The translations under genes were made by a program, and so were the position numbers. The notes under the pieces were generated by a model that did not search any database, was not told the origin of the DNA, and saw nothing but the letters and a program-made list of their open reading frames with translations. A stretch of DNA of 63,805 nt, the filler included, from Reticulomyxa filosa (taxonomy: Eukaryota; Protista; Foraminifera): NCBI GenBank assembly GCA_000512085.1. It is 16 parts of 16 records of this genome, joined end to end, with 100 filler letters (N's around TTAATTAATTAA, not from the genome) between each part and the next. Parts side by side here need not be neighbours in the genome. Positions count along the whole stretch, not along the records: positions 35,008 to 36,949 come from ASPP01008457.1; 15 more parts are not named here. One strand, written 5' to 3'. This document shows positions 1 to 63,805 of the stretch, piece after piece. How positions within the stretch are numbered: position 1 is the first letter of the stretch; every line of letters starts with the position of its first letter.

Positions 1-298
1 AAAAAAAAAGATATTTTATTCAATTTCAACTTATTTTTTTTAAAAAATTACTATTCATCAACAGTCGAAACTAATCATAATTGTAAACAATACAATCTAG
101 TAAATTAATTAAGCAATATTAAAAAAAGCACAAAACAAAACTAAAATATTTCTTTTTCTGACACTTTCGAAATAAAATAATACATTTTTTTAGTTTTTTT
201 TTTTGCGACAATAGTTTTTTTTTAAACTTAGTCCAAAGTGCACTTTTTTCTTCGTTGTGCGAAAAAAAGTTTGTTTTTTTAAAATATAATTTATAAAG

Positions 299-1276
299 GT
301 CATGCCAAAGCGTTGGCCGAACGTGCATTGAAAAAAAGAAGGAAATACGACAGTGGAAGCTGCAGATGCACGGATCAAAGCTAACAAAGAGTGGCTTGTC
401 CGGGTGACCAAAGTTATGAATCTTATTTTTTTATATTTATATTTCTTATGTGGAAATGTCTTACTACCCGCTTTTTTAATTTTTGCTTGTTTGTATGTCA
501 CCTGGAGCAAAAAGATGAAAGGAACTGTAGTACTCTGAACAATTTTTAAAAAGTGTATTTTTTTTTTTTAAATGACAAAATAAACTAAATTATGTTTTGT
601 TTTAATAGGAGTGCGTGGAATTAAAGTCGACGAGCGTCAAACAAAGATATTCCGTTGTGTGGAAATTATCAAGTTTTTGGACACAGGAGACCACTCTGGA
701 CTCAGTCATGTTGACACCGAACAAGGATGACATAAACCGCTTCAAAAAACTGAATGCACCAGAAAACGGAGAAATCCAAGGAAGATTTGCAGATGTAAAG
801 TACTTGAACAAACTGGTCGCTCCATTGTGACATTGCATTGATGTGACATTGTTTTCCAATGACGATGAAAATGCAAGCTGCAACACTTCTTTGGCGTCAT
901 TTGTTGCTACCTTTTTAATGGCCTTGGCACTAATCAAACATCCCCGGCTAATCGTTGCAACAATTCCAATGGATCAACAGACGACAGCAAAAAAGATCCG
1001 AAAGCGTTGTCCGTTGATCTGGCTAGTTCCTCTTCCTTGAGTTCGCAAATCCATATGTTGAAAGGTTGCTACTTTATGAGCACAAAAAAATCAGTCTTTG
1101 ACACCTTGTTGGCAAGCCCGTGTTCGTTCGACCAACAAAACCAACCTCGCATCACCATCAACCATATCAAAGCCGCAAAGGCCCGTGAAGCGAAAAATGA
1201 TCCGACTGTATTGCGATCCACGTTTGGACAAGTGTTTTCGCAGCTGAAAAATACTTGCTACAGAACTGTTTCATAA
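299..1276 (+). pseudogene. Disrupted fragment of a UBA-containing, HERC/HECT-type E3 ubiquitin ligase
   Basis: Exon ~299-412 reads as UBA-like 'ALAERALKK..NTTVEAA' with a frameshift in a poly-A run. Region 609-1276 gives 'IQGRFADVKYLNKLVAPL*HCIDV' and 'QPRITINHIKAAKAREAKNDPTVLRSTFGQVFSQL', resembling the segment just upstream of the HECT domain in HERC-type ligases. It has an in-frame TGA at 828-830 and a frameshift near 1000. No HECT domain follows. Confidence 0.5.
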
Positions 1277-4154
1277 ACAAAGCTATCTTTTTCAAGTCAT
1301 CAATTTCTTCCTTTGCCTTCTCAACTTGAGTATCCAATTTTTTTCTTAAGTCTTGAATATCAGTTGTATTACACTTTTCATCGTAATGAAAAACAATTTG
1401 AAACAATTTATATATTTTATTAGCGACATATAAAATCACAACAATAAAAAAACCAAGATAATAATATTTTTTGCAATCAATTCTACAACCATGAGTATAC
1501 ATAATCATAAATAATCTCAATAATAACAAAAAAATAAAAAATTGATTAACAAATACTGTTTTCATATTCTTATAACTTCTGTTAATGGGAGTTGTAAGAG
1601 ATGATGAAGAAGAAAGCAGCTGAATTCAAGAGAAAGAAGGTTGGCAAGCACGTAGTGAGTACGGGATCCTGAAGACCACAGTGCAAGAGCATAATAAGCA
1701 GTTGCAAATGCACATCATCACCATGCATTAAAAGAATAACACCATGGGAAGAAAAAGAAGAAAAAAATTCAATTGGTTTTAATGTTGACCCTTCCCAACC
1801 AATCAAGCGAACAACGCCAAAGAAAGAGAGAAAAAGATTGATGAAAAGAGGTCACATAATAGATGCATTGGGAAAAACCCTGGGTGGTAGATTTGCGAAA
1901 TCAATGTTCTTGCGAGAGAATGGGACACATTTAAGAGAATGCCAGCATGTCCTTGGGCAAGAAGGGCTCATAGAAAAAATAATGGTCCCATTACGTTGCT
2001 GAGTGAGAAGAAACAGTGGCAAACCCACTCAACGGCAGTATTTCCATCAACAACTTTCGCTCTTTCGTTTCCTGTCGTTTTTTGAGTGACTTTGAGTGTG
2101 ACTTCCCTTCTTTTTGCGTGCCTTTACGTGTAGCTTCTTTCCTCTTTCTCTTTTTTCCATTTTTAAGCTCTTTTTACTGATCACCATTTTTTTTGCGTGC
2201 ATTGAGTGTGACCTCCGTTTTGTTTTTACAAAATCTTTTTTTGATCGAAGTAATTTAAAGCAGCGTCGTAAAGAACAACCGTTGTACAAGACTTTTTTGG
2301 CTTTCACTTGCTTTTATTAACTTGCTTTTTGAATTGAAAAGAAATAGATTAACACTTCGTCTTTCCTTTTTGAACTTTTCCAAGCAGGAAAGGCTTCCAA
2401 AGTATTTTCAACAAAACACAAATCAAAAATTTGTTTTGATTGCATTTGCAATCAAGTTAGAAACGGAAAAAGTTTGAGTAGTCCGTAATATTTTCCAATG
2501 TGAACACAGCTCGTATCCATGCCGCAAACCTGCTTTTTACTTTTTTTACGTATTGAGGGACAGTGAGGTGGACGAAGTGTAATACGACAGGAATTTAGTT
2601 CCAAAAATCAATTTCAGTAAAAAGGATTAAAATAAAAACAAATAATTATAACATAATAAGGAAAATGAGTAAAAACAACAAGACGAAAGCAAGTTGTGTT
2701 TGAAGAAGGTTTTAACCCACCGGGGGTCCCCCGTTCCTTTAACACTTAAAGTTGCGTTATAGGGACTTTCCCTACAGTATCTTTCTCATATGGAGTTCTA
2801 GTATTTATATCAATGTATACACATTCTTACCAAAGAATGCATGTGTGCATTTACGATGGCTAATAGATGATTGAATGATCAAAGAATAGATCTTGGGGTT
2901 TGACATCTTTTTTTTTTGTAAAAATCAATGAAAAAATTAAGGACACACACAAAACTGCCGCGCTAATGATGCGAATAAACAACAATCTTACAAATTTAAA
3001 ACCATGTCATAGTATTTCCAGAAGTAGGTGAGCCTGAGCTGAGGAAGTCTCTGGGAACAGTTGAAGTAAAAAAAAAAATTTACATACTATTGGACGACAA
3101 AGTGATGAACAAAACTAAGCTCAGAACAGACGAACCATTCTCCCTTGTGCAAAGAAATAAGAATTTGTCAATGGAGACAGAAAAGTTGTTGGCAAAAAGC
3201 CCCTACGCAGGCATTGACCTAAGCAAGAGTAATAAATATGATAATCGAAGCATAGCAGAAATGAAAAAGAGTTGCAAAAGTACATGAGTCTACTGCAAGA
3301 TGAAGACCTTTTGAGGAATTTGGCAGATGGAGGCCGAAAAGTAAAAGACGAAGTGAACCTTTTGGACGCAGCGTTGTTACGAAACAAAGCACGTCAATAT
3401 GTACAAAAAGAGATTGCCGCGACAGCAATCCGAGCGATAGCAGGAACAGGGGGAGGGGCCTCCTCAAAAGCATCAGCCGAGACAATACCGACAGCAAAAA
3501 CTACAGCGATAAGAGCACTACCAACAACAACAACAGTCACATCTATAAGCGCAACCACAACCACAATCACAGCAACAGCTATAGCAACAAAAAAAACAAC
3601 AAAACATGAAATTGACACGTAAAATATATTATATTATATTATGTTGTATTTATATCATATTATGTTATTTTCCATTTTTTTTTCAAAAAAGAGAAAAAAA
3701 ATGAAAACACTTGCAATTGAAACAGTAACAAAGACGAAAAAGTGGAAGACACAGTAGTGAAGAAGAATATGATGTCGACGAATCTGGTGTCATTTTTTTT
3801 TTTTTTTTTTCCCAATATAAATGTGACGACTATGAAAAGAAAAAAAAAAAAAATTATGTTGACGACAAAATGATATGAAAGGAAAGAAAAGTACTATTGC
3901 ATGGCCTCGGAAGCGATAAAAAATGGAAAACTCCGAAAGAAATGAAAGAAAATGACTTGGCCGATTTGATCAATAGCCTCGAGTCTCTCATTATTTCAAA
4001 AGATTCCAAAAGGACACTTGTAAAAAAATCTTTTATTATTTATACGTACCATATGCCAAATAAGCAAACAAAGCCAAATTAACCTCAATTAAAAAAAAAA
4101 TATATAAATAAATAAATAAAGATAAAAACAATATCAAAATATCTGACGAAAGAG

Positions 4155-5712
4155 TTGTATCCTCATCAAGTCCAAGCGCTACAATGGCTGACAGAACGCG
4201 AGGAAACACGCGACACGAAGGAGCCCAAGGGCGGGATAATCGCAGACGAAATGGGATTGGGCAAAACGATTCAAATGATTGCATTGATGTTACGTGAAAA
4301 AGTGGATGAAAGGGAGAAGAATAGAATGGGACCACCAAAAAAAGAAGAAGAAGAAAAAACAACAACAAATGAAAGTCAAGACAAGAACAAACTTTACAGC
4401 GACGGCACACTGGTGATTTGTCCATTGTCAGTAATGGATCATTGGGCGAAGGAAATCGAGTCGTTTGTCAAAGACAAGGGATTGACGGTATATAAATATC
4501 ACGGGTCGTCGCGACTCAATGACGCGTTAGAACTGACTCGCTGCAATTTTGGCGTGGTGCTGACCACATATGGTTGCGTGCAGGCCGACTATACGGCATA
4601 TCGCAAGAAAGTGGTTGCACTTAAAACTACATTAAAGGCGTTACAAAGTCGCATTGGCGATCCTCGCAAGGAAAAGGATAGGGACAAGAATAAGAATAAG
4701 AATAAGAATAAGAACAAGAGTATAGAGAGTGACGACAGTGATGAAGACGGTGCTAACGCATTGGAACAGCAGTGCAAACGCACGCAATTGAAACTCGTGG
4801 ATTGTATTCACTCCACACAAGACCACGTGTTGGCACGTATCCATTGGAGACGCGTCATTTTGGACGAGGCGCACACCATCAAAAATCCCAAGTCGCAAAC
4901 GCATAAAGCCGTGTGCAGCTTGGAATGCGATTTTCGATGGTTCGTCACTGGCACACCCATTCAAAACTCGCTGGACGATTTGTATGCCGCCTTTCATTTC
5001 CTGCGCTTTGCTCCATACTCGGACTATTCTTTTTGGAAAAAGTACATTTTCCAAAACCCGGATGGAATATCTTTATTAAAAGTTTTATTTGTTTTGTTTT
5101 GTTTTTTCATCCATTTGCTTTGCCTTTGCCTTTGGTTTATGTTATGTCTGCATACATTTTGAACATTGGAACACTTTAGAAGTTACTTGGCTCTATCATG
5201 TTGCGACGCTGCAAAAGCGGGTCGCTTTCGAAACCTTTGGTGCAATTGCCGTCCAAGCAGTTGATTACACATGAAATTGACTTTACCGATCTCGAGAGCC
5301 AAATGTACAAACGTTTGCATACGTACATGACCAAACTGTTTGCGCAGTACGTCGCGCAAAACACCGTGGGGACGCACTTTAGCAGGTGCTTGTCCATGTT
5401 GCTACGTCTCAGGCAAGCCTGCAATGACTTTCGGCTTTTGCCCGTTTCATTGGTCGAGCGTCTCGCTCAGCAATATGACACTCCACAAGGTGTCGTCGAT
5501 CTCTCCAAGTTTTTGGATTCTTCCTGCTCAAGTTTATTTGGAGTTGTTTTTTTTTTTCATCTGTTACAATCAAAATGCAATTGTTTTGTGTTTTCAATTC
5601 TATGTATCACACAAACTCTTCAACGAAGCTTTCAATTCCATTTGTCCCATTTGCTTGGATTCCATCTCTACGCAACAGAAATCGATGTCTGTCCCGTGTG
5701 GTCACAGTTTCG
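4155..5712 (+). CDS. SNF2-family helicase with RING finger (Rad5/Rad16/TTF2-like); multi-exon, 3'-truncated by contig end. Low-complexity upstream exons probably lie at ~3090-4020
   Basis: Motifs LYPHQ, GGIIADEMGLGKT (Walker A), TLVICPLSV, RVILDEAHTIKN (DExH), RWFVTGTPIQN, MLRR, LLRLRQAC and the RING start CPICLD...VPCGHSF. A GT-AG intron at 5082-5179 keeps the frame. Confidence 0.93.
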
Positions 5713-5726
5713 TGTTTTCACAACAA

Positions 5727-5760
<34 letters not shown>

Positions 5761-5764
5761 AAAA

Positions 5765-5864
5765 NNNNNNNNNNNNNNNNNNNNNNNNNNNNNNNNNNNN
5801 NNNNNNNNTTAATTAATTAANNNNNNNNNNNNNNNNNNNNNNNNNNNNNNNNNNNNNNNNNNNN
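5765..5864. other. Artificial contig linker (44 N + TTAATTAATTAA + 44 N); first of 15 identical linkers
   Basis: The same 100-bp structure starts at 5765, 8817, 23506, 27450, 28712, 33529, 34908, 36950, 48496, 50322, 52164, 53580, 56029, 57197 and 59536. The 12-mer puts stops in all six frames. Sequence style changes abruptly across several linkers. Confidence 0.98.
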
Positions 5865-6500
5865 TTGTTGTTGTTGTTGTGAGAAGTGCCAAGACTAACA
5901 CTCCGCTCGGTGATCGTCTTGGGTGGAGATACACTGCTAAGCCCTCCTCCACGAATGCTGAAGTTGCGAAGAATGGATGTGTCCTGATTGAGCGAAAAGG
6001 GATTGTTGAGATTAGAATGATGCGAGTAAAAATAATTATTGTAGATTTGATTATCTCCTGCAACATTATTTTTTGTGTTCTTTGTATTTGTTTGTTGTTG
6101 TTGTTGTTGCTGTTGCTGTTGCTGATGAAGACCCAATCTATTCCAATCCTGTTTTGCTGTCTTTTCTGTCATATGGATTGTTGTTGTTGTTGTTGTTGCT
6201 GCTGCTGTTGTTGTTGTTATTGTTGTAACTGTCTCTTCTTTCCCAACAGCCGAGGCCCCTGCCTTTTGTTCGCTGGACAATTTGTCCACATTCGATACGC
6301 TGATCTTTATTGGGCTCTGTTTGATATTAGGATCCTCTTCCATTGGAACTGGCATGTCCAGCAAGGACGACGTGCCAACGCTCGTTTGCAATGGAATTGA
6401 CGTTTGCGGATAACGTGTTTGTGAAGTGGATGCCTGCGCCGGTGACGTTGCAAACATTACCACACTTTTGTTCCCACTACCAGGGGCGTCTTCATTCGCA
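5865..6500 (-). CDS. Low-complexity (poly-Q/T/N) host protein exon, partial
   Basis: Long open frame (5813..6583 -) built from (CAA/CAG/ACA)n repeats and preceded by a TA-rich intron-like tract. No domain recognised. Confidence 0.5.
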
Positions 6501-8420
6501 CACATATATAAATTTAAATATATACATATACATATTTGTATATGTACATATATATGTGTGTATACATTTATATATGTTTGCAAGGATACAAGGAAAAGAT
6601 CATACCGCTGTCACGACGATGAAAGTGGCCGAAGAGGTCACGATCGTGATAGTTTTCATTATCATTGTCATGATCATTTCGTTATGATTGCTTTCAATTT
6701 GATTGTTCCGACATTGTTCCAAGATGACCGCAAATACTTTAAAGCTGCATCAAAAATTGAAACATCATCGATATCTTTGAACGACAAACGAGTTTTGATG
6801 ATTTTTTTTTTTTACTTTGTAAAGTTAAAAACAAATTGACAGCACTCACTGAATTGAACAAAGATGGCTGAAACATTAGTACAATGCGTACGCGTGCTGT
6901 TTAAACTAGATCTATATCAAAAAATCGTAGATTTAATCATTACAATGGCAAATGACTATCGAGTCATTGAAAGAAATTAAAAAACTGTTGTCCGTAAATG
7001 TGTATAGTCGTCAAAAAACTATAGGAAACAGAGTAGTGTGCGTAGTGTTCTCTCATTCCTACACTGGACACAAGACGAAAGAATGTGAATTCAATCGCGC
7101 AAATTTAAAAGGACGTGATGTCGCTATTTACACAATACTGAGCCAAGTGTTCCATTCTTTTGTAACCTGTTGCAAAATTAACTTAGAGATTGATGAATTT
7201 GAGTCTGATCACGATAATGCCTATATTAAAGGCACTTTTTTTTGTTTGTTTTTTTTATTGGCTGAAGCTGTTCCTTTGTGCTTATGTCAATGAATTGATG
7301 TATGTTTGGGTTGACTAGGCATTGCTATCGAAGAATGGACCGAAACAGATATTATTTTGGGACACAGTTTGCTACAAACATTTTCTTTGTTTCTAATGTA
7401 TACTTAAACTTTGTATTCTACCTCTCATCTATCTAAATAATGTTGTATTAGAAAATCGTTGTACAATTCCAAATTGGCTTAGGTGGACTGACATGAACCC
7501 TGATGACTATCCAATCTATTTAGCATATGTAAACAAAGATCAAACGTTACGAGATTCCAAACGTGTTAGCGAAGCGGAAATAAACTTTGACAGCCGTGGC
7601 ACTTACGACTTAAATAATCAGTACGTTAGTACATGTTTGGTATTGGTAAAACCCAAAATATCGACTCTAAAATATTATCGTAAACATGGGAGAAAACCAG
7701 GAAAAAAAAGAAGATTGAGTAGAGCAAGCGATAGTAGTTATGCATTCCCAACCAAAAAAGCAAAACAATAACCTGTTACAATAAAGTCGGATGAACCGAG
7801 CAATATTTTGTCTTTGTTAAGAATCTCTTGTAGCTTCACATTACAGACCAATCAAAATGATAATTGTTTTTGGCAAAAAATTAAAAAAATTGCACTTTGC
7901 GACATTTAAGTCAAATTCAATTTTATTGACAACTGTATTATCCACAAGAATTCTGTAAATTTCAATAAGTGAAAATAAATTGATTACAAGATTAAACAAA
8001 GAAATAACAAAAAGTGTTTTCAAGTGAGTTGTAGTATGCCCTTCACAAAAAAATGATGATATTTACACGAGCCGATTACTTCCAAAAGCATTGACAAAAT
8101 GCTTGCACTCTCAAGCTAGCTATCAAACTGTGTGAAAATAGTGTGTATATTCGTCGAGATATTGGGTATCTTGCTCGTCCTCTCGTTTGCAGGACCTGAA
8201 AGCCTCGTTGATCAACAAAGACACAAAAAGGGATAAACAAGCCCAGAAAAAGCAAGAAAAATCGAAAGCTAAAAAAGTGAGCGAAGCATCGCAGTCAGAT
8301 GTTCCAACACAGTCTTCCAAAACGGTATACACAAACCAATATAAAAAAGTATTACTTCATTTTTTGAAATGAACGCTGGAAACAAAGAAATGCAACTGCT
8401 TATGAAAAATTTCGTTTTTT

Positions 8421-8816
8421 TCAATTGATATAAGTGATCAAATACATTGGATAGCATTGTCCTAAGTCAAATGTAACAAAAATAGTGGGACACTCCAGAT
8501 CATTTACACATGAGTCGTACAAATCGTGACAGCCTAATTTAATGGGCTCTGGTCTAACCAAATCTCGATGTCCAAGATGATAATTACCAACTTTGACCCG
8601 GCACAAGAGCATTTGACGTGTTCGATCAATATCGGATTCATGACAAAACCGATTACTGTAAGAAGAATGAACAGCAAAATAGGAGCCTTTTCCATAAGCA
8701 GTGTCATTGGTACCAGATAATCTTGGATCAATACCTTGCTGGACAATAGCAGCAACACATCCTGGTGATGTACCATGAAATAGATAATGTTCCCTTATGG
8801 CAGCAGGATTTGTCCT
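8421..8816 (-). CDS. PARP catalytic domain (PARP7/11/12-like mono-ADP-ribosyltransferase), 5'-truncated
   Basis: Manual translation from the contig edge: ...EHYLFHGTSPGCVAAIVQQGIDPRLSGTNDTAYGKGSYFAVHSSYS...QMLLCRVKVG...LYDSCVNDLECPTIFVTFDLGQCYPMYLITYIN*. The HGT, GxGxYFA, YDS and YPxYLITY motifs are present. Confidence 0.92.
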   Translation of the reverse strand, partial: RTNPAAIREHYLFHGTSPGCVAAIVQQGIDPRLSGTNDTAYGKGSYFAVHSSYSNRFCHESDIDRTRQMLLCRVKVGNYHLGHRDLVRPEPIKLGCHDLYDSCVNDLECPTIFVTFDLGQCYPMYLITYIN

Positions 8817-8916
8817 NNNNNNNNNNNNNNNNNNNNNNNNNNNNNNNNNNNNNNNNNNNNTTAATTAATTAANNNNNNNNNNNNNNNNNNNNNNNNNNNN
8901 NNNNNNNNNNNNNNNN

Positions 8917-9817
8917 TTTTTTTTTTTTTTGAATGCGTGTTTTCGCGAATTCTCATTGCCAACAATTGGCAAGCAAAAATTAACTTACTTTTTTTTGCTC
9001 ACTTTTCAAAACAAAATGCGAACAAGTAAATAAACAAATAATAAGTATACGTAACCAATGATAATGTAAGTCCAGCACTTGTAAAAAATGTACAATACAG
9101 CAGCAAGTGGCTGCTGCTGCGAGTGGGTGTGAAGGAAATGAACGCATGCCCATTCTTCTTGGTTATTGATGGCCTCGATCATCTCTTCTAGAGCTTCTTG
9201 AGAAAGTGCGATTTTTTGGGTTGTTCCGGCGACTGATGTACTTTTGTTTGGTGCGACATTACCGTTTGCATTGTCTCCCTTGGCGTCTTTCGTTGCCGCG
9301 GCAACACTTTTTGAGAGCATCTGTTGAAAGTACTTTTTTTTTTTTTTTTGACTTTTTTTAAAAATTAGTAATCCCCCTCCCCCTTTCTTCCTCTTTACCC
9401 CCCATTATTGTTTGATTAACTCGTGTGGTCGTCGTCATTGTCATAATCATAATCGTAGTCATAGTCATAATCATCATCATCGCCATCATCTTTGTCATCA
9501 TTTTCTTCTCCCAATTGTTCCAAGTATTGTCTTAAATCCTCCTGATTTCCTGTGTATGCTCGCCTTATGTTCTCTTGTGACATCCTTTTCACTGTACTAT
9601 TTAATACGCTCGGCTGGGTCGCGTTTCTCCCCAGTTGCTTCATTTTGTTTGCAGTCTCATCTCCAGGTCTTGATCCGACACTTTTTTTCGGTTCCAAGGT
9701 TGTCCCGTTGTTGAGGGGGTCCATCCTTTCCGACCCAGGCAAGTCCTTCTTGTTTTGGTCCTTTGGCGTCTCTGCTGTTTGTGAAATGTTTCCATTATCT
9801 ACTGAAGTTGTTGCCAT
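8917..9817 (-). CDS. Hypothetical multi-exon host protein (5' part; acidic DY repeat, start of a hydrophobic segment)
   Basis: ORFs 9416..9817 and 9006..9320 on the minus strand are separated by an intron-like poly-A/G tract. The gene runs off the contig. Confidence 0.55.
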
Positions 9818-10721
9818 CTACACTCCTGGTCGTCAGCTTTGTTCCTCACCGAAAAATGTCAAATTTCTTTGATTTTTACAACGGAATTTGAGAGAAAGAG
9901 AAATAAAAAGGAACAAACCCACAAACGGTTGGGAGTAACGTGGTAAATGAAACACGACCTTATGTGAGACTTGCAAAAAATTTATTACGAAGTATATTTG
10001 TTTTTTGGACGTGCTTGCTAACAGATAGCCGTAAAACCTATATATTAGCAATTTTAAAGTATAACAAGCTGTTATTTTATTTTTGCGTTTACGTAAGTGA
10101 AAAGTATCATTCTGCACAATATGCTTATGTTGAAAACGCGTTTTTTAAAGTAACGTACTATGCCAGCGCACATTTTACAAGTCACAAACATTCTGGCAAA
10201 ATAGTTGAAATAAGAAACAAAATCTTATTCTGAAGCAAAAATATTTCTCACAATTAATTTTTCGATATATCGATTGCCCAATTATCGCAAAATGTGGTAA
10301 TTGTAGTGTATTTGCTGAGTTAATAAGTAATTTAAATAATTTAAAGGAATTTAACATATAATCAAAATAGAAAGTCAAATTGTGTAACTCCTAGATTTAT
10401 TGCAGCAAAAAAAAATTAAATATATATATATTTATTCAATATGTTTGAATAATTTCTTTTGAAAGAAAAAATTAGCTTCTTTAGTGTAGAGTGAAATTTG
10501 GAGTCAATTACATGCACTAGAATTTTGTTTTAAAGAGTGAACTGATTTTTAAAAATATTGTGATAGAAAAATCAATCGTACTTGTTCAATAGAAAAGGAA
10601 ATGTGATCTTTTGTTTCTGCTTTATACTGACATTTTTTTTTTTGAAAGGACCTCAGAAGTTTCCAAAGAATAAATAAAACAACTTATATTGCAAAGAAAA
10701 ATGTTTGGGGGGTTCATGATT

Positions 10722-11502
10722 TCAGGTTTGAGTTTGACTTTCAGGTTCAGTGTCAAACTGGTCCATATTAGGCATCCAAGGGTTTGTGTCCATCTTCGGG
10801 GCAAATCCTGTCAAACAAAGAGAAGCACGTTTTTTTGTTGTTTTTGATGACGTGTCGATTGATCACTAATGAAAAATGAACAAACCTAAGTATCTTTGAA
10901 CATTTGAACGTATGGCCATGGAGCCAATGACAAGCATGAAAGTCATACTACAATCAGTGACATCATTTCCAGGCAAACTGCGATGACTGAGCTTTTGAAG
11001 CAATGAAAAAGGTTCAAATGGCAGTTTCGCAACGACATATGCTTCGTAAACGGTACTTAGAAATGCATATGTACTTACAAATACCAAAGCCAATGCAAAG
11101 TGAGAAGGCATTTGCATTAGGTACAAATCTCGTGTCAAACGACGCATTTCATTTTCGATTTGCTCCGTTGCTTTTTTCATACTTTTATCTTTTCTTAGTT
11201 TTTTACGGCTCTCTTCGACTATAGATATATTTTGGTTGATTATTTTGCTTTTCATTTTGTGGCTTTTAAAAAACAAAATAAAATAAAAAGGCCTTACGTT
11301 TGGAATTTAAAATGTCAATTTGGTTTTTCAATGTTTTGTATCGCTTGGTACGATACAGCAAAAAGTATGATACACCTATGCAAGGAGCAGAAATTTCTGT
11401 TTAGAAATTTTTTCTTTTTTCTTCGCTTCTTGCTTTACCTTCAGATATGCATGAAGTGAAAATGACGAGGACAAGTATCCAAATGCACGCTGTATAGGCC
11501 AT
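10722..11502 (-). CDS. TMCO1: TMCO1 / DUF106 ER membrane protein (4 exons)
   Basis: Spliced reading: MAYTACIWILVLVIFTSCISEG|VSYFLLYRTKRYKTLKNQIDILNSK|LEESRKK...VVAKLPFEPFSLLQKLSHRSLPGNDVTDCSMTFMLVIGSMAIRSNVQRYLG|FAPKMD...*. This matches the TMCO1 signatures VAKLPF and SHRxLxGxDxTDCS. GT-AG introns keep the frame. Confidence 0.9.
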
Positions 11503-11718
11503 TTAAAATAATGATTAACGAATAAAAAGGGATAAACAGAAACTCTTAGTTTTCCTGCTTTATACCATTTAGGCTTGTAGGCCATCGTTCTATCACAGCC
11601 ACGGATTGAAAATTGTTAACCCAAAAGTTTAATCAAGAGAACTTTCGATTTTTATCAATATGACACACAGCAACTTTTATTTAAGTTCTTTGTGCGTCCC
11701 TTTCCAACAAAAAAAATA

Positions 11719-12598
11719 ATGGACGAACAAATCCTATACAACGATACGTATTGGTGTTACGTAGTGGAGTATTTGCCGTGCTATGAAGCAGTTTCAATGT
11801 CCTCTCGATTGAGCAAGTATCACGGAAATGTGATACTCCAAAGTAAGAGCAAAGCCTGGCTAGTGAAACTGTTTCAACGAGACGAAGGAACAAAGATATT
11901 GTCTAAACAAGACAACGAAACATTGAATAATTTCAAAAATGTACTTGAAGCTGATCCTAACCAAGTATTTCTACTTTCTCGACTTTGGCATTCTTTGTAT
12001 CCCCTCTCAACTAATTCAAATTCAAACAAGAGTCAACTTGATCGATTAGATGAAGTCTTCAAACACCCTTTTACGTCACAACCCGGCTATCATCATATGC
12101 GCTTGTTTTGTTGTAATTATTTAAACCAATTCGTAGGTTTGTGTATTTTTAGAGGGAAAACAGTGTCACTCCTTTTTTTTTTTGGCGTCCTCCTCCTCTC
12201 TCTCTTGTCGGATCTAAAATGAAACTAAAAATAAAAAAAAAGAGGAATTTTTGGAAGTGAAACAAAATGTATTTGAGAACGACAATATGTTTGCATTACC
12301 AACATCGATAAAGAATTGGGAGACAGAAATGGCCGAGTTTCATAACAAGGTGGAGTGGATTGCAAAGGAAGGTGCAACCCCGGAGCGACTGACTGAAATG
12401 AGCAACTTCCACGATTACTACACACTCAAATTGGAAGAAATGAAATACAAAATCGCGCTTTTACAATTGCAATGCCTAAAATTCAAAGATTGCTTTCAAA
12501 TTTTCTTCGATCGTGAAGACGCTTTTTATGTCATAAAGCGAGAACTTACCAAAATGAAAGATCTCATCGATCAAGAAACGAAACAGGATTCATCATAG
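11719..12598 (+). CDS. Hypothetical two-exon protein with a possible F-box-like N-terminus and coiled-coil C-terminus
   Basis: ORFs 11692..12222 and 12251..12598 are separated by an intron-like tract. The N-terminal 'DTYWCYVVEYLPCYEAVSMSSRLSK' resembles an F-box. The gene is divergent from TMCO1. Confidence 0.55.
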
Positions 12599-14295
12599 TC
12601 TTTTTTTTTTTAAACTTGACAAAAAATACCCTTTTTCAGCATTTTGTCAATATCAACACATTTCCACGCTCTATTATTCTTTTTCGTTCAAGGTCAGCTT
12701 TGATATTCTCCTTTTTTAGGGGCTAGATTGTTAAATACTTTCATTACTGCCTTTTTTTCTTTGAACAAAGTAAATACGTTTTGAAATTCGGTCTGTGGGA
12801 AATCCAGTTCATGAAAATTGGGTCATTGATTATTAAAAATTAAAAGCGTTTTTTGAACAAGACTTGCATTTCTAGTCTTGAACACGAGTTTTCAAAGTTA
12901 AGGTATGTATCTATTTACAGTAGTTTTCGATAAGTTTTTCTTAAAAAATCGTTCAGGTTGTACTTTTAATCTGTATTCAAATGTCGTGATAAACCTTTTT
13001 ATGATAGATACAGCGGGATAAAGTTAACAGATAAAATAATACAAAAATAATACAAGTTGCTAACTCTCAACAATACATAAACTGTAGTTATTACACTTTA
13101 ATGAAATAAAATAAACAAGCGTCTTCTAATTTAACAAAAACTAACAAACTAAATACATATAAGTGCAAAAGTGCAATGTGTATCATCATATATATGAGTA
13201 CCACAATGTGTGCTAGAATATGATGCCATTGAATCTATGTAGCTAAGCCATTGACACTTTCGCATTCCCAATATTTAAAATGTGATTCAAAAAATAAAAA
13301 TATTTATCTAGTTAAAAAAAGTCACAGTGCACGTGACGTAAAATTGTTGTATCTCATTAATATTTAATGTTGAGCCCTCCAAGAAGGGCTTGTTTAGCAC
13401 AATGAAATATTTTCTTCTTTTTTTTCTTTTTCTTTTCTTTAAAATGGCTTCTCCTGGTCTTTTTCATGCACATACTTGTGTTCATTCTTGTACTGTTTCC
13501 TTTTCTTTAGTACTAATTATAATGTATTAACATTTTTTTTATTCTTATTTTTTCCCAATTGTTTTATTTGTTTCATATTTTTTATTAAAATGTTGATTTT
13601 ATTTTATTGGTGTAAGCACAATAATTATACAAAAAAGAAAAAGCACTAATTAAAAAGAATTGACATGAATGTTTATTTTTCATGGAGAAATCGATTGTCA
13701 TCATAACATAGTATAACAAAGTACAAAACACTGGGAAATTGACACAATAGCAAAAAACAGAAGATCCAAAAAAGACTAAAAAAACAAATTGAAAAAACTT
13801 TCGTTTGCATTATGAAATTCTTAACATTAAAATTTACTTTTTTGTGTTGATGCATTTTTTTAAACAAAAAAATTTAGATTAAATGCTGTTTCTTCATTCA
13901 TAAATTAGTTATATCTATAATGTTACACTTTAATAGCAATCTTTTAATCTTCTCAAAAAGATTTTTAACGAAAAATTTGAAAGATAAAGTAATGAGATAG
14001 AAGTAGTGACATACCTATGACTGCATGTTTTTTCTGATCGCTTTTCAAAACTGTCATTGATTCGTTATAACAATAACAATTATAGTGCGAGTGACACTCA
14101 AAAGACTCTAATAACAATTCAAATCTCAAAGGTGAAAAAAGCTGTTTCACAAGCACAATAATATTGAAACAAAAATGAAAAATTTCTCTTGCACACCTTG
14201 GACAAAGAAAGCAAAATGTACAGTTTCCATAACACTGGAGTTTGAGGGTCGTGTCCGTCATAAAAGTGCAAAGTTTTATAAGATAAAAGTACGCA

Positions 14296-15464
14296 ATGTG
14301 CTTACATTGCTGTGGTCGTAAAAATAGTTTTTATGGAAAGATCTGTAACAATTTGTGTGGAGAGAACATCATAGGCCGTTACTATACATTTTTTTTTGTT
14401 GCCTCTCGTACTTTTTTTCGAGCGCTCTCACTATTTGATTTACTGACCGATTTTTTGCTTTACCAGTTTGAAAACAAAATAACAAAAGATAATTAAGAGT
14501 TAGTTACGACCACAAAACATATACAAAATAAAATAGAAAATTTCAAAAAAATGGTGAGTTTTGGTTGAGTACGATACTATTTTTGAGTATCTGCGCACCA
14601 TTTTTTGTGAGCTATTCCAGTGGCGTAAAATTATTCATGACCAACGGAAAATTGCAACAAACTGAAGGATTCCTAATTATTCTACCGATATTATTTTTGT
14701 TCCCGACAGGTGTATTGTACTTTGTATTAATAGATTGCATTGAGATATTATTGTCATTGGTCGACGCTGTGGCAATTCTGCAAGGTGAACGTTTTCAGCA
14801 ACTAAGGTTACGAGAGGAGCTATGGGCTAAACAATTGGGAATGACGCGCATGGATTGGGAAGTTTTGCACTCACTCCAAACAACAGTGTACTTAACATTT
14901 CTATATTCAATAACTAGTAAACTACTTCAATTATTATTATTATTTTTTTTTTATCGACAGGGATTTAAGCGACAGAGAGCAGTTTCACATTTGATGCTAG
15001 AATCTCTGTTACGTATACTATTTTTAACAAACAAAATATTTGGAGTAGCTCCTTTTCTTCATATCGTTGTTTGATTAATTCGTTTTTTTAAAAAAAGTAC
15101 TTTTTATTTTACTTTGATGTTTGAGGATAAAAAAGTCAATCGAAGATCGTAAACCAAATATTCTAATAATCCTCTATATCCTTTCTGTTTGTCATGATAG
15201 ACCGCAACTAATCATACAAGGATTGGTCGCAAGTGGAGTAATTAAGTCGGCACTGTCTGTGTCAAATGAAGCTTTGTATTTATCAATGCTGTCAGCAGCA
15301 ACAAATGTGACATTTCAGACTATTCGTATCAAAATGGAGGCACAAACAGTACGTGAAAATTGGCTTCAGTACACGGTTAACTGTATCATGGCTCGAATAG
15401 ACTGGACGCCATACTTGTACATAGCAATACAAATTACAGACATAAATATATATATATATATACA

Positions 15465-15498
<34 letters not shown>

Positions 15499-17416
15499 CG
15501 TATTATATAGTTTTTGTATGTGTACACGTAGTTTTGGTTTATGTGATCGTGGAATACTAGACATGAAATTGATGAAATAAGATTGAAAAAACTTTCGATG
15601 GCACACACGATTGACTACAATCACATGAAAATTTGCAATTTATGTATGTGTTTTGAACCGAATATGGTGTATGACTTCAGCGATGTATCTATTAAGTTTG
15701 GATTTGTTACTAACTATATAGCCCAAAGAATGTAGTATACAGACAGCAATTTTCACGCTTCTTTTTTTTTTTATGTCACGTATGTATGTACAAACAAAAA
15801 TAAAACAAACAGCAAATTGGCAGCCTCAGCCTTTTGCTTACCCAAAATCCTAAGAAAAGACTTACGACAATAAAAATGGGCAAGGCATGCAAATTGGTGA
15901 GCATTCATTCGGTAGTGCAGTTAATGGAAGCATGCAAAGATCGAGTGACTTTGGATGACATCCACGATCCAGAGCATTTTCCATGGCAGCAATGTATCAA
16001 TCTAGCAGCGAAAGAAGGCCGAGATATTCGCATCAGTTCGTATGCGTATCTGCAGACCACCTCGCAGCCTTTATTGATTGCCTTGCTCAATTCTGGTTTT
16101 GATGAAAAGGGAAAAATTTTCCAGCTCCTTTTACAAAATGGTGCACACACACACACACACAAAATATTATATACATATATGCATGTACACGTATACATAT
16201 GAGACATATTTATAATTTATACAATTATTATCTCGATCAATTAAACGAATGATACAATAACGTTGTATGATGCTAGATATCGATGTAAATTTATTGGATG
16301 ACAAAGGACGATCAATAATTTTTCATTTGGTAATCGGGATGAAGCACAAACAATTGACGTATTTATTTGGCGTATGCAAAAAAAAAAGCGTCACGTATTT
16401 TTGAATTTCACTGACAGCCTCGGCTTCACGCCATTGTATTACGCATTGCAAGTACACTCCGAAGAAAGACAACTCTTTTACAAAGCCCAAGTGCTCCCCC
16501 AATACGCAGGAAAGAGTGGCATGTCCCGTCACTCCTCTGCCCCATCGGGTCTTATTGTCGTGCCAACAGCCATCACTGGCTCCGACTCTGTGCGTGATAT
16601 CAAAGAGCGAGTCAAAACATCGGTCAAGTATTGGCTATACGAAATACTATTGGAACATGGCGCCGATCCGAATTACATGTGTCACGACAAATCACCACTT
16701 GCTTATGCTTTGGAGAATAAAGAGCGAGAAGTTTTGAATGATCAAATAAAAATTTTTTTTGGAGATACGATTTTGTGACATGAAATTTTGTTTATTTTGT
16801 TTTTAATTAAAAAAAAAGATGTTAACAGTGTTAAGCAAAAATAAGGCAGTGTTAAACACGTACGACATATCCGTGCTATGCCAAGCAATGGTTGAAAATA
16901 TGGACGAGCGCAAGACCGAAGAAACGAAAGCGACAGAAAATAATGTGCCAGTGGAACCGGTGAACGAGATAATAAAGGAGGTAAAACAACCAACGAAGAC
17001 TCAAGTGAACGTGAACAATCTGCGAATTAACACCAATTGGAAGCAACAACAAATGACTCAGAAGAAAAGAGCATCGCTTCCGTTAGAGACAACTTATCAA
17101 TTGCGACAAAGAGGCCATGGCGCACGTGCGTTCAACGTGAAGGATAAGATGGTACGAAGGTACGGCTATGGCACGCCCGATGGTTTTGTGCGCAAGAAAA
17201 ACAACAACAATAACAATCATCGAAGTTCGATTGTACAGCCGATTGGCGAGTATCAGATGACAAGGACGCCGGATAACGAAAGTAATTATATGGATAGCGA
17301 AGATAGTGAGGATAGCGAGGATGAAGAAGAGGACAATGACAATCGTCCGTCTCCGGATTTACAATCGGTTGGAGAGAATGCACAATTTCGGGAACCTCCG
17401 GATTATTTTGAAGATG

Positions 17417-17452
<36 letters not shown>

Positions 17453-20393
17453 GCCAAGACGATAAGGACAAGAATAACAATGACCACGAAGAAAAATATA
17501 AAGATATGGAATCAAAGTTAGATACGGATGAAAGGAATGATCATGACCTTGGAAACCAAGGAAGAGGAAGAAATATGGAGTTAATAGAAAACAATGAGGT
17601 ACAAGAGCGCGTGAATAGCATCCTCTCGGAAATAGAGTACAATGGCAACACTGCCACTCCGATTCCCACGTCTTGCATGCCTACACTCCAACCTCATTTC
17701 AGTACATCACTTTCATCCTCATCGATATCTCGCCGAGCGGCAAACGAAAGTCGGGCAATGTCGTCGGAGGAAGAACAGTCGCCCATTGAGAATGCGTTGG
17801 ACGAAGCGGAAGAATACGAAATCATTCGAGCTTTTGCAAACGAACATGAAAATACCTTTTTCAATGCATTCCGGCTGCTTACGTATTCCAGCCGAATTCT
17901 AGATGCGTCGATCGTTAACATGCGCGGTGAGACCCCTTTGCACATTTTGTGTCGCGATAGCGATCATAACAAGTATTTAGTGGATCAACTCAGTTATTTG
18001 CTAGCTTATTGTGACGAATGGAGATTTGTTAAAGACAAACATGAACAAATACCTTTGCACTTTGCTTTCTACAATCAAAATAGCGAAATGATGGACTTGC
18101 TCTTAAGTTTCAAACCATTCCATTTAATTTGAAGAGGCAAAAAAAAAAAAAAAACCTTGCATTTATGTACGTATACATATATATATATATATATTTTTTT
18201 TTTTTGAAAAAAAAAACAAACGAGATTTACGTAGAATCATATGCTTACGAAACATAAATAAAAATAAAAGAGCCAGGGAAAAAAGACACGAGTGAAAGTG
18301 CACACAGACAATTGAGCATTGTGGTAAGTAATGATCATGGAGTGAAAGCGTCGTGGAAGTGGCTCAAACATCTAGCGCAACAATTACTCGATAACATGTC
18401 CATCGAACCACAGACCTCTTTCGATGACCCCATCGTATATCCATCACAGAAAAAATCAAAGGATAAGCTGGGATCGACCGAGGCAGAACATCGAACTCGG
18501 ATCCGAATACTGTTGGATTTTAGCTTTGCTTCGCTCTTGAAAGATGGAACTAGTTTCGAAGACAATGTCGAAGGCACACACAATTTCAAGCGCATATTGC
18601 ATTTGTTTCAAACGGAGTTTGAATTTTCTGCTAAAAGCCGATCCAATCGACCTTCGCAGTTATTCGCTAGTCAAAAGGAAAATTTTGCAGCTGCCACAAG
18701 TGATCCCTCCTCGCTCCAAATGAATTATTCTGCTCCAAATGACGATGAAGAAATTGATGTACTAAATAATGTCATCTAACAAAAAATATGCATATATATA
18801 TATATATATATATATATGTGTATATGTATAATATATATATATATATATATATATTGGATAAGTGTAATCTTTCTTTTAATATGCTCTCCACGTAACGACG
18901 CATTACGTATGTGCTATCATATTTGTGTGTGTATGTGATCATGTTCACTCAGGAAAAACAAAACGAGGAATATAAGCAGAAGAACCAATATCAATTTGCC
19001 AAAAGCGTTGAAAAAAAAAGGATGGAATTGATTTGCTACAGTCTTGAACGACATAACAGTGGTAATTCAATGTATCGACACAGCAGCCAGCAGAGACAAG
19101 ATTTGGAAAAAAAGCACTCTGACACCCAAAGCATGCGATTCGACAAAAAAGAAGCCAATTTGCGCGAGAATATTCTGGCAGCATCCTCGAGCGAACTGCA
19201 GTTAGTGACTATTTTGCACCAAGAGGACGCCAGTAGCATAAAGCCTCAAGATAATGATATGGAGACTAGCGTGCCTCCACATCTCTTTATTGATGAAGAC
19301 GAAAATGACGTACCCACTGTCCCTGAAAGTAACACTGCGGAAAAAATAAAACAAGAAGAACACGAAAGAATACAACGATTGATTAATCCTACCAACTTCA
19401 TTGACATTGCACATACCACATTTGTCGAGCTCTTGTCGTTGGCTGATTTTATTACTGATATCATTGTATTAATTATGTTTATTCAAATTCGACATCAAGC
19501 GTGGGCAAGTATTACTTTAGCCTTTTTTTTTTTATTTTATTTTATTTTATTTTAATTTTTGAAAAAGCGTATATTCATAATATTCACATATGTGGAAGTA
19601 AATAAATGTATACGTATGCATATATTTACGTATATGCATATATACACGATTTAAAATTAGATTTAATGATACTATCAATGATTGCTCCTTATCTTGTGGC
19701 GTACACTGCTTTTGGTAGTTTGCTTCAGGGCAATCAATTGTATGATTATGGATACAATGACGGTAAAAGCAGCCAATCGATGCAATCGAACGAGATGGAC
19801 AAGCGCAAATACACTATCAAATCGCTTTGTCAAGTACTATTCACCTTGGCTCTAATAACGCCCTTGTCCATTATGTATTTCGTTGCAATTGATGTGTTGT
19901 TCATACTTCTGGAAACATGTTCGTTCTTTGTCAATTTGCTTTCTTGTGGAAAATACGCATTACAAATTAGAGAGTTATCATCTTCGGCTTTACAAAAAAT
20001 GCTGGGTTTGACGTATATGCAAGCGATGGGCTATCGCAGGTTCGCACTTTTTTTTTTTTTTTTATCTTTTCGTTTCGGATATTTGTTGTGTATTGTGTTG
20101 CTCTTTGTGAATGACAAAAGATGTCGAACTTTATCTCAATTGATGTTTGAGTCAATACCTCAATTCATCTTGCAAGTGCAAGTGTTGATCTATGCAAAGA
20201 CTCATGTTATGCAGAGTACCACCTCGAAAAAAGAGTTTGACGTCTCTTGTTTAATTTTATCAGTCGTTTTGACGTTGATCCACATCAGTGTGGAGTTGTG
20301 GATGCTAAGTGTTGAAGGTATCAAATAATAATAATAATAACAATTATTATTAAAACTATTTGATTTAACTTTTATTTTTTAAAATATATGTAC

Positions 20394-20428
<35 letters not shown>

Positions 20429-23400
20429 CATGTATATATTCATATTTATATCCATATCATGTCCTTCCAACCCACACAGCGCACGCAGCGAGGATGAGAC
20501 TATGGGATTACATGATCCTATGTTTGGGTGGACGTTTGGATTGGGTACCTTTTTCACATTTGTTGAAAAGATGCGCGAGAGAGATGAAGCAAGACACATT
20601 TGCATCAAAAAAAGCAAAACGCGGGAAATCGCAACACGTGGACTCACCAAAAACGCCCACTACAAAACTATGGATGGAACATTTTCAGACGTTGTTGGCA
20701 TCGAGGTTTGACCCATACGTAATCCTTAACAGTAGCAATGACCAGCATATTGTTGTAGATAACAATGGTGTCCATTACATTGTATTTGATTTTGAACATC
20801 TCGTTACCATATTTCTGTGTGGCAAGCAGCCTTATCGTTTGGAGTTCCAATTCAGTGATACCACGTTACGAAAATTAGTGGAAATCCTGTATTTGATTCC
20901 ATATCACGAAGACGAAACGACAGAATCGATTATGGACCTGTTTCAAAAAATGCATTCACCTCACATACCTTTGCTCATTGACGAGTCGGAAAAAGCTATC
21001 AAATATGGAAAGCCTATTTTACTCTTTGGTCCAAACTGTTGTAAACGTGTGCATTTGTCTGCATTAAAAGATCTGCACATTGCCGCAAAAGGACGGTTTG
21101 TTTGGTTGTTTTTTTTTTTTTTGTCATAAATGTACAGCACAAATACGTATATTTGCGTTGTTTTTTTTTTTTAAAAAAAAAAATGTGCGCATTGTCGCAA
21201 AGTGTGCATTTGTTATGGAACGACATAAATTGGGATGACATCATCAAGCAAAGTATTGTTGCGGAAGGTCACAATTTGAGACGTCAACTCCGAATAGCAG
21301 AGAAAAAAATTATTCGATTGGAAAAGGAAACAAGATTGGAATTTACAGATGTAAACTTTTTTTTTTGGTTCATATTTCCAAAAAAAAAAAAAAATTAACT
21401 TGCATGTATATATGATTACATTACAAACACATACACATACATACATATATATAAAAGGAACAACCAACATGTCATTGCGGTGAATTAATGGTTAAAACCT
21501 TTGCAAGGAACTGCTATGAAGGATCTCGATCAATTATCTGTGCACATTGTCAAGAAATGAAAGCTGGTCAAGCCCCCGTGTGGCACTGCCCAACGGGAAT
21601 TCGGAAATGGCATCCCATGGGAAATGATATTTGTCTGAATTGTGTCGACAAAAGCAAAGTTGGAAAATATTTCTTATTTCCCTTTACTCATACTTGACTT
21701 GTTAATTTTTTTTTTTTTTTTTTTTGTGTGTTTGCACAAATACAACAAAAACAAGTTACGACAAACACAACAATCATTCTTTGGATCGAGCGAATTAATA
21801 CAAGCGAAGCAGAAAAAGGAAGATATTGGACGGCAATATGATCTGTACCAAATTCGTCTGAGCGAAATCGATCAGTTTTATTTGGACCTCATTCAAGCAG
21901 GAGATCCATACTTGATCACCAAATTGCGAAGTATCATAAAGGACAAGCTTTCTCAAGTGTGCACTACGAACCTTCAGTCTTTGCTTCTGCAATTGGATTT
22001 GTTCCATCACAATATTCTTCGGAATTTTAGTCGAGTCGGGGTTTATTATCACACCTCTCCAGATCTGTTGCAACAATTGGCCAAACGAATTATTCATTTT
22101 GTTTCGCGGACAGATTGGAGTCCTTCCGTCATCTCAAAGATTCTTATTTATATGTGGAGTGTTGGGGGTATATATATGTATATGCATATATGCTTAGCTC
22201 TTTTTTTTTTTTTTTTTGTTTAATCCCTCCCGTAAATAAATATGCAAAAAAAAAAAGGGGGGGAGACTATATACAACTCTTCTCTAAATGCATTCCACAA
22301 AAGTTTGAATGATGAAACAAATAGGATTTTATATCTCTTGTGGAGAGAAAAAAGAAAAGGAGAACTCGCACAAAACCATTATGGACTATTGCAGTGAGCA
22401 CCTACAAAATCATGGATATAGCCACTCACTGTTTTTGAGATTGAATTATCTTATTTATTATGAGGCCAAACTTTGCATTCAAGTTGCATTCCAAGAAACT
22501 GTCCTCGAAGAATTTGATCACCACGAGATCCAACATACCAAATCTCCTTCCTATGATCTTCGTAAAAAAATTTTTTTTGCTTTTTGACAACTAGATTCAC
22601 TCTTTCCAAAAAAAAAAAATCAGAGATGTTTATTAAAACAGATTGTTGTATCTATATTCTGCAGGCAGTTGGTCAAATGTGGACGAGACTGAAAAAATTA
22701 GTCCGATAGACGGACACTCAACGAAAAGACAATCGACTCAAAGACGGCCAACACAAGAAAGATACATTGCATTGCCACAGCAGGGAAGAACAGCCCGAGT
22801 CGTTAACCATGAAGTGTTGGTGACATTCAAATGGAAATATGCCGAAAGGTTTTTCCTCTTGCGTGAAGCGGTATTAGAAAATTACTTGCTGAAAGACATT
22901 CCGCCAATCCCGCAGAAAAAATCAAAGCCTGAAAATGACATATCCCCACTAGACAGCGAAAACGAAACTACCAGTGTCAACGCAAACAAATCTGAGGACG
23001 ACAATGACAATGAGGAAATGCTTGTATATAAAATCCAGCTTCCATCAAAATTTACGTCCAGTTCTGCGCTAGAATTGCTCAGCAATGTGTTGGAACGCCA
23101 AGATATAACATTGACCGCGGATCAACTTAATGAACTCGACAATTGTTATCACAAAACCTGTTTTGTTTTGTTTTGTTTTGTGGCTGAAATGAGTTTGTGT
23201 AACATTTGAATAGTGATCATTCGTCTGGGCATGAGCCATGCGTTCAATGAATACTTATTGTACACGATGGTGGCACGAGAGAAAATTGAACGATCTGAAG
23301 AAGAAAGAGGACGTGCCTGCTTGGTGATAAGGGAATATAAACACTTTGAAACTCACAAACTAAACATATCCTTAACCCCTTTCAAGCAATGGAGAGTTTT

Positions 23401-23505
23401 TACCATCGATTTGGAGCATTTACAGATATTTGGCGTTAAGTCCATCGAAATCGAATTGGACCTGAAATGTGAGCCCTATCGAAAGAAGTTACAAAACCCG
23501 CTTTT
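14296..23505 (+). CDS. Very large multi-exon membrane protein: XK-like TM domain 1, ankyrin repeats, acidic linker, XK-like TM domain 2, Cys/His finger; 3'-truncated
   Basis: A chain of plus-strand exons with GT-AG introns. 'FDLLTD...LMLESLPQLIIQ' and 'ADFITD...LMFESIPQFILQ' match the XK-related ExxPQxxxQ motif. Ankyrin motifs GFTPLYYAL, LLEHGADPN, GETPLHIL and QIPLHFA are present. Confidence 0.75.
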
Positions 23506-23784
23506 NNNNNNNNNNNNNNNNNNNNNNNNNNNNNNNNNNNNNNNNNNNNTTAATTAATTAANNNNNNNNNNNNNNNNNNNNNNNNNNNNNNNNNNNNNNN
23601 NNNNNATAACCTCTCTTTTGGTTTATACCTCTATGCTTCTACTTTCCTCTCTTTTTCTCAACTATTTTGTATTTATTTCATCCGATCGCCCTGATAAGGG
23701 ATATAAGCGATAAAAAATTATAGTGACGCTTGTAATATTTTAGATTAGCTTTAATATATTATAGGGATTAAATGAAGAATAATT

Positions 23785-24237
23785 TTGATGTTTCAGTTAA
23801 TGAATGTAAAGTTTGGTTTAATTATGACAATCTTAATTTTGTGCAATGATGTATATGTAGAAAATGCTAAAACAAGCACTCCTAACAAAATTAATTTACC
23901 AGTAGATTACACCCATGATCCATTGAAAGATACTAGTGATAAAGACAATGATATTATAGATGATATTTCAGTCAAAATGCTGCTAAAGGATGATAAGCTG
24001 GATAAAATCTGTTCAGATGAGAATAATCAGTTTTATGTAGGGCTGGAAGAGCAGAATAAATTTGCTACTGGTTCTAATAAAGCGATGAATGGTGAAATCA
24101 ATGAAGTTCAAAAGTTTAAGAAGAATATGAAGGAATCCAATAAGCCAAAAAACAATATTAATCCGCTAGTACCAACATTTGGCTTCCGTTTACCTATAAA
24201 TCCTGATAAAAATACACCCAAAGGCAATTCTAACTAA
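23785..24237 (+). CDS. Hypothetical bacterial protein with an N-terminal hydrophobic (signal-like) segment
   Basis: Intron-free 150-aa ORF 12 bp upstream of nfuA in the bacterial-style contig. Confidence 0.6.
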   Translation: MMFQLMNVKFGLIMTILILCNDVYVENAKTSTPNKINLPVDYTHDPLKDTSDKDNDIIDDISVKMLLKDDKLDKICSDENNQFYVGLEEQNKFATGSNKAMNGEINEVQKFKKNMKESNKPKNNINPLVPTFGFRLPINPDKNTPKGNSN

Positions 24238-24249
24238 ATAATTATCAAT

Positions 24250-24800
24250 ATGTTCATTCAAACGCAGGAAACTCCTAATCCGCAAACATTAAAATTTATT
24301 CCAGGAGTAACATTACTAAAGTCATGTACCCTAAGTTTCTTGCGAGATGAGGATTATACTTCATCACCCTTAGCAATTGAAATTTTTAAAATTGAAGGTG
24401 TAAAAGGAAATTATTTATTTCAGATGATTTTATAACGATTACCAAAGAGCCATCATTGAAATGGGAGATTCTTAAACCCATGGTATTGGCTTGTATTATG
24501 GACCATTTAGTTGCAGGTTTTCCTATAATAAAAGAATCAGTGATAAAAGATGAAGAATTTTCTGAAGTAGAAACTGAAATTATTAAACAGATTAAAGAGA
24601 TAATTGAAAGCAGAGTGAGACCAACCGTTGCGCAAGATGGTGGAGATATCATATATAAAGGATTTAAAGACGGTACTGTTTATTTAGAATTACAAGGGTC
24701 ATGCTCTGGATGCCCTAGTTCAACGATCACCTTAAAAAATGGAATTGAAAATATGTTAAAATATTATGTTCCTGAAGTTAAAAATGTTGAATCGATTTAA
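24250..24800 (+). CDS. nfuA: NifU/NfuA-type Fe-S cluster carrier (Nfu_N + NifU C-terminal domain) with one apparent frameshift at ~24405-24412
   Basis: MFIQTQETPNPQTLKFIPG, SPLA, DFITITK, VRPTVAQDGGDI and LQGSCSGCPSSTITLKNGIENML. The two halves lie in different frames around AAAAGGAAA. Confidence 0.93.
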
Positions 24801-25738
24801 TGTCTCTTAAACAAATTATATATGTTATTACTGACTATATTAATGCAAGGGTGAAGGGAAGTGAGAGAAAATTTTTAACAGGTTTGATTAAAGCGCTCTG
24901 GGATGGTTATCGCCGTGATATTTCATTTCAGGATCATATTTCAAACAATAATCAATTATACCTAGATCATTTTGCCATAATCGATTTGCCATCAGAGAAC
25001 TCCGGAAAAAATAATCTAGAAAAAATTATTAAAAAATTAGGGTTTATTACGGCTGGTCATGGTTATATTGCTGAAAAACAAAATCCATTTTTATGGATGC
25101 GGGATAAAAATCATTTAGATAAAAATCCCAAAAGCTGTTTGCCTCAAGTTGTATTAGCAGATTTTAGATTAAACGAACTTTCTACTAAATTAAGGCTAAT
25201 AGTAGAAAAATATGCAGCGTTTGCAAAATCAATAGATAATCATAAGTTAGAATACTTTGAGGAATTGTTAGCTAAAGGGGATGCAAAGGTAATTCCATTA
25301 TATGTAGAATTTTTACAGGATTATTTAACATCAAGACCTTGACCCTTACCAACTTTGCAAGAGTATGAAATAGCAAAAAATGAAAATGAGTTAATAGCTT
25401 GGGTATTGTTATTTGGAAAGAAAATCAATCATTTTGGTATATCCGTCCATCTATTAGAAGGATATAATAATTATCTTATAAAAGATGGATTAGTGGAATG
25501 CAATAAATCGCCGAATATAATTAAAGGTAGCAAGCATTGTGGAATAGCTCAATCCTCATCGTTAGGGGATGAGGTAAAAATAAGCTTAAACGGCGAAGAG
25601 ATTATTACTCGAAATAGCTTTATGGAATTTGTTTGGCGATATGCTAGAGTAGATAAACCATTAACCGCTGGAGATTATTTTCCAGAGTTTATAGCTATAA
25701 ATGCTAATCACCTTATCTAATCTTTATATAAAAATAAT
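24800..25738 (+). pseudogene. DUF1338-family (VOC/glyoxalase-fold, HglS-like) protein with premature stops
   Basis: LDHFAIIDLP, PQVVLADFR, NELIAWVLLFGKKINHFGISVH, IIKG, QSS and FMEFVWRY. ORFs 24800..25342 and 25355..25720 are in the same frame, split by TGA (RP*PLPT). A second stop occurs in NHLI*SLY. Confidence 0.75.
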
Positions 25739-25802
25739 CACTAACAATCGTATTTCAAAATATACTAATTCTAAAATCGAAATAAAATTTGAATAGAGGA
25801 AA

Positions 25803-26294
25803 TTAACGTTTAGAGAATTGGAAGCTTTTACGAGCTTTTTTATGCCCGAACTTTTTACGCTCTACTGCTCTACTATCTCTAGTAAGAAAACCGCCCTTTC
25901 TTAAAGTTTTATGCATATCGGGATCAATTACATATAAAGCTCTACTGATTCCATGCCTTAATGCTCCAGCTTGACCTGAAAGGCCACTTCCTTTTACACT
26001 GCAGTTTATGTCAAATTGACCAACTGAATTTGTAGCAGCGAGGGGTTGATTTATAATCATTCTTAAAACGGGGCGAGCAAAATATTGTGCAATATCTCTG
26101 CCATTGACAATAATTTTTCCATTGCCTCTTGATACCCACACTCTAGCAGTTGCTTCTTTTCTTCTGCCTGTCGCGTAAGTTTTATCAGTTGCTTTAATGC
26201 TTTTAATAACTACTTTAGCTGCAGGTTTAGCGCTTACAGCTTTTGTCTTTTTAATTGCTTTGGTTGCTTTTGGTTTAGTAACTACTGTTGCCAT
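25803..26294 (-). CDS. rpsI: 30S ribosomal protein S9
   Basis: [47 protein letters not shown] and C-terminal QFSKR. It has a K/A-rich alphaproteobacterial-type N-terminal extension. Confidence 0.98.
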
Positions 26295-26301
26295 AAATTC
26301 C

Positions 26302-26778
26302 TTATCTTTTGTTTTTAGGATTTCTAGAAGCTAAATCTAGGGTAGAAGTTTTTTGAGCAGCATGAGGATGAGACTCATTGGCATAAATATGTAAACATTT
26401 CATTTGCTTACGTGCCAAAGCGCTATCTTTAGGCATCATTCTTTTGATCGTATTCATTAACAATCTTTCTGGGTACTCGCTAGATAAAATATCCCCCTGT
26501 GTTCTTTCTTTTATTCCACCAGGGTATCCTGTATGCCAATAAAAGAAACTCTGCTTTAATTTTTTGCCACTGACCTTTATGTTTTTAGCATTGATAATCA
26601 CCACGTTATCTCCAGTATCAATATGTGGAGTATATTGAGGCCTATGTTTGCCTCTTAAGATTTTGGCAACTTCAGCAGCGAGCCTTCCCAGAATCATGTC
26701 TGTTGCATCGATTAAATGCCAAACTTTTTTGACTTCACCTAGTTTAGCGTTATAGGTAACTGCGGTAAACGACTTCAT
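26302..26778 (-). CDS. rplM: 50S ribosomal protein L13
   Basis: [41 protein letters not shown] and [11 protein letters not shown]. The likely start is MKSF at 26778, in the canonical rplM-rpsI operon. Confidence 0.97.
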
Positions 26779-26993
26779 AATGTATAATATATTAAGTATT
26801 TTAAAGTGCCTAATTATGCAAACATCTTGCTTAAATGTCAATATGTAAATTAAAAAAAATACTCGTGGAAAGTAAGGAGCATAAAATAGATATATAGCTG
26901 TTAAAAAACACTGTTTATAAAACATAAGAATAAAGTGTAACTTATTAAGTTTATAGAATGTTAGCTGTCTCTAAATTATTGAATGGTATACCA

Positions 26994-27245
26994 TTAGTTC
27001 TGATGTTCTGAGACAAATAGTGGGTTTAAGTTTTCATTCCAGTCCTGAATTAACAGGGTCTCTGGGTAAATTTTATTAAAAGGGTAGTTATCTTTAATGA
27101 GCGATAGTTTTATTTTTAATTTATCAAGCCTTTTATAAGATGGTTTATTGAAAATAGGATTGAAATAAGTAGGAGGGAACACCATAACTTTATCACAATC
27201 TTCCTTTGAGCAATAGTCTTTCAATAACGCAATCATCCCTTTGCA
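26994..27245 (-). pseudogene. C-terminal fragment of a possible glycosyltransferase-like protein, cut by the adjacent IS
   Basis: 'VMVFPPTYFNP...LLIQDWN' resembles the tail of DXD glycosyltransferases. The frame starts right next to the IS1595-like ORF. Confidence 0.35.
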
Positions 27246-27449
27246 TGTCACAGATTATAAAATATACTTAAGTCCATAATGGGTAAAAGATTATGAACTT
27301 TTTTGAATTTAACAAACAATTTCCAACTGAACTTGATTGCATAAAGTATTTTATTATAATTAGGTATAATAATAAACCTGTTTGTAGACATTGTGGTAAT
27401 GATAAAATTTATCATAGAAGAGTTGAGCCTAAAAACTTTCAATGCAATA
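27246..27449 (+). mobile_element. IS1595-family insertion sequence, left end (transposase N-terminal zinc ribbon from 27293), truncated by contig end
   Basis: MNFFEFNKQFPTELDCIKYFIIIRYNNKPVCRHCGNDKIYH...FQCN fits the F-x-TE-xx-C...CxxCG...F-x-C zinc ribbon of IS1595 transposases. The exact left boundary is uncertain. Confidence 0.85.
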
Positions 27450-27549
27450 NNNNNNNNNNNNNNNNNNNNNNNNNNNNNNNNNNNNNNNNNNNNTTAATTA
27501 ATTAANNNNNNNNNNNNNNNNNNNNNNNNNNNNNNNNNNNNNNNNNNNN

Positions 27550-27860
27550 ATTTCTCCATGTTTGTGATATTGTTGTCTTTTCAAATTTATCTCCAAAGTC
27601 TTTGAATAAACGCATTAAGTGATGTTGTTGTTCTAAATTAATGCTATATTGAAATATGTGATAATGTTTTTGTGTATTAAAAAATAGATATAAATTTTTG
27701 TTACGTGTTCTCTGTTAGCCAAGCTAAGACAGCCTTTGTCTCATCAACATTTTTATTACACTGTTTCCATGCTTTTAAAACAATCTCTTCATGTATCTTA
27801 GGGAACATTTATTGAAGTTGTGCATATGATGATGGACTGAACTTCAATACAAATCTTTTT
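27550..27860 (-). pseudogene. Degenerate host gene fragment with a CUE-like domain
   Basis: The minus strand reads YAQLQ*MFPKIHEEIVLKAWKQCNKNVDETKAVLAWL, then after an intron QQHHLMRLFKDFGDKFEKTTISQTW. There is an in-frame TAA. Confidence 0.45.
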
Positions 27861-28811
27861 TTATTTCGATGTAAAGGGTTTACAGAAATCAAATTAATTA
27901 AAAATGCAGTTAGTCAGTGTATATTTGATCTTTCTTTTGTAATTACTGTTTATCAGTCAAAATTCAACACAAAAAATGATATCACTTTCAACGCTAATTA
28001 AATTACTGCTGTTTTGTCGGCAACTTTGTGTATATATCATTATTATCATTTTTGTTCAATTCACATCAAAAAAATTTTTCCAAACAAAATGATGTGCTGT
28101 GATGTTTCAGACAAAAGGGAATTATAAAATTTCTTTTAATTCTTGGTTCTACTCGTATTTGGGGATAATTTACTTTTTGTTGAATAAGAAATGAAACGTT
28201 TGATTAAAAGAAAAGTAAGATGATATTACATTTGTTTAATTTGATTGAATACAAGCATTGAAAGATGTATTTTATTTTACTTTATTGTTTAAAAAATTGA
28301 AAAAGTTGCGTTCAATGTTTTTGAAGAATTGAAAATCATAATAAATAAAAATTGTATCCAATATCAAAATAAATTACAAGATATTTCAAGTATTGTATCT
28401 TTTATATAGAATCAAACACGATCGTTTTTGTATTAATTCATGATGTATTTCTTTTTTGTTTTGAAATCTTTTCAAATAATGCAACAATAGATATAATAAA
28501 GAGAAAGGTGTCTTACATTGAAAAGCAGACAACAAAGTGAGAATAGCTCTTTTGATCACTAAATGTACATTGAAATGAATTATATTGATCACTTATAAAT
28601 ATTTTATCCAATTGTGAATTACTGCAGATGGAATATCGACAATGTAAGAATATTATTAAAAACAACCAATGTATGACTTTGATGAAATGATTTTTAAATA
28701 TGTTAAGTTATNNNNNNNNNNNNNNNNNNNNNNNNNNNNNNNNNNNNNNNNNNNNTTAATTAATTAANNNNNNNNNNNNNNNNNNNNNNNNNNNNNNNNN
28801 NNNNNNNNNNN

Positions 28812-28966
28812 TATATTAATAATCTTCTCGAATGTTTCTTTCTTTACACCGGTTAAACGGCGAAATTGGTCTGAATTTAACCCTTTGATAGCTTCGTATT
28901 TCATAACTTCCTATATTAGTTACTAAATACTTTTTAATCTATTTCTTTTAGTTTCGAAAGAAGTCT
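28812..28966 (-). mobile_element. IS5-family (ISL2/ISWpi1-like) insertion sequence, left end; transposase starts at 28904 and is truncated by the contig edge
   Basis: The minus strand reads MKYEAIKGLNSDQFRRLTGVKKETFEKIINI (FRRLTGVK motif). The terminal IR-like AGACTTCTTTCGAAACT is flanked by TAA/TTA. Confidence 0.88.
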
Positions 28967-28968
28967 AA

Positions 28969-29275
28969 TAAAGCGAATATGGTTGCAAAAGCAATAATAA
29001 AGTATGAAGCAAAATATGGAATCAATATGCCTGCTAAAAGAATAGAGCGACTAAAGGTAGCTGACAATAGTGTAGATAGAGGTATCAGTATAAATAAAGT
29101 ATTAAATGCCAAAAATGAATTTACCACTCAAGAATTAGAGGTAATAAAACAGAATAAGCAAGCTGCCAAAGAAAATAAAGATACTATAGAAACTCATAAT
29201 AAAGCACAAAAGGCTCAACAAGACACTAGCATTGAACGCAGTATCAGCAGAGACGAAATGGACTTTGGTATGTAA
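28969..29275 (+). pseudogene. C-terminal remnant of a larger protein interrupted by IS5, possibly a conjugative relaxase (TraA/MobA) tail
   Basis: The frame begins at the IS end. The coiled-coil tail ending 'ERSISRDEMDFGM' is typical of relaxase C-termini. No catalytic motif is present. Confidence 0.4.
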
Positions 29276-29290
29276 GTAAATTCAAGTAGT

Positions 29291-30016
29291 TTAAGATTCA
29301 AGCGATGACCCTAGCAACGTATTTACGTAAGTCTCTGTTGTTGATGCTACCAAAGGAATTTCTATAGAGTCTACCTCTGCTGGAGTGCTTAAAGTAGACA
29401 TTGTTGATGCGACTGAACTACCTACATATACAGTCATAGCCGTAGCAATATCCCCCATAGAAGAAGAAACAAGAGAATTATCTGTAATTACTTCAGCACC
29501 TTTTTCACTTGCTGGGTTACCAAACTTTAACTCTCTATACATTGCTTCAAGCTCTTTTGGTATATAAATTTTAGTTGTTGCATAACCAGTTTTTAATTTT
29601 GCTGCTTCAGAACCATTATTTCCAAACCATCCCTTTAGAAAATCCCCAAAAAAATGTGTGTCACTCGCTACCTTAGCATTAGCTCCATACTTCGCATCCC
29701 ACTTTACCTCTAATCTCGAGCTAAGTGCAGATTTTCCAAACTTTGATTTATAGGCTTCTTGTTGCTCTGTAGTATCTACAGGGTCGTTTAACATAGCCTC
29801 ATATTCTTTAGTATTTCCTTCCATCGCAGCTTTTCTTATATGAGTTGCCTTCCAACCGAACGCAGCTGCATAACTCCCTGCATCACGATCAGTATGGATC
29901 GGCATATCAAGCCAAATCATCTTCGTCTTCCCAAAATAAAGCTTTTCATTCGAGCTTATTGAGGGATTAGTTTTTAATTTTGCTACTTCAGAACCATTAT
30001 TTCCAAACCATTCCAT
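29291..30016 (-). CDS. Hypothetical protein with internal repeat WFGNNGSE(V/A)AKLKT
   Basis: 241-aa intron-free ORF with a 43-bp near-identical repeat at 29588-29630 and 29969-30011. Confidence 0.75.
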   Translation of the reverse strand: MEWFGNNGSEVAKLKTNPSISSNEKLYFGKTKMIWLDMPIHTDRDAGSYAAAFGWKATHIRKAAMEGNTKEYEAMLNDPVDTTEQQEAYKSKFGKSALSSRLEVKWDAKYGANAKVASDTHFFGDFLKGWFGNNGSEAAKLKTGYATTKIYIPKELEAMYRELKFGNPASEKGAEVITDNSLVSSSMGDIATAMTVYVGSSVASTMSTLSTPAEVDSIEIPLVASTTETYVNTLLGSSLES

Positions 30017-30075
30017 AAAACCACCAAAAAATTTATTTTAAATTGTTGCCTGCCACAAATTTTCAAAATTATATG

Positions 30076-31419
30076 CTAGACATCATCCCCTTCATTTATT
30101 CCATCAATTAGTATATATCCAAAATTTTCTAAAGCTAGCACTTCTTCATCTATATCTCTATCCAGTTTTTGACATTTTGTTTCTGAACAAATCAGTAAAG
30201 AAGAGATTTCGTCATCTAAGGTTTTTGTCCTTATAGTATTAGCATTAATGATGGTTTCTTTCAATAATTCATCATGAATCGCCTTCATAAAAAATATGTG
30301 TTTGCAATTATCTATTATAATATTAGCTTTATTTTCAATATCTTTACAATTATTCACATAATTTAGCTTAGCATCTAAGATGACCTCTTTGATTCTGCAA
30401 TCTGCCGCTTTTCTTAGCTCATTTATTCCTTCTTCAAAGCATTCTCTTTTTGCTTGGTCAATAAGAGTCTCCACAAAATCTTGAAATTTTTCATGTATCA
30501 ATGTCTTTACAGATGGATCATTTATATTTTTAAACTCATTAAATACATTCGTTGCTTTCTCCTTGTGGGGCTGTTCTATTCCGTCAACCTTTTGCACAGG
30601 TTGCCAAAATTTCATCCATTCAAACCATGAAGTTTTAACTCCTTCAATATCTTTTTGTGCAGTAGCAAAATATTGCACTTTAAACCCTAATAGTGCCGCA
30701 AATTTGTCCCGTAGACTAGTATAATAAGCTTCTTTCGATGCAATATCTTTATAGTCATTTAGAGTAGAGCTTCTTCCGTCTTGAGCATTAAGTATATGAT
30801 TATAAATAGTGTAAAACTCTTGTATACTGTTTTTAAAACCTTTCAGGGAATTATAGATACTTATATATTCATCATAACTATAAAATTCTAAATCATTTAT
30901 TAATTCAACAAATATTGGATCCTGTATTAGAATTTTAAATTCATTAAGCCAATTAACAATGCTTGTATCAAAGCAGCTGGCAGAATCTGTTTCATCTTTC
31001 ACCTTTGTATTTTCATTTAATATGGTTTCTAATGTAAGTGGTTGGTATAAGTCTTTTTCAGTAATTGTAATATGGCTAAGCGATTCTTCACTGTCTGCCT
31101 TTTGAAGATTCTTAGTATTAATCCTATGTACATAGGATTTTATTTGTGCCCACGACTTATTATATCGTTCGATAAGGATGTCACATTTATATAATTGATC
31201 TTGTAATACGTATTTACTAAGATATTCTGAAGATTCTCTTGCTACCATATCTAAAGCCCTGTGCAAATTAGTGGCATTAAATTTATAGTCATTTATTAGT
31301 TCAAAGGCCTTTTTAGTATTCTCTTTTTCTTTACGAATCTTTTCTATATCTTTATTCAAATCAGATGTTTTCAACCATTTTGAATTTAATACTGTATTTT
31401 CTTCCACAGATCCTGCCAC
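30076..31419 (-). CDS. Hypothetical helical/coiled-coil protein (447 aa)
   Basis: Long intron-free ORF in the AT-rich bacterial contig. It overlaps the upstream TPR ORF by 34 bp and may be one frameshifted gene with it. Confidence 0.8.
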   Translation of the reverse strand: MAGSVEENTVLNSKWLKTSDLNKDIEKIRKEKENTKKAFELINDYKFNATNLHRALDMVARESSEYLSKYVLQDQLYKCDILIERYNKSWAQIKSYVHRINTKNLQKADSEESLSHITITEKDLYQPLTLETILNENTKVKDETDSASCFDTSIVNWLNEFKILIQDPIFVELINDLEFYSYDEYISIYNSLKGFKNSIQEFYTIYNHILNAQDGRSSTLNDYKDIASKEAYYTSLRDKFAALLGFKVQYFATAQKDIEGVKTSWFEWMKFWQPVQKVDGIEQPHKEKATNVFNEFKNINDPSVKTLIHEKFQDFVETLIDQAKRECFEEGINELRKAADCRIKEVILDAKLNYVNNCKDIENKANIIIDNCKHIFFMKAIHDELLKETIINANTIRTKTLDDEISSLLICSETKCQKLDRDIDEEVLALENFGYILIDGINEGDDV

Positions 31420-31721
31420 ATTTTTGTTTTTTTATTTAGTTCACCACCTACTATTGCACCTAACTTCATCGCCTTTTCAAATTCAACCAATGCTGAGTTA
31501 TATTCGCCTAGTTTTTCGTATAATACGCCAAGGAGGCCGTGCGCATCTGCATTATTCGGCTCCAGCTTTATCACTTTTTTTATTTCTACTTCTTTCTCTC
31601 TTACTACGTTTAGCTTGAAGGGTATTTTATACCTGTAGAACTTATGTTTTGGATTCGTCTCTATCTCCTTTTCAAATTTCTTTGCCAGATCTCTAGTATG
31701 TATCCATGCATCCATATCCAC
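31386..31721 (-). CDS. Tetratricopeptide-repeat protein (short)
   Basis: KKVIKLEPNNADAHGLLGVLYEKLGEYNSALVEFEKAMKL is a canonical TPR. Confidence 0.8.
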   Translation of the reverse strand: MDMDAWIHTRDLAKKFEKEIETNPKHKFYRYKIPFKLNVVREKEVEIKKVIKLEPNNADAHGLLGVLYEKLGEYNSALVEFEKAMKLGAIVGGELNKKTKMWQDLWKKIQY

Positions 31722-31853
31722 TCATACTAATTTTTTTACCTTTTTACTCAACTAACTAAGTCAAGTCAAGTCAAGTGCCTATTTTTTTAGAAATATTGCG
31801 TTTAATTTATAGTTTTAGTTGTCTCCTTATAAGGTTAAAAGAAGGCTTTATAA

Positions 31854-31992
31854 GGTTCTGTCGCAAATGCAAATTTGGCAAAAAATAAGTTTCAGTTTTA
31901 ATGCAATATGTTAATGAAATTTAATGTTTTTTAAAAAAGCAAAGATATCTTGAGCACTTTAAACGCCGTTCATTTTAATTTACGACAGAACC
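31854..31992 (+). mobile_element. IS6-family-derived 139-bp miniature element (MITE-like)
   Basis: Left end GGTTCTGTCGCAAAT and right end ATTTACGACAGAACC form a 14/15 inverted match to the IS6-type IR GGTTCTGT(C/T)GCAAA. The interior keeps a degenerate transposase start (..FKRR..F). Confidence 0.8.
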
Positions 31993-32088
31993 AAGTTATC
32001 TGCATGGAAACAATTCTATGCTTTAGTAGGATGGCCCTGCCTAAAAGCAACTGCTGATCCTCCACCATTTTATTTTTGCGACAGTACC
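31993..32088 (+). mobile_element. Right end of a second IS6-family element
   Basis: Encodes KLSAWKQFYALVG, like the 'QFYSLAA' tail of IS6 transposases. It ends in TTTGCGACAGTACC (reverse complement GGTACTGTCGCAAA). Confidence 0.7.
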
Positions 32089-32104
32089 AAAATTCTAAAT
32101 CCAA

Positions 32105-32356
32105 TTAGAGTTTAGGTATTAAAACTGCTGTGAAGCGCTTCTTCAATTTATATGGGTCTTTATGTCCCTTTTCCCCTGTGTAGGGATTTGTATTTCCTTT
32201 TGTGCTCCAATTATCAAATTTAGAATCATTACGGTCAGATCTATGATGTGGTTGCACGTATGTTCCATCTTTTCTATAGTACCCATCAACCTCTGTGGCG
32301 TTAGCTTGTGTAATGGCTAGTACGCTAAGTAAAAAAGCTAATACAAAACCTTTCAT
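32105..32356 (-). CDS. Small secreted protein of the conserved 'VxGYxRKDGTYVxPHxRS...DNWSTKGNxNPYTG' family
   Basis: Signal peptide MKGFVLAFLLSVLAITQANA followed by the conserved motif block. Start ATG at 32356. Confidence 0.85.
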   Translation of the reverse strand: MKGFVLAFLLSVLAITQANATEVDGYYRKDGTYVQPHHRSDRNDSKFDNWSTKGNTNPYTGEKGHKDPYKLKKRFTAVLIPKL

Positions 32357-32415
32357 AAACCTCAAATTATAAATTATCATTGTAGACACTCTATTATGGC
32401 TAGCTAATAAATAAG

Positions 32416-32662
32416 TCAAGCAGAGACTGTTGATCCAACTAAGGTAGTAGAAGTATTTAAAGACATAGCAACAGAAGAACAAAAGGGAAATATTGTGACG
32501 ATTGCAGAAAAACTAATAGAAAAAGGTAAACAAGAAGGAATGGAACAGGTAGCGATGAATCTCCTAAAATCAGGACAAAATGCAGACTTTGTTGCCAAAG
32601 TCACAGGATTAAGTGCGGATGAAGTGAAAAAGTTGCAAACTGAATGTGGTTGCACCCACTGA
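32416..32662 (+). pseudogene. C-terminal part of an Rpn/YhgA-like (PD-(D/E)XK, Transposase_31) protein; intact small ORF 32495-32662
   Basis: ...GNIVTIAEKLIEKGKQEGMEQVAMNLLKSGQNADFVAKVTGLSADEVKKL matches the Rpn tail MTIAE..G..EG...A..LL..G......TGLS. The nuclease domain is absent. A GTG start at 32495 follows AAAGGGA. Confidence 0.8.
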
Positions 32663-32703
32663 AGTTATTCCTGGAAATGCATTAACCAAAAGACAAAATC
32701 TTT

Positions 32704-33153
32704 ATGGATCATCCAAAGCAAATTGCAAATCAGAACATACCAACCAAGTTTATACCTAACATGAGAGTGCTGAACATTAACAATCTCGAAAACTATACGG
32801 TAGTTCAGAAAGAGATGGATGATGCCTTACTGAAGGGTAAGCACAAGCTTTCAACATTGGCAGTACTCAATTCATCAACTGGCAACAAACGTATTGTTGA
32901 AATATTATACGATAGGGCGCTGGAGATTTATATCAGACTTGCACAGATGCATAAATTCAAGCCTGAAAAGATAACAATTGAGAATATGACAACTCATCCA
33001 TCAATACAATAAGGAATATGGTTTTGAAAGGATTACAGCCTTATATTTCGACAATGGGCATTGATCAAATTATGGATTTAATAATAGCTGAGATTTTGCA
33101 TAACAGAGCATTAGATACTTGTATGAAGCTAAATCGCTTACGAATAAATTAAG
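32704..33153 (+). pseudogene. Frameshifted hypothetical bacterial gene
   Basis: ORF 32704..33012 continues in another frame as KEYGFEGLQPYISTMGIDQIMDLIIAEIL...*. Confidence 0.45.
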
Positions 33154-33237
33154 GTATGTTATGTTTTTGAGGCTAAATTAAATAAGTAAAGGAAAAGTTA
33201 ACTGCCGCACAGGCAGCAAAAATAAATTTCGTTGGCC

Positions 33238-33528
33238 TTAGATATAAAAGATATCCTTTAAATGCAATGATTTTTTTGTTACTTCTAAATCTAAACAGCT
33301 GATTTGATTATTAAGATCACTTAGCTTTTTAAAAAGCTCTATTCCTGCAGTTTTATTGGATATATCATCAATACTATGCTTAACCTTTGTTCTTGCTTCT
33401 AAATTGGTTTTACCAAAGTATTTCTTCATTACATATGACTCATATAAACTTTGATGCAAGCCTTTATTTTTACTATCATAAACCAAACTATGTGGTGATA
33501 ACCAGGTATTATTGGTGACTAGGTGCTT
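33238..33528 (-). CDS. C-terminal part of a hypothetical bacterial protein, truncated by contig edge
   Basis: Open frame from the contig edge to TAA at 33238. No motif recognised. Confidence 0.5.
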   Translation of the reverse strand, partial: KHLVTNNTWLSPHSLVYDSKNKGLHQSLYESYVMKKYFGKTNLEARTKVKHSIDDISNKTAGIELFKKLSDLNNQISCLDLEVTKKSLHLKDIFYI

Positions 33529-33834
33529 NNNNNNNNNNNNNNNNNNNNNNNNNNNNNNNNNNNNNNNNNNNNTTAATTAATTAANNNNNNNNNNNNNNNN
33601 NNNNNNNNNNNNNNNNNNNNNNNNNNNNATTGAATAATGAAGCCAAGTATTAAGTACAGCACGTTTTTTTTTAACGCTAAGTTTTTTTTTGTTTATGAGC
33701 TTTCGGCGAAATTTTTAAATTGTATTTATCTCGTATCCGCTCTTTTTTGGCTAAATTATTGAAGACATTGATTGAATTAGGTGGTGACCTTCAGCAATTG
33801 CTGAAATCATTGGAACAAAAGGAAAGTGAAAAAA

Positions 33835-34907
33835 ATGGCACAAAGTTCAGACTCACAACAGAAAGTTGTGTGTAATTCCGAGCGAAGCACCAAAGATGGA
33901 ATGACATCGACAGATCCAATGAAATCAGATATGTACAGTCCAAGAGACGATAGCAATCGCTCTCTCCGTCCGTCGGATGGAGAAGGAAGTGGTGATGATG
34001 TGTTGTCCTTTTTGAACAACGAAGAGGCGCATTCAATTTCTGTCCGCCCGATGGATTTTGATCCATCCACAACAAGTAGTCATGGTCATGTGGTTCACAA
34101 CATTCGATCCAGGGCTATGCACGATCGACAAGAAGAAGAAGAAGAAGAAGAGGAGGAAGAAGAACCATCTAGCTTTGTTTTTGATTTTTTTTTTCCTCCC
34201 CCTTTTTTTTTTTTTCTTCCTCGTTCCTTCCCCCTTTTTTTTTTCCTCCCTCTTACCCACAATCCAAATTGGTCCATGAACTTTGCTTTTTTTTTTTTTA
34301 CGTACACGTTCCCCCCCCCCCTTTTTTTTTCCCCCTCTTGTCCCAAATGCAATGGAATGTTAATGTGGCATCAGAGAGAAAACTAACCAACTCCGCACAA
34401 ATGAACACTGTGACAAACAAACATTAGAAACGGAGAGTTGTATGTACACGGACGACGAGCGCGAGTCGTACCACGTGGACGAAGACGAGAACAGCGTGCT
34501 GAACCCCGATTTGTATCATACCCCTCCGCCATTGGACGCGACGAGAAAGGATGACGAACAAGAGGAAGAGGAAGAGGAAGAGGAGGACGTAGAAGCGCAA
34601 GCCATGTCTGCGAAAGAGACGACATGTCATCATGCTGCTCGAGCCAGAAGTAATGACAAGACACTGCCATTGTCACCACAAGTTTTATTTTTTATTTATT
34701 TATTGTATTTTATAATGTATGTAGAAAAACTTATCTTCATGCGACACACACACACATACACACATACACAAACACATTTGAATTCTCTTTGTCGGTGAAC
34801 ATAGATGAAAATAACCATCGACGAGACTGAAATGAGTGACAATGATATCACTCCACCACCAATGTCATTACCATTGCCATTGTCTGGGTTCGTCGCACCG
34901 CAAACAT
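33835..34907 (+). CDS. Acidic low-complexity host protein (5' exons)
   Basis: MAQSSDSQ... exon with poly-E, a pyrimidine-rich intron, a second poly-E exon (~34430-34681) and a third exon from ~34806. Confidence 0.6.
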
Positions 34908-35007
34908 NNNNNNNNNNNNNNNNNNNNNNNNNNNNNNNNNNNNNNNNNNNNTTAATTAATTAANNNNNNNNNNNNNNNNNNNNNNNNNNNNNNNNNNNNN
35001 NNNNNNN

Positions 35008-35372
35008 CACCGGGACAAGCGGGGCGGCCTGTCGCTTCACGTGAAGAAGGAGCCAAAAGCGCCGACGTGGACCTTCCGCCGGCGGTCGCCCGCCTGATGC
35101 TCGATCTCCTGGAGGCCATCGGCCAGGGCCAGGCGGTCACGCTCGTGCCGTCCGGCGCGGATCTCTCCACCCAGCAGGCCGCCGACATGCTCGACGTCTC
35201 CCGGCCCTTCCTCGTGAAGCTGCTCGAGACCCGGGAGATCCCGCACCACAAGATCGGCACCCATCGCCGCATCCGGGCGGAAGACCTCTTGGCCTACAGG
35301 GACCGTCGCGACAGAACGCGCACCGCCGCGCGCACCCGCCTCGCCCGGCTGGGACAGGAGATCGAGGACTGA
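35008..35372 (+). CDS. Excisionase-family (HTH_17) DNA-binding protein, 5'-truncated
   Basis: VDLPPAVARLMLDLLEAIGQGQAVTLVP..ADLSTQQAADMLDVSRPFLVKLLETREIPHHKIGTHRRIRAEDLLAYR. GC-rich codon usage. Confidence 0.92.
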
Positions 35373-35537
35373 AGGAGGTGTGTCTGGGATCGCTTCACCG
35401 CTTCGCCCGGTTCGATCTTACCAGAAGGTGACGGTCATCCGGCTGAAAGCATTGTGGTCGGCATACGAGGATTGGCCGTTACGCGCGCAAGTCCGACGGG
35501 TCCATCGGCAAACGCATTCACATAAAGGTCTGTCCAG

Positions 35538-36257
35538 ATGTCGCACTCTGCAGGCAACACGCGCGCTGAAGACTTGCGACGGTTTTACGCTGCGCTTTCG
35601 ACGCTGCAGCAGAAGTCGGGTGGGCCACGGACGCTAGAATCATGCTCTGGGCGAATGGAGTGGCCTCGACGCGGCGTATATTTCTTTTGCGAGCCCGGCG
35701 AAGACCGAAGTGACAGCGGCAACGGCCTGAGAGTGGTGCGTGTCGGCACGCATGCGCTGAAGGATCGTAGCAAGACCGTGCTTTGGAATCGCCTCTCACA
35801 ACATCGAGGCCAGTCCGGAAGCCGAAGCGGCAATCATCGCGGGTCGATCTTTCGGTTGATCGTCGGCCAATCCCTTATTGCACGACACGGATACGAGTAT
35901 CCGATGTGGGGCGTGGGCAGTAACGCTCCGAAGGATACTCGCGTGAGCGAAATTCCACTGGAGTGCGAGGTGAGCCGCGTGATTGGCCTGATGCCGTTCC
36001 TCTGGCTCGGAATTGACGACGAAGCAGGTCCGACCAGCGTACGCGGCGTCATCGAACGCAATTCAATCGCGCTCTTGAGTAATTTGGGAAAGGAACCGCT
36101 CGACGCCCCCTCCTCGAATTGGCTTGGCCATCACTGCAACCGACCTCGGGTTCGCGGCTCGGGACTCTGGAACAACAATCACGTCGAGGAAACGTACGAT
36201 CCCAGCTTCTTGAACGTACTTGAGATGTTGGTGGATCAAACGAAGTGCGCACGATGA
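35538..36257 (+). CDS. Putative GIY-YIG-superfamily nuclease (239 aa)
   Basis: RGVYFF (GIY-like), VRVGT (YIG-like), RLSQH (Arg helix), IERNSIALL (Glu) and LWN (Asn) occur in the canonical order, with an extra GNHRGSIFR block. Confidence 0.7.
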   Translation: MSHSAGNTRAEDLRRFYAALSTLQQKSGGPRTLESCSGRMEWPRRGVYFFCEPGEDRSDSGNGLRVVRVGTHALKDRSKTVLWNRLSQHRGQSGSRSGNHRGSIFRLIVGQSLIARHGYEYPMWGVGSNAPKDTRVSEIPLECEVSRVIGLMPFLWLGIDDEAGPTSVRGVIERNSIALLSNLGKEPLDAPSSNWLGHHCNRPRVRGSGLWNNNHVEETYDPSFLNVLEMLVDQTKCAR

Positions 36258-36907
36258 TCGTCGTCATCCAATGCGCAGGAACAAAGCGCAAGCATGCTGG
36301 CCATCTGCAAACGCGCGATGGCAAATCTGTCCTGTTTGTAGCTGATCCGGCAGCAGCGCAGGGATCCAACACCTCAATTTATGCTCGTCCAGATGATCCG
36401 TCAGACCGAGTCATCAGCTGGAGGGATTACCTCATGCAATACAACGAAACACCGTGGAACAACCCGTTCGGACTTCTTCCGGCATATGAGCTTTACGAAA
36501 GAGAGATTTATCGGACGCTCGCCAATCGGATCGGTATCGACAAGACCTTCATTCTCTCTGCTGGGTGGGGAATGATACCAGCTTCATTCCTGACGCCCTC
36601 GTACGACATCACTTTCTCCCCACGTGCAGATCCTTCGAAGCGTAGGAAAAAGCACGAGACATGGGCCGACTTTTCGATGCTTCCAGCTGACACGAATGAA
36701 CCGATCATGTTCCTCGGCGGAAAGGACTACCTGCCTTTCTTTTTGCGGCTGACGGCACATGTCTCCTCACTCCGGACCGTATTCTACAATTCCGTAAATG
36801 CGCCCGACGCTCCAGATTGCCGTCTTGTTCGCTTCGAAACGAAGACGAGGACGAACTGGCATTACGAGTGTGCCAGCAAGCTAGCGAGCGGTCAGGTTGG
36901 CCCGTAG
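36254..36907 (+). CDS. DUF6884/YaaA-like alpha/beta protein (217 aa)
   Basis: IVVIQCAGTK, PAYELY, FILSAGWGMI, TPSYDITF and FLGGKDY follow the C-x-x-x-K / A-x-x-L-Y / ILSAxxG / YD pattern of DUF6884 and YaaA (DUF328). The start overlaps the upstream stop (ATGA). Confidence 0.7.
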   Translation: MIVVIQCAGTKRKHAGHLQTRDGKSVLFVADPAAAQGSNTSIYARPDDPSDRVISWRDYLMQYNETPWNNPFGLLPAYELYEREIYRTLANRIGIDKTFILSAGWGMIPASFLTPSYDITFSPRADPSKRRKKHETWADFSMLPADTNEPIMFLGGKDYLPFFLRLTAHVSSLRTVFYNSVNAPDAPDCRLVRFETKTRTNWHYECASKLASGQVGP

Positions 36908-37116
36908 CAGAGCGGGTTGCCTTCAACGGCTTTCAACCGCCCTCCCCCTNNNNNNNNNNNNNNNNNNNNNNNNNNNNNNNNNNNNNNNNNNNNTTAATTA
37001 ATTAANNNNNNNNNNNNNNNNNNNNNNNNNNNNNNNNNNNNNNNNNNNNTAAAAAAAAAAAAAAAAAAAAAATATGCAAAGAAATAATCAAATGAATAAA
37101 TACATAAAATAAAAAG

Positions 37117-38996
37117 GCAAAGTTGAAAGCAGAATACGAGTCACGTATCGAAGATCTGTTGGAACAACTCAAACGTGCGGCGAAAGAAAAGCAAGAAGAG
37201 ATTGATCAAATCAATCGTATCAATTACACACACGTACAAACATTGCTGGCAGCACTTTCTGAAAAGCAAGAGCAAAACATATCATTGCAAGGCTCCACTT
37301 CTAAGACCCTTCCATCACAATCGCAATCGCAATCACAACCACCACCGTTGCCATCGCATTTGACCAAGAAATTGGCAAATGGTCCTCCTCCTCCTCCTCC
37401 TCCTCCTCCCCTTCCTCCTCTTTCGCCGCAGATTGGCCAACACAACAGTGAGGACAAGCAAAGTGTGCACAGTCAGGACTTTGGGGAAATGCGCTCGAAG
37501 GACGCGGCGAGCGAGGACGGACGCAGTCACGACGGTGACTCCACGACGCACGAGCAGAAAGCGGACCATCAGATGGAAACCGCCAGCGAAGTTGGCGAAC
37601 AAGTCCAGAAAAGTATCTTGGACGCATACGCGAGATACTTCAATGCCGTCGACGAAGAAACGGCTGATGCGTTGCGATGGCTCAATCGACAATTGTACGT
37701 CGAAAAGTGCTACCAAGCATTTACGCAGTTGTTTGTACCTGAGTTCACTTCGCAAGATCACGATGCCAATACCAATACCAATGCCAATGCCAATGCCAAC
37801 GTTACACACAAACAAAAACAATGGCCTGTCACCGAACTCCCGGCCGTTACTATCGTCGTACAAATGCTGGAAAGGCTTTATCAAAAAAGTCACAAAAAAG
37901 TTACGGCACTTATATACATTATACGCATACACATATACATATGCATACGCATGCGTGCACGTATAAAGAAGACACTTTTGTGGAAATAGATCTTGGATGA
38001 AATCTCCAAATTCGAAACCACTAAAGTGGGTTGCAAGATTTTATTTGAAATTTTAATGAATTCCTGCCAGTTTATGATCTCAAAAAAATTTGAATATCTT
38101 TATGTTCAGTTGTTTTTACATATAAATGTATATATATTTTTTTTTTGTTTCCGCTGTCATCTTTCGAATTGGAAACTAAAGGGAGTGCAAGAAGAGAGGG
38201 ACGCATTATTATTAGGGACTAACAAACCAGTGAATCCCTTCATCTTTCTTATTGCGCACAACATAGAAAGACCTTTTTGAAAATAAAAAGTTTGTGTATG
38301 TGCATCCAGAAACAAAATCAGAATAAAACTGCTAATAAAGAGCAGATGAATTTAATCATGCTGCGATGCATGAACTTCTCTTCGCTGCTGGCACGGAAAG
38401 ACGAGGAGACATTGCAACTCGTAAGCGATATTGCAGGGCTCTCTGGACTTGACAAATACAAATTTCTTTCTAGGTAAAGCTCCAACACAATTTTATGAAA
38501 CCATGAAAACATGGGGTAATAATTATGCATATTTGTGTACGTGCTATGTACAGTTTTGCAAAATTGTATTGTTTTTTTGTTCTTGAATGGAAAAAAAAGA
38601 GGGGATCCTCAATTTGAAAAGACATTGCAAGAATACATTGTGAAGTGTTGCGAAATTGTATGGTATCTATTGATGAACGAAAAATCCGGTGATCGGTTCA
38701 GCTTATTTCCGACTATTTTCGACGTTGCAGCATATCAAAAATGTCGAGAAACCTTTGCATTGCCAATGAATATCAAAATTTCCTATCGATTTGATAACTC
38801 ATGGTGCAAAATGCTCAGTAGCAAAGATAAAAATGTAGTAGTCAAGGAACCCTATATTTATTATGTATGGCCAGCAGTTATTAAAATAAGTGGACGAGGA
38901 AATTTTTTGCAACAAGAAGTACTTCAGAAAGCTGTTGTTGCCAGAGAATTTTCCATAATTCCATCTGTTAGGTCATCGATCGACGAACAAGATTAA
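37117..38996 (+). CDS. Multi-exon coiled-coil/poly-proline protein with a C-terminal Mieap (SPATA18)-like domain, 5'-truncated
   Basis: Last exon EYIVKCCEIVWYLLMN...RFD...YIYYVWPAV...EVLQKAVV follows the Mieap C-terminal pattern (C..l.W.m...FD...yvWP.l....vl.KG.V). Confidence 0.65.
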
Positions 38997-39989
38997 AACA
39001 CAATTGATAATAAAACAATACTAATAATAGTAAGCTTCCACTGTAAATCGTTACGACAAATTTTTTTATGTTAAATTACTTTCAATAATTTTTTTCTCCA
39101 TTTGACTCAAAAGATACGCCGATGAAATTCACTTCATTTTAAAAAACCATTGTGAAGGAAATTTTGTAATGTTTTTCATTTCAAAAATCAGCAGAAAAAT
39201 TGCTGTAGAAAGTCAAAATGTTGTGATAAAAGCAACTTAAAGTCAAAATATAGTGGTTTACTTCAAAATACATTAAATTATGACTACTTAAATATTCCGT
39301 ATAAAAAATACAAGAGTTTTTTGGAGAAAGGAAAAGTTTTTGTATGTTTTTTTTGTTTTATGTACTGTACTGAATAACTACTAAGATATACTTTGTATTA
39401 TGTTCAATGTGAACAGTTTTTCATTTGAACAAATTTAATTAAACAGAGTTTATCAAATAAAAGAAAGGATTGAACAAAAAGAAACAATGAAGACAAATAA
39501 AGTGAAAGAGATAATAATTAAGTTTTGTGAAAAAAATATATTTCAATGTTCACTTAAATCTTGCCGATAACCGGTATAGCATTACCATACAGTAATGTAT
39601 TCCTTTGCTACTATTGTGTTTTTAACTATGATACTATATGTTCACTACCTCGATTAATTGGATGTTATGTTATTGCATTACTGAATACAGTATTTTTTAA
39701 TTAAATATATAAAGAAAGATGAAAACGTTAAGTTCTTGTGTGATTGTGTCATTTGCTTTAAAACAAAAAAAGATTTGTTTTTTTCTTGCAATTTTCCTAA
39801 AAAAATGACACTAATATTACGCTTTGTGTTTGCCACTCACTCAATTATTTACTCCGTAAAAACAAATGCTTTGCTTACAAATTTTTTTGAGCACGTTAAA
39901 AAGTTTGAAAATAAAGGGTAAAAAAAGGATTTTCTCATTTATGTTTGTTATGGGCAAGTGGCATTAAATAATATCTGTTACATAGAAAC

Positions 39990-41140
39990 ATGACAACATT
40001 AGCATTGCCAAACACAAAACAAAGACAACCACCAAAAAAAACGGGCAATCCCGTTTTGGACCTGTGGTTTGAGGCCCAGTATGAAATTGATTGTGGAAAA
40101 ATGCCAACACTGGTAAAAAAGAACGAGGCATCATTAAAAAATATGGGCCGTGTCCGAGCCCCAACAACGTGGGAGACTTTGCAGAGCACGATTGACCAAC
40201 ACACATCAGTACAAAAAGAGAAGAATGCCGAGGCAGGAGATTACTCCGATGATGAAGAGGACGAGATGAAATCGAAGTAACGTCAAAACTTTTTTAAAAA
40301 AAAAGTGCATATATTACATACAAATACATAATGTTTAAGACAAGAAATACTAGGACTGTTAGTTCTTGAACAACATACAAACCCGGGAGGAGATAAGATT
40401 GCGAAGAGTGGAGAAAGGGAGAGGAAGAGAAGTCGGGACCTCGCATTTGTAAAAAAAAAAATTGTGTGAAATGCAAATGTGTCAATCAGGTAAGTGCTTC
40501 GCCGGCGAATGGCGGTGAAGTAAGATCAATATCTCCAGAACCAGTAAATCGCGGTGATGCGATCCGTCGAAAGTGGTTCAAAGCGCAGACTCAAATAGCC
40601 GAGGGCAGGAACCCATCAATATTGAAAAAGCATGGCAATGATTATCGCATCGAAAACTTGCGCAAATACAATAAGCGCTATAAGACTGCCTCGAAAGGGA
40701 GCGACGGATTTTTAAAGTTCGAAATGAACCTTACCGCGCCTCGGAAGACAATCGCGGCGGATCTGGACGAGGATGGCGAAGATGATGAAATCACGTCCGT
40801 GTCGAGGACCGGATCCACGGTGTCTCCCAACGAGGCCAGTGTGGAAATGGGCGAACGGGGCATTGAACCTATTCCATCCACCACTGGAAAGGAAGACAAA
40901 AATTGGGATGTAAATATCGATGCTGTAGATTCCCTCACCACAAACAATGAACGGTCGACCAGAGGATCCGACATATCTCCTGCCCCAACTCCAACACGCA
41001 CCACGCCCAACGAAACTGCTCCCAAACAAAGCTCATCCAATCCTTCCTCCACTCGCACCCCTGACAGCAACAAACAAACGTCCACATCTACAAAACGAGG
41101 CTTTTTTGGCTTCTCTGGCTTTTCCAAAAATACCTCGTAG
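39990..41140 (+). CDS. Hypothetical two-exon Ser/Thr-rich protein
   Basis: ORFs 39990..40280 and 40466..41140 are separated by an intron-like region beginning GTAAC. No domain recognised. Confidence 0.6.
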
Positions 41141-41689
41141 GTAACCATTCTTTCTAAGCCACCGAGAATTGCATCGAGTTACTCGATTTTCATTCATTTC
41201 TCAACCAAAGGGCAGGCAAATATCCGCGGTAAACGTGACCATAGTGTATAAAAACAAAACAAAAAAACAGTTTCACAAATGTACAGAATATATCTAAGGA
41301 TTTTTGGTTTTCATTGCATACACTTGTTCTGCTTTATACATGTAACTGTGACAGGTCACATTTTAATAAAAATTATTTTGTGCTGATTAGCTACATTTTT
41401 CCAAACGTTTTGGTTTGTATTATGATTTTTTTTCACCGAAACTGAATAGCCTTATTTTTCCTTACATTTTTTTTCGGAAAATATTTCACCTAAACCTTTA
41501 CAATCGAAAGCAAAGTGATTACAAGTATATGATATTAGTTTATTTACCATACATGGAATTCTAGTGCCGCATCTGTAAAATAAGGTTCATTTTTATTCTG
41601 GTGTCCATTTTTGCTCAATAACTGATCGGTTTTGGGTTGTCGGCAGAAAACTCAATTATCCAATTTTTCTTGTTGTATTTACTTTTATA

Positions 41690-43891
41690 ATGTCAGCAAA
41701 CAACACAACAGCCAACGTGACAACAGCTCTTGCGACAGGAGGAACATATATATATCTTCCAGGCGCGATGGTTATTGTAGCGTTGTGGGTAGTTTTTGTG
41801 CCGATAACAGTGTATTTTTTGAGAGAGTACCAGAAGTACAGTTCGACAATGTTTATTCAAAAACGGAAAGGAACTTTGACAACGATATTTCTTACAGTGA
41901 TATTATTCCAATTAGGTATTGGTGCACCTATTTTTGTGGGTCTGACGAATGCGTGGTACGGAGCTACTAATATTGAATCGCTGACTTGGTACTATAGAAT
42001 TGGTAACTTTATGTATTACATTGGAAGTCAGTTTTTTGCATACGCAGTGGAATGTGCTTCCCTTTGGAAAATTATGATGATATGGTGGGAGTACAATGAA
42101 TACGAAGGTTAGTTTGTTGCCAACAAAAAAAAGATAACAAGCGTTGCCAACATAAGTATATTTAATCCCTTCATGCAAAAAAAAAAACTAACGTAGCTCT
42201 TCAAAATGAAGCCTGGGTACAGTACCTGAAAAAAAGAGTGAGCGAAGGATCACGAGTGGACCGGACAGGGACTTTGGAACGTGTGGACAGTGTGCTGTCA
42301 GTGAGTCAACAAGGAAGTGACTTGGCTTTGGACAAGGAAGCAGACGTCGGACACGGAAGATATCAACACGAATGGATATTCCGTAACAAAAGGTATTGGG
42401 GAAACCAATGGTGGGTATTTCGTCGTTTGTTTTTGTGGTGGTTCATCGAGTCGTCAATCACGTGGTTCTTTTACGCCTTTTCCGACTACAACGCTGTTTG
42501 GGATTCGCCGTGGTGGGACTCCACGCAAGTGTATTATTATGAGTACGTGGTATATTCCAGTCATGCAATCGCAATGTGGATTTTTTGGCTGAGAACACCA
42601 GCTTTTTACGATTCGTTCAAAATTCGAAATGAAATTCGTTATTTAATGATTGCCGAAACATTTGGTCCGTGCGTATACTGGCTTTGGTTCTTTTATGGCG
42701 GGGCCATTGATCCCAACATTGGATATACCCTCCTCGTCGTCGTGTTCTACTTACAAAGTTTTGGACGAGTGATGGGCACTGTTGGCTATACAATCATTCG
42801 AGGCAAAAGCCTGGGCTATTTGTCTGGCACGCGAAAGGAGCCTTCCGTGTCTACCGAAAATGCATCCACAATGGAAACAGGATCGCACGAGGAAAAGTCA
42901 GTGACAAAGACATCAAGTCCGGCCACTCCGCCAATGGGCTCGTCTCCTCGACCAAAAAGTCACAACACCGAAACTAATCCCAGTTCGCCGACCAAAAAAA
43001 TTCGATTACGTCAAGTATTGCAACATCGAAAAACATTGGATTTATTTGCACAACATTTAGTGTCGGAATTTTCCATCGAATGCTTACTTTCGGTCATTGA
43101 ATTTTCACAGTTTCGCTTGCTCTTGGGGACCCCACAGAAAAGTCCAGAGGAGGCAAAGGATGCAAAGGACGCAAAGGACTCAAAGGATGCAAAGGATGCA
43201 AAAGACATGAAGGACGACTCCATTGTCGACTTACCCCATTCCAAGTTACCACAGTCTCAAATTGTATACGGCCAATTTCATATGAAGTCGGAATGGAAAA
43301 AATCTGGCGATGCCCAATTGGATGAATACAAAATCCGTGCCTATTACTTGTTCATCAGATATATCAATTCCTCTACCGCAGAGTTGGAGATTAACATTAG
43401 CTATCGTTAAGTTGTGTTTGTTTTCATTAACAATGGACATAACATGGAAAGCGCGGGTGGAATGTACCCTTTACTTGGCTTCGATTTGTGTTTTGATGTA
43501 AACTGCCACCACATTAGTTTATCTTTAAACAACACAACACATCCATCATATAGAGGAAAGAAAAAATTTAATGACCTTTTTTAGCAATGAAGCATATTGG
43601 CAACAGAACACGGTTACGGTAGATATTTTGAGAAACATTTGGGATGGCTGCATCCACGCAATGGTTCATTTAATGAACGACGCATACGGAAGATTTATTT
43701 TGACAGACCAATTTCAAAAGGTTACCAAGTTCTTTGAAAGTTCACGCAATTTTAGTGTTAAAAATGTTATGGATGGCGTTGTTCATGTCATGACTCCTCG
43801 AACGAAAGTGGCTATGGAAACTGAAGCGCATCCTGACGCTGGTGCTCAGGAGATACCAAAAACTTTTTTTCTTGATGAAGAAAAACCCTAA
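41690..43891 (+). CDS. 7TM-RGS protein (multi-pass membrane domain fused to a C-terminal RGS domain), 3 exons
   Basis: About seven hydrophobic helices with 'DSFKIRNE', then the RGS box LRQVLQH...LFAQHLVSEFSIECLL...IRYI..AELEINIS|...IWDGCIHAMVHLMNDAYGRF. GT-AG introns at ~42108-42195 and ~43406-43553 keep the frame. Confidence 0.88.
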
Positions 43892-44423
43892 GACTGTCCT
43901 ATTTGCAAATTTTAATTTTTGTTCTACGTTTTTTGGATGATTTTGTACAGTGTTTTTTTTCTTGTCTGATGTTTTTTTGTTACATCGAAATTGATTCGAT
44001 TTTGCGAAGTATGTCTGAACCCTGCACCTCAAAAATAAATAATGTCCGTTTTTTTAGTGTAATGGCTATGCACAACCTTCAAAACTGACTATAATATTAC
44101 CACGCTAATATTCAACTCAAAGTTAAGTTTTCATTAGCTATAAAGGTAACAGTGATAAATTTGAACAAAATATAACGTTATCTTTGACATTTGATCACTT
44201 ATATTTTAATTGTTTTTATTTTTCAAGTTTTTCGAAATATTTCTTCATTTTTTTCTGAATGAATAATTTTAAAAGTTTGATTTGTTATTGTCTCAAAGAA
44301 AGTCTTAGGGATTATACTGATAGGTCAAATAATTGACTCGCTGTACCACAATACATTGTATTTTTGTTGTTGAACTTCAAAAAGCCTTAGTAAAGTTTTT
44401 GTTTTTTTTTGTTATTGTTGACA

Positions 44424-45643
44424 ATGTCAAGTTCCTCTGTTTTCCAAACACGATTAGCTGATATCTTTGGCATCTCTGTTGACACGAGCTTTGCTTGGAC
44501 GTAATGCTTTTTTTTTTTTTTTATGCTTTGTTAAAAATTCTTTTTTGTAAAACAGAAAATTTCGTTACCCGTTTTGGGGTTTAGTTTTATACGTCATTAG
44601 TGTGAAATATTTCGAGCCAAGAGATGAGCCCGAAAAACAGCCAAGTGATACCAGTAGCTCACAAAAATTGAAGGTTGATGAGTCGAGCAACAAAAAAGAG
44701 AAGCGAATGGGCAAAATAGAATCATTAATGTTTTTGCATAACATATTACTGTGCATTTTCAGTTTTTTAACGTGTGTAAATACTCTTCCCGTTGTTTATC
44801 GACTATTTACGACTTATGGATTTGGAGAGTCCTTGACAAATGGAGAATTTGAAAAAGTTCTGTTTTTCTGATTTTTTAGTTTAATTAAAAAAGGGGACAA
44901 AAGAAGATGTATTTCTACCAAACCGCTTCCGTCCTTTCTTTCATTCAATAGTTGTACGACGGAGTATACGGTTATTGGAGTCATCTGTTTTATTTAAGTA
45001 AATTTTACGAATTTGTGGATACATGGATTGTCATTTTGCGAGGCAAGAAACCATTGTTTCTGCAAGTCTATCATCACACAGGGGCTGTCCTTGGCATGTG
45101 GCTGGGTATGTTTAACAATATGTTGGTTTTGTAGCTAATTTCACAATTACCCTTTTCACGGCTTGTTGTGTTTTTTTTACAGTGACAATTACCAAGTCAA
45201 CATGTGGATATCTTTTTGTTGTTGGTATGGCTTATTATGTGTATGTACATGTAATGTATACCCCAACATGTTATGTTCTTAATCAAATTTAAACAGAGAA
45301 CTCGTTTATTCACACAATCATGTACTTTTACTATGCTATGAGCGTATTGGGTTATCAATTCAAGGTTGGTTTTCATGTTTTTTCTTTTTTTGGATTTATT
45401 ATTCAAATCTTTGTGTTTTTTTGAAAATAGAACAAACATTTGATTACCACCGCTCAAATAATACAATTCATTATTGGCATTGTCGTTGGCGTCTTTCAAT
45501 TATTTTTGTGTGGTGCTAGAATGCGTTGGGAAGACAAATTTGCTCTTTTATTTAATGAATGCTATGTTATTTTGTTGCTTATCATGTTTTATCAATTTTA
45601 TATTGATTCATACAAACGCAAGAAAGGAACAAAGCAAGCCTAA
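44424..45643 (+). CDS. ELO/GNS1/SUR4 fatty-acid elongase (multi-exon)
   Basis: HNILL, LFYLSKFYEFVDT, LFLQVYHH, NSFIHTIMYFYY, ITTAQIIQF and a Lys-rich C-terminus (KRKKGTKQA). Confidence 0.93.
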
Positions 45644-46934
45644 GTAATAGACAAGCTTTTATCTGGGGTTTTGGTTGCACATATGCTTTCAGCAACCAAA
45701 CTTGGCAAAAAGGGGGGATTTGTTTGATAATTAATCTTTTTTGTTTTATCTCTATAGGTATTGAGTAAATAGGAGTGTATAGGTTGATTTTAAGTTGGTT
45801 TATTGCTATCGCTGAAGTCTTTTGTTAAACATATTTCGTCATGGGACTCAGCAAATTTCTTGGCGAAATTATGACCATCAACACCAAAGTTTTTACACGA
45901 CTCTTTTTTAAACTACTCAAAAAACCCGATAGACAAGCTTTTTAATTACTTAATTGGAAACTTTTTTTTCCTAAGCTTTTCACTTTTATTCCTTTGGCAC
46001 ATATTTAATCAATAGCAAATGAGGAATACAAAATTAAAACCATTCGAATTGAGTAGAGATGATAATAAGAACATTCATTGTTAGTCTAGAGCATTGCCCC
46101 TGGTTATGTGAGTCTTTAACAAAGAAATAAGTGATAGAACAACTGTTACTATGCAATAATATGTAATACTTATGAAGTATTTCATATGCACGAAATTTCA
46201 GATGATAAGGCACATATTAGATCCAATATAGTGAATGTTATATTTGACAAATTCCGAAATTATACAAGACAACATTTCAATCAATAAAGAATTTTTTTAG
46301 ACTTTGCCATTACGCATGGTCTATATCTAGTTAAAACTTTCCGACAATTAATATTTGCTATACTTCAGATATAATCTTTTTGTTAGAATTTTTAAAACTC
46401 TTACGGTTGGAACACTTTAGTCTGTAATGAAAATTGTTGATATAACTAACTATATCTGAACATTATTAACAATTATGTGATATTTTTTTTAGAAAAAAAT
46501 GTTGACAATACTTTTAAAACACTTAGAATAAAATTATGAAAGTTAGGCTTCTTGCATGAGTCACAACATAAAATTGGCATTATTGTTTGTCACTATTGCA
46601 ATTTTTATATAAAGTCTTTTAGAATGAATCTCTATTTGCATCAGTAGGAGCTAACATCTACTTAGATTTCTAAGGCTACTGTTTAGTGGAATAATTTTTT
46701 TTGAGCGTTTGCACTGGGAGGCGTGAATAATCCTTGCATCATACGCTAATTATTGTATTTGCAGTTACAATATACTACAAAGTGCAAACAAAAGTAGCTG
46801 ATCTAAAATGACTAAATAATACAAACAAAAAAAAACAAACAACAAATTAAGCTGTCATTTGAAATAAAATATTTAAATTTAAAATCTTGTATTTCAAAGT
46901 TTGCCAAAATCAAATCATTTCAAATTTTTTTTTC

Positions 46935-47230
46935 AGTTGCAACAACAAACTTTGGAAGTTTTTGACAACAATTCGTGTTTCCGGATTCTAACTCGTGTAT
47001 ATATAATAACGATTTCTCAGGTGTTGAATTGAACTTGCAGCAATAAATTCTTGATTGATGTTCGCAATGCTTCTCAATGTCATTGATACTGTGGACATTC
47101 TATTAAAAAATGACATCTTCTTCATCTTCGCACCATTTGCAACATAATGAATACGTTCTTTTGATTTCCCTACAACAGAACATTATATACTGTTTAAACT
47201 CATGGATCTGTTTCCACAATTTGTATACAA
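46935..47230 (-). mobile_element. Degenerate non-LTR retrotransposon 3' remnant (zinc-knuckle region)
   Basis: The minus strand reads LCCKWCEDEEDVIF/LIECPQY*, a CxxC...E.v.H.l..CP.Y-like pattern, with stops and frameshifts in gene-poor DNA. Confidence 0.4.
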
Positions 47231-59481: not shown

Positions 59482-62400
59482 GTTTCGTTTTACACTTTAC
59501 ATTTTCAAAAAAAAAAAAAAATTGTTAACTGTAATNNNNNNNNNNNNNNNNNNNNNNNNNNNNNNNNNNNNNNNNNNNNTTAATTAATTAANNNNNNNNN
59601 NNNNNNNNNNNNNNNNNNNNNNNNNNNNNNNNNNNATTGATTGTCTTCCAGATATGACAACGACTATCCACACATATCTTGGTACGGCCACACGACATTG
59701 GCTTGACTGTTGGTGTCCACTCATTGCATCGTTTCGTATTCGTAATCGAATAATTGGCTAAATATATTCGCATTCTCCATTCGATAGTGATCATACTAAT
59801 AACCTTTCCACATATCAACACTATGTTATCACATTCTTTGTTATATCACATGTTGAATTCACTCCATTTGTTACATTTGATGTAAATATCAACAAAGAAT
59901 AATCTCCACTCGAAACTGCCACAATTGGCACCGCAAAACGTAATGTACCAATCCTTGTGCAGAAAAGACTCTCACGAGTATCCATTGACAATAAATATCT
60001 TCACCCTTCTTCACGCTTGAGAACTTGCCACCATCTGTCGTCGTGGTTCATCTTCAGTAATTTTGCGATACTTGCGACTGTTAACGGATATGCGCACTAT
60101 AGTTACTGTTGTACAACTCTGTACATTGATTTTGTGACTATATCTAGATACTATTCGTTTCAATTTATCTTTACCACTTGTCGTACCAGTTTGACGATGC
60201 TCCATTTGCTTTACAACAGGGGGTTTTTGTCGTTATATCATTATGTTCAGTATTTACACTATTTGCGCGACAGGCCCATTCTTGTTCTTCACTGTCAATT
60301 AATTAATCCATGTAATTGGAAAAACATGACGGACTGGCATATTCCAAAACGATTTTTCAATAGCTATAATTACCACGGCACATTGGCAGCTCGCAACACG
60401 CACAGTGTTCACAACTATAGTACAAAGGCATAAAAAGACATTGTATGACGTGTTGTCGAGAATACCGAGAGAGTTACCGTTTGTCTTGCATTGGATTCGT
60501 GTCGACGAGGATACGAAGGGTACAAGCATAGCAGGAACTGGCGCTGCAGATCCGGGAACAATTTTCGATAATTTGATGTCGCACTAACGCTCGTACATTG
60601 GACTGATTGAGTTAGCGCAATAGCAGTAATAACTACAAATCAAAAACCAAAAGTTAAAAATCTTTTCGCCTGGACATGATTGGATATGATAACACGATAA
60701 AGCGCAGCAAACGAATAATGAATATTATATAATAGGCGACAGATTTTCCACTATATTTTTGAAAAATTTGTGCACGAGGTAGTTCGCTTTGATCAGCACA
60801 TACACATCAAAAAAGGCTGATGGCCGAATATACTTGAGCACGAGCACGATAGACAAAGCGGTCCACAGTCGGCCTCACAACATAATGTGATTGTAGAAAA
60901 ATTTGGAGCCGAGATCGGATGATAGCACGAACATTGATTTGATTGTCGATTATATCCATTCGAAAAAAATCTTGTATGTGGTTGCACAGGACGGCAACCT
61001 GAGTGACGTGCTGAAGCGAAGCTCGACTGGCTCACTGTACATGGGTTCTCAAAACCCAGCCCACAACAATCCATTCTTGCCTCACTGCATTGCAAGGCAG
61101 ATTCATAGCGCTCATTCCTCCCAGCGAAATGATTTTGGCGCAATTGAAGGGTTTTATCTGGATATTATTCTACTGAGTATACGCTCCAATATCCAAAAAC
61201 GCCAATTATTTCAGCCAGTTTGACAAGTCTGTATATCACAAAACACGTATCTCAATGACAACTTTCTATTTTATTTTTTAAAATTGTTTTAAATTACAAT
61301 AACTGTAAAACGAATGTTCGACTGTCCCGAAGACTTTGCGCATTACCACAATGTCCATTCCAATTTCTTACATCGCATCCACCTGTACCTATTTGATGAT
61401 AGACTATCTCTTGACTTCATGGCGCTAAGGCTTCACATGATCATCCACGTATACTTTTTCATTTGTCTCTATATGTAAAAAAAAATACGTATTTTATTGT
61501 CACAAAAAAGAATTGTGTAAAATCACATTAGTATCATTGAAAGTGAGAAAAACATATAATGTGAAATGATTATTTTTGATACTGACTTGTTGTTGAGTCT
61601 GCTGCTGTCGCTTTCAATTCCTATTTTTTTATTTTAAACAAGTCAATTTGAAAAAAAAATTATTTATTTTACTTAACTTTTGTTTTGAGATCCACTGGAT
61701 CTAACACTTTTGGAGTCATAGCTCCAATACTAAAAAAGTTTCATTTTTTTTCCCTCTTTCTTTTTTTTCCTCATTTTCTTTCTTTTTTTTTATCAATCTT
61801 TTTTATTCTATCCTTTTTATTTCACTTTTTTTTTTATAATCATTTTTCTTATTTCTTTCTCTTTTTTTTTCTTCTCCCTTTTTATTCATACTTTTTTTTC
61901 ACAATCTTATTTTTTATTTTTTTTTCCATACTATTTTTTATCCACTATCCCCTTCTTTTCCCTATCACATTCTCCAATTTCTTCTTCAAAAAAAACCTTT
62001 GGGTCATTGTTCATCTGTACAAACACACACAAAAAATTATTTTTTAATTTTTTAAGATCAACAAAAGAAAATATACATGAAGTGTAGCTCAAGCTCTCAT
62101 TTCAATTTTTTTTTCTATGATAAACATTCAAACTTTTTTTTTTGTTTATATATTAAGGGTTGGGGCAAACAAAATACAAAAATAAATTTTTTTTCTTTGT
62201 GCGGGGGAATTCCTATTTATTACACACAATTACATCATGTCGATAAGAAAAATATATAAATATATAAACACAACATACCGCTATTTTTTTTATTGAAAAC
62301 CAGGTGGTCTTCAACCCCCAATTTTTTTTTGTGTGTATATATAGGGGGGCAAACAAGTGACATTTTTTTGGTGTACGGGGATTCCTATATACAAGCAAAC

Positions 62401-63805
62401 ATAATATGGATATTTTTATTTAAAAAAAAAAAGATATAACAAACATCTATTGCTCCTTTCGGAGACTGAGGTGGATTATACCCCGTTTTTGCTCGCCGTC
62501 GTTGTGTTTTGTCGCTTCGTTATACTATGTTATTTTTGTACGTTTTAAAAAAAAACATAAATTGTTTTTTTTGCATTTATTTCAAAAGACAAAAAGTATG
62601 TAAATGTATATACGTATGTTTAAAAATGTTTGATGTACCAATTGGCCTTGTCGTCTTGATTGTGATCGATTTGCCCTTATTTTTTTTTTTACGCAATGCG
62701 TAGTTGTTTTGATGAAACGGCCCTTTTTGCTCTGCCGTGTACGTGCCTTTTTGTGACGACACAGTTTGTCACGCTCAACCATTGAGCAACGCGCCCACAT
62801 ATTGACGAAATTTGATATAAGGGCCTGAGACATTAAATGGCCACACCAGCCAACAGTATACTCACAATCACCATAAGGCCCTTCCACTTGAATAATACAT
62901 CTATGGCCCACATAATGCAATTTGGATGCCACGCTGTCTGTTGCATTGGCGTATGTAATGCCGTCATAACATTCACACTCAGATTATCTTGATCAAACAT
63001 AACATCATTGCCATTGGCAATATCAGCATTGCATTCCACACCAACGTTGCCAATTATCCCATCGTTTGTGCTTGCATTGTCTTGCCACATATGTCGCCAT
63101 CGTAGCCTTGACTTGAGCAAAGCATTCACTATGAGAGTATCAGCGTGTTGTCTATTGTATTTTTAAAAAATTATAAAATTGAAACATAGTGCCATTTTGT
63201 GTTGTCAAAGTTTTTTTAGATTACGCTATCTTTTTTTTTTAATTGAAAGAAAGGCATAATAAACTTACTGGATTGCAATGTCACAATAGTGACTCTTTTT
63301 TTCAAATCTCGTGATTGGGCGCACATCTGCTGCCGTATAGTCCAAATTTATGTGATGGCAGTGAATGATTGGTGTGATGTTTGTTAATGTGATGATCGAT
63401 GTAGTAATATATGTGACGGCTGTTGACATGGCCTTGGCACCTGTTGGACGTGGCTGTAGTAAGTGACTTGCGGTGTGCTGACAGCCAACTTTTGAATTAA
63501 TGATGTTGGCATTATTTGGGGTGAAACATTGGTACAGCGTGGTCATCCTTCAACGCCAGCACAGAACTCCGACTTGACCAAGAAAAAAGAAAGGAGTTTT
63601 TACGACTACACAACTGCACAACTTTCATTAAAAAAGAAATTTGTAATTTTCAATTTTAATGAACATATCTCATTAAAATAAAATATTTTTGATTAAAATA
63701 TTTGATGAAGACAACTTTGCGATATTTTTGATGTCAAACAGGAAAAAAAAGTTCTAGACTAAAAAAGTTTTTGTTGAAAATCTAAATCTAGTAACATTTG
63801 AACAA

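What the first reader, a model, noticed from the sequence alone, without database searches (positions are those of the whole stretch)
35538..36907. Translationally coupled GIY-YIG-like nuclease + DUF6884/YaaA-like pair: candidate uncharacterised anti-phage / modified-DNA restriction module
Seen: two intact ORFs overlapping by ATGA at 36254-36257, directly behind an excisionase-type HTH gene on a GC-rich bacterial contig. ORF1 has GVY...RVG...RLxQH...E...N in GIY-YIG order plus an extra GNHRGSIFR block. ORF2 has the C-x3-K / AxxLY / ILSAxxG / YD pattern shared by DUF6884 and the DNA-binding YaaA family. Known: GIY-YIG domains serve as effectors in several restriction and defence systems, and excisionase-HTH genes mark integrative islands. 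Inference: a two-component system in which the YaaA-like protein senses unusual or modified DNA and the nuclease cleaves it, or a nuclease/immunity pair. I know of no functional description of this pairing.
Basis: partly seen in the sequence, partly recalled or inferred. Interest (0 to 1): 0.8.

Follow-up and report, generated by a model that had tools for sequence, protein, structure and literature searches.

The report
GIY-YIG nuclease with YaaA-like partner
Two overlapping genes encode a GIY-YIG-type DNA nuclease and a YaaA/DUF6884-like DNA-base-binding protein; the pair travels between distant microbes as one unit, is already listed (untested) as phage-defence candidate PDC-M57, and its function has never been measured.

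Summary
ORF1 (35538-36257) and ORF2 (36254-36907) are intact, overlap by ATGA and evolve under purifying selection.

- **ORF1** is a GIY-YIG-fold protein. It matches PADLOC PDC-M57B at E 5e-81. Its near-identical relatives carry Pfam PF26468 (GIY_YIG_3).
- **ORF2** has the YaaA fold and keeps both DUF6884 motifs (CxxxK, LSAxxG). It scores below Pfam's cut-off and only weakly against PDC-M57A.
- **Linkage.** In 72 of 80 related loci from many phyla, the nuclease sits beside, or is fused to, a YaaA/DUF6884/DpdC-superfamily domain. Partner subtype, gene order and fusion state vary. No third gene is conserved.
- **Naming.** The pair is a divergent, reversed-order variant of PDC-M57, an untested "guilt-by-embedding" candidate of Payne et al. 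2024. It is therefore catalogued but not characterised.
- **Most likely mechanism (inferred).** The YaaA-like protein reads or flips a particular DNA base and licenses the nuclease to cut, as in a modification-dependent restriction enzyme.
- **Nuclease/immunity reading disfavoured.** The partner has been lost at least eight separate times while the nuclease stayed intact.
- **Context.** Defence-island context is sporadic, so the defence role remains unproven.

The parts
35008..35372 (+). 3' part of an HTH_17 / excisionase-family DNA-binding gene (context, not part of the module). It is cut by the left edge of the piece; the full gene is 150 aa in relatives.
   Evidence: Pfam HTH_17 E 1.5e-13 and TIGR01764 'excise' E 2e-13. 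The 150-aa orthologue sits upstream of the pair in L081-L088 and L093. It is absent from the other 79 related loci.
35373..35537 (+). Intergenic spacer upstream of ORF1. It probably holds the promoter, but none was recognised.
   Evidence: No sigma-70-like site and no intrinsic terminator anywhere in the piece. This spacer is the least conserved stretch between the window and L001, with indels.
35538..36257 (+). ORF1, 239 aa: GIY-YIG-fold nuclease of Pfam family GIY_YIG_3 (PF26468), which is PADLOC PDC-M57B. Candidate catalytic residues are Y48, R85 and E173. Further invariant residues include R65, R68, H72, Q88, H89, R101, S103, R106, E142 and R169.
   Evidence: PADLOC PDLC04714 E 4.9e-81 over the full length. 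AlphaFold2 model pLDDT 91.7 with strand-strand-helix-helix ... strand-helix order. Best PDB matches: T4 EndoII Z 5.4, UvrC N-terminal domain Z 5.2, I-TevI Z 4.5, PD-T4-3 Z 4.1, Eco29kI Z 4.0. Atlas TM 0.92 to a PF26468 cluster. All 120 best homologues carry PF26468.1.
36254..36257 (+). ATGA overlap of the ORF1 stop and the ORF2 start (translational coupling).
   Evidence: Read directly from the sequence. The same offset of -3 recurs in many related loci.
36254..36907 (+). ORF2, 217 aa: YaaA-fold protein of the DUF6884/YaaA/DpdC superfamily. It is a long subfamily that keeps the CxxxK (C7, K11) and LSAxxG (S102, G106) motifs.
   Evidence: Pfam DUF6884 E 1.2e-5, 25.9 bits (cut-off 30). PADLOC PDC-M57A E 1e-5 and DpdC E 1e-4. 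Model pLDDT 95. Best PDB match is E. coli YaaA 5caj: Foldseek prob 0.99 and VIA Z 7.2 over 162 residues, next best 5.4. About half of its close homologues are annotated PF21818.4.

Best explanation
The two genes form a self-contained, horizontally mobile cassette. It is a divergent, reversed-order variant of the PADLOC candidate defence system PDC-M57.

ORF1 is a GIY-YIG nuclease of family GIY_YIG_3. ORF2 is a YaaA-fold protein of the DUF6884/YaaA/DpdC superfamily. The one biochemically characterised DUF6884-domain protein, DpdC, chemically converts a modified base inside double-stranded DNA.

Proposed working. ORF2 binds DNA and recognises one particular base, probably by flipping it into the pocket lined by C7, K11 and S102. 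That base would be modified or otherwise non-canonical. Recognition recruits or licenses ORF1, which nicks or cleaves the DNA nearby. The result would be a two-part, modification-dependent (type IV-like) restriction activity against invading DNA.

Shown here: the folds, the family assignments, conserved linkage and fusion, mobility, and purifying selection. Inferred: DNA-base recognition by ORF2, nuclease activity of ORF1, dependence of ORF1 on ORF2, and the anti-phage role.
For: 1. ORF1 matches PDC-M57B at E 4.9e-81. It has a GIY-YIG fold with invariant Y48, R85 and E173.
2. ORF2 has the YaaA fold and both DUF6884 motifs (motifs as defined in PMC11701544).
3. In 72 of 80 related loci the nuclease has a YaaA/DUF6884/DpdC-superfamily domain next to it on the same strand.
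   - 35 loci: the window's long type, downstream.
   - 23 loci: a short canonical DUF6884 (PDC-M57A; 169 bits, E 1e-43), upstream.
   - 11 loci: other YaaA- or DpdC-like forms, downstream. One is a DpdC-like protein with DUF7662 (DpdC E 6.5e-26).
   - 4 loci: in-frame fusions in both orders.
4. The ESM Atlas holds whole clusters of fused DUF6884+GIY_YIG_3 proteins (447 and 54 members).
5. No third gene is conserved.
6. Partner type clusters on the nuclease tree (12 changes against about 30 when shuffled), and phyla are interleaved on that tree. A swappable reader on a constant effector is what one expects of a sensor-effector defence module.
7. The partner was lost in 8 separate places while the nuclease stayed intact. 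So the nuclease alone is tolerated, which fits a nuclease that needs its partner.
8. DpdC carries DUF6884 and converts preQ0-DNA to ADG-DNA in vitro (PMC10164549, PMC12235509).
9. PDC-M57 was nominated because the cassette occurs embedded in BREX, DISARM or type I RM systems.
10. Individual contexts are defence or mobile islands.
    - Methylocella silvestris BL2: next to a type III RM and a ubiquitin-like (Multi_ubiq/E2/ThiF-JAB/BubE) system.
    - Afipia: on an element with a relaxase and ArdC.
    - The window's own lineage: among phage-like genes (DUF5131, Sf6_terminase-like).
    - GC falls from 0.69 to 0.51 across the piece.
Against: - No experiment exists for any member. PDC-M57 is explicitly untested.
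- The two nearest genes on each side in 30 diverse loci are mostly housekeeping. Defence or mobility genes appear only sporadically: AbiE, DruA, MADS components, PD-T4-6, PDC-S01, one N6_Mtase. I ran no background control.
- The GIY-YIG structural matches are modest (Z 4-5.4). Foldseek against the PDB found nothing for ORF1. The second motif is RVG rather than YIG.
- ORF2 is below Pfam's cut-off for DUF6884 and only weakly like PDC-M57A.
- Nothing here shows that ORF2 recognises a modified rather than a damaged or ordinary base.
- The interaction test gave no verdict.
Confidence: 0.5

Rival explanations
1. An accessory DNA-repair or lesion-processing module. The DUF6884-like protein recognises a damaged site (abasic site, ribonucleotide or adduct). 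The GIY-YIG nuclease then incises next to it, as UvrC does in excision repair.
For: The B. subtilis DUF6884 protein YfjM was enriched on abasic-site and RNA-base DNA baits (PMC10220248; discussed in PMC11701544). YaaA is a DNA-binding protein of the oxidative-stress response. UvrC's N-terminal domain is among the best structural matches of ORF1 (Z 5.2). Most neighbours in 30 loci are housekeeping genes.
Against: The distribution is patchy, horizontally transferred and frequently lost. GC is lower than in the flanks. The cassette occurs on mobile elements and beside RM systems and embedded in BREX, DISARM or type I RM systems. The partner subfamily is swapped repeatedly, which is unusual for a repair pathway.
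Confidence: 0.2
2. A selfish or element-serving cassette. Either it is a free-standing GIY-YIG homing-type endonuclease with a separate DNA-targeting subunit that spreads by cutting empty sites, or it is a gene pair that helps conjugative or integrative elements establish themselves (anti-defence).
For: GIY-YIG domains are classic homing endonucleases, and I-TevI is among the matches (Z 4.5). The cassette is a solitary insert in very different neighbourhoods and phyla. An ArdC-type anti-restriction gene lies within about 3 kb in Afipia, Methylocella and Haloarcula.
Against: ArdC, relaxase and ParB_N homologues are absent from the 80 surveyed loci at E 1e-4. There is no match in 50,697 phage genomes, where free-standing homing endonucleases abound. 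I saw no conserved insertion target.
Confidence: 0.12
3. A restriction-modification-like or toxin/immunity pair. ORF2 chemically alters host DNA bases, as DpdC does, or neutralises ORF1. This protects the host from a nuclease that cuts unprotected DNA.
For: The one characterised DUF6884-domain protein, DpdC, is a DNA-base-modifying enzyme of an RM system. The putative catalytic Cys and Lys are conserved in ORF2. The genes are tightly coupled.
Against: The partner was lost at least 8 separate times while the nuclease kept all invariant residues. One example is a clean deletion in the window's sister lineage, seen in 22 contigs. That would be lethal for an R-without-M or toxin-without-antitoxin state. 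In-frame fusions occur in both orders. There are no linked preQ0 or dpdA/dpdB genes; QueC appeared once in 120 neighbours.
Confidence: 0.08

Closest known systems
PADLOC phage defence candidate PDC-M57 (Payne et al. 2024, bioRxiv 10.1101/2024.01.29.577857; cassette CAS_00183, FAM_03160>>FAM_00294)
   Same: ORF1 matches the B component over its full length (E 4.9e-81). The partner belongs to the same superfamily as the A component. It is a two-gene, same-strand, overlapping cassette with no further conserved gene.
   Different: The canonical A component is a protein of about 140 aa encoded upstream of B (144 bits in relatives). Here the partner is a 217-aa subfamily encoded downstream, and it scores only 23.9 bits against PDC-M57A. 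PDC-M57 itself has never been tested, so membership gives no function.
DpdC of the Dpd 7-deazaguanine restriction-modification system
   Same: DpdC carries the DUF6884 domain and acts on a base within dsDNA (preQ0 to ADG). ORF2 shares the LSAxxG region with DpdC profiles. One relative of the cassette (L075) pairs the nuclease with a clearly DpdC-like protein (E 6.5e-26).
   Different: The window's ORF2 matches DpdC over only about 37 residues (E 1e-4) and is about 100 aa shorter. No dpdA/dpdB or preQ0-synthesis genes are linked. The Dpd restriction genes are helicases and PLD-type proteins, not a GIY-YIG nuclease.
E. coli YaaA (DUF328, PDB 5caj) and B. subtilis YfjM (DUF6884)
   Same: ORF2 shares the 'cantaloupe' alpha/beta fold (Z 7.2, Foldseek prob 0.99). 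It also shares equivalent motifs: an N-terminal strand followed by a Lys, AxxxY, and (I/L)LSAxxG. These are DNA-binding proteins.
   Different: YaaA and YfjM are stand-alone proteins tied to oxidative stress or lesion binding, and I found no report of a nuclease partner for either. ORF2 gives no hit to the YaaA Pfam model.
Modification-dependent GIY-YIG restriction enzymes such as PD-T4-3 (PDB 9u75, 5hmC-specific), and other GIY-YIG nucleases (T4 EndoII, R.Eco29kI, UvrC, I-TevI)
   Same: ORF1 shares the GIY-YIG core fold, with the Tyr, Arg and Glu in the expected order. The proposed logic is also the same: a base-reading module directs a GIY-YIG cutter.
   Different: Structural similarity is only modest (Z 4-5.4) and there is no detectable sequence similarity. 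ORF1 has RVG in place of YIG, an extra invariant GNHRGSIFR loop, and N- and C-terminal helical additions.

Membership tests
GIY-YIG nuclease superfamily | Core fold: a two-strand hairpin carrying the two motifs, followed by helices, a third strand and a helix. | tested here: met
   The model (pLDDT 91.7) has strands 46-56 and 64-71, helices 82-90 and 104-117, strand 153-158 and helix 168-180. Five of the six best chains among 48,161 PDB representatives are GIY-YIG nucleases, Z 4.0-5.4. The Z values are modest.
GIY-YIG nuclease superfamily | First motif (GIY) with a catalytic Tyr. | tested here: met
   G46-V-Y48; G46 and Y48 are invariant in 62 homologues.
GIY-YIG nuclease superfamily | Second motif (YIG) with a Tyr. 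| tested here: not met
   The equivalent is R68-V-G70. An invariant Arg replaces the Tyr, and the hairpin is longer than the canonical 9-11 residues.
GIY-YIG nuclease superfamily | Conserved Arg in the first helix and a metal-binding Glu in the helix after the third strand. | tested here: inconclusive
   R85 and E173 are invariant and lie in the expected elements. I could not make a residue-level superposition on a solved GIY-YIG active site.
Pfam PF26468 GIY_YIG_3 | A match to the family model. | tested here: inconclusive
   The Pfam copy I could scan gave no hit for ORF1; it may predate PF26468. Indirect evidence is strong. Homologues up to 94% identical, and all 120 listed, carry PF26468.1 precomputed. 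The model matches a cluster that is 100% PF26468 at TM 0.92.
PADLOC PDC-M57 | B component. | tested here: met
   PDLC04714 E 4.9e-81, residues 9-236 on profile positions 3-235 of 238.
PADLOC PDC-M57 | A component adjacent, in the order A then B. | tested here: inconclusive
   ORF2 hits PDC-M57A at only E 1e-5 (23.9 bits), against 116-144 bits for canonical partners in relatives. The order here is B then A. Whether PADLOC's own system rules would call this locus was not run.
Pfam PF21818 DUF6884 | A score above the gathering threshold, plus the CxxxK and LSAxxG motifs. | tested here: inconclusive
   25.9 bits against a cut-off of 30 with model version 3. Both motifs are present and conserved. 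About half of the close homologues are annotated PF21818.4.
YaaA / DUF328 (PF03883) | A match to the family model, and the YaaA fold. | tested here: not met
   The fold is shared (5caj, Z 7.2; Foldseek prob 0.99). There is no PF03883 hit for the window's ORF2. Some partners in relatives do reach it (L078, 38.8 bits). So ORF2 is a relative at superfamily level, not a member.
Dpd system (DpdC) | A full-length DpdC match with linked dpdA/dpdB. | tested here: not met
   Only residues 98-134 match, at E 1e-4. No TGT-like or DndB-like genes were seen in the Pfam-annotated gene lists of the window's relatives.
Toxin-antitoxin or nuclease-immunity pair | The protective partner is indispensable while the toxin is intact. 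| tested here: not met
   There are eight separate partner-less loci whose nuclease keeps all invariant residues (six keep an uninterrupted frame). One is the sister lineage of the window.

The most novel reading that the evidence does not exclude
YaaA/DUF6884-fold proteins are a previously unrecognised class of DNA-base readers. They recognise hypermodified or non-canonical bases (for example 7-deazaguanines, given the kinship with DpdC) and hand the DNA to a dedicated GIY-YIG nuclease. The many partner subtypes (short DUF6884, the window's long form, YaaA-like, DpdC-like+DUF7662, fusions) would then be readers of different specificity on one constant cutter. That would be a modular type IV-like restriction family, and it would also give the first mechanistic handle on the YaaA superfamily.
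Probability: 0.25. Interest if true: 0.75.

Novelty: new variant of a known kind. Interest (0 to 1): 0.5.

Why it matters
The YaaA/DUF328/DUF6884 superfamily is widespread, yet I found a demonstrated catalytic activity for only one member (DpdC). A nuclease that is almost always married or fused to members of this superfamily, with the partner subtype swapped repeatedly, argues strongly that these proteins do something specific on DNA that a cut must follow. Testing this cassette could turn an untested database candidate (PDC-M57) into a defined system. It could also reveal a new kind of base reader useful for detecting DNA modifications, and help explain YaaA and YfjM. If instead it proves to be a repair or selfish element, that would correct a defence-database entry now used in many surveys.

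Tried and rejected
- **Sequence searches of the PDB** with single proteins and with profiles found nothing meaningful for either protein.
- **Foldseek** against the PDB and against viral models found nothing for ORF1. Only VIA-align and the ESM Atlas showed the fold.
- **NCBIfam and PHROGs** gave nothing for ORF1.
- **Complex prediction** on ORF1+ORF2 returned "no answer" (score 0.00; the alignments were not used). This is neither for nor against binding.
- **The look-up of encoding contigs** has no record of the exact window proteins.
- **tblastn of ORF1 against 50,697 phage genomes** gave no match. The "viruses" label on one fused Atlas cluster is therefore not backed by isolated phages.
- **A conserved third component** was looked for and not found.
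- **The HTH_17 gene as part of the system** was rejected. It is linked only in Reyranella relatives.
- **A general link to ArdC, relaxase or ParB_N** was rejected for the 80 loci, although ArdC lies nearby in three other contexts.
- **Promoters and terminators:** none recognised.
- **Literature:** no paper mentions PDC-M57 or GIY_YIG_3 by name in its main text.
- **Not done:** a background control for defence-gene density, so no enrichment statistic is claimed.
Full report
**What is in the piece.** Only 35008-36949 is genome. It holds three + strand genes.
- The 3' part of an HTH_17/excisionase-family gene ends at 35372. Scores are Pfam E 1.5e-13 and TIGR01764 E 2e-13. The left edge cuts it; relatives encode 150 aa.
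- ORF1 runs 35538-36257 (239 aa).
- ORF2 runs 36254-36907 (217 aa).

The ORF1 stop and the ORF2 start overlap as ATGA. This layout recurs in many related loci. No sigma-70 promoter or intrinsic terminator was recognised. GC falls from 0.69 over the HTH gene to 0.51 over ORF2, which hints at foreign origin. Both ORFs are under purifying selection, with dN/dS 0.12-0.21 against relatives 84-93% identical.

**ORF1.**
- Pfam (the copy I could scan), NCBIfam, PHROGs and sequence searches of the PDB gave nothing.
- PADLOC gave a full-length match to PDC-M57B, E 4.9e-81.
- A word-based search found 6051 homologues at E<=1e-5. All 120 listed carry Pfam PF26468.1 (GIY_YIG_3), and UniRef calls one of them a GIY-YIG domain-containing protein.
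- An AlphaFold2 model from 62 homologues is confident (pLDDT 91.7). Its elements are strands 46-56 and 64-71, helices 82-90 and 104-117, strand 153-158 and helix 168-180.
- Foldseek against the PDB found only noise.
- VIA-align 2 against 48,161 representative chains put GIY-YIG folds at the top. They are T4 EndoII (Z 5.4), the UvrC N-terminal domain (5.2), a plant glutaredoxin N-terminal domain (4.9; to my knowledge also GIY-YIG-like), I-TevI (4.5), the 5hmC-specific PD-T4-3 (4.1) and R.Eco29kI (4.0). Slx1 and Hpy188I come lower.
- The Z values are modest, but the list is coherent and falls to unrelated helical proteins below it.
- The ESM Atlas gave TM 0.92 to a cluster that is 100% PF26468.

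Invariant Y48 (GVY), R85 (RLSQH) and E173 (IERN) sit where the catalytic Tyr, Arg and Glu of GIY-YIG enzymes sit. The second motif is RVG, not YIG. The family also has an extra invariant GNHRGSIFR loop. I could not superpose active sites residue by residue.

**ORF2.**
- Pfam DUF6884 scores 25.9 bits, below the 30-bit cut-off.
- PADLOC gives PDC-M57A at E 1e-5 and several DpdC profiles at about E 1e-4, over the ILSAGWG region.
- The model (pLDDT 95) has E. coli YaaA (5caj) as its best PDB match. Foldseek gives prob 0.99. VIA-align gives Z 7.2 over 162 residues, and the next best match is 5.4.
- C7-x3-K11 and I-L-S102-A-G-W-G106 match the two motifs by which Pfam's curators define DUF6884. They relate the family to YaaA and model YfjM flipping a base into that pocket (PMC11701544).
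- About half of ORF2's close homologues are annotated PF21818.4.

So ORF2 is a long, divergent subfamily at the edge of DUF6884.

**Are the two genes linked?** Yes, strongly.
- A scan of one genome per species returned 80 loci with ORF1 homologues (49-91% identity). They come from Alpha- and Gammaproteobacteria, Chloroflexota, Nitrospirota, Nitrospinota, Acidobacteriota, Gemmatimonadota, Planctomycetota, Spirochaetota, Synergistota and a Thermoplasmata archaeon.
- I built a profile from ORF2 relatives and searched all six frames within 3 kb. A superfamily domain turned up in 72 of 80 loci, almost always adjacent and on the same strand.

| Layout of the partner | Loci |
|---|---|
| The window's long type, directly downstream | 35 |
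| Short protein of about 140 aa, upstream and overlapping the nuclease start | 23 |
| Other, longer forms, downstream | 11 |
| In-frame fusions | 4 |
| Long type upstream (L062) | 1 |
| Long type convergent, opposite strand (L006) | 1 |
| None found | 8 |

- Three loci (L045, L053, L073) carry partners on both sides and are counted in two rows, so the rows add up to 83.
- The short upstream partner is a bona fide DUF6884 (about 169 bits) and PDC-M57A (E about 1e-43).
- The longer downstream forms include weakly YaaA-like proteins, one of them also with a weak winged-helix match. In the archaeal locus L075 the partner is a clearly DpdC-like protein with a C-terminal DUF7662 (DpdC E 6.5e-26).
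- The fusions occur in both orders: DUF6884-GIY_YIG_3 in L029, L057 and L074, and GIY_YIG_3-YaaA in L078 (PF03883 at 38.8 bits, above its cut-off).
- The ESM Atlas independently holds clusters of fused DUF6884+GIY_YIG_3 proteins (447 members) and DUF6884+DUF7662+GIY_YIG_3 proteins (54 members).
- All-against-all clustering of 915 neighbouring ORFs found no third conserved gene.
- On a tree of the nuclease, partner type is clustered (12 changes against about 30 after shuffling). Relatedness alone can produce some clustering of this kind. Phyla are interleaved, which indicates horizontal transfer.

**Loss of the partner.**
- The eight partner-less loci are scattered singly inside partnered clades.
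- The clearest case is the window's sister lineage, an uncultured Reyranella (L001 and L085-L088, 22 contigs). There homology stops after about 17 codons of ORF2 and resumes at the neighbouring gene, yet ORF1 keeps every invariant residue.
- So a nuclease without its partner is tolerated. This argues against a toxin/immunity or R-without-M relationship. It fits a nuclease that is inactive or harmless without its partner.

**Is it already named?**
- PDC-M57 is one of 145 "phage defence candidates" that Payne et al. derived from genes embedded in BREX, DISARM or type I RM systems. The authors state that the candidates are untested (bioRxiv 10.1101/2024.01.29.577857).
- It is listed there as cassette CAS_00183, FAM_03160>>FAM_00294, with the number 46 beside it.
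- No paper in the library names PDC-M57 or GIY_YIG_3 in its main text.
- Other PDCs have been tested, with mixed results.
The window carries a variant: reversed order and a divergent long partner.

**Context.**
- Close relatives of the window are Reyranella-like. There the cassette lies in a small variable island: DUF5131 (phage Gp37/Gp68-like), HTH_17, ORF1, ORF2, and a convergent Sf6_terminase-like gene. Housekeeping genes flank the island.
- Afipia massiliensis carries it on an element with ArdC, a ParB_N protein, NikA, a relaxase and a resolvase.
- In Methylocella silvestris BL2 it sits beside a type III RM, a Multi_ubiq/E2/ThiF-JAB/BubE system and ArdC.
- Haloarchaeal megaplasmids carry the nuclease next to an ArdC-like gene and an HNH gene.
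- The two nearest genes on each side in 30 diverse loci are mostly metabolic or transport genes. Defence or mobility genes appear only sporadically: AbiEi/AbiEii, DruA, MADS components, PD-T4-6, PDC-S01, one N6_Mtase, transposases, TraI.
- ArdC, relaxase and ParB_N are absent from those 80 loci.
- No isolated phage genome encodes it.
- I ran no background control, so I claim no enrichment. The cassette behaves as a mostly solitary mobile insert. [quoted passage not shown]

**Mechanism.**
- Shown: a GIY-YIG-fold protein with the expected conserved residues, and a YaaA-fold protein with a conserved Cys/Lys/Ser pocket.
- Also shown: near-obligate linkage with natural fusions, partner swapping, horizontal mobility, and tolerance of partner loss.
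- From the literature: DpdC, which carries DUF6884 (PMC12235509), converts preQ0-DNA to ADG-DNA without other proteins (PMC10164549). YfjM is pulled down on abasic-site and ribonucleotide baits (PMC10220248).
- Inferred: ORF2 recognises a specific non-canonical base in DNA and licenses ORF1 to cut, giving a two-part modification-dependent restriction activity. I give this 0.5.

The rivals are as follows.
- A mobile lesion-repair module: 0.2.
- A selfish homing-type or element-serving cassette: 0.12.
- An RM-like or immunity pair: 0.08.

The predicted-complex test gave no verdict and is not used.

**Verdict.** The cassette is a new variant of a catalogued but uncharacterised candidate system. 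The most useful result here is the conserved marriage, with repeated partner swapping and fusion, between GIY_YIG_3 nucleases and the whole YaaA/DUF6884/DpdC superfamily. Interest is moderate (0.5). It would be higher if the partner proves to be a new class of modified-base reader.

Noticed in passing
window 35008-35372; L081:6917-7369: The HTH_17/excisionase-family gene is cut by the left edge of the piece. The 101-aa GTG-start ORF listed by the tool is not the real gene: relatives encode 150 aa. Its linkage to the cassette holds only in Reyranella-like relatives.
   Followed up: partly
L001:10690-11650 (also L085-L088): In the window's sister lineage, ORF2 is deleted after about codon 17. 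ORF1 then abuts a convergent Sf6_terminase-like gene (136 aa) and stays intact (91% identical).
   Followed up: yes
L093:7733-13856: The island around the cassette holds phage-like genes: DUF5131 (Gp37/Gp68-like) and two separate Sf6_terminase-like small genes. Its content varies between strains; a 794-aa Ser/Thr kinase gene replaces DUF5131 in L085. It may be a decayed prophage or a gene-transfer-agent-like remnant.
   Followed up: no
L095:1-13000 (Methylocella silvestris BL2, CP001280.1): The cassette lies in a clear defence or ICE island. Its neighbours are a type III RM (N6_N4_Mtase, ResIII/RE_endonuc), a ubiquitin-like conjugation system (Multi_ubiq, Prok-E2_E, ThiF/JAB, BubE) and an ArdC homologue.
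   Followed up: no
L075:6587-7738 (Thermoplasmata archaeon MAG): Here the nuclease's partner is a 384-aa DpdC-like protein (E 6.5e-26) with a C-terminal DUF7662. This matches the DUF6884/DUF7662/GIY-YIG fused cluster in the ESM Atlas. The ORF1 homologue in this locus contains one in-frame stop.
   Followed up: partly
L073:9486-11929; L062:7426-9980; L022:9170-11694: Some loci carry extra copies. L073 has two tandem nuclease genes flanked by DUF6884 genes on both sides. L062 has up to three DUF6884-like stretches upstream, some of them fragments. L022 has long-type partners on both sides.
   Followed up: no
L092:7925-10563 (Haloarcula hispanica pHH126) and L041:10717-11709: An HNH endonuclease gene lies directly next to the GIY_YIG_3 gene in haloarchaeal plasmids and in one gammaproteobacterial MAG. 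In pHH126 an ArdC-like gene is directly upstream and a CRISPR-Cas I-B locus lies about 7 kb away.
   Followed up: no
L013:10001-10681, L019:3048-3785: Two further bacterial homologues of ORF1 carry one in-frame stop each. They may be pseudogenes or sequencing errors in MAGs.
   Followed up: no
record titles: Many carriers appear to be marine, partly sponge-associated, MAGs (Poriferihabitaceae, Dehalococcoidia, Nitrospinales, Azotimanducaceae, bins named RHO2/RHO3/GM). This may reflect the sampling of the collection or a real habitat bias of the cassette.
   Followed up: no
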